DNA from: Chloroflexota bacterium
Lineage (GTDB): Bacteria > Chloroflexota > Dehalococcoidia > Lucifugimonadales > JADFKI01
Assembly (NCBI GenBank): GCA_027623195.1
Contig: JAQBUT010000005.1
Location: 78,233-142,232, forward strand
Length of the DNA: 64,000 bases
Reading direction: 5' to 3'
Below are positions 1-64,000 of the stretch, piece after piece. The notes below the pieces were generated by a model. That model made no database searches, was not told where the DNA came from, and saw only the letters and a list, made by a program, of their open reading frames with translations. Each line of letters opens with the position of its first letter. Position 1 is the first letter of the stretch. A program made the position numbers and the translations under genes.

Positions 1-380
1 ACCTTCTGAAATAAGGTCAAGACTGGCGAAGTCCTGAAAGACACGCACGGGGTCGTCAGAACTAAGCACTGTCACCGCGCTGCTAAGACGAATAGACTTG
101 GTATTCCTAGCTGCGGCTGCCAGGATAACGGCGGGTGACGGGGACAGGAAGTCCGGACGGTGATGCTCTCCCAACGCAAAGACGTCGAGTCCCACCTGCT
201 CCGCAATTTAACTGACTCGATCAGATTACGCATGCGATCCACCGGGCCAATTATCGTGCCTGTAACGGGATCTTGCGTTAGTTCGACAAAGGAGTACAGG
301 CCTATTTCAAAGTGGCTCGTCGAAGGGGATGATTCTGCATCCTTAATCTCATCCACTTTGAGGGGCGAATTATCTGTCAA
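1..380 (-). pseudogene. LLM-class flavin-dependent oxidoreductase, 5' part, frameshifted near 204, runs off the left edge
   Basis: FEIGLYSFVELTQDPVTG...[11 protein letters not shown] in one frame continues as [68 protein letters not shown] in another frame (typical LLM N-terminus). Start uncertain (TTG 380). Confidence 0.8.
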
Positions 381-923
381 TCTGGTACTCTCCCTTGACT
401 GAAACGATCGGTCCAACTCGCAGGCCTATTAGTCAGGTATATGCTGCGCAACGCTTGATACAAAACTTCGACATTAGTTTCGTCAGGGTGACGTGTGAAT
501 ATGTCTTCCATCTTGCGAAGGATCAGACTGCCAGATAGTTCGCCAGGTCTCCCCTTGACATACCGCGGTCGGACTTGTCGTTCATATGCACGGGCACATC
601 AAACCATTCTAAAGGCTTCAATGGGTCGCTGCCCATACAGCTGTGGTCTCAATATCCGAGCAGGAAAATTGTGTTTCTAATGAAAACGTTTGTTGATGGC
701 CCACTAAAAGTGTACCGGCGAGGCGGCATTCGCCTTTGGCATAAAACGGCATATTAGCTACTCCATATTTAGTGGTGCGTCCACAGTAAATGTGAACCTC
801 GGCGTCACAGCATATTCCTACTTGGGGCAGGGCGCAGGTGGTTTTGCGAGACACCCTGCACCAAGAGGCCAGGCGTGTCATTACGAGCTTCCACCATAGT
901 TATTCCGTTGCTAAATCAGCAGA

Positions 924-1817
924 TTACCAAGGCATAGTTCTTCCCATTTCTTTTCTCAAGGTGTCTGCCACCGCTGAATCGGGAACATGAAGAATCCTCG
1001 CACCGACCTCAAACAAAGCGTGACGCGCACGCTCCTCGATTGTCATGCTAGGATCTTGCCAACTGCAGAGGAAAGTAAGCCCAGCTTTGTCGCATGCACT
1101 TTTCACTATATGCCGTGCGTTGTCCATTTCCGGAAGGTAAGGAGGGTCGTGTTGTTCAGGGTCGCCAAACGACATGCCCATGTCCCCCGGACCCCATTCA
1201 GCGAAGGAGAGACCTGGGACCGCCGCGATATTATCGGCGTCAGGTAGGCAGAATCTATCCTCTATCTTAAGTCCCAGCATTAACTCCCCGTCTGGATTCA
1301 ACGGCCAGGGATCGGCTTTCCGCATATAATCGACCGGGTCCAGCCCCCAAATAGCGGCCGGTTCTTTTTGGCCTCCTCCGCCTCGGAGACCCTCAGGAAT
1401 GCCCTTGTCTCGGCCGATCGTCTGGAAAACGTATCGAGACGCAGCCACGAACGTAGCAACTGCGTCAGCCCTTCGCGTATGAGTGTGAAGGATGCCGTGC
1501 ACGCCGGTTGACAGGACGTGTCTGGCCTGCCAAGCGTTGTATATCATTTCTTCGGGCGTCATACAGTTTGAAGGCAGCGTGGTTATGACTGTTGGTGTGC
1601 GGTGTCCGCTCGGAGTGGGGCCCCCATCTCGTAGCCCCTTCATAAACTGCGACAGTCCAACCGTATCGAACGGACTATGCTCGAAATCAAATTGAATCAT
1701 GTCGGCCCATGTCTGCGACATCTCTTTGCCGGATTCGTAGGTCAGTTCCGGGGCTGAGATTGAAAAGATTGCCTGATCTTGCTCTATAAGGTCTATGCAT
1801 TTGTTGATTCTAGCCAT
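924..1817 (-). CDS. HpcH/HpaI aldolase/citrate lyase family protein
   Basis: Motifs QFDFEHSPFD, GLKIED and EWGPGDMGMSFG; ATG at 1817 (MARINKC) preferred as start. Confidence 0.75.
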   Translation of the reverse strand: MARINKCIDLIEQDQAIFSISAPELTYESGKEMSQTWADMIQFDFEHSPFDTVGLSQFMKGLRDGGPTPSGHRTPTVITTLPSNCMTPEEMIYNAWQARHVLSTGVHGILHTHTRRADAVATFVAASRYVFQTIGRDKGIPEGLRGGGGQKEPAAIWGLDPVDYMRKADPWPLNPDGELMLGLKIEDRFCLPDADNIAAVPGLSFAEWGPGDMGMSFGDPEQHDPPYLPEMDNARHIVKSACDKAGLTFLCSWQDPSMTIEERARHALFEVGARILHVPDSAVADTLRKEMGRTMPW

Positions 1818-2126
1818 TGAGTTCCTTCCGATCCAAAACGAATTTAGGACGTATTTAATCAACAATTAACGCTGTAATCAAGAACGCAATTCGGTTAAGA
1901 CATAATGCGCCTTTGTGCCGACTAGAACAGATTCATGATGAAAAATAAGAGGTGGTGGCAATTATCTTCCCGGACTACCTAATCGATTAGACCAGACGAC
2001 AAGACGGTCTCGCATGCAACACACTAAAGTTTGCTCAATTCGAAACGCCGAACCCAGAACGTTGATGTCGTCTGTGTATCTAATACGCCTACTCCTCTTC
2101 GCCTTCTACGTGCTTATAGCAGATTT

Positions 2127-2381
2127 TTACCGAGTGCCATACCTGCTGTAATACGCAATGAACTGCCTTATCACCATCTCGTCCAAGTTTTTAAAAGACG
2201 TCGACGTCTGTCCGTCTTCCAACCAAACTTAGAGCATCCCGAGGACTTCGTTTTACCACTTTACGGTTCTAGGGGACTTGCCTTCGGTCTTGTTGTGAAC
2301 CTCAAAGTGTTTTATGAATATGGAGAGGTCAGAGTTACCCTTATCAATCGCTTCCCACCCTGCGTATCGGCCATCTCCCAT
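2127..2381 (-). pseudogene. Tyrosine integrase/recombinase N-terminal remnant
   Basis: Manual translation from ATG 2381 (GGAGG upstream): MGDGRYAGWEAIDKGNSDLSIFIKHFEVHNKTEGKSPRTVKW*NEVLGML*VWLEDGQTSTSFKNLDEMVIRQFIAY. The EGKSPRTVxWY pattern resembles integrase core-binding domains. Stops at 2253-2255 and 2229-2231. Confidence 0.7.
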
Positions 2382-2491
2382 GATAGATACTATCCTCCGT
2401 TCCGGTAATAGTCTGTCAGGCGAGCAACCGGGTCGGAAACAGAAAACTACGCATATGCCGGAGGTCGGATTAGGATATTTGGACAGAAATC

Positions 2492-2522
2492 AAAAGAAAA
2501 AGACCGCCTCAATAGGCGGTCT
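2492..2522 (-). terminator. Intrinsic terminator downstream of tRNA-Pro
   Basis: AGACCGCCT-CAAT-AGGCGGTCT hairpin (2501-2522) with an A-run on + (U-run on -). Confidence 0.75.
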
Positions 2523-2555
2523 CTACGAGTTCATTAAGGGGTGCAATTCATTTTT

Positions 2556-2632
2556 TGGTCGGGGAGACTGGATTTGAACCAGCGGCCCCCTGCACCCCAT
2601 GCAGGTGCGCTACCATGCTGCGCCACTCCCCG
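2556..2632 (-). tRNA. tRNA-Pro(GGG)
   Basis: CGGGGAG acceptor stem, anticodon arm CCTGC-ATGGGGT-GCAGG, T-loop GGTTCAAATCC, encoded CCA. Confidence 0.95.
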
Positions 2633-2647
2633 ACCTTGGACACCGCT

Positions 2648-2676
2648 AGGATAGCACAGGCATATCAGCCGTTCAA
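2648..2676 (-). promoter_or_regulatory. sigma70-type promoter for tRNA-Pro
   Basis: TTGAAC-17 nt-TATCCT with extended TG, just upstream of the tRNA. Confidence 0.6.
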
Positions 2677-2764
2677 GATTTCCAGAGTGTGGAAGGTATG
2701 AGTATTTGGAACGTCAGGCCGTTACCTTTTCACGCTAAACCGTCTATCCCCACATGGGTGTAGC

Positions 2765-3616
2765 CTAGCCTTTGTCCTGTAGCCGTCTGCCGTGGAAGAG
2801 GTACTGATTGGCGTAGCCGGCGTAGGTCCCAAAGAACTCCTGAGCCCACGGACGCATGGCCTTGCGCGTCAGCTTCTGCTCGACGACCTCTGGGTACCAC
2901 TCTTTCAAGGCCCGGTCAATCCAGACATCGACGGGAAAGGCTTGCGGCTTATCCAGCGAGAAGAGCAGGACGCAGTTGGCCACCTTATCCCCAATACCCG
3001 GTAACTCTATCAGGGCTTCCAGCGCCTCGTCGTAGGAGGCTTCCCGCAATGAATATAAGTCCACATCACCGCGCGCAATACGTTGGGCGGCCCCGGCGAC
3101 GTACTTGGCGCGAAATCCCAGGCCCAGGTCTCTAAGCTTCTGCTCACCCGCGTCAGCCAGAGCACTGGGAGAGGGGAAAATGCTTCGTACCTGCCCATTC
3201 ATCTCAAGAGCCTGACCGAAGCTCCTGGCCATGTCCTCCACGTTGGTTGAGATACGCGGGATGTTGGAGTTGGCGGAACATATGAAGGAAACCATGCACT
3301 CCCACGGCTCCTGCCGAAGAATGCGAAGCCCCTTATACTTGTCAACGGCTGCGCTGATCTGCTCGCCTTTGCCTATGGAATCACCAATGGCGTCGAGGTC
3401 GTCGTCCAGCCGCAGGTAATCACGGAACAGTGGCGCGATGACCGCCTCATCATCTGGGGCGCAGAGGAACTCAACGCCCTGGGCCAGTTGTCTGGTTCGA
3501 ATGATGTTATTGAACAGTACACCGTTGAACCAGCCATCCTCAAGACGCCATCGAAAAGCCTGCCCGCCAAGGAGCATGCTTTCTAGGTCCAGTATTCCAT
3601 CAAAGGGTATTAACAT
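2765..3616 (-). CDS. ogg: 8-oxoguanine DNA glycosylase (OGG1/HhH-GPD family)
   Basis: GQAFRW N-terminal motif, LRILRQEPWEC, HhH LPGIGDKVANC, FPVDVWI. Confidence 0.88.
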   Translation of the reverse strand: MLIPFDGILDLESMLLGGQAFRWRLEDGWFNGVLFNNIIRTRQLAQGVEFLCAPDDEAVIAPLFRDYLRLDDDLDAIGDSIGKGEQISAAVDKYKGLRILRQEPWECMVSFICSANSNIPRISTNVEDMARSFGQALEMNGQVRSIFPSPSALADAGEQKLRDLGLGFRAKYVAGAAQRIARGDVDLYSLREASYDEALEALIELPGIGDKVANCVLLFSLDKPQAFPVDVWIDRALKEWYPEVVEQKLTRKAMRPWAQEFFGTYAGYANQYLFHGRRLQDKG

Positions 3617-3692
3617 AATTTTTTAGACCGGGCCAAGCACTACTTAAATTATTAATGCCAATTTGCCCGAATTTCCTGCCTTCAATATGGTA

Positions 3693-6548
3693 TTACCTGT
3701 TCATCCAGTCCCTGATAACCGTATCCAACTCGTGCAAATCGCATGAGGTGAACTTGGCCGGGGGCAACGATTTCAGGAAAGACTGGCCATATCGCCGGGA
3801 CACAAGACGCTTGTCCAGTAGAATGGCCACGCCTCGATCACTCTTGGTACGGATAAGCCGACCGAAGCCCTGCCGTAGTCGCAGAATGGCCTGTGGCACC
3901 GCGTATTCCATAAATGAGTTCTCGTATAACTCCGAACGAGCGGCGAACACAGGGTCCGAGGGTACGCTAAAGGGAAGTCGGGTAACGAGCAAAACCTTCA
4001 ACGCGTCACCCGGCAAGTCCACACCTTCCCAGAAGCTGGCGGTGCCAATAAGCACCGACTTCGGGTTATCCATGAAGCGTTGGACTAGCTGCCTGGGCGA
4101 GCCGTCTGTGCCTTGGGCTAGCACGGTTATTCCTCTGGACTGAAGGTCCTCCCGCACAGCGGAGGCTGTGGCCTGAAGGCCTGCATAAGAGGTGAAAAGA
4201 GCCATAGTACGCCCGTCCACGGCTATGGCAGCATCTTTCACGGCCTGTTCGACGGCCTCCTGGTACGCATAGGAGTTGGGCTCGGGCATGTCCTGAGGCA
4301 CGCAGATTAGCGCCGAATTCGGGTAATCGAAAGGTGAGCCCAGCAAAAGCTCCTCTGCATCGGTAAAACCGGTGCGCTCCACCACGTGACTAAAGCTGTC
4401 ATTGGTGCTTAAGGTCGCGCTGGTGAGCACCACGCAGTCTTTTGTGGAGAACAGGATCTCCTCCAGTGTGTCGCCTACGTGAAGCGGTGCGGAGTAGAGG
4501 ACCAGCTCCTGATTTCTGCCGAGGCGCCGCGCCCAATAAATACCGTCGCTCTTCGGATTTGGCACGAACTCCTTCAGCTTGTCTCGCAGCTCCGTGTTGG
4601 TCTGAAGGTTGTTGTATATCTCCATAAGGAGACCGTCGTAATTGAGAAGGTTTGCATCTTCTAGGCCTTCCAGCGAAACATTAAGGCGACGAATCTCCGT
4701 GCCAAGCTCGGACAGCATAACGTCGGCGTTCTGCCACTGAATCTCCAAGTCGGACCAACCCGGCTGCGAACGCGTGCCCGCCGTGACCCGCACCTCCTGA
4801 CCTTTGCCGTTATCGGAGGCCGAGTCCATGACCGAGCCAATGCCTGCGAAAAGCTGTGCCACGTTATCTCGGACCCTGGGCAGAAGCTCCGTTATCTTGG
4901 CCGCCTGCTTTTCTACGGAATCTTTACGGCCAGCGGAGGCTGTTGCGGTCCTGAAGGCGTTTATCGACTCGTTCAGCAGCCCACGCTCTCCGCTCAGAGA
5001 CTGCGTATGGTCATCGAAACGGGCCTGGCTCAACTCAAATCCGAGGTGACGCGTGGCCTCCTCTTCGAGGTGATGAGCCTCGTCAATAATCAAAAGGTCG
5101 TATTCCGGGATGAGCGTGCCGCCAGCCGTGAGGTCCGAAAGAAGCAGGGCATGATTCACGACAACGAGATGGGACGCCGCCGCCTTCTCCCTGGATGCAC
5201 GTAAAAAACACGGACCGCCTGAACTCAGGCAGTCCGTGGCGCCCTGAGCGGAGAGCCTGTCCCACGGCGCGGCGGTGTTGCGGCTACCCAGATTCAACTC
5301 GCTACGGTCGCCGGTTTCCGTAGTCTGCAGCCATACCATTATCTTGGCCAACATACGGGCTTCGTCTTCGTCGATGCTATCGTTCGAACGCAGGTGGTTC
5401 CATCGGCGCAAACAAAGGTAATTTGCCCTGCCCTTGAGCTGTGTGAATTTCAGTTCCTCAGCGTTTAGCCCCTCAATGGCCGACAGCGCCTGCACCAGGA
5501 TAGGCACGTCCTTGCCCACAAGTTGTTCCTGCAACGCGATGGTGTTGGTAGAAACCACAACACGCTTGTTGTTTGCCAGGGCATAAAGAGCGGCAGGCAG
5601 CAGGTAGGCCAGCGATTTACCTACACCGGTTCCCGCCTCGACCAGCAGACGCTGGCCCTCGTTAATGGCCTTGGTTACGGCCTTTGCCATCTCCGCCTGT
5701 TCGGGTCTGTGGTCAAAACCAGGCAATGCCTGGGCCAGAGGGCTTCCCTCACTAAACAGGCTCGTCACCAGGTCTTCATCGACCTTGGTGACATCCCTGC
5801 TCGGGCGCAACGACCGTTCTCGTTGTAGCCTCTTCTCCAGGTCGCCGGTATCCAGGCCGCTGATGTCCACACTGGTTCTGAACTTAGGGGGAAGAGCCGC
5901 CATACCAGGCATTCCAGAGCCGTTCCCTGATGGGTTCGCTCCCAGGCCACGCAGCAGGTAGCCCAGAACCCACGACGACCTGTCAGCCAGGCGCTGCATC
6001 TCCGCCACAGAATTGACATCTAGTTTCGCAGCGTCCTTGAGAAGCTCGACGAAAAGCTCTTTAGTAGCCAGGGCGTCATCGATTGCTCTGTGGGGTCGGT
6101 CGTGCGTCAGCCCCATACGGTCCGTCAAGCGGGAGAGGGAATACTCAGGCATACCAGGGTGCAGCACGTAGACCATATCCCAGGTGTCGCAACGTGGGTT
6201 GCTGAGCTTGAGGCCCGCCTTCTCCAGAAAGCCGACGTCGAAGGCAACGTTGTGACCGATAATTGGCGCGTTGCCTAGAAAGGCGGCCAGGCGGCCCACC
6301 ACCAGTTCAAAGGGCGGCGCTTCATCCACCTGCTCCTGGGAAATGCTGGTGAAACGCTTGATAAAGGACGATAGCTTTCGACTGGGGTTAACAAAGGTCT
6401 GGAACGTATCCAGGACCTGTTCGCCCTGAAACTTGACCGCGCCAATCTCTATGATGGCTTCCTTATCAACGTTCAGGCCGGTGGTCTCGAGGTCGATGGC
6501 TACCCACACGTCTTCAAAGGGCGAAGTGTGGAGAGGGAAAAGAGTCAT
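3693..6548 (-). CDS. dinG: DinG-family helicase with N-terminal DEDDh (Pol III epsilon-like) exonuclease domain
   Basis: DLETTG, GHNVAFD and HRAIDDA exonuclease motifs; EAGTGVGKS, DEAH, SAT and QGFGRLIR helicase motifs. Confidence 0.92.
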   Translation of the reverse strand: MTLFPLHTSPFEDVWVAIDLETTGLNVDKEAIIEIGAVKFQGEQVLDTFQTFVNPSRKLSSFIKRFTSISQEQVDEAPPFELVVGRLAAFLGNAPIIGHNVAFDVGFLEKAGLKLSNPRCDTWDMVYVLHPGMPEYSLSRLTDRMGLTHDRPHRAIDDALATKELFVELLKDAAKLDVNSVAEMQRLADRSSWVLGYLLRGLGANPSGNGSGMPGMAALPPKFRTSVDISGLDTGDLEKRLQRERSLRPSRDVTKVDEDLVTSLFSEGSPLAQALPGFDHRPEQAEMAKAVTKAINEGQRLLVEAGTGVGKSLAYLLPAALYALANNKRVVVSTNTIALQEQLVGKDVPILVQALSAIEGLNAEELKFTQLKGRANYLCLRRWNHLRSNDSIDEDEARMLAKIMVWLQTTETGDRSELNLGSRNTAAPWDRLSAQGATDCLSSGGPCFLRASREKAAASHLVVVNHALLLSDLTAGGTLIPEYDLLIIDEAHHLEEEATRHLGFELSQARFDDHTQSLSGERGLLNESINAFRTATASAGRKDSVEKQAAKITELLPRVRDNVAQLFAGIGSVMDSASDNGKGQEVRVTAGTRSQPGWSDLEIQWQNADVMLSELGTEIRRLNVSLEGLEDANLLNYDGLLMEIYNNLQTNTELRDKLKEFVPNPKSDGIYWARRLGRNQELVLYSAPLHVGDTLEEILFSTKDCVVLTSATLSTNDSFSHVVERTGFTDAEELLLGSPFDYPNSALICVPQDMPEPNSYAYQEAVEQAVKDAAIAVDGRTMALFTSYAGLQATASAVREDLQSRGITVLAQGTDGSPRQLVQRFMDNPKSVLIGTASFWEGVDLPGDALKVLLVTRLPFSVPSDPVFAARSELYENSFMEYAVPQAILRLRQGFGRLIRTKSDRGVAILLDKRLVSRRYGQSFLKSLPPAKFTSCDLHELDTVIRDWMNR

Positions 6549-6832
6549 AGGTGACGCTCACTAGAATGGCGGATGAGTTGGCTTCTGTTCACGTAACCAT
6601 GCTAGCAAATTCACGGGCCTAAAGTCTGCGACGAGGGATGCGGATTTCATGCGTCGATGTGGTAATAAACAGGGCTACGCTCTTTGAAATCTTATCCGTG
6701 GAGTGTAGAAGAGATGAACTGGATTGAACCTATGGCAGTCGGGACTAATGGAAGAAAAAGAGGAATTTCGCCGAGGAAATTTAATGGCCAAACGCCTTAC
6801 CGGCTAATTGCCCGGATAGGTCAGGCAAATCA

Positions 6833-6937
6833 TTAGACTCCGAATGAACGCAAGGCGCCCATAATCAACACCAGTCCCAGGAAACCCAAAAGGCCAAAAG
6901 CCAATGAGAGCACAAGGAAAGAGATAGTAAGCTCCAT
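6833..6937 (-). CDS. Putative small (34 aa) membrane protein
   Basis: MELTISFLVLSLAFGLLGFLGLVLIMGALRSFGV*, a single hydrophobic helix; AGGGG upstream; below the ORF-track cutoff. Confidence 0.4.
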   Translation of the reverse strand: MELTISFLVLSLAFGLLGFLGLVLIMGALRSFGV

Positions 6938-7035
6938 GCTGAACCTGATACCCCTACTCAACACTGTTTGCAACATCGCTTACCCCCCCCGAGTTTGATC
7001 ACGTTTATAGTCCTGCCCAACACTAAGTGAAGTTA

Positions 7036-7296
7036 CTAGGTTGCGTAGGCCCTAACCACTCGATAGGTCGTCCAGCCCAACATACACAGCAGGGGCATAA
7101 TCATGACCAAGATGCCGTAGGCCATCCAGCGCTCAAAATAGTAAATCCAATTTGGACTGACCACACCAAACCGAAAGGCATTGCTCTTGGATGTCCAAAC
7201 GCCCAGAAACAGCAGCAGGGACCATAAGAGACCGGTCCACTGTATCTCCTTGAGAGAGTAGCCTGACGATCCAATTCCTATTGCGCTAAGACACAT
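7036..7296 (-). CDS. Hypothetical membrane protein or fragment
   Basis: Two hydrophobic segments; no family recognised; start doubtful. Confidence 0.25.
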   Translation of the reverse strand: MCLSAIGIGSSGYSLKEIQWTGLLWSLLLFLGVWTSKSNAFRFGVVSPNWIYYFERWMAYGILVMIMPLLCMLGWTTYRVVRAYAT

Positions 7297-7495
7297 TTAC
7301 AAGTTTCCAATTTGTTTGGCCTGATAAAAGGCATGCGAAAACTCACCCACAAAACACACAGCGTCATCGTCCCACTAAGCCTTCGCATACCCGGGATGAA
7401 ATTCTTACGTTCAAGCATCGGGTATTGGATTGAATATCTTGGGGGCTGGCAGGTCGCTATGCGGTTAATTTCAAGTGAACTAATGGGGACATCAT

Positions 7496-8101
7496 GTGAC
7501 CGTAACGTTAGGGAAGGATCAAACGTCCGAACGAGCGGAGAAGGCCGTAGTCTTTGGTCCTTCCTACGGAGGCTTCGTGGCGCAGGAGTTTGCCCTTCGC
7601 CATTCTCATAAGGTCGCTCTTCTAATCCTATGCGACACCGCCCCTGGACAGGTCGGGCGGAACCAGACTGCTGAGGAGGCTTTTGGGCCGCCGCCACCGC
7701 CCGAATATCTGGAGATGCTGGCCAACCCGCCCCAAACGGACGAGGAGTTGTCCACAGTTATGAACGGCATGATGCCCTTGTACCTCCACAAGGCCAAAGC
7801 CTCCGATCACCCCCCGGCTCTAGAGGGAACGATATTCAGCATTGCTGCGATGAATCGAAGTTTCGAGGTCACTTCTATTTGGAGCGCCCTGGACCGTCTG
7901 TCGACCATAACGGCCCCAACGTTGCTTTTGGTGGGCAAACACGATACATTCACATCGCCTTCGCAGACCTACCGAATCGCTCGGCAGTTACCCCATGCCG
8001 AAATGGTGGATTTCGACGAAAGCGGATATATGCCCTGGATGGGTGAGCCGAATAGGTCTTTCCAAGTGGTGGGCGACTGGCTCCAAAAATGTGAGCTTTA
8101 A
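7496..8101 (+). pseudogene. Alpha/beta hydrolase (proline iminopeptidase-like), N-terminally truncated
   Basis: Begins just before the nucleophile elbow (FGPSYGGFVA). The acid motif GKHD is present but the catalytic-His motif reads SGYMPW. Confidence 0.65.
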
Positions 8102-8166
8102 TTTCTTGGGTATCTATTAATAACATTGCGCGGTCCCGCGCCGTAAATGATTGAATTGAGAGGTAA

Positions 8167-9246
8167 ATGATGAGTCTAGATTTCGTCACAAATGAAGAGG
8201 TGATTCAGGCAGCGAGAGCGAGGCTGCCCCAGAGCGCCTGGGATTATCTTTCCGGCGCATCCGAGTCGGAAACGACCATGCGACGCAACCGACTGGCATT
8301 CGACAAGGTAGCGTTTCGTCCCAGGGTGCTGGTAGATGTCTCCAGCGTAGACCCCTCAACGACCTTCCTGGGCCACAAGCTCCGCATTCCCGTCATGCCT
8401 GCACCTGTGGGTTCATTGCAGGAATTCACGCCGGAAGGCGGAGCCGCCACCACAAAGGCGTGTGCCGAGTTCGGAACCATGCACGTTGTCAGCTCCGTCA
8501 CTGAGCCTAGCCTGGAAGCCATCGCTGAGAGCGGCGATAATCCCAAAGTATTCCAACTCTACGTCCACGGCGACTGGGAGTGGACAAAAGACCTGATAGA
8601 CCGGGCAAAGGCGGCTGGCTACGTGGGACTGTGCACAACTGTGGATACCGCCCATTACAGCCGCAGAGAAAGGCCTCTGCGCGGCCGCTGGGAACCACCT
8701 ACGCGCAGGGTAACCAGAGACCCGTTCTGGTCAGCGTCGGTTACGTGGGACTCCATTGACAAGTACAAGGCTCATTCCGGGTTGCCGTACATGCTTAAAG
8801 GCATCGCCACCGCCGAGGACGCCAAAATCGCGGTGGACCATGGCGTGGATGTCATATGGGTGTCGAACCACGGTGGCCGCCAGCTAGACCACGGACTGGG
8901 CACCATGGACATGCTCCCCGAAATCGTCGAGGCCGTGGACGGGCGTGCCGAGATCGTTCTGGACGGTGGCATTCAGCGAGGAAGTGATGTGGTCAAGGCC
9001 GCAGCCATGGGAGTTAAAGCTGTCGCAATCGGCAAACTCCAGTGCTGGGGACTGGGCGCCGCAGGCAAGGACGGCTTGGTTCGCGTGTTGGAAATCCTGG
9101 AAGAGGAGATGATCGTCGCCATGGCCCTGATGGGCGTCACCTCCCTTGACCAGTTAAATTCGAACTACGTCACAAAAGCAGATCTCGTAACCATGCCTCA
9201 TGAGATGAGCACATGGGTGAACAAGCCTGTGGACAGGATTCTTTAG
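8167..9246 (+). CDS. FMN-dependent alpha-hydroxy acid oxidase/dehydrogenase
   Basis: FRPRVL, FQLY, TVDT, LKGI, SNHGGRQLD and DGGIQRGSD motifs. Confidence 0.92.
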   Translation: MMSLDFVTNEEVIQAARARLPQSAWDYLSGASESETTMRRNRLAFDKVAFRPRVLVDVSSVDPSTTFLGHKLRIPVMPAPVGSLQEFTPEGGAATTKACAEFGTMHVVSSVTEPSLEAIAESGDNPKVFQLYVHGDWEWTKDLIDRAKAAGYVGLCTTVDTAHYSRRERPLRGRWEPPTRRVTRDPFWSASVTWDSIDKYKAHSGLPYMLKGIATAEDAKIAVDHGVDVIWVSNHGGRQLDHGLGTMDMLPEIVEAVDGRAEIVLDGGIQRGSDVVKAAAMGVKAVAIGKLQCWGLGAAGKDGLVRVLEILEEEMIVAMALMGVTSLDQLNSNYVTKADLVTMPHEMSTWVNKPVDRIL

Positions 9247-9255
9247 GCAACTAAA

Positions 9256-9291
9256 TCAGGCCGCTTGGACAGCCATGTTCAGGCGGCCTGA
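9256..9291 (+). terminator. Hairpin between convergent genes
   Basis: TCAGGCCGCTTGGACA-GCCA-TGTTCAGGCGGCCTGA forms 16 bp on the + strand RNA, including two G-U pairs. Confidence 0.6.
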
Positions 9292-9307
9292 ACGACCCTT
9301 AACCTGT

Positions 9308-10333
9308 CTACAACGCCGCTCGTACCTTGGGAATCACCTCTTCAGCGATAAGATGCAGCGTTTCCAGTATCAGGCCCTGCGGCATGCCACCCCACTCGAT
9401 GCTCATAATCAGATGGTTGATGCCTATGCTCTCGCGTATGCCCAGAATCTGCTCCGCCACCTCGTCGGGCGACCCAATGAGAAACCGGTCCCCGAAAAGC
9501 TCCTCGAACTCTCCGCCCAGGTCGTTGTCGCCCTCGGGCATCTGACGGTCCTGGCCCCAGCTGTGATAGGCCGCGTACTTCTTCTCGATGAAGGGACCGC
9601 AGACCCGCATGGCCTCTTCCCGAGTTCGCGCCACGAATAGCTCGCGGCGCATGGGCAACTCTTCCGGAAATGGCTTGCCTACTCTGTCCAGGGCCTGGCA
9701 GTAAATCTCCATCTGCCGCTTTATGGTGCCTATGCGGTTGTGAGGATTGATGTACCAGCAGTCGCCCAACCGGGCCGTGCGATCAATGGCTGCGTCGGCG
9801 TTGGCTCCAATCCAGATTGGCGGATGGGGGTCCTGCAAAGGCTTTGGCAGGCAAGACGCACCAATCAGTTCGAAGTGGTCCGCCTTCATGTCCACCGACT
9901 CCTCGGTCCAGAGCCGCTTGATGGCGATAAGGTTTTCCTCGAAGCGCTTGCCCCGCTGACTCATAGGCACGCCGAACGCCTTGAACTCGACATCGCGATA
10001 ACCCAGCGCGGCGCCGAATATGATGCGCCCTCCGGACATGATGTCTAACGTCGCGAACTGCTCGGCGATCTCCAGGGGGGTGTACAGCGACAGCAACACG
10101 ATGCCTGCGTTCAGTCGGACATTGGGGGCCTCCGCGCTGAGCCTGGCCAGCATAGGTATCTGCTGAAAGGACTGGAATGGCGGCGTGCTGAAGTGGGACG
10201 TGGCGGTCAAAGAGTCAAAGCCTAAGGCATCAGCAGTCCTGGCCTGCTCCAGTATCTCCTCGAAGCGCACGCCGATATCGTCGCCCATGGGGTACTGCCC
10301 ACGCAGCACCAACCCAAATTCAAAATCTTTCAC
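9308..10333 (-). CDS. LLM-class flavin-dependent oxidoreductase
   Basis: AEQFATLDIMSGGRIIFGAALGYR, PKPLQDPHPPIWIG, LIGSPDEVAEQI. Confidence 0.9.
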   Translation of the reverse strand: MKDFEFGLVLRGQYPMGDDIGVRFEEILEQARTADALGFDSLTATSHFSTPPFQSFQQIPMLARLSAEAPNVRLNAGIVLLSLYTPLEIAEQFATLDIMSGGRIIFGAALGYRDVEFKAFGVPMSQRGKRFEENLIAIKRLWTEESVDMKADHFELIGASCLPKPLQDPHPPIWIGANADAAIDRTARLGDCWYINPHNRIGTIKRQMEIYCQALDRVGKPFPEELPMRRELFVARTREEAMRVCGPFIEKKYAAYHSWGQDRQMPEGDNDLGGEFEELFGDRFLIGSPDEVAEQILGIRESIGINHLIMSIEWGGMPQGLILETLHLIAEEVIPKVRAAL

Positions 10334-19771: not shown

Positions 19772-19800
19772 ATGTTAGATGAGGTGTTGTGGAGTGTCAA
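19772..19800 (-). promoter_or_regulatory. sigma70-type promoter for SRP RNA
   Basis: TTGACA-17 nt-TAACAT, 7 nt before the RNA 5' end. Confidence 0.75.
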
Positions 19801-19868
19801 CGACGCACTAGTTATTAGTTCTCGGTTTTAAGTTATTAGTTCCAGCCCCCAAAACCATCAACTAATAA

Positions 19869-21692
19869 CTAACGACTAACCTTCAATATGCTAAGGAAGG
19901 CCTCTTGGGGGATTTCGACGCTGCCGACCCGCTTCATGCGCTTCTTGCCCTCGGCCTGCTTTTGCAGCAGCTTGCGCTTGCGGGTGACGTCGCCGCCGTA
20001 ACACTTGGCCAGAACGTCCTTGCGCAGCGCGCGAATGGTCTCGCGTGAGATGATATTACGGCCTATGGCAGCTTGCAAAGGCACCTCGAATAGCTGCCTG
20101 GGTATCAACTCTTTCAGCTTGGCGACAAGCTCGCGGCCCTGGTGGTAGGCGTTGTCTCGGTGCACGATGATTGAAAGGGCGTCCACCAACTCGCCATTGA
20201 CCAGAATATCCACCCTGGACAGTTTGCCAACTTTGTATCCGGAAAGCGAATAGTCCATGGACGCGTAACCTTGAGTCCGGGCCTTTAGCTGGTCGAAGAA
20301 ATCCATCAGCACTTCGGACAGCGGCACGTTGAACTCCATAAGTACCCTGGGCGAGGCCGTTCCGGCGTTGGACTCGTTCTGCAGGTATTCCATTCTTTTG
20401 TGCTCACCGCGACGCGCCCGCACTAGCTCTATGACAGGGCCAATATAATTGGCTGGCGCGATAATGCTCAGGTCCAGCCACGGCTCCTCAATAGCCTCGA
20501 TGTAGGAGGTATCCGGCAGCTTGGCCGGGCTATCTATCTCCTCCATGTGGCCATCGGTGAAAATGACGTTGTAGGCTACGCTAGGCGAGGTTGCCAGAAG
20601 TGTAAGGTCGTATTCGCGCTCGAGCCGCTCTTGAACGATGTCCATGTGGAGCAGCCCCAAGAATCCGCAGCGGAATCCAGAGCCCAGCGCCGTGGAGTTC
20701 TCCGGCTGGTAGGTTAGGGCCGCGTCGTTAAGCTGAAGCTTCTCCAAGGCCACGCGAAGGTCCAGGTACTCCTCACCGTCGGCCGGGTAAAGCCCCGCGA
20801 AAACCATGGGCTTAAGAGGCTGGTAACCCTTCAATGGCACCGTCGCGCCATAGTTGGCCAGCGTGATGGTGTCTCCAACAGGCGCATCACCAACGCTCTT
20901 GAACCCGGTAGCGATGTAGCCGACCTCGCCCGCACTCAACTTTTTGACACTGGTGGGCTTGGGCTTGAAAACGCCCACCTCCAGGACGTCGCTCTGCTTG
21001 CCGCTGGACATGACGCTAACGCGGCTGCCGGACGGCACCTGGCCATCCATAACCCGCACATATGCGATAACGCCCTTGTAAGTGTCGTACTTGGAGTCGA
21101 ATATCATTGCCCTTAGCGGGTCCGCATCCGAACCCTTTGGCGGCGGGACACGCGCCACAATAGCCTCAAGGATGTCCTTTACGCCGACGCCAGACTTACC
21201 AGACGCGAAAACCACCTCGTCGTCCTTAAAACCAAATGCCTGCGTAACTTCGTTGGCCACGCGCTCCGGCTCGGCTACGTCCAGGTCGATCTTGTTGATG
21301 ACCGGGATGATCTCCAGATCGTGCTCCAGCGCCAGGTAGACGTTTGCCAGCGTCTGCGCCTGGATTCCCTGCGTGGCGTCCACAATCAGCAGCGCGCCCT
21401 CGCAGGCGGCCAGACTCCTGGAGACCTCGTAAGAGAAGTCCACGTGGCCGGGAGTGTCGATGAGGTTGAGCTGGTACTCCTGCCCGGATTCGCTTTTGTA
21501 ACTCAGGCGCACGGCCTGGGATTTGATGGTTATGCCGCGCTCACGCTCAAGGTCCATGCTGTCCAGGACCTGTTCGACCATCTCCCGCTCCTCAACGGCG
21601 CCCGTGAATTGCAGCAGGCGATCGGCGAGGGTCGATTTGCCGTGGTCGATGTGCGCGATTATGCAGAAGTTACGAGTGAATTTAGAATCCAT
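19869..21692 (-). CDS. lepA: Elongation factor 4
   Basis: [46 protein letters not shown]. Confidence 0.98.
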
Positions 21693-21900
21693 GTAACCAT
21701 GGTAACACCGGTAGGCAGAGGTGGTCTATGACATTTTAGATAAGGACTTTACATCCCAACGCCCCTTGATCGTTTTAGGATTCCACCAGAGGCAAAGCCG
21801 CACTTATTTGATACGATGAAACAATGGGCGATTTCCTTCCGTTTGTTACGACGGCATTGTGGTCCTCGCATCCGCCAATCAAGCACCAAAGGAGCCTTCG

Positions 21901-23205
21901 ATGAAATCCGCTTTCGCAGCAGCCGCACTGTTATTTTTAGCACTGGCTTGCGGCGTTCCGCAGGAGCAGTTCGACGCCGTGGCGAGCGATTTGCAGACAA
22001 CGAAGGCCGACCTGGTTTCCGCACAAGAGCGAATTTCGGAGCTTCAGAATGCATCAACGGTGACCACCAGCGTGGTTCTGGCGTTGGAGCGGGATGTTGC
22101 CGAACTGCAAATCGAATTGGGGAAGAGCGATTCCTTCCTCAGCGAGGCGAACGCCGATCTTGAAAACGTCTCCGACGAGTTAGCCCGGAAGGAGTTGACG
22201 ATAGCGACCCTGTCCAGCGACTTGGAAACCCGAGGCGACGTTATCGAAGGTCTCCAGCAAGAGGTAGCCGACCTCCAAGACGTAGCAACAAAGAGCGCAA
22301 TCGCCATCTTGGCCCTGAACGAAACCCTCGCCAATAAGGAGGCAGCCTTCCAGGACAGCCTGCAGGAGGCGGTGGACCTGGGCGTTGAATTGACGCTGGC
22401 GAATGCGAAGAATGCGGACCTCCAGAGGCAGATCGTGGCGCTGCAGGCCAAAGTTGACGATGGCTCGTCGGAGGCCATTCAGGCGGATATCAAGGAACTC
22501 AAAAGCCAACGAGACGCCCTTGCTGCCAAGGTAAGCCTGCTGGCCACGCTGGTGGAGCAATACACCTCAGACCCCGACGTGGAGACCACTTCCTCAGGGC
22601 TTGCCTGCACCGGAAGCATGCTGCCCCTGCTGCACTGCGGCGACATAGTGATAATGCAGACCAACCTGAAGCACCGCGACATCCAGGAAGGCGACATCAT
22701 CAGCTTCAGGCGCCGGGACTGCACCACGGGGCGCTCCGTGACGGACAGCATCACGCTGCACCGCGTTGTGGATATAGACGCCGGGTGGTTCGTGACCCGG
22801 GGTGACAACAACTACACCGTGGATAGCTGCCGATTGCCGCTTATCAACGTCACGGGCAAGCTGCTCTCCTACATTGAAGACATCTACCCCGAGCATTACA
22901 TGGAGACCGCCAGCTACGAGGCCATCAAGACCCAGTACAACGACATGCAAGGGCGGTTCGACAGGGACCTGGCGGCGTTCCAAGAGCAGCAGGACCTCCT
23001 AGACGATGCCGAAAACGACTACAAAGATGGCTATATCAGCTATTCCCGGTACGTCCAAATTTGGGAGGACACTGAGGACGACCGCCTGGCCCTGTTAGAG
23101 ATGATAGGCGAACTGAACGATGTAGAGGATACTTTCTTCGCCCTGCAGGACTTGATTATCGAGGGCAACTACAATGACGCTGACTGGTCGCAACTGGTTA
23201 ACTAG
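21901..23205 (+). CDS. Lipoprotein with long coiled coil and S26B (SipW/Sec11-like) peptidase domain
   Basis: Lipobox LALA-C; heptad-rich ~200 aa; TGSMLP, GDIISF, LHRVV, TRGDNN; helical acidic C-terminus. Confidence 0.75.
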   Translation: MKSAFAAAALLFLALACGVPQEQFDAVASDLQTTKADLVSAQERISELQNASTVTTSVVLALERDVAELQIELGKSDSFLSEANADLENVSDELARKELTIATLSSDLETRGDVIEGLQQEVADLQDVATKSAIAILALNETLANKEAAFQDSLQEAVDLGVELTLANAKNADLQRQIVALQAKVDDGSSEAIQADIKELKSQRDALAAKVSLLATLVEQYTSDPDVETTSSGLACTGSMLPLLHCGDIVIMQTNLKHRDIQEGDIISFRRRDCTTGRSVTDSITLHRVVDIDAGWFVTRGDNNYTVDSCRLPLINVTGKLLSYIEDIYPEHYMETASYEAIKTQYNDMQGRFDRDLAAFQEQQDLLDDAENDYKDGYISYSRYVQIWEDTEDDRLALLEMIGELNDVEDTFFALQDLIIEGNYNDADWSQLVN

Positions 23206-24395
23206 CGCGCCTCTGAATTTGGAGGCACCACGTCATGCGCGTCCACGCCATTGGTGCGTCTGCTGTCCCGGTCGTCCATATTGCGCACCGGCAGGTAGCC
23301 ATCTTCCGTGGGCAATACCAACTTGCGCACCGGGTAGTTGATTTCGATACCTTCTGCTTTGAACCTTTCATGCAAGCTTTTGATAATTTCGCTTCGTATC
23401 CTGAAACTGCCAAACCTGTCCGTTGCCTGCACGATGACTCGGAAGTTGATGTTGGAGTCGGCGAATTCCCTGAACAGCACTATAGGCACGAAGGTCTTCA
23501 CCGCGAACTCGGAGTGGTCCACAACCTCCTGAGCGACCTCCAGGGCAACGTACTCCACGTACTTGAGGTCCGAATCATAACTAACGCCGTTTTCCACCAA
23601 TGTCGTGACGATGGGCGTGGGTGTAGTGTAGTTCGTGACGATGCTATCGGTAATCTTGCTGTTGGGTATGATGACGATATTGTTGGTGAAACTGCGTATA
23701 ACGGTGCTTCGCCAGCCAACGCTCATCACCCAACCAGATGTCTGGCCCTCGATCTCGATAAAGTCGCCCTCTTTTATCTGGCCCTCGGTAACTATGTACG
23801 TGCCGGCTATGAAGCTGGATATGGTCGGCGTGAGGGCAAGCGCTACGGCCAGTCCACCAATGCCAAGACCAGCCAGCAACGGGCTTATAGGAATACCGAT
23901 GATGTCCAGGGCGACCAGCGCACCCACCGAATAGACAATTATGGGCAAGAGACGGTCTATAGTAGGGCCGAGCTTCGTATCCAGCACTGTACGGGCGTCC
24001 TGGCTGGACTTATGAACGTACCAGCGAAGCAGGGCCTGCAATACATGGGATACCACGTAGCCCACCTGTATTACAATGGCCACCAGCCAGACTTTGCGTG
24101 CCCAGTCGCTGCTAGCGCGCACCGCGTCGAATAACGGATTGCCGACCTGCGTGAGGGAAAGGAATCCAAGGAAAAAGCCTGCCAAGATCAGCGTCAGGAC
24201 TAGGGGGCCCTGGATGGCCTCGAATATCTCAAGTTCTAGAGATTCCTGCCCTACCTCATGCCTGGCCTTTCGTAGCTTCAGCAACATCCGCAGGGCGATG
24301 TTGGCAAGGGCCGCAAGCAACAGAAATAGCGCCAAGATACCCAGGGCGAATACTGGTCCAAGTACAAGCGATTGAGCTACGGCGTCAGGCAGCAT
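23202..24395 (-). CDS. MscS-family mechanosensitive channel
   Basis: LAGLGIGGLAVALAL, EGDFIEI, GWRST, VIIPNS, GIEINYP. Confidence 0.9.
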   Translation of the reverse strand: MLPDAVAQSLVLGPVFALGILALFLLLAALANIALRMLLKLRKARHEVGQESLELEIFEAIQGPLVLTLILAGFFLGFLSLTQVGNPLFDAVRASSDWARKVWLVAIVIQVGYVVSHVLQALLRWYVHKSSQDARTVLDTKLGPTIDRLLPIIVYSVGALVALDIIGIPISPLLAGLGIGGLAVALALTPTISSFIAGTYIVTEGQIKEGDFIEIEGQTSGWVMSVGWRSTVIRSFTNNIVIIPNSKITDSIVTNYTTPTPIVTTLVENGVSYDSDLKYVEYVALEVAQEVVDHSEFAVKTFVPIVLFREFADSNINFRVIVQATDRFGSFRIRSEIIKSLHERFKAEGIEINYPVRKLVLPTEDGYLPVRNMDDRDSRRTNGVDAHDVVPPNSEAR

Positions 24396-24507
24396 GTCAG
24401 GACTCCTCTAGACATAACGACGCCTAATTCTAACAATTCAGGAGGTTTGACACCAGTTGCGCGCCTGTGAGCAGGGTTTGGGGTGAGATAAAGGAAGTGA
24501 AAACACG

Positions 24508-24547
24508 AAAAAACGAACGGGCCAACTAAGAAAGCCGGCCCGCTCGT
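24508..24547 (-). terminator. Intrinsic terminator after the acidic secreted protein gene
   Basis: CGAACGGGCC...GGCCCGCTCG hairpin with an A-run on + (U-run on -). Confidence 0.6.
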
Positions 24548-24585
24548 CGATATGGAAGTGAAAGGAAATATCTTGTTATGTGCTA

Positions 24586-26049
24586 CTAATCGTCATCCTC
24601 GCCATCGTCATCTTCCTTCTCATCGTCTTCAGGCAGCCCCCCGCCTATAGCGTCAATGACATCCTGGTCTATATCGTCAGGACTGAAAGTGCCAATGCTA
24701 ATCAGGTCAACCAGACCTTCCGCCGGCTCTTCCCGCACCATGCCAACATTCGGGCAATAGTACTTATTTTCCACCGAGCCGCCTATCGGATCAGAGTCCT
24801 CGGTCTTGATGCATCCGCTCCAGGAACCAGCTTCAGTGGTCACGCTCAGTCCCGCCGCGACGATGCTGGAACGGTCCTCAGCTATTCCAGGCGCCCGCTC
24901 CTGCTCGAACTCGTCCCCAATTTGAGGGTTCGCAGGCATGAACACCCCAGGCAGATTGTCGCCATCGCCCGCCAGCCACTGACCGCCGTGATCTGTCATG
25001 ACGCCCTCGTCGAAGTTGTCCACCAACTCGCCCATGTAGTAGACCACGCCGTCCTCATCCTGCGCGTAAAAGTCCAGTGTCCGCTCGACCAGTTCACCGT
25101 CCTCGTATTCCTCTACCAGGGCAACGCGAACGTCTACATCCGCGACTTCCATGGTCTGCCCCAGAACGCGAGTCTCGACTCGTATCTCCAGGATTTCGCC
25201 TTCGTCTTCCTCCTCGCCCTCTTGCACAGATAGGGTAAAGGGGACCAGAGGGAAGAACGAATTGTCGACGTTTGCATCTAGCTCATCCAAGACGATGCCG
25301 CCCAACTCTTCCAGGTCGTCTTCCTCATCTTCGGCCTTGGCTGTGCCTTGCGACTTGCCCGATGATGCGCCTACGACAATTTTCTTGGCCAGGAACCTTC
25401 CTTGGGATATCTGGAAGGTTATCTGCGCACTGTCCCCCACCTGAGGGTCGCCCACGATGATCGTGTCGTCGCCAATATTGAAGCCGAAGCCGTTGCTTAG
25501 CCTTATGTTGGTAGCGGAAATGGCTGCGACCGATCCGCTAAAAGTGGGGCCAGCTACTTCTACGTCGGCCCCGTCATCGTCGACTTTGTCATCGTCAACG
25601 CCGTCAGCGTTCGCGTCGTCATGTGCCTCCACCGCGTTGTCCTCGTCCTCATCGTATGCTTCGATTTCCACGGCCAGGAGAACAGCTTCAACCTCTACGC
25701 GGTCGCCGATTTCAATCCCCGCGTCAATCTCGGTGTCGTCGTCGAAAACGAAGGTGGTCCCGTTATCCAGCACCAGACGCCCGTTGCCTATCGAGATGAC
25801 TACGCCCTCATAATCCTTCCCATCCTCGTCATCGTCATCATCTGAATCCGAGTCGTCATCCTCGTCGTCAACGCGGATCTGCGAGGAGAGGAGAGCCTTC
25901 TGGAGATCAAACTCACGCCAGTTACCTGGACTAAAAATTGCTTCGCCACTTTTGGCCGGCGCCCGAATTCCGAATACTGTGCTGCCCATCAAAAACAGCG
26001 ATGCAATTGCCATCATTAGAACGACTGCGAAAATGTTCTTCTTACCCAT
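24586..26049 (-). CDS. Very acidic secreted protein with two DUF5666-like beta domains
   Basis: Signal peptide; D/E-rich linkers; repeated G-x-V/I...F...DDT-x-I...GD-x-V/A...LA-x-x-I pattern. The DUF5666 label is from recall, not a search. Confidence 0.75.
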   Translation of the reverse strand: MGKKNIFAVVLMMAIASLFLMGSTVFGIRAPAKSGEAIFSPGNWREFDLQKALLSSQIRVDDEDDDSDSDDDDDEDGKDYEGVVISIGNGRLVLDNGTTFVFDDDTEIDAGIEIGDRVEVEAVLLAVEIEAYDEDEDNAVEAHDDANADGVDDDKVDDDGADVEVAGPTFSGSVAAISATNIRLSNGFGFNIGDDTIIVGDPQVGDSAQITFQISQGRFLAKKIVVGASSGKSQGTAKAEDEEDDLEELGGIVLDELDANVDNSFFPLVPFTLSVQEGEEEDEGEILEIRVETRVLGQTMEVADVDVRVALVEEYEDGELVERTLDFYAQDEDGVVYYMGELVDNFDEGVMTDHGGQWLAGDGDNLPGVFMPANPQIGDEFEQERAPGIAEDRSSIVAAGLSVTTEAGSWSGCIKTEDSDPIGGSVENKYYCPNVGMVREEPAEGLVDLISIGTFSPDDIDQDVIDAIGGGLPEDDEKEDDDGEDDD

Positions 26050-26122
26050 AAATACCCTCTCTCAATGTCCTTGCGAATACGGTCAATCCCATATTCGGTC
26101 GACCGTCTACTTTATTGGCTTC

Positions 26123-26171
26123 AGGTTACAGCACCTAAATGAGAAAGCCATGAAAGAAATATGAGAAAGCT
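26123..26171 (-). promoter_or_regulatory. Putative OmpR/PhoB-type tandem box plus -10 element
   Basis: ATGAGAAAGCC/ATGAAAGAAAT/ATGAGAAAGCT at 26139, 26150 and 26161 (11-bp period), 10 nt from TAACCT on the - strand. Confidence 0.65.
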
Positions 26172-26187
26172 CTTAACGGCTGTGCGT

Positions 26188-27792
26188 CTATGAGGTTCCC
26201 TTCGGCAATGTTACGGTCACGGTGGTGCCCACCCCTACGTTGCTCTGAGCGTCGATAGAACCGCCATGACGCTGCGCTATCTCGCTGGCTATGGCTAAAC
26301 CCAGCCCGGTCCCGCCCTCTTCACGCGAGCGGGCCTTGTCCACCCTGTAGAAGCGTTCAAGAATGTGGGCGAGGTGCTCCGAAGATATACCCGGACCTTC
26401 GTCTGTAACGGACACGTCTACCTTGCCGTCACGCTGTTCAGCGTGTACGGAGACCACTGCGCCGGGAGGTGAGAACTTTACGGCATTATCCATAATATTA
26501 AGGAACAGACGTATCAGGTGATCAGGGTCGCCTGTGATTCTCATTTCAGAAGGTATGTCTTCCACAAGGGTTACGGATTTCGACTCAGCCAGAGGGCCAA
26601 GTTGGTCGTTTATGGATGCCAAGAGATGCTTGAGACTAATCTCGGTGGGTTGCCAGGAGAGGTGCCCCTGCTCCAGGCGAGCCAGGTAAAGCAGTTCATT
26701 GCTCACCCGAATTAAGCGGTCCACCTCACCGTTCATGTCTTGCATGGTTCGGCGATACTCATCAGGCGTACGATGGCTACCTAGCGTTACGTCGAGCTTG
26801 CCCTTTAACGCAGTGAGGGGTGTACGCAATTCGTGGGAGGCATCGGCAATGAAACGTTTTTCGCGCTCAAATGCAGATTCCAACCTGTCCAACATCGAAT
26901 CAAAGGTTGTCGCCAAGCGGCCCACTTCGTCTTCGGGGCCTTTGAAATCGATGCGGCGGTTCATGGCGCTGCCGGTTATAGACTGGGCAATGCGTGTTAT
27001 CCGACCGATTGGCCTGAGGCCACGGTCCGCAAGGAAAAAGCCGCCCAGCCCTGCCAGCCCAATGGCCAGAGGCACGGCCAAATATAGCTGAGTCCGCAGG
27101 CTTTCCAGGGCGTCGTCGATACCCTCCATTGAGGCTGCCGTTTGCAGCCATCCCAATGTTCCGCCCTGTTCCGAGGTGAGAGGAAGATTGTGAACACGCC
27201 AATGTCCTGAGTTCGCCGTTGCGAGATCTAGAAAGCCCTGAACATCTGGGATAGGGAAATCGACAGCCCAATAATCGCCCATGCCATGGTGAATAAAGCC
27301 GTTGCCGTCAACTATCCGAAATATAAATTCATCTGTGTCCAGCAAATCATCTGAAACCAGATCAGTGTCTATGTCTTGTTCCCATTCTTTCTTGGCTGCG
27401 CTGATTTCGTGGGCCGCAAGTCCAAACTCCGTTTCAAGGGCGTCGATTTCGACGTACTGACCCTCAGCCAGGACAACGCTTACCTCAGTTCGAGGGCCGA
27501 TCACGATGGAGGTGCCATCACCCAGTACCAACCCATTGGGTGAAATACTGGCTATCTCACCTGAAATTTCCAGAAGCTGATCTCCAAAAACCATGCGTCC
27601 TGTACTGGTCTCCATGTCGGAAAAGGCTTGCGCGCTGGCTATTTCTATAGAGGAATCTAGCTGAGACCTAAGGTTGTCTTCCAGCCGGATATGAAGGTAT
27701 ACGCTGAACACAGCCAGCGTGGCCGCCACCAGCACTACGTACCATACGGTGATACGCGTTCGGAGACTCCAGGACATCCAGGGGATTGGCAT
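26188..27792 (-). CDS. Sensor histidine kinase (TM-sensor-TM-HAMP-HisKA-HATPase), heavy-metal-sensor-like
   Basis: ADASHELRTPL, NIMDNAVKF, DEGPGI, GGTGLGL; HAMP DEVGRLATTFDSML. Confidence 0.92.
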   Translation of the reverse strand: MPIPWMSWSLRTRITVWYVVLVAATLAVFSVYLHIRLEDNLRSQLDSSIEIASAQAFSDMETSTGRMVFGDQLLEISGEIASISPNGLVLGDGTSIVIGPRTEVSVVLAEGQYVEIDALETEFGLAAHEISAAKKEWEQDIDTDLVSDDLLDTDEFIFRIVDGNGFIHHGMGDYWAVDFPIPDVQGFLDLATANSGHWRVHNLPLTSEQGGTLGWLQTAASMEGIDDALESLRTQLYLAVPLAIGLAGLGGFFLADRGLRPIGRITRIAQSITGSAMNRRIDFKGPEDEVGRLATTFDSMLDRLESAFEREKRFIADASHELRTPLTALKGKLDVTLGSHRTPDEYRRTMQDMNGEVDRLIRVSNELLYLARLEQGHLSWQPTEISLKHLLASINDQLGPLAESKSVTLVEDIPSEMRITGDPDHLIRLFLNIMDNAVKFSPPGAVVSVHAEQRDGKVDVSVTDEGPGISSEHLAHILERFYRVDKARSREEGGTGLGLAIASEIAQRHGGSIDAQSNVGVGTTVTVTLPKGTS

Positions 27793-27803
27793 CCGATAAC
27801 CTC

Positions 27804-28475
27804 TCACTTACCGCCCATGCGGTAACCAACGCCCCGTACGGTTTGAATAAGTCCACTGCCATCCCCACCGGCAATCTTCCGGCGGATATAACCGATATAG
27901 ACATCCACAACATTGGACCCGCCGTAGTAGTCGAAATTCCAGATGTGCTCAGCGATCTGAGTTCTCGTGAGTACCTGACCAGGGTGGCGCATAAGGTACT
28001 CGAGCAAAGAGAACTCCCGTGGACTTAGCTCGACAGCCGAGCCGCCTCGTGTGACCTCGCGCCGGGCGGCGTCAAGCTCCAAATCACCTAACTGGAGCAG
28101 CGTATCCATCTGCAGCGGCGGACGACGTAGTAGGGCGCGCATGCGTGCCAGCAACTCTGGAAAGGCAAAAGGCTTAACGAGGTAGTCGTCCGCCCCAACG
28201 TCCAGACCCCGCACCCGGTCATCCAGGCTGTCGCGGGCCGTCAGCATTAGCACGGGCGTCGTGTCGTCCTGGTCTCGAAGCTTGCGTAGCAGCGTCAGCC
28301 CGTCCATACGAGGCAGCATAATATCCAGGACCATGGCGTCGTACTCGGATACGGAGGCGAAGGCCAGGCCCTCTTCTCCATCTTGAGCAACATCCACGGC
28401 GTATCCCGCCTCGGTCAGGCCCTGCCTAAGAAAGCTTGATATGCCCGGCTCGTCTTCCACAACCAGGATTTTCAT
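27804..28475 (-). CDS. OmpR-family response regulator (CusR/CzcR-like)
   Basis: ILVVEDE, LDIMLP, GADDYLVKPF, SNVVDVYI, TVRGVGY. Confidence 0.93.
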   Translation of the reverse strand: MKILVVEDEPGISSFLRQGLTEAGYAVDVAQDGEEGLAFASVSEYDAMVLDIMLPRMDGLTLLRKLRDQDDTTPVLMLTARDSLDDRVRGLDVGADDYLVKPFAFPELLARMRALLRRPPLQMDTLLQLGDLELDAARREVTRGGSAVELSPREFSLLEYLMRHPGQVLTRTQIAEHIWNFDYYGGSNVVDVYIGYIRRKIAGGDGSGLIQTVRGVGYRMGGK

Positions 28476-28506
28476 CTCGCAATACCTCGCTCCGCGCCTA
28501 TACCTC

Positions 28507-28544
28507 ATTTTAGCGTAGAGATATAAGAAAACGATGAGAGTATT
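28507..28544 (-). promoter_or_regulatory. Second copy of the tandem box at the regulator's own promoter
   Basis: ATAAGAAAACG/ATGAGAGTATT at 28523 and 28534, again 10 nt from a -10 (TAAAAT on - strand, 28507-28512). Confidence 0.55.
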
Positions 28545-28652
28545 TTGGATTTCCTTGGACTTCCAGGGAGAGGGATTCTGGGGTAAGGGGGGTATATTGT
28601 CGTCTGCGGGCTAGACGGTCACTGCGAGCGTTAGGTTCGGCTAATGCGAGGG

Positions 28653-29234
28653 TTAACTTTCGGGAGGACCTGCCTTGCCTCTACCTAAGTAAACCTGGGA
28701 AACAAGGTCGCCGACACTCCAGACCAGGCCCCACAGGATGAGAAACACCATCAGAGCTACCCACACTTTGGTAATCAACTGGAAAGCCACGTCCCGGGAT
28801 TCCCAATTAACGTCCGAAACCAGCATGAGCAGCACCAGGAAGCCCATGCAAAAGCCCAGCCAGAGACCGGTTTTCCCCGCCTTGCTTTGCCTCAATGTGC
28901 GTATGTTCAGCAATCCGATGGTGCCATGCGACTGCTGTGCCTCAGTGGGATAGGCCGCCTCCGCCCGAGCGGCAGCCTGCTCCGCGAAATGCGGGTCATG
29001 CCTCGCGCTGGTCACAGAGCTCATGCCTGTAACGCGAGCGCCGTCGTACTCCCTGCGGCGCATCGGGTCGCCAAGAATTTCGTAGGCGCCGTTCAGACGC
29101 CCCATGGCTTTTGCAGCGTCGGGGGATGGATTCAGATCTGGATGGTACTTTTGCGCCAGAACGCGGTAAGCCGCCCGAACGACACCGGGGTCGGCCTTGG
29201 GGTCAACTTGCAGAATCCTGTATAAATCTTCCAT
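28653..29234 (-). CDS. J-domain protein with two C-terminal TM helices
   Basis: LYRILQV...AYRVLAQKYHPD...AYEILGDP..RREYD. Confidence 0.85.
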   Translation of the reverse strand: MEDLYRILQVDPKADPGVVRAAYRVLAQKYHPDLNPSPDAAKAMGRLNGAYEILGDPMRRREYDGARVTGMSSVTSARHDPHFAEQAAARAEAAYPTEAQQSHGTIGLLNIRTLRQSKAGKTGLWLGFCMGFLVLLMLVSDVNWESRDVAFQLITKVWVALMVFLILWGLVWSVGDLVSQVYLGRGKAGPPES

Positions 29235-29461
29235 TTTTTGGATATCCGGCAAAGGTCCGTCGGGGAAATAGACTGTAGATTGAGCTAACTACTCTTTTGC
29301 AGCGTAAATGGGGAATGCTTTTAGGCGTAAGGGTGCAGCCATTCACGTAGCTAAGGGTTTACACGCCTGTGGTAATTCCTCGATAGGTTTGCCAAACGAC
29401 TCAAGTGAACCGAAGCGCGGTGTCAACGAGGTGAGCGGAGACGCCAAATTATTTCAGAAAG

Positions 29462-29543
29462 TGGGGAAGGAGGGACTCGAACCCACACGCCCGAAGGCAC
29501 ATGATCCTAAATCATGCTCGTCTGCCAATTCCGACACTTCCCC
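29462..29543 (-). tRNA. tRNA-Leu(TAG), CCA not encoded
   Basis: GGGGAAG acceptor, D-loop GGAATTGGCAGAC, CATGA-TTTAGGA-TCATG anticodon arm, variable arm GCCTTCGGGC, GGTTCGAGTCC. Confidence 0.95.
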
Positions 29544-29719
29544 ACGTTTGCGGCCAATGTGGCCTGCCTTGTGGCATCGGCGCTGAATAATTATATCGTT
29601 CCCCGTCGCGAGATGTCGATGTGATGTTGTACATTGACCGCAATATTCGGATAGATTGCCGGCGCGCCTTACGCTATGCTGACCATAATTGCCAAGAACA
29701 GTAGAAGTGAAGGAGCCGC

Positions 29720-30790
29720 ATGGTCACGACAGCAGGCGAGCTAACGGTAGAGCAGGACGCTCAATGGGCCGCCATACTCGCACGCGACACTTTGTTAGAC
29801 GGGTCCTTCGTGTACGCGGTGACAACGACGGGCATCTACTGCAAGCCCTCGTGCCCCAGTCGAAAGCCACAAAGGAAGAACGTATCTATATTTGTGGTGG
29901 CGGAGCTAGCGGAGGACGCCGGTTTTCGGGCGTGCCTACGCTGCCAGCCTGACGAACATCCATCCGACGATTCGCAACTGGCTCTGGTCCGTGATACCTG
30001 CCGTCTGATACAGCAGCACGCCGACGTAACGACACTTGAATTGCTGGCGCAGCGGGTCCACGTAAGCCCCCACCATCTGCAAAAAGTGTTCACTAAGGTA
30101 GTTGGCATATCGCCGCGCCAGTTCGCGGACGCCCATCGCCTGGGGGCGCTAAAGCAGGCGTTGTTAGCGGGTAGCACTGTGGCGGACGGACTCTACGAGG
30201 CAGGCTATAGCTCCACAAGCAGATTGTACGAAAAATCCTCTGCCCAGCTTGGAATGACCCCTGCCACATACCGAAAGCGGGGCCTCAACATGCGGATACG
30301 GTACGCGTTGGCAGAGTTCGCACTGGGCCAAATGCTGGTGGCGGCCACGGACAGGGGCATCTGCGCGGTAAGCCTGGGCGACGAACAGGCATCGCTGGTT
30401 AATGACTTGAAGCGTGAGTTTCAGGCGGCTGAGATATCGCAGGGAACCGACCTGGCTCTCAAAGAGTGGCTTAACGCCGTATTGAATGCACTAACGGGGA
30501 AACGGCCCCACGGTCGCCTGCCGCTGGATGTGCAAGCGACGGCCTTCCAGCGCATGGTTTGGGAGGAGCTGCAGCGCATCCCACCGGGGGAGACCGCAAC
30601 GTATGGAGAGGTAGCGCGAAATCTGGGCAGACCTGGCGCCGCCAGAGCAGTCGCCAGAGCATGCGCCACCAATCCTGCGGCGGTGGTTATACCATGCCAC
30701 CGGGTGGTGCGCGGCGACGGCGGTCCAGGCGGGTACAGATGGGGCCTGGAACGCAAGGAGGCGCTACTTAAGGCCGAGAAGTCTGACTAA
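29720..30790 (+). CDS. ada: Bifunctional Ada regulator / O6-methylguanine-DNA methyltransferase
   Basis: GIYCKPSC...RACLRC zinc domain, AraC-type HTH, PCHRV active site. Confidence 0.95.
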   Translation: MVTTAGELTVEQDAQWAAILARDTLLDGSFVYAVTTTGIYCKPSCPSRKPQRKNVSIFVVAELAEDAGFRACLRCQPDEHPSDDSQLALVRDTCRLIQQHADVTTLELLAQRVHVSPHHLQKVFTKVVGISPRQFADAHRLGALKQALLAGSTVADGLYEAGYSSTSRLYEKSSAQLGMTPATYRKRGLNMRIRYALAEFALGQMLVAATDRGICAVSLGDEQASLVNDLKREFQAAEISQGTDLALKEWLNAVLNALTGKRPHGRLPLDVQATAFQRMVWEELQRIPPGETATYGEVARNLGRPGAARAVARACATNPAAVVIPCHRVVRGDGGPGGYRWGLERKEALLKAEKSD

Positions 30791-30814
30791 GACAAGCTCC
30801 GAAACACGACGGAC

Positions 30815-32113
30815 CTAAAGCGCCCGCATCAGTTTTCGACCGAATGCCATGGGGCTACTTTTCTCTATCACCAACGTCTCGGCGTTATGGAAACGCAGAA
30901 AATCGCGCATGGCCTCCGCAACATCTGCCACTAGGTCGTCATCAGGCTTAACCCCAGGCTCCAGGTATAGGTTTTTCAGACGCAACGTCTTTTCTTTGCG
31001 TTCCAGCTTCGGGTCGAATCGACCTACTAGCTGGCCCTTGTGAAGGATGGGCAGGCAGAAGTAGCCCCACTCCCGTATCCCCTCCGGCTTGTAGGCCTCT
31101 AGTATCTGCCGAAAGCCCCAGAACTCCATGTCCCTGTCCTTAGCCCAAAACAGACTGTCGAATGGACTGAGGAACGTCGTGTGGGCCGGCGCCAGATCGC
31201 GGTCGGCGGCTCGCTGCAAGAGACCGACGTTGTCTCGGTGCGTAACCAGGCCCCGTACGCTGCCGTCGACAGTCTGTCCTCTTATTTCCACGAACGTGCC
31301 ATCTTTGACAAGCGCTTCTATTAAGGGTCTGGACGCGGTGCGCTTCATGTGAAAGTAGTCCCCTACCTGAGCCGGGCTACAGACCCCTAGCGACCTCATA
31401 GAGATGTCCAGCAGATGCGACCCGGCCTCTTTGTGGGTGGGCAAACTCTTGTCCACCCAACTGGGGATGACTCTTTCAGGCGTGTCGTAAACGCGCTGGA
31501 ATTTCAGGCGGTTGGCTATGGCAAGCTCTCCGGAGTTGTAGAGGTGCTCCAACGCCCTCTTGGCCGGCTTCCAATCCCACCAGGGGCCTTGGCGCTTTTC
31601 GTTGCTCTCGAAATCCGCGGAACGTCGGCTGCCGTTCTTTTTAATGAATCGAAGAACTTCTCTCGTCAGCTTCAAGTTCTCAGGCTGCTCGGCCCAGTTC
31701 CGACGCCAACCTGCTAACCCATCTCGATGCGCCTTCATGGCTGGCAGCTTATACCTGTATTCCGTGAGCGGGATGATGCAGGCCGCATGCATCCAGTATT
31801 CGAACATCTGGCGACCATTCTCCTGAGAGGCGGCGCCTTCATCGAAAACGAGACGATCAAAGTCTGCGGTATCGTAAGACCCCAGGCGGCTCCACATGGC
31901 TAGGTACTGGCTTCGCTGGACCATCTGCAACGTGTCGATCTGAACCCACCCTACCCGCTTCACGACATCCAATATGGCCTGAGAGTCTGGTGGCGACCCG
32001 CCCGTTTCTCGCGCACTCAAACCCTGGCAATACACCGACAGGGCGCGCAGGGCATCCAGAGAATATGGCGTTGTGGACAGGGGCGACGAGGTCAAATTAG
32101 CATTTCCATTCAA
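30815..32113 (-). CDS. YcaQ/AlkZ-family winged-helix crosslink-repair DNA glycosylase
   Basis: VQIDTL...SRLG, FEYWMHAA, FLSPFD, GYFCLPIL...GRFDPK. Confidence 0.85.
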   Translation of the reverse strand: MNGNANLTSSPLSTTPYSLDALRALSVYCQGLSARETGGSPPDSQAILDVVKRVGWVQIDTLQMVQRSQYLAMWSRLGSYDTADFDRLVFDEGAASQENGRQMFEYWMHAACIIPLTEYRYKLPAMKAHRDGLAGWRRNWAEQPENLKLTREVLRFIKKNGSRRSADFESNEKRQGPWWDWKPAKRALEHLYNSGELAIANRLKFQRVYDTPERVIPSWVDKSLPTHKEAGSHLLDISMRSLGVCSPAQVGDYFHMKRTASRPLIEALVKDGTFVEIRGQTVDGSVRGLVTHRDNVGLLQRAADRDLAPAHTTFLSPFDSLFWAKDRDMEFWGFRQILEAYKPEGIREWGYFCLPILHKGQLVGRFDPKLERKEKTLRLKNLYLEPGVKPDDDLVADVAEAMRDFLRFHNAETLVIEKSSPMAFGRKLMRAL

Positions 32114-32293
32114 ATAAGTTGCGGAGAATCTTGACAGCGAGTCTACCTGTTTCGCCTGCTCTATTCAATTCATTCAAGCCAAGTTTCAATAGATGAACCG
32201 CGCCACGTTGACCTCCTGTATGCCAGTTTGTACGATACCGCAAATAGCGAAAACGCTCGATAAACGAAATTCCTTTTTTGGCGGGGGAGAATA

Positions 32294-34033
32294 ATGTCTT
32301 CCGAAAACTCAAGCGACAGGGTGATGGTTGATACAGGTGGTGAGGCCTTCGTGGAGATGATGAACTCCAACGGAGTAGATTGCCTGTTTCTAAACTCAGG
32401 CACGGACACTTTCCCAATACAGGAGGGAATCGCCAAACTTCGCGATCAGGGAAGGCCAACCCCCAAGGTAATCCTTTGCCCGGACGAAGGCACGGCCATC
32501 GCGGCGGCCCACGGTTACTACAACGTGACGCGCAAGCCGCAGGTGGTGCTGGTCCACGTGGACGCGGGTACCATGCAGTTGGGCGGCGGCATGCATAACG
32601 CACAGCGAGGCCGCGCCGGCATCGTGCTCTGCGCTGGCCGTGCCCCCATGACATTCGAAGGCGAAATGGCTGGCGGCAAGGACATGAACATCCACTGGAT
32701 ACAGGAGCAGCTTGACCAGGCTGGCGCATTAAGGAACTTCACCAAGTGGGACTACGAGATACGCCGCACCGAGAATATGCAACACGTAATGCAGCGAGCA
32801 TTTCAGGTGGCGGGGTCCGAACCAACCGGCACTGTATACATGATGCTGCCACGAGAGGTCTTGATGGAGCGCATGCAGGGAATGCCCTCCATCCCGGCAC
32901 GTCGGCACGGCGCCCCAACGACACCTCAGGCCGACCCTCAGGCGCTACAAAACACAGCCGAAGCGTTAGTTAACGCACAGCACCCGCTGATCATCACCGG
33001 ATACTCGGGACGGCACCAGTCCACAGTGGCAGCCATGGTCGAATTGGCAGACCGCATTGGCGCGCCTGTAGCCTCTGACCCCATACACATGTGCTTCCCA
33101 TCGAGCCATCCTATGTATGCAGGCAGGTATGCGGAGCCGTACATATCGGATGCCGACGTCATTCTAGTCGTCGACCAGGACATCCCATACATACCCGCGC
33201 ATGGAAAGCCAAGGCCGGACGCTCGAATAATTCAGATCGATATCGACCCCGTGAAGGAAAGCATACCTTTGTGGGTGTTCCCCACCGACGAGATGATTCA
33301 CGCAGACTCGTCCAAGGCGGTGCCGGCCCTGGTAGAGGCCATCGACGCTCTCTTGACGCCGGCAGACCAGGCACGGGTGGACGAGCGATACCAGCTTATA
33401 AAAGAGCGTCATCTGCGCCAGCGGCAAGAGGCTCGTGACCTGGCGCTTTCCCATTCGCAGCGAAGTCCAATCACCCCGCAATGGCTCAGCTACTGCATCG
33501 GACAGGCGATAGACGAGGACACTATATTAATTGACGAATGCGTCACCAATGGCGGCCACGTTGATACTTATATACCAAGGGACAAGCCAGGCACTCTGTA
33601 CCGCAGTGGCGGCTCCAGCCTGGGTTGGGGACTTGGGGGCGCAATGGGCACAAAGCTGGCAATGCCCGACAGCACTGTAGTGGCAGTAGTGGGAGACGGC
33701 TCATTCATCTACGGGCACCCCACCTCTACGTTGTGGGCCTCCGACGTACACGACGCCCCATTCCTCACGGTGATTTACAACAACCAGTTGCATAACGCAG
33801 CAAAGCAATCGCTTATACGAGGATACCCCGACGGGGTCTCGGTTCGACAGGACAATTTCGTTGGCGTGAACCTTGGCCCGTCCGTGGACTACGCAATGCT
33901 GGCGCAGTCGTGCAGAGCATATGGGGAAAAGGTAGAAGACCCGTCAGAGGTTAGGCCCGCATTAGAGCGCGCATTGGAGCAGGTCCGTGGAGGCAAATCA
34001 GCGGTTCTGGATGTTAGGATAGAGCAGCCCTAG
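32294..34033 (+). CDS. Thiamine pyrophosphate-requiring enzyme
   Basis: NSGTD, PDEGTA, VHVDAGT, GDGSF...NN TPP motif. Confidence 0.9.
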   Translation: MSSENSSDRVMVDTGGEAFVEMMNSNGVDCLFLNSGTDTFPIQEGIAKLRDQGRPTPKVILCPDEGTAIAAAHGYYNVTRKPQVVLVHVDAGTMQLGGGMHNAQRGRAGIVLCAGRAPMTFEGEMAGGKDMNIHWIQEQLDQAGALRNFTKWDYEIRRTENMQHVMQRAFQVAGSEPTGTVYMMLPREVLMERMQGMPSIPARRHGAPTTPQADPQALQNTAEALVNAQHPLIITGYSGRHQSTVAAMVELADRIGAPVASDPIHMCFPSSHPMYAGRYAEPYISDADVILVVDQDIPYIPAHGKPRPDARIIQIDIDPVKESIPLWVFPTDEMIHADSSKAVPALVEAIDALLTPADQARVDERYQLIKERHLRQRQEARDLALSHSQRSPITPQWLSYCIGQAIDEDTILIDECVTNGGHVDTYIPRDKPGTLYRSGGSSLGWGLGGAMGTKLAMPDSTVVAVVGDGSFIYGHPTSTLWASDVHDAPFLTVIYNNQLHNAAKQSLIRGYPDGVSVRQDNFVGVNLGPSVDYAMLAQSCRAYGEKVEDPSEVRPALERALEQVRGGKSAVLDVRIEQP

Positions 34034-34140
34034 CGTTTCTGAGAAACGCGTGTCAGTTTTAGTGAGCAAGGTCTAGGACGGGCACCGGACCGAAGCCTTC
34101 ATTTCGGCTCCCGACCTGCCCTGTTTGCCTTGAACGTATT

Positions 34141-34899
34141 ATGTTCATCTTGAGCCCATCACCCCAATTGAGGATAGCATTAGGCCTGCCCTGCCTGATC
34201 GTTCTTTTGGCCGTGGCCTTCGCCTGCGCCACAACGCCAGAACCAGACAGGAACCGGCAAGGACCGAACGACGTATTGCCGGTCACGTCCCCGGTATCAG
34301 GTGAGCCAGGGTTCGTGCCGCACATTCGGACCTTTCGCATAGTTCCAGAAGCGTCGGAGGCCCGGTACGAGGTCGACGAAGAGCTCATATTCCTGGGCAT
34401 ATCTCTGAACCGGGCAATTGGTCGTACCTCGGAGCTAAGCGGCGAATTCAGCTTCTACCAAGACAGCACGGATGAACAATTTCTCGTGGTCACGTCCGGT
34501 CATTTCCAGGTGGACCTCAGCAAGCTGAAAAGCGACGATACACGCAGAGACGAACGAATTCGAGACCAGTGGCTTGAATCGTTCCGCTTTCCACTGGCGG
34601 TCTTCGAAGCGAAAGAGGTAGGGGAGTTCCCAAATGACGTTCTGGGTGTGACTACAAACGCCGTTAACTGGACATTTGAACTCAAAGGAGACATGACCGT
34701 GCGAGAAGTAACCAGGGAAGAGACCCTGGTGGTGCAGGTAAATATAATCGACGGAAACATGGATGGCACCGTAACCACGCATCTGAAGATGAAGGATTAC
34801 GGTTTCAGCCCTCCGAATATATCCGGACTAATGAAAGTCGAAGAGGGCGTTGATGTCGTTGTGGAGTTCCGCGCCGAAGAGCTATTAGCGTCTCGATAA
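34141..34899 (+). CDS. YceI-family lipoprotein
   Basis: Lipobox AFA-C; SEARYEV, LKSDDTRRDE, FPLAVF, GDMTVREVT. Confidence 0.8.
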   Translation: MFILSPSPQLRIALGLPCLIVLLAVAFACATTPEPDRNRQGPNDVLPVTSPVSGEPGFVPHIRTFRIVPEASEARYEVDEELIFLGISLNRAIGRTSELSGEFSFYQDSTDEQFLVVTSGHFQVDLSKLKSDDTRRDERIRDQWLESFRFPLAVFEAKEVGEFPNDVLGVTTNAVNWTFELKGDMTVREVTREETLVVQVNIIDGNMDGTVTTHLKMKDYGFSPPNISGLMKVEEGVDVVVEFRAEELLASR

Positions 34900-34925
34900 T
34901 AGCGTATGGTCCGAAGACAAACGGC

Positions 34926-35390
34926 TTATGATGCCTCGGAAAGGCTGATTCGAATATTCAACCTGCCTGCTTCACTGTTAAATCTAACCAGCACTGGTGA
35001 ATCCCCAGGCGTGACCATATTTCTACCGGCTGGCTCGATGATAACGGGCGGAGCTATATCGCAGACGTATCCCTCCGAAGCTAACTCCGTTGCGGCGTTA
35101 CCCGTAATCATATTCGCTAGCTCCCCCAGTATGGACAGGCAGACATCGTCTACCTCCTCCACTGGCTCGCCCATCATTTTACCGGCAATTGACAGAGCAG
35201 AGGCGCTTCCAAAGCCATAGAGTACATTTCCCTGAAGTTTGCCGCTTATACCTATAACAGCGATAATGTCCTCTGGTGTGTTGACCTCTGGCACAGGTCC
35301 AGCGTCCAAAAGCTCCAGTTCCATACCTAGCTCTTTTTCCCACACGAGCTTCGCCGGATTCAGGAAAGCGTTAACGTATTCCTGTTTCAT
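34926..35390 (-). CDS. cheX: Chemotaxis phosphatase CheX family
   Basis: YVNAFL, IGISGKLQG, GELANMITG (ExxN), DIAPP. Confidence 0.85.
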   Translation of the reverse strand: MKQEYVNAFLNPAKLVWEKELGMELELLDAGPVPEVNTPEDIIAVIGISGKLQGNVLYGFGSASALSIAGKMMGEPVEEVDDVCLSILGELANMITGNAATELASEGYVCDIAPPVIIEPAGRNMVTPGDSPVLVRFNSEAGRLNIRISLSEAS

Positions 35391-35906
35391 GATCACCTTT
35401 TCCGTTGGCATATTCCTTGCAAGCTCGTGCTGTACCCTGAATTGGGACGCATTTACGCAAATCGCCATAAATTGCGTCTTTGCGTAACAGACAGCACCAT
35501 TACCCTATCCCAATAAGCCTTCCACCATACCCAGGAAACTCACAGTCGTTTGTACTCCGGTATGACTACATGCAGGGCTTTGGACCTGTGTATACTCGCG
35601 GTGTTGCCATATTGCCTCTTCGCCTCGCTCCGGCCCTTGTAAGGTGTAAAATGAGGCCGCATCCGAGGGATTAATGCATAAAGTAACACCAAGTCATTGG
35701 CTGCCGTGCCGAAAGGGTATGTTTATTTTGGCTAATGTCCTTTCCCACACGAACCTTATACCTAATCCAAGACATCTAATAAATTGCCCAGCCTTTCCGG
35801 TGGGATGCGCCTGTGTTATAGTTTCTTAGAGTATCAGGTGACGTAAACGGCCCCTGTTCACAGCATGGGAAACCGGTTCGGCACATATCAGGAGAGCAAC
35901 CAAAAT

Positions 35907-37403
35907 ATGGGATTGAGGAGCGCAATTGGGCCACTGCTTTCGACGCCTCAGCGTCGTGCAGTGCTAATAGCTCTAACGTCTGCATACATGCTGGTGCAGC
36001 TCTCGAGCCTGCCCGTGGCACTGGCACTACCTAGCCTGGCAGACTATTTCGACACAGGCCTGGATGAGGCCGCATGGCTGGTCATCATCTACCTTCTGGC
36101 TCTGGGAAGCTTTGTCCTGTTGGGCGCGCGCCTGGGTGACCGATACGGCCATGCGAGGGTCTTCTTCGTCGGCCTGATATTTGCCACGGCGGCATCCGTC
36201 TTAATCGCCACGTCCACCAGCCTGCTTCAGGTCATTATCTGGCGTGGAGTCACTGGGTTGGGCTCCGCTCTGGTCATGGGCAATGCCAATGCCATACTGG
36301 CTGGAGTGTTCCCAGCGGAGGAACGCGGTCGAGCATTCTCCATACCTATCGTTGGCGCCAGGTTCGGCACTCTTGCCGGTCTGGCCTTATTCGGTTTCTT
36401 TCTGACATTCCTCAGCTGGCGACTGGTCTTCTTCTCCTTCTTGCCCCTCGGTATCATCGCGTTAGTCCTGTCTTATCCGATGCTAAAGAGCTTGAAGCAT
36501 GAGAAGCCCGTCAACCCAGGGCGAATAGATATCTTGGGGGCTGTTCTGCTGATAGGCACAGCAGCCGTCCTGATACTGTCCGGCAACCACCTGCACGGGG
36601 GCGAGGAGACCTTCGTTAGCAACGAAGGTCTTGGGTACCACCTGCCGATGCACGGTCTGTTCATAGTTATGCTGGGCGTCTTCATTCTTGTGGAGCGAAA
36701 AATAAGCAGTCCCATCGTGGAGTTGCACCACTTCAAGAATAAGTACTTCTCCATGGCGCTGATCTCGAACACGACGTACCACCTGTCCATGTTGGCGACG
36801 ATGACAATGGTGCCCATCCTGGTGGAGCGAGGTTTCGGCATGGCGCCACTGTGGGTTGCCGTAGTGCTTCTCCCAAATCAGATTATGGGCATGATTATGC
36901 CTTTTGCTGCAGGTTGGATCTACGACAGGTATCAGCCCAAGTTACTTCGGCCCGGGGCTATGATTGCCATAGCTGGTGGCTTCCTCATCTTGGGCACATT
37001 CGCCGGTAGCGTGCCGATCTGGGGTCTTCCCTTGCTTATGCTGCCAATATCAATAGGCACATCTATATTCAACCCTATCAATAACGCCGCAGTGATGAGT
37101 TCACTTTCGGGGGATGCCAGAGGCTTCGCATCCGGCATGTTGGAGACGACACGGGAGATGGGTCACGCCCTGGGCGCGACGCTGTCTGCCACCGCGCTGG
37201 CCATGGCGCTGCCAGTTGGTATCGTCCTGTTGTCGGACCTTGAAGCCCAGCCCTTCTACGTGCAAGGATTCCAGCTGGCTTCTATGCTGGTTGTGTTGAC
37301 TCTTCTCGCAGGCGGAGTCATCGCCTACTTCCACAAAACAAGCGCCCAGATCATGAGCGCTTCACCGGCTGCGGCCAGCGCATCAGCGGGCGGCGACGAC
37401 TAG
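35907..37403 (+). CDS. MFS transporter (DHA2-like)
   Basis: GARLGDRYG motif A, FPAEERGRA, many TM helices. Confidence 0.88.
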   Translation: MGLRSAIGPLLSTPQRRAVLIALTSAYMLVQLSSLPVALALPSLADYFDTGLDEAAWLVIIYLLALGSFVLLGARLGDRYGHARVFFVGLIFATAASVLIATSTSLLQVIIWRGVTGLGSALVMGNANAILAGVFPAEERGRAFSIPIVGARFGTLAGLALFGFFLTFLSWRLVFFSFLPLGIIALVLSYPMLKSLKHEKPVNPGRIDILGAVLLIGTAAVLILSGNHLHGGEETFVSNEGLGYHLPMHGLFIVMLGVFILVERKISSPIVELHHFKNKYFSMALISNTTYHLSMLATMTMVPILVERGFGMAPLWVAVVLLPNQIMGMIMPFAAGWIYDRYQPKLLRPGAMIAIAGGFLILGTFAGSVPIWGLPLLMLPISIGTSIFNPINNAAVMSSLSGDARGFASGMLETTREMGHALGATLSATALAMALPVGIVLLSDLEAQPFYVQGFQLASMLVVLTLLAGGVIAYFHKTSAQIMSASPAAASASAGGDD

Positions 37404-37574
37404 TACAGCCTTCAGCGAAATCGCGAAATGCTGTCCACGCCTATCTCCAAAAGTCCCTTTCACTCATATTTACCAATTGACAACCCCTGACGCCCAAATA
37501 TAAAGTGCGTAGCGTTGTTTAGGCCAACCTTTTGGCCAGTTCAGAACATACCTCACAGCCACGGACCAACAAAC

Positions 37575-38641
37575 TTGAAATATAGATGGCGGTCTTATGC
37601 AGCAGCATTTGTCGGCATTTCCCTGGTTTTTGCACTGGGGACTCGTGGCGTAGTACAAAGTCTGACCGGGCCGGGTGACGTTGGGCTAACTACGGACTCC
37701 AGCCACTACAGTGTCGGGGACACCATTATCTTTAGCGGTAACCTGGATTTTGCCATCGGCGAGGTGGCCACCACCACTTTGGTACTGCTGGACCTTTCTG
37801 GACCACAAACCATGACCACAGGTATACCAATGCTGGCGGGTAGCCACGACCTTTCGAATCGTGCGAGCGTTCCCGGTCAGTTGCAGGTTGACGTGACATT
37901 CGTTGACATTTGGGATTTCGGAGGGGGAACCAAGGCATTCAAAGGCTTGGCCGCAGGAGCAAGAATTTTCATTCATGCGGCATGGACTCCAGACCAGGTC
38001 TCCGCATCATCAGGGGCGTACAGAGCCAGCCTTTCCGCCGATATGGAAGGAGAGCGACCATACCGCTTACCAGTCCTGAAGCGCAGTTCACGATCGCTGC
38101 AGACCCAACACCCCCTTCAGGTCAAAGCGGAGCCATTAAGGCTGCTACCAGAACCCCCACGCGCACTCCAAGGCCAACACGAACACCAACGGCTATAGCC
38201 AGCAAGACACCATCGCCAAGCCCGACTTCGACCTCAACTGCGGAGCCCACTGCCACGCCAACGCTGACAAATTCGCCAACCAGTTCGCCATCCCCCTTAC
38301 CAACGTCTACGCCACCGCCCCCGATTACGCCGATTGCAGTCAAATTTAACGCCAGCGACCTGTTGCAGTCGCCAACCTCCACGGCGACGCCTACGGCATT
38401 GGCATCACCAACGTCGTTGCCAACATCGACGCCTATCGCTTCTGCTATTGCGGCCCTTTTCACCGCAAACGACACAGCCACTCCCGTGCCGACCCCAGTC
38501 ATTTCAGTAGTCCCACAGAGCCTTGGGAATGACATCGCAGAGACAGGTTTAGGGGCACGGGCCATAGCCCTACTTGTATTGGGAGTCGCTGTCAGCGCGG
38601 GGCTGGTTTCCGTCGTAGGTATACCCCTGCTCAGAAGGTAG
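37575..38641 (+). pseudogene. Secreted beta-domain protein with Pro/Thr/Ser linker and C-terminal anchor; frameshift at ~38053
   Basis: Signal peptide and beta-rich domain in one frame; PTS-rich linker, IAETG, hydrophobic helix and RR tail in another frame. Confidence 0.6.
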
Positions 38642-38839
38642 GGTAGACCCGGAATATTTTCCGAGTAAGGGACAGGCTTGAACCTAACCCCAACCAGCCG
38701 TCGTTTCTGAACTCGGTTGCCACCAAGATACCTTTTGGTATACTCTTGGCCCAACCAAAGCTGTGGCAAGAACTTGCGTCTATAACGCCACTTAGTGATT
38801 TCACGTTAAACAGTCTAATGACCTGCAAGGAGCGATATT

Positions 38840-39703
38840 ATGGCAACCGTTGGTTCCGGAGATTACAGGTACGAACTGGTACCATCATGGCCGAATCTTC
38901 CCAAGTACTGGGAGATGGGCCTGGCATCCGACGGAGCGGTCAATTCCAAGGACGAGGTGCACATTTTCAGTCGAGGGCTGCACCCCGTAACCATTTGGGA
39001 CACCGACGGCAACTTCATCTCTTCATGGGGCGAGGGAACGTTCTCTGCCAATCCTCACGGCATCTTTATACCCGCCAACGACAACGTATGGCTGGTGGAC
39101 CGAGACTTCCACATCGCCACAGAATACACACCTGGCGGTCAGGAACTGCGCACGCTTGGTGAAAAGCTGGCTCCGTCCCCATCCTTCCAGGGCATGCCTT
39201 TCAACATGCCGTCCGGGTTGGCATACGCGCCTAACGGAGACATGTTCGTATCCGACGGGTACGGTGGCCACCGGGTGCATCGATTCGACTCCCAGGGCAA
39301 CCTTCTTCTTTCATGGGGCAAGGAGGGCACCGGCCCAGGGGAGTTCGCACTGCTACACAACATCTGGGTGGACAGCCGCAGTCGAATATTCATATGCGAC
39401 CGGGAGAACGACCGCATCCAGATATTCGACACCGAAGGCAACTTCCTGGAGGAGTGGACGGATGTGGTTCGACCAGGGGACGTCTACTTCCTGGGGGACC
39501 TCGTTCACGTTATAGAATCAGGCCCCGAGGGCGGGGTAAGCATATGGGACCTGGATCATAACCTCGTTACTCGGTGGAGTTGCAACGAGCCGTCGCCAGG
39601 CACCCTCCTGGGCGGCCACGGCATTTGCGTAGACTCTCATGGCAGCATATACGTTACGGAAATTGGGCAGGGCAAACGCGTCACCAAGTTCCAGAAGATC
39701 TAA
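38840..39703 (+). CDS. NHL-repeat beta-propeller (PAL-like family)
   Basis: PHGI, SDGYG..RVHRF, CDRENDRIQIFD repeats. Confidence 0.88.
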   Translation: MATVGSGDYRYELVPSWPNLPKYWEMGLASDGAVNSKDEVHIFSRGLHPVTIWDTDGNFISSWGEGTFSANPHGIFIPANDNVWLVDRDFHIATEYTPGGQELRTLGEKLAPSPSFQGMPFNMPSGLAYAPNGDMFVSDGYGGHRVHRFDSQGNLLLSWGKEGTGPGEFALLHNIWVDSRSRIFICDRENDRIQIFDTEGNFLEEWTDVVRPGDVYFLGDLVHVIESGPEGGVSIWDLDHNLVTRWSCNEPSPGTLLGGHGICVDSHGSIYVTEIGQGKRVTKFQKI

Positions 39704-39809
39704 TTTTCGATGCCCGGCGGACCACTCATGCCTGCGAAATGGGCCATTAAATGCCGTCCAAATGCTATTGGGCGTTAGCGGCGCATTCGGTATAAACGGA
39801 GAGATTGTT

Positions 39810-40889
39810 TTGAGATTTGGAGCGTTCTGGCAGGTGCCGGGCTCAGAGGGCCAATCAATAGCCCGAAGGCACTGGCAAACTGTCGACGAGATCGTCCTGG
39901 CTGAGGAGTTGGGTTTCGAGACGGCATGGTTGGCGGAGTCTCCTTTTTACCCGGCTCGCCAGATGTCCAACCCTCTGATGGTGGCCGTCGCCGCTGGACA
40001 GCGCACGGAGCGAATAAGGTTCGGGACGCTGGCGGCACAGGCCCCCTTACACCACCCCTTCGACATGGCCACTCAGGCCGCCACATGCGACATATTGACC
40101 AATGGCAGGCTGGACCTTTGCCTTGGAGGACGTTGGGGCTCCCCAGCCAGCCAAAGCATTGGTCATTCGGCGGACATACCGATTGAGGAGAGCCGAGGAC
40201 GTGTAGCTGAGGCCATCGAGCTCATTCGGCTGGCATGGACAGAGGAACGAGTGAACTTCGTTGGGGATTACTGGACCGCCAAGGATTTACCAGTGCTCCC
40301 TCATCCCGTGCAACAACCGCACCCCCCACTGCTGCTAGCGACAAATAGCGACTCCACATTCCAATACGCGGCAAAGCTGGGCGTCGGCATGATCGCCACC
40401 AACATGATTCAGCCAACACCAATGCTGGCGAAGCGCATGGATGACTTTCAAGCAATGAAGGTTCCGAACCAGGTGGGCCAGTACCAGCCTGCCCACGTGG
40501 CGATCTCTTTTTTCGTGGCCGAAACGAAGGAGAAGGCTCGTGCCATTGCGAGAGAGAATTGGCGTAATGAAGACATCCTGCTGGAGGCCCCTGGACAGGC
40601 GGCATCGGTTGTCGGCGCGACTAGGCCAAATTTCTCCTCAGGCGCTGGCAGTTGGGCCACATGGGACTTCGAAGAGGCGGAGAAGCACTGCATTTACGAC
40701 GACGCCGCAGGCTGCGTTGAAAGGCTCAACGAGTTGCAGCAGGCCCTGCCTCATATGGACCAGTGCATCCTGGAGTTCAACCGGCGCGGCAGGATTCCCA
40801 GCGAGTTGGTCATGGAGTCGATGCGCCTGTTTTCGGAAAAGGTGAAACCTGAATTGGGGCAGCAAGCTAGGCAATCCTCCAAACAATAA
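39810..40889 (+). CDS. LLM-class flavin-dependent oxidoreductase
   Basis: AEELGFETAWLAE, RTERIRFGT, DILTNGRLDL, PHPVQQPHPP; TTG start chosen. Confidence 0.88.
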   Translation: MRFGAFWQVPGSEGQSIARRHWQTVDEIVLAEELGFETAWLAESPFYPARQMSNPLMVAVAAGQRTERIRFGTLAAQAPLHHPFDMATQAATCDILTNGRLDLCLGGRWGSPASQSIGHSADIPIEESRGRVAEAIELIRLAWTEERVNFVGDYWTAKDLPVLPHPVQQPHPPLLLATNSDSTFQYAAKLGVGMIATNMIQPTPMLAKRMDDFQAMKVPNQVGQYQPAHVAISFFVAETKEKARAIARENWRNEDILLEAPGQAASVVGATRPNFSSGAGSWATWDFEEAEKHCIYDDAAGCVERLNELQQALPHMDQCILEFNRRGRIPSELVMESMRLFSEKVKPELGQQARQSSKQ

Positions 40890-40912
40890 ACCTGAACAGG
40901 AGCTAAAAAGAA

Positions 40913-41881
40913 ATGAAAGCTATTCAGATAACCGAGACTGGCGGGCCAGAGGTTATGAAGTACGTAGACCTACCAGACCCCACACCTGGGCCCGGACAGG
41001 CCGTGGTGGAGCCCAAGGCCCTGGGCGTAAACTTCACAGACGTATATACCCGTGCCGGCATGAACCCACCGGCATCTCTGCCTGCAGTGATTGGCCTTGA
41101 GGGAGCAGGCGTGGTGACCGCGCTGGGCGACGGGGCAACCGGCGTGGCAATTGGAGACCGAGTTGCGTGGTCCAGCATTCCCCAGTCTTACGCCGAGAAG
41201 GTAGCGGCACCGGCCGACAAGCTAGTGAAGTTGCCTGATAACGTGAGCTTCGAAGATGGCGCCGCTGTCATGCTGCAGGGTATGACCGCGCACTATCTTT
41301 GCCACAGCAGCTATCCCGTCAAGCCAGGCGACACCGCGCTAGTGCATGCGGCTGCCGGAGGCGTAGGACTGATCTTGACGCAGATGATCAAGGCGCTGGG
41401 AGGCACGGTCATCGGCACCGTATCCACCGACGAGAAGGCTGAGTTGGCCAAGAACGCCGGCGCGGACTACGTCATCAAGTACACAGAGCAGGACTTCGAG
41501 GAAGAGGTCGGCAAGATAACCGGTGGCGCAGGAATCGAGGTAGCCTTCGACTCCGTTGGCCTAACTACCTTCGACAAGAGCGTGGCTTGCCTGAAGCACC
41601 GTGGTTATATGGTCCTCTTCGGCGCGTCCAGTGGCCAGGTCCCGCCAGTCCCCATTCCGGTCTTGAACGCCAAGTCGCTTTTCTTGACCAGGCCTGGTCT
41701 TGGGAGCTATCTCCTAAACCGTGAGGAGTTGGAGCAACGAGCAGGCGACGTTCTAGACTGGGTGGCCTCGGGCAAACTCAAGCTGCATATGCACGGAAGC
41801 TTCCCCCTGAGTGAAGTCGCGGAGGCACATCGCCAGTTGGCCGGACGGCTCACGACGGGAAAGCTGCTCCTCATCCCCTAA
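40913..41881 (+). CDS. qor: NADPH:quinone oxidoreductase (zeta-crystallin family)
   Basis: GGPEVM, LQGMTAHYL, HAAAGGVG, TTGKLLLIP. Confidence 0.9.
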   Translation: MKAIQITETGGPEVMKYVDLPDPTPGPGQAVVEPKALGVNFTDVYTRAGMNPPASLPAVIGLEGAGVVTALGDGATGVAIGDRVAWSSIPQSYAEKVAAPADKLVKLPDNVSFEDGAAVMLQGMTAHYLCHSSYPVKPGDTALVHAAAGGVGLILTQMIKALGGTVIGTVSTDEKAELAKNAGADYVIKYTEQDFEEEVGKITGGAGIEVAFDSVGLTTFDKSVACLKHRGYMVLFGASSGQVPPVPIPVLNAKSLFLTRPGLGSYLLNREELEQRAGDVLDWVASGKLKLHMHGSFPLSEVAEAHRQLAGRLTTGKLLLIP

Positions 41882-41901
41882 TAGCGCGGCAGCCACGGAA
41901 A

Positions 41902-42924
41902 ATGGAGCGGCAACACTTGTCTGAATCAAAACCCAGAATCAGGATCGTAGCCACCGGTGGCAGCATCGCGGGGCTCGGTCCTGACCGCCTGGATTACATA
42001 CTGTACCCTGAGGTCGGGGGACACCTGACCATAGAAGAATCCCTTGCTCGCATACCCGAAGCGGGCGACATTGCGGACATTTCCAGCGAGGACATTGTCA
42101 GCGTTGGAAGCACGGCGATAGGACCTGGCGACTGGCTCAGCCTCGCCAATCGGATCAACAAACTGTTCGCTGAGGATTCGGAGCTTGCGGGTATCGTCGT
42201 CACCCACGGCACGGCAACGCTGGAGGAGACGGCCTACTTCCTGCACCTCACGGTGAAGTCCACCAGGCCAGTGGTAATCACCGGCGCGATGCGTCCGCCC
42301 ACGGCCCTGGGCACCGATGCGGACCTTAACCTGATGGACGCGATACGACTGGCGTCCAGTCCGAACGCGGCGGGCCTGGGCGTTCTGACCGTGCTCAACA
42401 ACGAGGTCCACTGCGCCAGGGATGTCACCAAGTCCAACACCTACAGAGTGGATACCTTCCGGCCCAACGAGTTGGGTTTCTTGGGATACGTGGACTCTGA
42501 CGGCCAGGTGATGATTTACCGCAAGCCAACGCGAGCACACACCGTGGAGACTCCCTTCGACGTCAGCGGTCGAGAGACGTTGCCAAGGATCGATATCATA
42601 TATGCCTACGCGGGCGCCGACGGCATGCTCGTAGATGCTGCAAGGAACGGAGGCAGCGAGGGGCTGATTCTGGCTGGATTTGGCGGAGGCACCTTCCCGC
42701 CCGCATTCTTGGAGGCCGGCGTTCGAACCGCAAATCAGGGCCTCCCCGTGGTCCTGGCTTCCCGATCAACGGCGGGTCGAGTTATCTTGACGCCCAGAAA
42801 GGCCGAGCGTGGCTTTATCGTCAGTGACAACCTGCCGCCACAGAAAGCCCGCATTCTGCTTATGCTTGGCCTCACTGTCACCGAAAGTAAGGGCGAAATC
42901 CAGGACTTTTTCTACCAACACTAA
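41902..42924 (+). CDS. Asparaginase/glutaminase-family amidohydrolase with variant active site
   Basis: ATGGSIAG, HGTATLEETAY, TGAMRP, VTKSNT, PQKARILL. Confidence 0.85.
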   Translation: MERQHLSESKPRIRIVATGGSIAGLGPDRLDYILYPEVGGHLTIEESLARIPEAGDIADISSEDIVSVGSTAIGPGDWLSLANRINKLFAEDSELAGIVVTHGTATLEETAYFLHLTVKSTRPVVITGAMRPPTALGTDADLNLMDAIRLASSPNAAGLGVLTVLNNEVHCARDVTKSNTYRVDTFRPNELGFLGYVDSDGQVMIYRKPTRAHTVETPFDVSGRETLPRIDIIYAYAGADGMLVDAARNGGSEGLILAGFGGGTFPPAFLEAGVRTANQGLPVVLASRSTAGRVILTPRKAERGFIVSDNLPPQKARILLMLGLTVTESKGEIQDFFYQH

Positions 42925-42969
42925 CCCCCGGCATTCCGCCTTCACATACAAGAAAACAGGAGTTTGGAA

Positions 42970-43488
42970 ATGAACGTATACGACTGCATCCGAACCCGCC
43001 GAACGGTGCGAAACTTCAAGCCCGACCCGGTGCCGCCGGAGCTGATCCACCGATTGCTGGAGGTTGCGCGATGGTCACCCACGTCCAGCAACACGCAATC
43101 CTGGCATTTTGTCGTGGTCACCGAGCCTGAAACTATAAAGAGACTAGGTGAGATAGCCACTCAAGGACCATTCATCGGGGATGCTCCGCTGGCCATCGCT
43201 GTGGTCATGGAAGAGACCAATCGCCCGGCCCTGGACGCCGGTAGGGCCATACAGCAAATGGAACTGCTGGCCTGGTCAGAGGGATTAGGCACCTGCTTTG
43301 TGGGCTTCCGGGACCTGTCCCAGCAGGTGGCGGTCAAGGAACTGCTGGAGATTCCTCCGAAGATGGACCTAATAACCGTCCTGCCCTTCGGCTACCGTGG
43401 CGAAAGGCCCAAGGGTACGGGCGTGCCCCGCAAGCCCATGTCGGAAATGGCGCACCAGGGTAAATTCGGCGTGCCATATCCCGGATAG
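42970..43488 (+). CDS. Nitroreductase family protein
   Basis: TRRTVRNF, SPTSSNTQSWHFVVV, EGLGTC. Confidence 0.88.
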   Translation: MNVYDCIRTRRTVRNFKPDPVPPELIHRLLEVARWSPTSSNTQSWHFVVVTEPETIKRLGEIATQGPFIGDAPLAIAVVMEETNRPALDAGRAIQQMELLAWSEGLGTCFVGFRDLSQQVAVKELLEIPPKMDLITVLPFGYRGERPKGTGVPRKPMSEMAHQGKFGVPYPG

Positions 43489-43631
43489 TATGCGCCCATT
43501 GCCTGTTGGATGGGGTCGGCCTCAACCCCTGGGGTGAGGTTGCCTCCATAAGGGGCTAAGTCTATAATGCCGACAAAGTCGTGGTCACGTGGACGGCTGC
43601 AGCTTCGGAGAACAACAAGAGGTGGACAATC

Positions 43632-44801
43632 ATGGCTTTGCCAGAGCGAATGAAATTCGGAATCTTCCTGGGGCCTTTTCATCGCGTCGGGGAGAACCCA
43701 ACGCTGGCCATAGACCGCGACTTGGAGTTGGTCCAGTGGTTGGACTACCTGGGATACGACGAGGCCTGGATAGGCGAGCACCACAGCGCCGGTTGGGAAA
43801 CCATCTCATCACCAGAACTCTTTATGGCCGTGGCCGCTGACCGCACCAAGCACATAAAGCTGGGCACCGGCGTTCTGAGCCTGCCCTATCATCACCCATT
43901 GATGGCGGCCAACCGCATGGTACAGCTAGACCACATGACTCACGGCCGTGTGATGTTGGGCGTTGGCCCTGGCGCTCTGCCCGGCGACGCTTACATGCTG
44001 GGCATCGACCCCACCACGCAGCGCGAGAAGATGGACGAGGCCTTGGGAGTCATCTTACGCCTGTTCACCGAGACAGAGCCCATCACCTACAAGAGCGACT
44101 GGTTCGAGTTAAACGAGGCCATGCTTCAGCTAAGGCCCTACCAGAAGCCTCATATGCCAATCGCTGTGGCGGCCGTGCAAACCCCTGCGGGAGTGGCGCT
44201 GGCTGGCAAGCACGGGGCGTGGGTGCTGACGATTACTGTGCCACGAGACCCTTCCAGCGGACCCTCCAATTTGAAGGGCCTGTGGGACATAGCAGAGGAG
44301 TCGGCTTTGGAACATGGAAAGACCATGGACCGCAACGAGTGGCGGCTGACCATCCCGGTGCACTTGGCCGATACTCGCGAGCAGGCCTTCGAGGATGCGC
44401 GATTGGGAGCAGGCCGGTTCCTGCGTGAGTATTCCGAGGGAACAAACGGGCGCAAGGCAGGCTACGACGGACCTCTGGAGAGCGTCATTGACGCGATGGC
44501 GGAAAACGGCTCCTGGATAATCGGCACCCCCGACGACTGCATAGAGGCCATCAACAAGCTGGACGAGCAGAGCGGTGGGTTCGGCGGGTTCCTGGTGCAG
44601 GCCGTGGACTGGGCGCCCAGGGAGAAGCTCCTCCATAGCTTTGAGTTGCTGGCACGCTACGTAATGCCCCAATTCCAAGGGTCTACGGCGGGTCTAGCCG
44701 CATCAAATAGCTGGGCCACAGGCAGACAGCAGGAACTTGTCGATGGAAGAGTACGCGCTCTGGACCGGGCCAAGCAGGTCTACGCCGACAGGCCCAGGTA
44801 G
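43632..44801 (+). CDS. LLM-class monooxygenase (limonene 1,2-monooxygenase-like)
   Basis: FGIFLGPFH, EAWIGEHHSAGWE, LPYHHP, GVGPGALPGD. Confidence 0.9.
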   Translation: MALPERMKFGIFLGPFHRVGENPTLAIDRDLELVQWLDYLGYDEAWIGEHHSAGWETISSPELFMAVAADRTKHIKLGTGVLSLPYHHPLMAANRMVQLDHMTHGRVMLGVGPGALPGDAYMLGIDPTTQREKMDEALGVILRLFTETEPITYKSDWFELNEAMLQLRPYQKPHMPIAVAAVQTPAGVALAGKHGAWVLTITVPRDPSSGPSNLKGLWDIAEESALEHGKTMDRNEWRLTIPVHLADTREQAFEDARLGAGRFLREYSEGTNGRKAGYDGPLESVIDAMAENGSWIIGTPDDCIEAINKLDEQSGGFGGFLVQAVDWAPREKLLHSFELLARYVMPQFQGSTAGLAASNSWATGRQQELVDGRVRALDRAKQVYADRPR

Positions 44802-44815
44802 AGTAGGCAGCTAAC

Positions 44816-45052
44816 ATGGCAAACGCCATAGATATTCCAATCGTCTACACGCTGACGGTCTGCCCAACTTGCGACAGTCTTCGTGAGGCCTGGGCCGAAG
44901 AAGGCGTGGAGTACGAGGAACGCCGTGTCGACCAGAGCCAGGATACCCTGGACGAGGCGTTGGATTACGGCGATACGGTGCCCATCATCGTGCACCCCGA
45001 CGGTCGCGTGGAGGTAGGCTTCGGCGGTCGCACGGGTTGAGAGATCGGCTAA
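44816..45052 (+). CDS. Glutaredoxin-like protein, probable C-terminal selenocysteine (TGA 45038-45040)
   Basis: CPTC, TVP and VGFGG motifs, then GRTG-TGA-E-I-G-TAA with a hairpin right after TGA. Confidence 0.75.
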
Positions 45053-45109
45053 CGAGCCGTTGGCTCTTTTACACCAGAACATCAACGAAACCAGATAGAG
45101 GCCGCCAAG

Positions 45110-45727
45110 TTGCTAACACGCGAAAAGTTCGAACAGGGCATGAAGCCGCAGCAGTACATCGACCAGATCAAGGTCAACAAGCAGCCATTTATCGATATCC
45201 ACGACGCAGTGGAGGTCCCTACAGGCGTCTTGCAGCAGTTCGACGGCTTGTCCGAACCACTGAATCTGACTATCTTCACGGCGGACTGGTGCGGCGATGC
45301 CATGAGCACTACGCCAGCAATCCTCAAGCTGGCAGAAAGCACCAAGGGCCTTATGGTGAACGTTTTCAACAGAGACGACGAGCTTGAGTTGAGCAACAGC
45401 TTCCTGCCAGAGAACCGACAGGGCACGGTCCCCGTCTTCGTGGTCTGCGACTCCTCTATGAGCGTAGTGGCGAAGTTTATCGAGACCGCGTTCGAACTGG
45501 TGCCGGATATCGACGCAATGGACGGCAATATAGACCGGGAACTTGAGAATGAGCCCGAGGACAGCGCCAGGCGTCTGCGTCGAGGCAAGCGCACCGAATA
45601 CAGGGTCACCCACGCCCGCCAGTGGGGAGAGGTAATTCTGAAGTCCTTCGCCAACACGGTAGCCGACGGCCTGTCCCGTTCCCCAGAGCAGCGTCCCGCC
45701 ATCGGCGGCACCAAGTGGCCGCCATAG
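45110..45727 (+). CDS. Thioredoxin-family protein (WCGD motif)
   Basis: TADWCGDA and TVPVF cis-Pro loop. Confidence 0.8.
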   Translation: MLTREKFEQGMKPQQYIDQIKVNKQPFIDIHDAVEVPTGVLQQFDGLSEPLNLTIFTADWCGDAMSTTPAILKLAESTKGLMVNVFNRDDELELSNSFLPENRQGTVPVFVVCDSSMSVVAKFIETAFELVPDIDAMDGNIDRELENEPEDSARRLRRGKRTEYRVTHARQWGEVILKSFANTVADGLSRSPEQRPAIGGTKWPP

Positions 45728-45872
45728 GGTTAGCCGCCACGCTCACGCCCTAGTTACCCGTACTGTAGGTACCATACTCTACCCGTAAGACTGGTTATGC
45801 CAGCAACCCATCCAAGAGCCTTTCGCTGGAAGCAGGCATAGGATACACTTGCCTTCATTCCTGGAGGTTTTC

Positions 45873-47087
45873 ATGCAAGAGCAAGCCCTGTCCGACGTGC
45901 GGGTCCTCGACTTCACCCAATACGTAGCGGGACCCTACTGCACCAAGCTGCTGGCGGACTACGGCGCGGATGTCATCAAGGTTGAGCGTCCAAAGGCTGG
46001 CGATGGCGCGCGTCGAATGGGCCCCTTCCCCAAAGACGAGCCGCACCGAGAAAAGAGCGGCCTCTTTCTACACCTGAACACAAACAAGCGCAGCCTCGCC
46101 CTTGATCTGAAAAGTAACAAGGCTCGAGACATCGCCCTGCGACTGGTAGAGGACGCGGACATCGTCGTGGAAAGTTTTAGGCCGGGGACTATGAAGCGGC
46201 TAGGGCTGGACTACGAATCGCTGAAGTCCGTCAAGCCCGATCTCGTATATGCCTCCGTCTCCAACTTCGGCCAGACCGGTCCCTATAAGGATTACATGTT
46301 GTCGGACGTGATGGCCTACGGCATGGGTGGCGAGATGTACTCTACTGGCCTTGAGGCACGGGAACCGCTGAAGCTAGGCGAGAACGTGGTGCTTTACCAG
46401 GCAGGCGCAGTGGCGTCGGTTGCGACCATGGGCGCTCTCTTCGCCTCGCGGCTACAGGGCATTGGGCAGCATGTAGACGTATCCATAATGGAGACGCAGG
46501 TGGGCACCATAGACCGGCGCATGAGCATGCTTCTGGCCTACCAGTACAACGGCGAAATATCCAAGCGCAACGCGGTTGTGACAGGGAATGGCTACCCGTC
46601 AGGTGTGTATTTGTGCGCGGACGGCTACATCCAGATCAATGGCGGAGGAGGCTACTTCAAGCGGGTGGTGGATATGATGGGCCAGCCGGCTGAGCTTGAC
46701 GATCCGACCTGGTACGAGCCGGAGTCGCAGTACAATTCCGACCTTGCCCTAATATTTCACGAATACTTCATACCCTGGTGCCTGGAGCGCACAAAAGAGG
46801 AGATCTGGGCTGCCGGACAACAATCCAGAGTCCTGTGCGCGCCCCTCAACACCATCGAAGAACTGGTGGAAGACCAGCACTTCAACGAGCGCAGGGCCTT
46901 TGCCGATATCGAGCACCCGGAGGCTGGCCGCCTGCTGTACCCCGGCAGGCCGTTCGTCATGAGTGAGTCACCGTGGTCTATCCGAAGGCCGGCACCGCTG
47001 CTTGGGCAGCACACCGTCGAGATTCTAGGCAGCATCGACTATGACGAGAAACGCGTAAGACAACTGCGACGGGAGGGCGTGGTCTAA
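45873..47087 (+). CDS. Class III CoA-transferase (CaiB/BaiF), subunit lacking the catalytic Asp
   Basis: LADYGADVIKVE, NTNKRS, ESFRPG, NFGQTGPY, PAPLLGQHT. Confidence 0.9.
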   Translation: MQEQALSDVRVLDFTQYVAGPYCTKLLADYGADVIKVERPKAGDGARRMGPFPKDEPHREKSGLFLHLNTNKRSLALDLKSNKARDIALRLVEDADIVVESFRPGTMKRLGLDYESLKSVKPDLVYASVSNFGQTGPYKDYMLSDVMAYGMGGEMYSTGLEAREPLKLGENVVLYQAGAVASVATMGALFASRLQGIGQHVDVSIMETQVGTIDRRMSMLLAYQYNGEISKRNAVVTGNGYPSGVYLCADGYIQINGGGGYFKRVVDMMGQPAELDDPTWYEPESQYNSDLALIFHEYFIPWCLERTKEEIWAAGQQSRVLCAPLNTIEELVEDQHFNERRAFADIEHPEAGRLLYPGRPFVMSESPWSIRRPAPLLGQHTVEILGSIDYDEKRVRQLRREGVV

Positions 47088-48385
47088 TGGCCAAGCTTCC
47101 TCTGGAAGGCCTCCGAATCCTCGACATGACGGTGGTGTGGGCCGGAACCTACTGCACCACGCTTCTGGCAGACCTGGGCGCGGAGGTAATTCGCATAGAG
47201 TCGATTCAGACCATGCAACCCATAACTCGCGGTTCGATGGCCCATCCCTCAAAGACCGTTATCGAAGGAATGCAGCCTTTCGTGGCAGCCATGCCAGATC
47301 GGGAACCCGGCCAGCGCCCATGGAACCGCTACCCCCTCTTCAACGCCCACGCGCGCAACAAGCTTAGCATGACAGTCGACCTCCTACGCCCCGAAGGGAT
47401 GGATATCTTTAAGAAGCTGGTAAAAATCAGCGACGGTTTCGTGGAGAATAACGTTACGGAGACTATGGACAAGCTAGGGATATCCTACGAGACGCTCCAA
47501 GAGCAGAATCCGAAGCTAATCATGTTACGCATGCCTGCATACGGCAACAGCGGACCGTACAGCAACTACCGCTCGTTGGGCGTACACATGGAGGGCGTTA
47601 TCGGCCACACGTTGCTGAGAGGTTACGCGGACAGGGACCCCTCAGGCAACACAAACGTGTATGCGGCTGATGCGGCAGGAGGCGTGCAGGGAGCATTCGC
47701 GGTGATGGCTGCGCTTCACTACCGCAACCGCACCGGCAAAGGACAGCTAATCGAGCTTGCTCAGGCCGAGAACATGGTGCCTTACATGGGGCAGTTCTTC
47801 ATGGACTATTCAATGAACGGCCGCAAGCACTCCACCATCGGCAACCGGCACTCCACAGCAATTCAGGGCTGTTACCAGTGCAAGGGCGACGACCGCTGGG
47901 TGAACATCACCATATCCACCGACGAGCAGTGGCAGGCGTTCACGAAGGTCGCCGGTCTGGGGCGCTTCGTGAACGACGATAGGTTTGCCACCGTCGATTC
48001 TCGCCGCGCCCACCACGAAGAGATCGACGGTTACATTACGCAGTGGACTCTCGAGCTTGACCACTACGAGGTCATGGAAGCGCTGCAACGGGTGGGCATC
48101 GCAGCCGGCCCTGTCATGGACCAGCGAGACGCCTTTAACGATCCGCACCTTCAGGCACGCGGTATTTTCGAGGAGGCCTCACAGGAGGACGTGGGCACTC
48201 ACCTGTATACCGGCGCGCCCTACAAGATGTCGGAGACGCCGATCAAAATCAGGCGCGGGCCGGTGCAGCTAGGACAGGACAACGAGTACGTATACAAGAC
48301 GCTGCTGCAGATGTCGGACGAGGAGTACGCAAGGTTGGAGCGAGAAGGTCACATAGGGATGGATTTTGCCGACCACGTTCCCTAG
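47087..48385 (+). CDS. Class III CoA-transferase (CaiB/BaiF)
   Basis: LADLGAEVIRIE, RNKLS, AYGNSGPY, YAADAAGG; TAATG overlap with the upstream gene. Confidence 0.9.
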   Translation: MAKLPLEGLRILDMTVVWAGTYCTTLLADLGAEVIRIESIQTMQPITRGSMAHPSKTVIEGMQPFVAAMPDREPGQRPWNRYPLFNAHARNKLSMTVDLLRPEGMDIFKKLVKISDGFVENNVTETMDKLGISYETLQEQNPKLIMLRMPAYGNSGPYSNYRSLGVHMEGVIGHTLLRGYADRDPSGNTNVYAADAAGGVQGAFAVMAALHYRNRTGKGQLIELAQAENMVPYMGQFFMDYSMNGRKHSTIGNRHSTAIQGCYQCKGDDRWVNITISTDEQWQAFTKVAGLGRFVNDDRFATVDSRRAHHEEIDGYITQWTLELDHYEVMEALQRVGIAAGPVMDQRDAFNDPHLQARGIFEEASQEDVGTHLYTGAPYKMSETPIKIRRGPVQLGQDNEYVYKTLLQMSDEEYARLEREGHIGMDFADHVP

Positions 48386-48459
48386 TAGTCGGTCTGACAC
48401 TCATCCACGCAGCCGTTCCCCTTATCCCTGTTCCAAGATGCCTGCTGCTTGGCCTTCGA

Positions 48460-49659
48460 CTAAACTATCACGCCGCGCTGACGTAGCTCGGGAAGCTCCT
48501 CTTCAGTCACACCTAACAGCTCTGTGAGAATTTCCTCCGTATGCTGGCTGTAATGGGGAGCGGACTTCACTATCACGGGAGACTTCTCCAGCTTAATCGG
48601 GCAGCCAATCATCTGGTAGTCGCCGCGTACACTGTCCGGCACGTTGACCACCATCTCCCGCGCGATAAGGTGCTCGTTGGTCAGGACCTCCTCGGGCGTT
48701 ACGACCGCGCCACACCATATGCCAAAAGGCGCCAGATGCTCAAAGGCCTCGAACTTGTCACGTTGCGAAGTCCAGGAATTTATCAATTCCTCCACCTCGT
48801 CGGGGTGCTGCTCGCGTGTCTCATCCGTAATGAAGCGTTCGTCCTCCAAAATATCTTCGCGCCCGATGGCAATCATCAGCGTCTCGAAGGCCTGCCCCCT
48901 GTTGTGGATCATTATGTAGTCGTCTGAGCCGCCAGGAGCGCATTTGTAGACGCTAGGAATGCCGTTGGCTCCCTTATATCCGGTACGCACGTTAGGGCCG
49001 CCGACGCTAATGCTGCGGATGAGCCGATACCGCATCAGGTTTACGATGCCATCCTGCATGGATACCTCGACGTGCTGACCCTCCCCAGTGTCGTTACGCT
49101 GATGTAGGGCCGCCAGGATGCCGATAGCCGTGTGCAGGCCGGTGCCAGAGTCTCCTACGCCAACGGGGGTTGCCATAGGCGGTCTATCAGGGTATCCATT
49201 GGCCGCAATGGCCCCGGAAGAAGCCTGAGCCGCCAGCTCGAAGCTCTTGAAGCCGCTCCATCGGCCATACTCCCCAAATCCCTTAATACTGGCATGCACC
49301 ACCCTGGGATTGATCTCTCTAAGCTTTTCGTAGCCGAACCCCAGACGTTCCATCACGCCTTTCGAGAAATTCTCCAGTACCACGTCGGCCCACTGAACGA
49401 GCTTGGTGAAAAGCTCTCTGCCTTTGTCATCCTTGAGGTTAAGGGTTATGGCTCGCTTGTTGTTATTGAAAATAGTGAAGTAGACGCTGTCGACACCATC
49501 CTGGTGTGCCTGTTCCCATCGGGTGTTGTCCCCGCCGGCTGTGTCTTCGAGCTTTATGACGTCAGCCCCCAGCCACGCCAAAAGCTGGCCGCAAGAGGGA
49601 CCCGCCTGAACTCGGCTCATGTCCAAGATTTTGAATTTGCCTAATGCTTGTCCTGTCAT
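48460..49659 (-). CDS. Class III CoA-transferase, formyl-CoA transferase-like
   Basis: VQAGPSC..LLAWLGADVIKLE, SIKGFG, GDSGTGLH. Confidence 0.88.
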   Translation of the reverse strand: MTGQALGKFKILDMSRVQAGPSCGQLLAWLGADVIKLEDTAGGDNTRWEQAHQDGVDSVYFTIFNNNKRAITLNLKDDKGRELFTKLVQWADVVLENFSKGVMERLGFGYEKLREINPRVVHASIKGFGEYGRWSGFKSFELAAQASSGAIAANGYPDRPPMATPVGVGDSGTGLHTAIGILAALHQRNDTGEGQHVEVSMQDGIVNLMRYRLIRSISVGGPNVRTGYKGANGIPSVYKCAPGGSDDYIMIHNRGQAFETLMIAIGREDILEDERFITDETREQHPDEVEELINSWTSQRDKFEAFEHLAPFGIWCGAVVTPEEVLTNEHLIAREMVVNVPDSVRGDYQMIGCPIKLEKSPVIVKSAPHYSQHTEEILTELLGVTEEELPELRQRGVIV

Positions 49660-49741
49660 ACCTTATTCTCCCCACAGAGTACTATATTCTTGTCAATAAC
49701 CGGTTTCCTGTATGAGGCGACTGATGCTCACATATAGGAAT

Positions 49742-50902
49742 CTAGTCCTTGACTCCCCGCCTCTCCAGCGTGTCCTCGTTTAACTCCAGGCCCCAGCCAG
49801 GTCGGTCCAACAACGTCATCTGGCTGTTGACGATCTCCGGCCTCACCGTGAATAGTTCCTCCCAGATAGGGTCCCGGGCGGCATCAGGGAAGGTCTCTAG
49901 GATCTCACCGTTGGGCATGGCGGCAACGACATGACCGTGTATCTGAGGGTCGTGATGCAACGCCAGCTTAACGTTCTCTATGGCGCACATGCCTGCAATC
50001 TTCAGCACCTCTGTGACGCCTGCCGAGCGGGTGCCATCAAACTGCATGACCTTGATACCGCTGCGCAGGACAAGATCTCTGGCATCCCAACGATGTAGCG
50101 CCTGCTCACCAGAGGCTATGGGAATCGTTGTAGACTCGGCCACCTGCCGCAGGCCTTCCACATTGTCATACCAGTGCACTGGCTCCTCCAGCCAGCGTAT
50201 GTTCAATGGCTCGAAGGCCCTGGCTGCCGTGATGGCCGTCTGCACATCGTGGCCTTCGTTCACGTCTAGCATGATGTCGATATCCGGCCCCAGTGACGCG
50301 CGGACCGCAGATACTCTCTCAACGTCATCCTGCCAGGGGACGCCACCGATCTTGAGCTTTATAGCATTGTAACCCATGTCGACGTAGGATTTGCACTCCA
50401 CCACCAGGTCATCAATGGTCTTCCCGTCCTGGTAGTAGCCGCCTGTCACGTAGCAGGGTACGGTGTTTCTGTAGCCGCCCAGTAGCTTATAAACAGGCAT
50501 GTTGGCCGCCTTGCCTTTGATGTCCCACAAGGCGATGTCCACACCTGCGATGGCAGCCATGAATTGCTGACGGGTGAATCCCGCTCCGGCCCAGTCCTTC
50601 CTGTAAGTGAGGGAGAACATCTTCTGCCAGAGTCGTTCGTTATCCAGAGGGTCTTCGCCAATAAGCATGGGTTTGATTAGGTCGGATATTACGGAGGCAG
50701 CCCCAGACATATGCGGCGTGCCCTCGGAGTCGGTGTAGTGCATGGAGCCTCCGTGAGACTCACCGATTCCCACAATGCCCTCGTCGGTGTGGACCCGAAC
50801 CACCAACTCGCTAACCTGTCCAACACGGTTGATGGATGTCCAGAAAGGCCGTTCGAAGTTTGGCCATATAAGCAGGATGCGTTCAATGTCTATAATTTTC
50901 AT
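49742..50902 (-). CDS. Mandelate racemase/muconate lactonizing enzyme family
   Basis: DIALWDIKGK, KLK, DVN, WLEEP, GE and PGWG motifs. Confidence 0.9.
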   Translation of the reverse strand: MKIIDIERILLIWPNFERPFWTSINRVGQVSELVVRVHTDEGIVGIGESHGGSMHYTDSEGTPHMSGAASVISDLIKPMLIGEDPLDNERLWQKMFSLTYRKDWAGAGFTRQQFMAAIAGVDIALWDIKGKAANMPVYKLLGGYRNTVPCYVTGGYYQDGKTIDDLVVECKSYVDMGYNAIKLKIGGVPWQDDVERVSAVRASLGPDIDIMLDVNEGHDVQTAITAARAFEPLNIRWLEEPVHWYDNVEGLRQVAESTTIPIASGEQALHRWDARDLVLRSGIKVMQFDGTRSAGVTEVLKIAGMCAIENVKLALHHDPQIHGHVVAAMPNGEILETFPDAARDPIWEELFTVRPEIVNSQMTLLDRPGWGLELNEDTLERRGVKD

Positions 50903-51174
50903 TCATCATACCCAGTTGACCGCAAAAGGTTCCCATTCGCGGATGAACTTCTGTGTGGCCAGAAACGTAGCAGCAACCCGGGTCGTCGTCAACTGCAACG
51001 GTGGAACTGGGTATGAGAAGGAACAGACTGGACAAGCAAGTCTCGCCTTGGCTGTTGGGGCAGACCTGTTTTAGTAGGAACCAGGCAGGTTATGGGGGCT
51101 TTCCATATGCTTCGCGTCTGGCCAATCCGGTGGCCAGACCCAATGAGAGCTTTTAGGGGATTGTAGGAGACCGA

Positions 51175-54100
51175 CTAGGCGGTCTGAGTGGGGATGGTGC
51201 GCTTGATGGCGTGCGACAGCAGGAGCATTTCCTTCTCAAGCGCATCAAAGACAGGGCGTGCCTGAGTGACATCCCCAGCATGGGCCATCATCTCCAGTCT
51301 GAGGGAGAGGTTGTATGCCAAGTCCGCGCCGAACATCCCCAGAAGGTCCTTCAACGAACGCGCTATGAGCCGTATCGAATCGTGGTCATTATTTTCGATG
51401 GCCTGGCACATGTTAAGCATCAGTTCAGGATAGTTGGCAAGGTACTGCCTGGTCATCTCCGAAAATAGCCACTCATTGCCGAACCTACGCATGGCGGCGG
51501 CAATGTCAGGGCCGGGCTCCGAATCCTCATTCGCAGGCGCGATTAGCTCAGCCTCTGTTGTCGCCTGTGAGGCCGGGGCTTCCGACTCTTGGGCAGGCTC
51601 AGGTTCGGGTTCAGCCGCAGGGGCCTGGCTAACGACGCCATCGCCTTTACTTTGCGTCTCCGAAACAGACTCTACTAACGCATTGGACGGCGAGACTACT
51701 GACGGCTCTACATCCACTTTCGCATTACCAGCCAGCCGCTCCAATACCTCGTAAAAGGCCTGGATAGCTATGGGCTTGGATATATATCCATCCATCCCTG
51801 CTTCCAGACACATTTCCTCGTCGCCTTGCATGGCGTTCGCCGTCATCGCGATTATGATCAGATGGCCTTCGCCCTTGGCCTCATTTTGCCTAATAGCTCT
51901 TGTTGCCGCTATACCATCCAATTTCGGCATTTGCATGTCCATAAGGACGCAGTCGAACTCTTGATTCCCTAGTGCTTCCAGCGCAGCCTGTCCATCTCCT
52001 ACCACCGTGGGGATATGTCCCTGGCGTTCCAGCAGCCTCAATGCCAGCCGCTGATTTACCTCATTATCTTCGGCAACTAATATTCGCAGGCCGCCCATTT
52101 TACTTGGCGGGTTTACCGGAATATCTGGTAAATCCGACGGCGTGTCGGAAGATTGCACTGTGCGTAACGCTCCCGTGATGGCGTCCAGCAGGCTGGACTG
52201 ACTGACGGGTTTGAGGATATGGCCCGTTACGCCAACATCGCGACACCTGGCCATATCCTCCTTCTGATTCAGTGTAGTAAGCATCATGATCGCAGAAAGG
52301 GACGGCGCGAACTCTGACTTGATTAGCTTCAAAAGCTCGAAGCCATCATCGCCAGCCAGGTCGCTATCCACGATTGCCAAAGCCACGCTCCGACCGTTTG
52401 AGGCATGACGCTGGAGCGATTCAATCGCCTGTTTTGCATCCACAGCAGGTATAGGTTCCAGACCCCAGTTGGCAACCATTTGCTCGATATTGACCAGGTT
52501 GGTTGGGTTGTCATCCACAATCAGGACAGAAATGCCCTGCATTTCCGGCACAGGGCCCAATTCCAAAGCATTTTCAGTCTCGGGTAATTTGCCGAATTCC
52601 GCAGTGAAGTGGAAGGTGCTGCCGAAACTAACCTCGCTATCCAGCCATATGTGTCCGCGCATCAAACTCACTAGTTTGGAGCAGATACTCAAACCAAGGC
52701 CGGTGCCGCCGTACTTGCGAGTGGTTGAATTATCCGCCTGCGAGAAGGAGTCGAATATGGCCTGCTGCGCCTGAGGAGCTATTCCTATTCCTGTGTCCCG
52801 GACCGAAATGTGGAGTTTTTCTCCCTCGCCATCATACGGCTCCTGTGCGACATTAACGACGATCTCACCATGTTCGGTGAACTTGATGGCGTTGCCAACG
52901 AGGTTTACCACGATCTGGCGTAGACGTACCGGGTCTCCGAGCAAATTCGGCGGCACCTCCGGCTCGACAAGTTGCACCAGTTCCAAGTTCTTCTCATGAG
53001 CACTAAGCGCCGTTATTTGCAGGGCATCAGATAGGCATTCCCGTACGTCGAAGCTCGTGGATTCCAGGTCAAGCTTCCCCGCCTCAATCTTCGAAAAATC
53101 AAGTATGTCGTTAATGATCTTTAGAAGTGCGTTTGCAGACTTGCTGACCATGCCAACATACTCCCGTTGCTCGGAAGTTAGCTCGGTTTCCAAGACCAGA
53201 TTGCTCATGCCAATGATGCCGTTCATAGGCGTCCAAATCTCGTGGCTCATGTTGGCCAGGAAATCGCTCTTCGCCAGGGTGGCTTGCTCGGCCCGGTCCC
53301 TTGCCTGCTCTAGTTCGTATTCGACTTGCTTTCGCTCGGTAATGTCGATCCAGGCTCCCACGATATGGCTGGGGACACCCTCCTCGTCCCTAATCAGGCG
53401 AAGGAAATCCCCGAACCACTTGTATGAACCATCAGCGATTTGCCATCGGTATTCATGCTGATGCCGGTCCTCGTCGAATAGAGCTGGCAAATTAGCGAAT
53501 ATCGCGTCGCGATCATCTGGATGAATATGATCGGCCCAGAAACCTGAGTCTCCCATAAAGTCGTCCGTCCGATACCCTGTGACGTCAGACGCATTGGGGC
53601 TGATATAGTACGTAGCTCCGTAGTCGCCTCCCGCCTCGGATACGTAAGTAACAATCGGCAAATTCTCTATGACCAGAGAAAGCTGTTCATTCGTTTGCCG
53701 TAGGGCATCCGCCGCTTGCCTCCTCTCAGTAACGTCACGCACCAAGGCAAACAAACACTGCTTGCCTTCTAGTTCTATCAGACCAACCCTCATTTCAACT
53801 GGGACCTCACTACCGTCTTTCCGCCGGAAAGTGTCTTCGATAATGAAGCCTGAATCTAAAGATGCGCGCTTCCAATCCTCGGCGAAGAGATCAGTTTCAA
53901 ACCCTACTGCGATATCTCCAGCTGAAACCCCAATCATCTCTTCTCTGGCGTAACCCAGTTGGTTAGAAAACCACTGATTGACGTCTTGTACGGTGCCCCG
54001 ATCATCCAAGACCAGGAATCCGTCAATCGAATGCTCCACCAGGGACCGGAATCGCTCCTCACTCTTTTGGAGCCTCCACTCCGACTGTTTTCGTTCGGTA

Positions 54101-55716
54101 ATTTCCCTAACAATGGCCTGGAAGCCACGAATATCGCCATCCTCTGCCATGAGCCTTGTGCGCTGTTCCATCCACTTCACATCGCCCGATTTGGTAACGA
54201 TGGGGAATTCAAGAAGGGACTCAGGCCTGTTTTCCATTATTTGTTGATTATAGAACTGCCTAACTCCCTCCCTCCAGTCCGGGTGTACGAACTCAGTGTA
54301 GTTGTGACCCAGGATTTCTTCTTCGGAGAAACCAGATACCTTCGGCGCAACCGGATTTACGTAGGTGAAAATTCCATTGGCATCAATGGTGTAAACCACG
54401 TCTGTGGCCAGTTCCACCATCTGTCTGTACTTATCCTGGCTTTCTGATAGGGCGCTGCTAGTCAATTGAAGGTGCTGATAAAGCTGATTATTAGCTATGG
54501 CACCAGCAATCTGATCGGAGATGCGCTGTGCCATTGGCAGATCGTCCTCTGAGAGGCCGTTAGGTGTCTGGGAAAGCAGATGCATAGCGCCAAAAACACT
54601 GCCGTTGGATATTAGAGGCACCCCTACGTATGACCTGTTCCCGGCTTCTCTAAGTGGCATAAGGTCAAAATAGTTTGTGGTCAGGTCCTCATTGTCTTTT
54701 AGCTCCAGGTGAAAGCCAACGCCAGTGTTTAGGATTCGTTCCGTAGCCGTTCCAGGTAGAAGTGAACTCTCGCCCTGTTGCCAATAATTCTCCGGATGAG
54801 AATCACTTGAGCCGTGAATTATGACCACAGAGTTGTTTGTTGGGTTAGCGATAGCGAGACCAAGAGCGTCGGTGCCTACCAGGCCCAAAATCTTCTGCGC
54901 AAACTGGTCACACACCTCTTCAAGGCGGGACGATGAACTGGCCAAACGGCCTATTTCGCCGATCATCGCGTTTTCCTCGGCCAACCGATTGGCCGTCTCC
55001 TCTGCCTCCATCATTGCCGTGATGGATCTATTCCGTAGCGTTACATCGTGGAATATCCCTCTGGTATATACCGGTTCATCGTCCACGAAATGGCAACTTA
55101 CGTGCCCCTCGACATCCATGATGTCGCCATTTTTTGTAAGGAATTGGACTTCGATATGCTCCGGGGGCCCGCCCGCCATTAGACTGGCGAAGACATCCTG
55201 GCAATGCTCTAGATTATTCTTGTGAATTATGTCAAAGACCAGGAGATTTACTAAATCTGCCTCCGCGTAACCCAGAGCGTCCATCCAAGCCTTGTTTACT
55301 AATACGAATCCACCTTCGGGATCTACGCTCTGAATAAGTTCGGAGGCATTATCAAACAGGTCTCGATACCTGCCTTCGCTCTCTTCCAAAGATGTGCGCT
55401 GACTGCGAAAGGTACGGGAACCTCGCCATATTATCAAAAGCAATATCAGATATAGCGCGCTGAACGACCCGCCGATCACGGCACGAGACTGCCAATGCAA
55501 AGCATAGACATTGGCGCTTATTGCTTCCATGGAATGCGATGCCGACGCTTCAGGAAGGCCGTCGACCTGCATGGACGCTTGGTGGCGTTCAATATCCCTG
55601 AGGCTGCTGTCTAGCCTTGCGCCGAGGAAAAATGATAGAGCCAGCGCCAAAACAGCCAGCAAGAGCAAGCTTGCCAGGGATAACCGCAGCGTTGAATTGT
55701 CTTTAGTCGATAACAC
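51175..55716 (-). CDS. Hybrid sensor histidine kinase (TM, four PAS, GAF, HisKA/HATPase, two REC, degenerate HPt)
   Basis: Four PAS/PAC units ending D/E-V/I-T-x-[27 protein letters not shown] and AEDN receivers. Confidence 0.92.
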
Positions 55717-55985
55717 TTGGTCTGATACCGTCCAGTTCTTACACGCTTATTACATATGGACAGCTTAGACAGCTATTAAAGACAAAAATAAGGGGCTTTG
55801 GGAGGGCACTTCAATTTATTGCATAAACCCTATGTTTAAGACACGGCATTCGGGAGCGGAGGATGCCACACAAGCCCCAAAACGTTATTTCTACATATGC
55901 CGGTTTATGGATTGGCGATTGTGCAGGGAATTAGGAACCGTTTCTTAGCTAAAATCCGCAAGGAAATACTGGAAGTGGGTATTGC

Positions 55986-56258
55986 ATGATATGTCAGATT
56001 GAGGTCGGCAAGGTTCCTGCTGAGATAAACTGCCATTCTTGCGAAAAGACTGTCGTGGTGATTACGGAAGCTGAGAATGCCATTCCAGGGAGCGTGATGA
56101 GACCAACTTGCTCATGTTTCCATTTATGTATCCGGAAAAACGGCGGCTGGCAATCGCGGACTTACCTGTATGAGGAGCAATGTGGAGGGACTAAACTAAT
56201 CCTCATCGTCCGAGGTGTGTCCAACTTGGACGATGAGGATGTCGATTTAACCTTTTAA
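55986..56258 (+). CDS. Small Cys-rich hypothetical protein
   Basis: 90-aa ORF filling an intergenic gap; CxxC and CxC; no family recognised. Confidence 0.4.
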   Translation: MICQIEVGKVPAEINCHSCEKTVVVITEAENAIPGSVMRPTCSCFHLCIRKNGGWQSRTYLYEEQCGGTKLILIVRGVSNLDDEDVDLTF

Positions 56259-56314
56259 CGGTCCCAAGGGATTGGACCACCAAACCACCTGGGAATCCAA
56301 AAGCTGGATCCAGG

Positions 56315-57568
56315 CTACCTTCTGCTAGTGGTCCGGCGAGGCGGTGTCTTTACGGCACCGCGCCTGGGCTGGCTTCCTCCGTTTTGCCTATGGCCGTTGC
56401 GAGGCAAGTCTGGACGGTCGAAATCATTTGGTATTGCCGGTTCTGAGAAATCGTAATCGAAATCCGGCATTCGTCTACGCTGAATTTTAGAGCCCAACAC
56501 CTTTTCGATTCTACGCACCAGGACTTCGTCTTCCGACGTTGTGAGTGTTAAGGCCTCACCAGTTTGCTCGGCCCGCCCTGTACGACCGATGCGGTGGGTA
56601 TATGCGTCCACGGTATTTGGCATATCGAAGTTGATCACGTGAGATATCTCCGACACGTCTATGCCACGAGCGGCTATATCCGTAGCCACAAGTATGTCGA
56701 ACTTGCCGGTTCGGAACCCGTCGAGGGCATTTTTCCGTTGGTTCTGCGCCATGTTGCCCTGCAACGCTGCAACGCTGTATTTCTGATTCTTCAGATCAAG
56801 CGCTAGCCTTCTAGCGCGATGCTTGGTCCTGGTAAAGATAAGGACGCGGCCTGTAGCCACCTTTTGCAGCACAGCCAGCAGCAGCCTTTTCTTCAGCTGG
56901 AGTGGCACAGGGTATAAGGCGTGAGACACGGTCTTTGCCGGCGCGATCATGTCGACCTGTATGTTGACAGGATTACTCAGGATAAATTTCGACAGCGACC
57001 GAATGTCGTCAGGCATGGTGGCTGAGAAAAACAGGGTCTGTCGGCGATCCGGTACGTATTCGAGGATACGGCGAATGTCTGGCAAGAAGCCCATATCGCA
57101 CATATTATCGGCCTCGTCCAGCACCAGCACCTCAACGGACGACAGGTCGATGTTACGTTCATTAATCAGGTCGAGCAAGCGACCGGGGCAAGCCACGATT
57201 ACATCCGCGCCTCGCCGTATTGCTGCGACCTGAGGCCCTTTGTTGACGCCCCCATAGATGGGGACCACTTTGATCCGGGTGCCCTGCCCTAGTTCGCCGA
57301 ACATCTGGGTTATCTGCTCAGCCAGTTCGCGGGTCGGCGCTATGATTAAAGACCTAACGCCCCCTCTTGTGCCCTCGCTCAACTTCTGCAGAATGGGAAG
57401 AGCGAATGCAGCGGTCTTTCCTGTGCCGGTCTGGGCCAGACCCAGAACGTCTCGTCCGTCGAGTATGGCGGGGATAGCTTTTTGCTGGATGGCGGTCGGC
57501 GTGGTATAGCCCATAGCCTCAACGCCTTTTAGGATATTCGGGTTTAGAGAAAGCTGTTGAAAATTCAA
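56315..57568 (-). CDS. DEAD-box RNA helicase (RhlE-like)
   Basis: Q motif, AQTGTGKT, PTRELA, DEAD, SAT, ARGID, HRIGRTGR. Confidence 0.95.
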   Translation of the reverse strand: MNFQQLSLNPNILKGVEAMGYTTPTAIQQKAIPAILDGRDVLGLAQTGTGKTAAFALPILQKLSEGTRGGVRSLIIAPTRELAEQITQMFGELGQGTRIKVVPIYGGVNKGPQVAAIRRGADVIVACPGRLLDLINERNIDLSSVEVLVLDEADNMCDMGFLPDIRRILEYVPDRRQTLFFSATMPDDIRSLSKFILSNPVNIQVDMIAPAKTVSHALYPVPLQLKKRLLLAVLQKVATGRVLIFTRTKHRARRLALDLKNQKYSVAALQGNMAQNQRKNALDGFRTGKFDILVATDIAARGIDVSEISHVINFDMPNTVDAYTHRIGRTGRAEQTGEALTLTTSEDEVLVRRIEKVLGSKIQRRRMPDFDYDFSEPAIPNDFDRPDLPRNGHRQNGGSQPRRGAVKTPPRRTTSRR

Positions 57569-57593
57569 TACTTAAGGTTACTCCTCGATTTCG

Positions 57594-57679
57594 TTGGGCC
57601 AACTATCATTCTTAGCCCGATAGCACTTCGATTTAAGACTCCGATTATTGTAAGGGGAACCGCTAATTCGCGGGCCCTA
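57594..57679 (-). ncRNA. Candidate structured cis-regulatory 5'-leader RNA
   Basis: Closing stem GGGCC/GGCCC encloses three hairpins, two with complementary loops; starts ~7 nt after TATACT. Confidence 0.55.
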
Positions 57680-58098
57680 ATCTTTAGTATAACGTTTATT
57701 GCATGGTCAGCGCACGTCTACAGTGAATACCAGACCGAAATCCCGGCAAATCGGGCCCCCAAACGCCAATTGACTGGGGTCAAGACAAAGCTGGCACGTC
57801 TGTAATACCTCATTTCATTGCCCAATTCAGATATGTTGATTTATGAGGCCACTATTGGATTCTCCTCGGCATCTCAAAGCGTCACCTTCAGGATATTGAT
57901 AGGGCTTAGAAGCTCTTGAAATAGCGGCTCAAGCTTAATTCAGGTTTTCTTTGAATTTAAGTTCCCGTGTAACCTTCTTGATATAAACATTTAACACTGC
58001 CCAAACATATAGGCCCTTCTACGCTGGTAGTTTTACCCATGCACGTTTCAAAGGCGAAACCTGAATTTAATCGTCTGATCGGAAGTAAAGGGGTAATC

Positions 58099-58266
58099 AT
58101 GTTTCTGCGGCAACTCGGCATAGGCTCTCGTCCCGCTCTGATAATACTTTTAATTGCACTGGCCATGGTCATGACGGCATGCGGAAGTGAAACTAGCTCG
58201 GTCAAACCCAACCCAGTGATCCTTACCGTGACCTGCCCCAGTTTTATGTACCAGTTGTTATGTTAG
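58099..58266 (+). pseudogene. Truncated lipoprotein remnant
   Basis: AAGGGG RBS; signal peptide ending VMTA-C; only ~27 further residues before a stop. Confidence 0.4.
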
Positions 58267-58675
58267 TTTTACAAGCTCTGGGCTGCCTCGTGCGTGCAGG
58301 ACACCTGCCCAAGTCGCGCGCATAATGGCGTAGGCAAATTTCCGTGCGCCAGGCCATAAGGCATTCGTCGTTGACAATAGACGAATGCCTTATGGCACTT
58401 TTGAAGTGTTGTTCGGTCTTCCCCTCTACCACCCAATGCCACATAGATTTGCTGCCGATAAAAGTCGAGTTCGACCTTCCCCTCCTCAGCCACATTCCTA
58501 TCAGGGAGGTCCACAAGGGAGAAGCAATTGTTCGGGATGCTTTTGAGGAAATGTTGAAATCGACTTTCCTCGGCGCGGCCAAGTAGATGCTTTCGTCATA
58601 GAGCGGCGCATTACGGTAAAATCCCTTTGTCACTTTGAACACGGGATCCGGCTTCACAAAAGGCCGCCCTTCAAC

Positions 58676-59527
58676 GTGAGCACCATCTTGCAAAATCGAC
58701 TTGGGGGAACCTTAAGCTTGCACGGCAAGGCCGACATTGTTGTCCGTCGAATCGAAGGAAAACAGCGGGTTGATTACTTCCACCAGAGCCCGATGCGAAT
58801 ATTCTTGCCAAAGACCTACTCAGACGAGGCTGAAGCCGAAATTATTTTGGCTAACACATCTGGGGGCCTGGTAGGGGGCGACGAATTGCAGGTTAACGTC
58901 GTTACAGAAGAAAAGGCAACGGCGGTAATCACGTCGCAGGCCGCGGAGAAGGCGTATCGGTCAGACGGACGAGACGCAACCATCAGGACAAATCTTACGC
59001 TCCGTCCCTGGTCGCGGTTACGTTGGATACCGCAGGAAACGATCCTCTTCGATGGCGTTCGGTTAAGGCGCAGGACCGTCGTGGACGTGGACGGCGACGC
59101 ATCTGCCCTGGCGGGAGAGATGCTGGTATTCGGAAGGTCTGCCAGTGGAGAACATTTCACTCATGGCCTCGTGCACGATGAGTGGCGGGTGAAATTTCAA
59201 GGCAAGTTGGTCTGGGCAGACAGTCTTCACCTCTCGGGCGACGTGGCGCGGCAGATGGAATCTTCGGTAGGATTCGGTAAAAGCAATGCCCATGCGACAC
59301 TCCTGTATGTGTCGTCCGACGCGCCAGACCAAATTGATGGCATAAAGTCTCTGATAAAAACTAACGGATGCAAGACGGGCGCAACACTAATCGGCCATGT
59401 GGTAATCATCCGGTGGCTCGGCAGCGACGCTACGTTAGTAAGGCAAGCCTATACCAACTTTCTCGAGGCATTTGTATCAATGTTGGATTGGGCGGATAAG
59501 AGTGTACCGATTATCTGGAGCGTATGA
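58676..59527 (+). CDS. ureD: Urease accessory protein UreD
   Basis: NTSGGLVGGD, TSQAAEKAYRS, WIPQETILF. Confidence 0.93.
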   Translation: MSTILQNRLGGTLSLHGKADIVVRRIEGKQRVDYFHQSPMRIFLPKTYSDEAEAEIILANTSGGLVGGDELQVNVVTEEKATAVITSQAAEKAYRSDGRDATIRTNLTLRPWSRLRWIPQETILFDGVRLRRRTVVDVDGDASALAGEMLVFGRSASGEHFTHGLVHDEWRVKFQGKLVWADSLHLSGDVARQMESSVGFGKSNAHATLLYVSSDAPDQIDGIKSLIKTNGCKTGATLIGHVVIIRWLGSDATLVRQAYTNFLEAFVSMLDWADKSVPIIWSV

Positions 59528-59624
59528 CAGGACAGCGCAATTGTACGTTGCATTATCGCTATAATACGCCTTTGTCGGAGGGCACCAGGCCCCATAAATA
59601 TATAGAAAATTTCGGAGACTCGAT

Positions 59625-59927
59625 ATGAATCTCACGCCCAGAGAGAAAGACAAGCTGCTGGTGTCTATGGCCGCACTGGTCGCCCGCCGTAGGCAGGAGC
59701 GCGGCGTAAAGCTGAATCATCCCGAGGCCGTGGCACTCATCACGGATTACGTCGTTGAAGGCGCCCGCGACGGTCGTTCGGTGGCAGACCTCATGCAGGC
59801 CGGGGCGACCGTCCTCAGCCGTGAAGATGTAATGGAAGGCGTGCCTGAGATGATACCTGACGTTCAGGTGGAAGCTACTTTTCCCGACGGCACCAAGCTG
59901 GTAACGGTACACCAACCCATCCGCTGA
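59625..59927 (+). CDS. ureA: Urease subunit gamma
   Basis: [11 protein letters not shown]...[14 protein letters not shown]. Confidence 0.98.
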
Positions 59928-59954
59928 GCCAACCCGCTTGTAAGAAAGGCAACC

Positions 59955-60266
59955 ATGATTCCTGGGGAAATTATAACGGCGTCCGGCGATATAGTCCTAA
60001 ATCGAGGCCGCGAGACCATTGATTTGCAGGTATCCAACACTGGGGACAGGCCAATTCAGGTGGGCTCTCATTATCACTTCTTCGAAACCAACGAGGCCTT
60101 GGAATTCGACCGGCAGCAGGCGCGGGGCTTTCGTTTGGACATCCCGGCGGGGACGGCTGCGCGCTTCGAGCCAGGCCAGACGAGAGAGGTGACTCTTGTG
60201 GCCTACACAGGCACACGCAAAGTAACGGGGTTCAACGGCAAGATTAACGGCCCGCTGGAGAAATAA
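59955..60266 (+). CDS. ureB: Urease subunit beta
   Basis: [23 protein letters not shown]. Confidence 0.98.
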
Positions 60267-60269
60267 TTC

Positions 60270-61979
60270 ATGCCTAGACAGATAGACCGAAACGCTTATG
60301 CAGACATGTTCGGGCCTACCACCGGCGACAAGGTAAGGCTAGCCGACACGGAACTGTTCATTGAAGTTGAAGAGGACAGGACGGTGTACGGCGAGGAGGT
60401 CAAGTTCGGCGGCGGTAAGGCCATTCGCGACGGGATGGGACAGTCTCAGGTCACTCGCAGGGACGGCGCGGTGGACACAGTGATAACCAACGCTCTGATC
60501 CTAGACCATTGGGGCGTCATCAAGGCAGACATAGGGATTAAAGATGGACGCATTTGCTCCATCGGCAAGGCTGGTAATCCAGACATACAGCCCGGCGTAG
60601 ACACCATAATCGGCCCATCCACTGAGATCATCGCAGGAGAAGGAAAAGTGGTGACCGCAGGCGGAATCGACTCTCACATTCACTTCATATCTCCTCAGCA
60701 GATCGACGAGGCGCTTTATAGCGGCATAACCAGTATGTTGGGCGGCGGCACTGGGCCAGCGGCGGGCACTAACGCCACCACGGCAACACCGGGCGCCTGG
60801 CATCTGGGACGTATGCTCATGGCTGCCGACGCCTTTCCCATGAACCTTGGTTTCTGGGGAAAGGGTAACTCCAGCTCGGCGGAAGCCCTGGTGGAGCAGG
60901 TTAACGGCGGGGCCTGTGGTCTCAAATTACACGAGGACTGGGGCTCGACGCCATCCGCTATTGATACCTGCCTGAGCGTTGGTGACGACATGGATGTGCA
61001 AGTGCTGATTCACACCGACACCCTTAACGAATCGGGATTTGTGGAGACCACTATCGACGCCTTCAAAGGGCGCACCATCCACGCCTACCACACGGAAGGC
61101 GCAGGGGGAGGCCACTCCCCGGACATCATCAAGATTTGCGGCCAACTGAACGTTCTTCCGTCTTCCACGAATCCGACGCGGCCATTTACGGTGAACACTA
61201 TCGACGAGCACCTGGACATGCTGATGGTCTGTCACCACCTGAACCCGCGTATTCCAGAAGACATAGCTTTTGCCGAGAGCAGAATTCGGCAGGAGACCAT
61301 TGCGGCGGAGGACATTCTTCACGACCTGGGCGCTATTAGCATGATCTCATCGGATAGCCAGGCCATGGGGCGCGTCGGAGAGGTCATAATCCGCACCTGG
61401 CAGACGGCGGATAAGATGAAGCGCCAGCGGGGTCCTCTGCCGGAAGAGACCGGCGACAACGACAACTTCAGGGCTAAACGATACATTGCCAAGTACACGA
61501 TAAATCCGGCCATAGCCTGTGGCATATCGGACCATGTGGGCTCGCTGGAGGTGGGAAAGCTAGCGGACATCTGCTTGTGGACCCCGGCTTTCTTCGGCGT
61601 CAAGCCGGACATGGTCCTGAAGGGCGGCACCATAGCGGCGGCGATCATGGGTGACCCCAACGCGTCTATCCCCACGCCGCAACCGGCACATTACCGTCCC
61701 ATGTTTGGAGCATATGGGGGTTCAAGAACAGCAAGCTCGGTCACCTTCATTTCGCAGGCCGCCATCGACCAGGGAATACCGGAAGCCCTGGGTTTGAGGA
61801 AGCAGGCAGTGGCAGTGAGGAATACAAGGAGCGTTAACAAGCTTTCCATGATTCACAACGACGCCCTTCCTGAAATCGAAGTTGACCCCGAGACCTACGA
61901 GGTGCGGGCGGACGGTGTGATACTGACCTGCGAGCCGTCTTCAGTGGTCCCTATGGCGCAGCGCTACTTCCTGTTTTAG
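60270..61979 (+). CDS. ureC: Urease subunit alpha
   Basis: [34 protein letters not shown]. Confidence 0.98.
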
Positions 61980-61982
61980 CCG

Positions 61983-62660
61983 ATGAACAGTCCCGATCTA
62001 TACAGGTTGCTGTCCTGGATATCGCCGTCGTTTCCCGTCGGCGCATATACTTACTCGCACGGCCTGGAATACGCCGCCGAAGCTGGCCTGGTTTCGAATG
62101 AAACGGACCTTCAGGAGTGGCTGGAGGGTGTGCTCCGCTACGGCACAGGCAGAGTGGATGGCATGCTATTCTACGCCGCTTACCAGGCGACGGAGGAGGA
62201 CCTGCCCGACGTTATAGAGTTCGCTTCCGCAATGAGAGGTACTCGTGAACTGGCGACAGAAAGCCATTCCCAGGGCCGGGCGTTTCTCAAGACCATCGAG
62301 TCGGCTTGGGGATGCAGCCTACCTGGCCTATGGCTTGCAGCAGCAGATCAGACGGAAGCAACCACGCCTTACGCCGTCGCGGTGGCGCTGACTTGCAGGA
62401 GGCAGGCAATACCTGTCGAGGTCGGCCTAACGGCGTATCTGCAAGCGTTCGCTTCCAACGTTGTGTCCGCCGCTGTGCGCCTCGTACCCGTCGGACAGAC
62501 TAGCGGCCAGACTGTTCTCGCACACATGGCTAACGTTGTTGGTGAGGTCGTCGATGATGTTCTCCGATCACCTTTGAGCGATATCGGATCATCCACCCCC
62601 ATGCTGGACTGGGTCTCAATTCAGCACGAAAACCAGTACACGAGGTTGTTTAGATCATGA
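61983..62660 (+). CDS. ureF: Urease accessory protein UreF
   Basis: [37 protein letters not shown]. Confidence 0.95.
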
Positions 62661-63289
62661 ATAAATCCATGAACTCCCCGCTGAGGGTTGGCGTTGGAGG
62701 GCCTGTCGGCTCCGGCAAAACAGCACTGATAGACACGCTGTGCAAGCGCCTGCGCAACGATCTGGAGATGGCGGTGGTTACCAACGACATCTACACAAGA
62801 GAAGATGCTGAATTCTTGATTAACAGCGGCGCCCTTCCGCCCGAGCGAATTGTGGGCGTAGAGACTGGCGGATGCCCTCACACGGCTATACGAGAGGATG
62901 CGTCTATCAACATAGAGGCCATCGAAAACATGCGGCGTAGGTTTCCAAGTCTGGACCTAATATTCGTGGAGTCCGGCGGAGATAACCTCGCGGCAACCTT
63001 CAGCCCCGAACTCGCTGACGCCACAATCTACGTGATAGACGTGGCAGCGGGCGACAAGATACCTAGAAAGGGTGGCCCCGGTATTACCCGCTCCGACCTG
63101 CTGGTTATAAACAAGACAGACCTCGCTCCGCTGGTGGGTGCCAGCCTATCGGTGATGGATGCAGATTCCAAAACCATGCGCGGCGAAATGCCGTTCGTCT
63201 TCACAAACCTCAAGAACGGTGACGGCGTGAATGAGGTCATCTCTTTCATAACGGAAGCCCTTGCCGCATCCTCCGCCACTGCCGGTTAG
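62657..63289 (+). CDS. ureG: Urease accessory GTPase UreG
   Basis: [25 protein letters not shown]. Confidence 0.97.

Positions 63290-64000: not shown

Follow-up and report, generated by a model that had tools for sequence, protein, structure and literature searches.

Background

The leaders of the Staphylococcus aureus genes cspB and cspC, as described by Catalan-Moreno et al. (2021; PMC8034633), adopt either an open form, in which a hairpin sequesters the anti-RBS strand, or a locked form, which is favoured by the RNA chaperone CspA. A motif found here in the leaders of orthologous DEAD-box RNA helicase genes resembles that description in two respects: its consensus family has two computed and mutually exclusive leader folds, one with an anti-RBS hairpin and one with a buried RBS, and the regulated gene itself encodes an RNA-remodelling, cold-adaptation factor. 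The two systems differ in that the open hairpin of cspB/cspC is long and favoured at equilibrium at 22°C, whereas that of the motif (H1) is short and, in consensus leaders, never favoured at equilibrium; any ON state would therefore be kinetic or factor-dependent. Also, there is no sequence relationship with the cspB/cspC leaders as reported, and the gene codes for a DEAD-box helicase instead of a cold shock protein. The copy in the stretch of DNA analysed here (64,000 nucleotides from a marine Chloroflexota bacterium, referred to as the window) departs further from the two-state switch of cspB/cspC, in that its locked fold is lost.

In Escherichia coli, deaD (csdA) is subject to negative autoregulation via its 5' UTR, and remodelling of the deaD mRNA by the helicase itself has been proposed by the authors (Ojha & Jain 2020, PMC7430678). 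Similarly, the motif belongs to the own 5' UTR of a bacterial DEAD-box helicase gene and might serve feedback. According to the same article, the deaD UTR counts 838 nt and acts through the stability of the mRNA and Rho-dependent termination (PMC7430678), whereas the motif occupies ~50 nt of a ~110-nt leader, overlaps the Shine-Dalgarno (SD) sequence and the start codon, looks translational, and has no sequence similarity to the UTR reported. In plants, the 'DEAD' RNA element of DRH1-type helicase genes senses helicase activity and exerts negative feedback (Burgardt et al. 2026, bioRxiv 10.64898/2026.01.23.701338), its specificity being ascribed in this preprint to a disordered, arginine-rich C-terminus of the helicase. 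Like this element, the motif is an RNA structure in the gene of a helicase, and the tail of the helicase encoded in the window is basic and R/G/P-rich too. However, the plant element is eukaryotic, acts through alternative splicing and is unrelated in the sequence described, and its feedback is experimental whereas that of the motif is inferred. Finally, the mRNA thermosensor of E. coli cspA takes a translation-competent fold at low temperature, which depends on the folding pathway (PMC6386945). Its architecture, as far as described there, is not that of the motif, and its 5' UTR is longer. The cspA thermosensor is a catalogued element, and Rfam scans of the leader in the window gave no match to it.

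The helicase gene and its leader

The gene concerned (56315..57568, minus strand) is an ORF of 417 amino acids that encodes a RhlE/CshA-like DEAD-box RNA helicase (Pfam DEAD, 2.4e-51; Helicase_C, 1.1e-33) with a basic, disordered C-terminal tail rich in R, G, and P. The NCBIfam equivalog models all remained under their cutoff (CshA, 401 versus 646; RhlE, 399 versus 743). It is the sole DEAD-box RNA helicase gene found in the genome, which is 87% complete, the next match being 25% identical, and its product is 55-70% identical to the helicases of motif-bearing loci.

Transcription probably starts at ~57679 on the minus strand, as judged from the position of TATACT, which gives a 5' untranslated leader of ~110 nt (Table 1). 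Motif column 1 follows this hexamer at a distance of 63 nt, and a -10-like hexamer is present in 75 of 102 related leaders, mostly at a spacing of 58-66 nt to the motif. A sigma-70 scan of positions 57300-58300 returned no promoter, the leader itself showing no -35/-10 pair, and a terminator scan of the same region returned one terminator-like site, which is unrelated. The SD sequence of the window is weakly paired, the sole pairing that touches it being 4 bp long (GAGG, 57586-57583, with CCUU, 57577-57574).

Table 1. Elements of the helicase leader in the window
Feature	Positions	Strand	Remarks
Start codon TTG	57566..57568	-	Opens ORF 56315..57568
Helicase-leader motif, match	57574..57622	-	Covariance model R1
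Shine-Dalgarno GAGGAG	57581..57586	-	Family consensus AAGGAG
Hairpin H1: GGGCUAA (57618-57612), loop GAAUGAUAG, UUGGCCC (57602-57596)	57596..57618	-	-10.2 kcal/mol
Weak middle hairpin UCGG/UCGA (P3 of the preliminary description)	57628..57644	-	0.0 kcal/mol alone
5'-terminal hairpin H0: AGGG.CCGC-GAAUUA-GCGG...CCCU	57653..57678	-	In the MFE structure
Probable -10 box TATACT	57686..57691	-	Identical in both G004 homologues

A conserved motif in helicase leaders

A covariance model, R1, was built from 51 helicase leaders, with the lineage of the window left out. Within the window it matched 57574-57622(-), in the 3' half of the leader, with 28.1 bits (E 4.2e-7); the next match had 9.9 bits, and none other was below E 0.3. 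This site was also the single match in the whole genome to which the window belongs (G000). Each of five large genomes contained one match of 53-63 bits, located at the helicase, with a next best of at most 16.5 bits. A preliminary description of the window, made from its letters, had proposed a cis-acting RNA element at this place; that point holds, and the element is conserved, as it matches a model to which the window lineage did not contribute. The possibility that the motif mimics rRNA was discarded, as no second R1 site above 16.5 bits was present in the five large genomes.

The motif, ~50 nt in length, belongs to the leaders of DEAD-box helicase genes that are orthologous to one another and come mostly from Chloroflexota; it is linked exclusively to these genes. 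A motif regex matched 56 of 80 helicase loci from genome contigs, and the motif occurs in dozens of uncultured lineages and in one cultured strain, Pelolinea submarina MO-CFX1 (locus L061). Some motif records carry Acidobacteriota or Bipolaricaulota labels. In metagenome data, the pattern CTTGGCTY..AGYCAAGGAG, chosen without reference to the 5' strand of H1, was encountered 121 times in 118 stretches, 50 times followed by a helicase-like N-terminus. The family sequences are mutually related, and such counts overstate their independence. From the alignments A2 to A4, the loci L040, L042, L049, L072, and L084, which bear long insertions, and the spurious regex matches L063:3414 and L105:335 were left out; L096 is absent from A4.

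Pairwise identity amounted to 81.5% in the motif versus 68.0% in the first 180 nt of the coding sequence. Start codons other than ATG prevail, namely in 75 of 102 members (43 GTG, 27 TTG, and 5 CTG, versus 26 ATG and one unclear case), and the start codon of the window copy, TTG, is weak, as is typical of the family. The leader in the window has the position of the family, directly upstream of the SD sequence and the start codon of an orthologous helicase.

A cmscan of the whole window against Rfam 15, at gathering score, returned no match at the leader. Permissive scanning of positions 57450-57850 yielded only TMV_UPD-PK3 (18.4 bits versus a gathering score of 34) and snoR43 (15.7 versus 50), and in 16 consensus loci, with E values up to 1, nothing relevant was found. 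The preliminary description, which recognised no named Rfam family in the leader, was thus correct for the window and for 16 related loci. No description of the present motif was found in the literature covered; Weinberg 2010 and 2017 contain, in their main texts, no helicase-linked motif. The helicase-leader motif is absent from Rfam 15, and the window copy is a divergent member of it.

Two mutually exclusive folds

The first fold, state A, consists of hairpin H1, which in the consensus is GGGCUGA(G)/(C)UUGGCUC (columns 5-11 with 21-27) and ties up the anti-SD strand. This hairpin is short, with 7-8 bp including three G-U pairs. RNAalifold picked it on 51 sequences, and it was 99.7% paired in 101 distinct sequences, a figure that holds partly by construction, since the regex that picked the genome-contig rows already requires purines and pyrimidines in an arrangement that suits H1; the changes seen were one-sided and pair-preserving only. 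The only unbiased test of H1 is that of the 50 helicase-linked metagenome instances, 48 of which contained all seven pairs and two of which contained six; in the 71 pattern instances without a helicase-like N-terminus, the number of H1 pairs peaked at 2-4.

The second fold, state B, is one long irregular hairpin, composed of GAGUGC/GUACUC, a G.A/A.G tandem, and CUUGGCUC/GAGUCAAG. Its helices are H2 (columns 20-27 with 34 and 38-44) and LR (columns 12-17 with 47-52). It buries the whole AAGGAG and often extends to the start codon. States A and B are mutually exclusive, and in the consensus every base from the start of the motif to the start codon fits one of them. The long hairpin was 91.5% paired in 101 distinct sequences, and at 13-51 and 16-48 changes were seen in both partners. 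The LR helix had 4-6 of its six pairs in 51 out of 54 helicase-linked instances, with a mode of 2 in the 67 others. H2 displayed no covariation, both strands being almost invariant, and it was on exactly these strands that the metagenome rows had been selected.

State B was contained in the MFE structure of all 99 consensus-type leaders and was lower in energy than state A in each of them (median E(B) -22.4 versus E(A) -13.9 kcal/mol). Full-length consensus leaders had a P(H2) of ~0.98 and a P(H1) of ~0.01, at 37 and 10°C alike, and the z-scores of six consensus leaders ranged from -2.5 to -5.8. For the direct path from A to B, the median barrier came to 13.8 kcal/mol at 37°C and to 19.3 kcal/mol at 10°C; both values are upper bounds. 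In addition, the transcript prefix folded to full H1 in 95 of the 99 consensus-type leaders.

Two further structures were considered and rejected. An H-type pseudoknot, formed by H1 and a pairing of loop positions 12-17 with 44-49 (A2 numbering; 82% conserved), would have a first loop of length zero, and its pairs instead nest with H2 as one long hairpin. A hairpin that displays the SD sequence in its loop, H3, appeared in only 18-19 of 99 H1-constrained folds and is not a family feature; both-sided changes occur in it at 33-53 and 40-49.

A putative kinetic translational switch

Since H1 is transcribed first and state B is far more stable, the motif may constitute a translational switch that is kinetically ON and thermodynamically OFF. 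Translation would be ON as long as the leader is trapped in state A, and OFF after its relaxation to state B, and the weak start codon would render initiation sensitive to this difference. In the computations, the leader is OFF at equilibrium at every temperature considered, so that such a switch would rest wholly on kinetics or on a trans factor. The likeliest input would be RNA remodelling by the encoded helicase, amounting to negative feedback, and low temperature would prolong the ON state. It is reasonably probable that the conserved helicase-leader motif is such a two-state kinetic translational switch and that the window carries a divergent, locked-open member of it. The ON state is less clean than this model suggests, as the SD sequence is often still paired: with H1 forced, no more than 22 of 99 leaders left it wholly unpaired. 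In the variants L040 and L049, which contain a duplicated CCAAG hairpin, it would stay paired even if H1 formed.

Sensing of helicase activity or of cold had already been put forward in the preliminary description. For the family this remains the most plausible reading, but the window copy is devoid of an SD-sequestering arm. A speculative extension of the kinetic switch, rather unlikely to hold as a whole, is that the motif gauges RNA-unwinding capacity. The encoded DEAD-box helicase, preferring weak helices, would release the H1 trap on new mRNAs, upon which the leader would collapse to its OFF state. The result would be a negative feedback exerted by folding kinetics, with an automatic boost in the cold. 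The lineage of the window, of the SAR202 type, would then have taken the OFF arm apart and made H1 stronger, so that the gene stays ON in a permanently cold habitat.

To our knowledge, it is largely unknown how bacteria set the levels of their DEAD-box RNA helicases. An earlier fold that lacked support is now replaced by a defined element of ~50 nt with two explicit folds, of which the window copy is a natural "locked-open" variant, usable as a control. If the kinetic-trap feedback is real, the motif would stand beside the helicase-activity sensor of plants as a compact counterpart that acts on translation, and would illustrate in a simple way how co-transcriptional folding can control a gene; if not, it would still be a family for RNA catalogues and for the annotation of Chloroflexota genomes.

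The divergent copy in the window

A blastn search for window-type leaders in 60 relatives and 400 genomes of the order retrieved only G004, so that this type is represented by three sequences in two genomes, one in that of the window and two in G004. In the window, H1 has seven of seven pairs, with pair probabilities of 0.94-0.98, whereas H2 retains four of eight pairs and LR three of six. Over the three sequences, the window first, E(A) was -12.6, -14.0, and -20.2 versus an E(B) of -1.7, -2.4, and -6.8 kcal/mol; P(H1) was 0.80-0.999 and P(H2) below 1e-5. In all 99 consensus leaders an SD-burying hairpin surpasses the H1 state in stability; the window copy does not contain such a hairpin. H1 was strengthened in this lineage by a change of G-U into G-C, and G004 extends it by CGUC/GACG; the H1 loop differs as well (GAAUGAUAG in the window versus GAGUGCGAC in the family). 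The window copy is a divergent, H1-locked derivative and not a typical member of the family. In its lineage H1 has gained strength and the pairing partners of state B have decayed. The prediction for this copy is therefore a locked-open leader, which carries H1 and, at its 5' end, a stabilising hairpin, and occludes the SD sequence little or not at all.

Alternatively, the window copy, and this copy only, may be a decaying relic, that is a 5' UTR like any other, stabilised by its 5' hairpin, in which H1 was kept by descent and regulates nothing. This is possible but doubtful. An OFF hairpin reduced to the few pairs given above points in this direction, as do the z-score of the motif region in the window, only -0.99, and its R1 score of 28 bits versus 53-63 bits in consensus copies. 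However, the leader and -10 region are 71-75% identical to those of G004 while the proteins are 82-84% identical, and neutral DNA should differ far more; moreover, H1 was strengthened and not lost.

Other explanations for the family

For the family as a whole, the near-invariant loop and hairpin might bind a protein, be it the helicase itself, with its basic C-terminal tail, or a different RNA-binding protein, which would fix one fold as in ribosomal-protein leaders. Such an operator would be in line with a motif that is more conserved than the coding region (81.5% versus 68.0%), with the near invariance of the H1 loop and of the G.A/A.G tandem, and with the strict linkage to one helicase orthogroup. 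It would also agree with the plant helicase-sensing RNA, the specificity of which, according to the preprint, needs a disordered RGG C-terminus (bioRxiv 10.64898/2026.01.23.701338). Yet the conservation is mostly explained by the pairing of each base in two folds and by the SD sequence, and the loop has changed in the window lineage from GAGUGCGAC to GAAUGAUAG, although the helicase is still 82% identical to that of G004. A protein operator is considered improbable but not negligible.

A DEAD-box helicase is expected to be needed in the cold. This is the wrong direction for an equilibrium RNA thermometer of the ROSE or fourU kind, in which the SD hairpin melts upon warming, and such a thermometer would leave H1 unexplained. 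The SD sequence is indeed base-paired in the MFE structure of 99 out of 99 consensus leaders, but the hairpin is too stable to melt: its median energy at 37°C is -22.4 kcal/mol, and P(H2) comes to ~0.98 whether computed for 10 or for 37°C, which makes this explanation very unlikely. A small-molecule riboswitch might be suggested by the compactness and high conservation of this 5' UTR element and by its alternative folds, which overlap the SD sequence, but is hardly credible, as there is neither a multi-helix junction nor a feasible pseudoknot but two simple alternative hairpins, which already account for the conserved bases, and as the only linked gene is that of an RNA helicase and not one for metabolism or transport. 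The term "riboswitch-like" used in the preliminary description holds only in the loose sense of alternative structures; as to a ligand pocket, no sign of it was seen.

The four-stem fold proposed earlier

The preliminary description had drawn the leader as a compact RNA of four stems, with P1 enclosing P2-P4 and a UCUUA/UAAGA kissing loop, that would act as a riboswitch-like sensor. All strings that it quoted do occur on the minus strand where it placed them, namely TATACT (57691-57686), GGGCC (57677-57673), and GGCCC (57600-57596), and likewise the letters of P3 (57644-57628), P4 (57624-57602), GAGGAG (57586-57581), and TTG (57568-57566). The fold itself is not supported. With -19.2 to -19.5 kcal/mol it lies 9-10 kcal/mol above the MFE of 57560-57685(-), which is -28.9 kcal/mol and itself no better than chance (shuffles, -26.9 +/- 3.65 kcal/mol; z -0.55), 58 of 200 shuffles folding as well as the native sequence. 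As written, P1 and P2 moreover both use base 57673.

In the three-sequence alignment of the window and G004, 11 of 12 cells were paired in P1, where one double change of G-C into U-A occurred, 11 of 12 in P2, and 20 of 21 in H1. Three sequences alone would not suffice to discard P1; the reason for its rejection is that it shares its 3' strand with H1, a hairpin with family-wide support. The pair probability of P1 in the window was 0.002-0.026 at 37°C and reached at most 0.06, at 4°C. P4 did not fare better, with a pair probability of 0.001-0.004 at 37°C and 16 of 21 cells paired, and both stems had a pair probability of 0.0 in the two G004 copies. P4 and P1 both overlap H1, and the four-stem anatomy does not hold; the conserved core is H1, which takes up the 3' strand of P1 and runs through P4.

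The kissing loop likewise found no support beyond the window, UCUUA/UAAGA being absent from both G004 homologues, the loops of which (GGUAAUGAA or GGUAUUGAA versus GGCCAAAAA or GGCCGAGGA) have no 5-nt complement in common. Two random 9-nt loops of the same composition shared a 5-nt Watson-Crick match in 2.2% of trials, and this low chance expectation speaks for the four-stem model, as do the presence of every string, the robustness of P2, and the double changes in P1 and P3. Against its energy, its clash with H1, and the loss of the loop complement in both homologues, these points leave the model with next to no probability.

P3 had a pair probability of 0.034-0.047 at 37°C and was paired in 8 of 12 cells, with the number of sequences restricted to three; compared with G004 it contains one double change of C-G into U-A, and G004 folds a stronger UUGAUU/AAUCAA at this place. 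P2 (57660-57673) was retained in part: with a pair probability of 0.994 it is robust, but it is only the inner stem of the 5'-terminal hairpin H0, the outer stem of which was paired in 6 of 12 cells of the three-sequence alignment. G004 and many family members have a hairpin at the place of H0 as well, often GCGAA(C)...(G)UUCGC, but in another register.

The helicase gene and the proposed fold of its leader

The TTG-initiated 417-aa ORF in the window contains DEAD and Helicase_C domains and encodes the single DEAD-box helicase found in the window's genome (an 87%-complete assembly). It reached no NCBIfam equivalog cutoff, the best scores being those of CshA and RhlE. All strings quoted for its leader in the preliminary description, which proposed four stems (P1 to P4) and a UCUUA/UAAGA kissing loop, were present on the minus strand, base 57673 being claimed by both P1 and P2 as written.

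Features of the helicase leader and other RNA features in the window
Feature	Position	Strand	Basis
TATACT	57691-57686	minus	String present
P1 strands GGGCC / GGCCC	57677-57673 / 57600-57596	minus	Strings present
P2 CCGC-GAAUUA-GCGG	57673-57660	minus	String present
5'-terminal hairpin	57653-57678	minus	
P3 UCGG-AGUCUUAAA-UCGA	57644-57628	minus	String present
P4 GCUAUCG-GGCUAAGAA-UGAUAGU	57624-57602	minus	String present
R1 match	57574-57622	minus	Covariance model, 28.1 bits, E 4.2e-7
H1	57618-57612 with 57602-57596	minus	
GAGGAG	57586-57581	minus	String present
TTG start codon, 417-aa ORF	57568-57566	minus	String and ORF present
Bacterial large SRP RNA	19499-19762	minus	Rfam gathering scan, 176.7 bits
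tRNA	2559-2632	minus	Rfam gathering scan
tRNA	29462-29543	minus	Rfam gathering scan
RF02514 (5_ureB_sRNA)	60425-60709	minus	Rfam gathering-level match, 121.4 bits
569-aa ORF	60270..61979	plus	

The proposed fold is no better than chance. With all energies being nearest-neighbour predictions, the MFE of the leader was -28.9 kcal/mol, dinucleotide-shuffled sequences giving -26.9 +/- 3.65 (z -0.55); this MFE structure lacked P1, P3 and P4, and the four-stem structure itself evaluated at -19.2 or -19.5 kcal/mol. P2 held, with a pair probability of 0.994, and P3 was present as a string but is marginal as a stem (0.002-0.047). Pair probabilities were 0.001-0.021 for P4 and 0.002-0.06 for P1, and 0.94-0.98 at 37 °C for a competing hairpin named H1. 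The kissing loop could not be upheld either: its 5-nt loop-loop complement, for which the chance expectation is approximately 2%, is absent from both homologous leaders.

These two leaders come from G004, which shares the family of the window's genome but not its genus and was the sole blastn match of the leader among 60 relatives and then 400 genomes of the order; they are 71-75% identical to the window's leader, and each precedes a helicase gene. In the three-sequence alignment, 11/12 cells were paired for P1 (one double change), 11/12 for P2, 8/12 for P3 (one double change), 16/21 for P4, and 20/21 for H1. Three sequences are too few to decide between P1 and H1; on comparative grounds, this choice is settled by the wider family. 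The G004 leader and helicase occur twice, on the short contigs C239 (locus L002) and C109 (locus L031), with leaders that are distinct from one another and approximately 73-75% identical to that of the window; the duplicate could be a paralogue pair, a strain mixture, or contamination (6%) in the assembly.

A leader motif shared by related helicases

Helicase relatives at 55-70% identity were retrieved at 80 loci in genome contigs, labelled mostly as Chloroflexota (Caldilineaceae, Anaerolineae, Dehalococcoidia, and Ardenticatenaceae), as are the nearest relatives, and in some cases as Acidobacteriota or Bipolaricaulota. An HMM of the three aligned leaders matched directly upstream of the start codon in approximately 50 of these loci, and a core regex retrieved the motif in 56/80. 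The consensus of this element is GGGCUGAGAGUGCGACUUGGCUCAAyGGAGUCAAGGAGUACUU, with GTG, TTG or ATG a few bases downstream. A covariance model, R1, trained on 51 leaders with the window's lineage (its genome and G004) excluded, gave a single match below E 0.3 in the window, which was also its only match in the genome. In each of five large genomes, R1 found exactly one strong site, at the helicase gene (53-63 bits; next-best sites at most 16.5 bits), and a consensus-type copy was found in G027, a genome of the window's order (59.7 bits). The earlier failure to recognise a named Rfam family was borne out, as no Rfam 15 family matched the window leader or 16 of the related loci. Leaders with alternative hairpins over the SD are a known kind of element; this motif family is missing from Rfam 15 and from the searched literature, which covered the main text of a 224-motif paper.

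The motif can adopt two exclusive folds. In state A, columns 5-11 (GGGCUGA) pair with columns 21-27 (UUGGCUC), G12-C20 closing H1. In state B, columns 20-27 (CUUGGCUC) pair with GAGUCAAG (helix H2; columns 34 and 38-44), G18.A and A19.G are opposed, and columns 12-17 (GAGUGC) pair with GUACUC, the last G of the SD and the next five bases (helix LR; columns 47-52), so that the entire AAGGAG lies within a helix. State B often reaches the start codon, at least 2/3 of its bases being paired in the MFE of 62/98 leaders.

For an unbiased test of H1, metagenome contigs were scanned with a pattern fixing the H2 strands and SD only, which occurred 121 times in 118 stretches. Fifty occurrences preceded a helicase-like N-terminus, with 7/7 H1 pairs in 48 and 6/7 in two; in the remaining 71, the H1 pair count peaked at 2-4, and four of the seven high scorers were helicase genes missed by the strict regex. 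LR had 6, 5, 4, and 3 pairs in 23, 15, 13, and 3 of 54 helicase-linked cases, compared with a mode of 2 in 67 others. In the covariation alignment (102 mutually related rows, 101 distinct), H1 was 99.7% paired across the distinct rows, the genome-contig rows having been chosen by a regex already favouring H1, and the long hairpin was 91.5% paired, the metagenome rows having been chosen on the H2 strands. All seven H1 pairs vary one-sidedly, always preserving the pair (G-U to A-U, U-G to C-G, C-G to U-G), and its two G-C pairs have an almost invariant 5' G (G-C in 98/101 at each); the long hairpin has both-sided changes at 13-51 (AU 51, GC 7, CG 3, UA 1) and 16-48. RNAalifold on 51 rows returned H1 and single-sequence folding state B, as would be expected for a two-state RNA. 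Pairwise identity was 81.5% for the motif versus 68.0% over the initial 180 nt of coding sequence, the motif being higher in 95.6% of pairs; a coding role is made less likely by loop and spacer gaps whose lengths are not divisible by three.

Among natural variants, L072 and L084 carry an extra hairpin within the loop of H2, and in L040 and L049 the CCAAG hairpin is duplicated, forming a three-way junction; all retain CUUGGCU...AGCCAAGG. These four and L042 were excluded from the alignments as insertion variants. In a sub-type (L122, L141, L152, L216), the H2 loop is longer (..AAAGCAGUC..) and the SD is followed by CCCUCUCAG, the exact complement of CUGAGAG (columns 8-14), so that state B in these loci uses up most of the 5' strand of H1.

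Predicted energetics and the copy in the window

State B was in the MFE of 99/99 consensus-type leaders. When one of the two helices was imposed and the remainder was left to fold freely, median energies were -13.9 kcal/mol for A and -22.4 kcal/mol for B, B being lower in 99/99. When leaders were folded in full length, beginning at the inferred transcription start, H2 was in the MFE in 58/59 cases at 37 °C and 59/59 at 10 °C, with P(H2) approximately 0.98 and P(H1) approximately 0.01; z-scores of six consensus leaders ranged from -2.5 to -5.8. The consensus leader is thus predicted to be OFF at equilibrium at every temperature computed, so that H1 would matter only kinetically or with a factor. 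Transcript prefixes stopping before the 3' partner of H2 formed a complete H1 in 95/99, and the median direct-path barrier from A to B, an upper bound, was 13.8 kcal/mol at 37 °C and 19.3 kcal/mol at 10 °C.

In the window, H1 (GGGCUAA/UUGGCCC) is kept and strengthened (-10.2 kcal/mol), the loop is changed to GAAUGAUAG, and the state-B partners are eroded to 4/8 and 3/6 pairs; in G004, H1 is extended by CGUC/GACG. H1 was in the MFE of 3/3 window-lineage leaders (P(H1) 0.80-0.999), with energies for A and B of -12.6 and -1.7 kcal/mol in the window, -14.0 and -2.4 kcal/mol in L002, and -20.2 and -6.8 kcal/mol in L031. The SD of the window copy is touched only by a 4-bp GAGG/CCUU pairing, and this copy is read here as a putative locked-open derivative. 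Its leader appears still to be under constraint, as leader identity is 71-75% while the proteins are 82-84% identical. The G004 helicase is 82% identical to that of the window and has the same type of leader, whereas G001, of the window's own genus, has a helicase of only 59% identity and no R1 match (L241), a contrast that suggests paralogy or joint horizontal transfer of gene and leader.

Upstream of the window's motif, the 5'-terminal hairpin, with P2 as its inner stem, occupies the position at which a GCGAA(C)...(G)UUCGC hairpin is present in many family members. The latter recurs in the upstream halves of many leaders, at the 5' end or right before H1 (e.g. L032, L047, L052, L064, L074, L081, L153, and L202), with pair-preserving changes (UGAAC/GUUCA) and, in G004, G-U pairs, and may represent a second conserved module.

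Proposed mechanism

Short, weak duplexes are unwound much more readily by DEAD-box proteins than duplexes that are long and stable. The folding predictions point to a switch in which H1 would form first and hold the anti-SD strand, so that the SD emerges free, and subsequent relaxation to the long hairpin would shut initiation, an effect sharpened by a weak start codon; cold would lengthen the lifetime of H1. The encoded helicase is probably the most likely factor speeding relaxation, by analogy with E. coli DeaD, which exerts negative feedback via its own 5' UTR (PMC7430678), and with a plant RNA element that acts as an activity sensor for its own DEAD-box helicase (bioRxiv 10.64898/2026.01.23.701338). 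The logic of the proposed switch is that of the open/locked thermoswitches of S. aureus cspB/cspC, where the locked form is promoted by an RNA chaperone (PMC8034633).

The 102 rows start with GTG (43), TTG (27), ATG (26), or CTG (5), one being unclear. Orthologues without the motif in five relatives have an apparent CTG start, 5-7 nt after AGGAG, and this helicase orthogroup seems to be characterised by unusual start codons regardless of leader type. These motif-less helicases (L242-L246, in G057, G052, G003, G040, and G035) have 58-61% identity, and the G001 gene possibly starts with ATC.

Other RNA features in the window

The RF02514 match lies antisense to the 569-aa ORF. RF02514 represents an antisense RNA of Helicobacter, and conserved urease coding sequence may be all that the match reflects.
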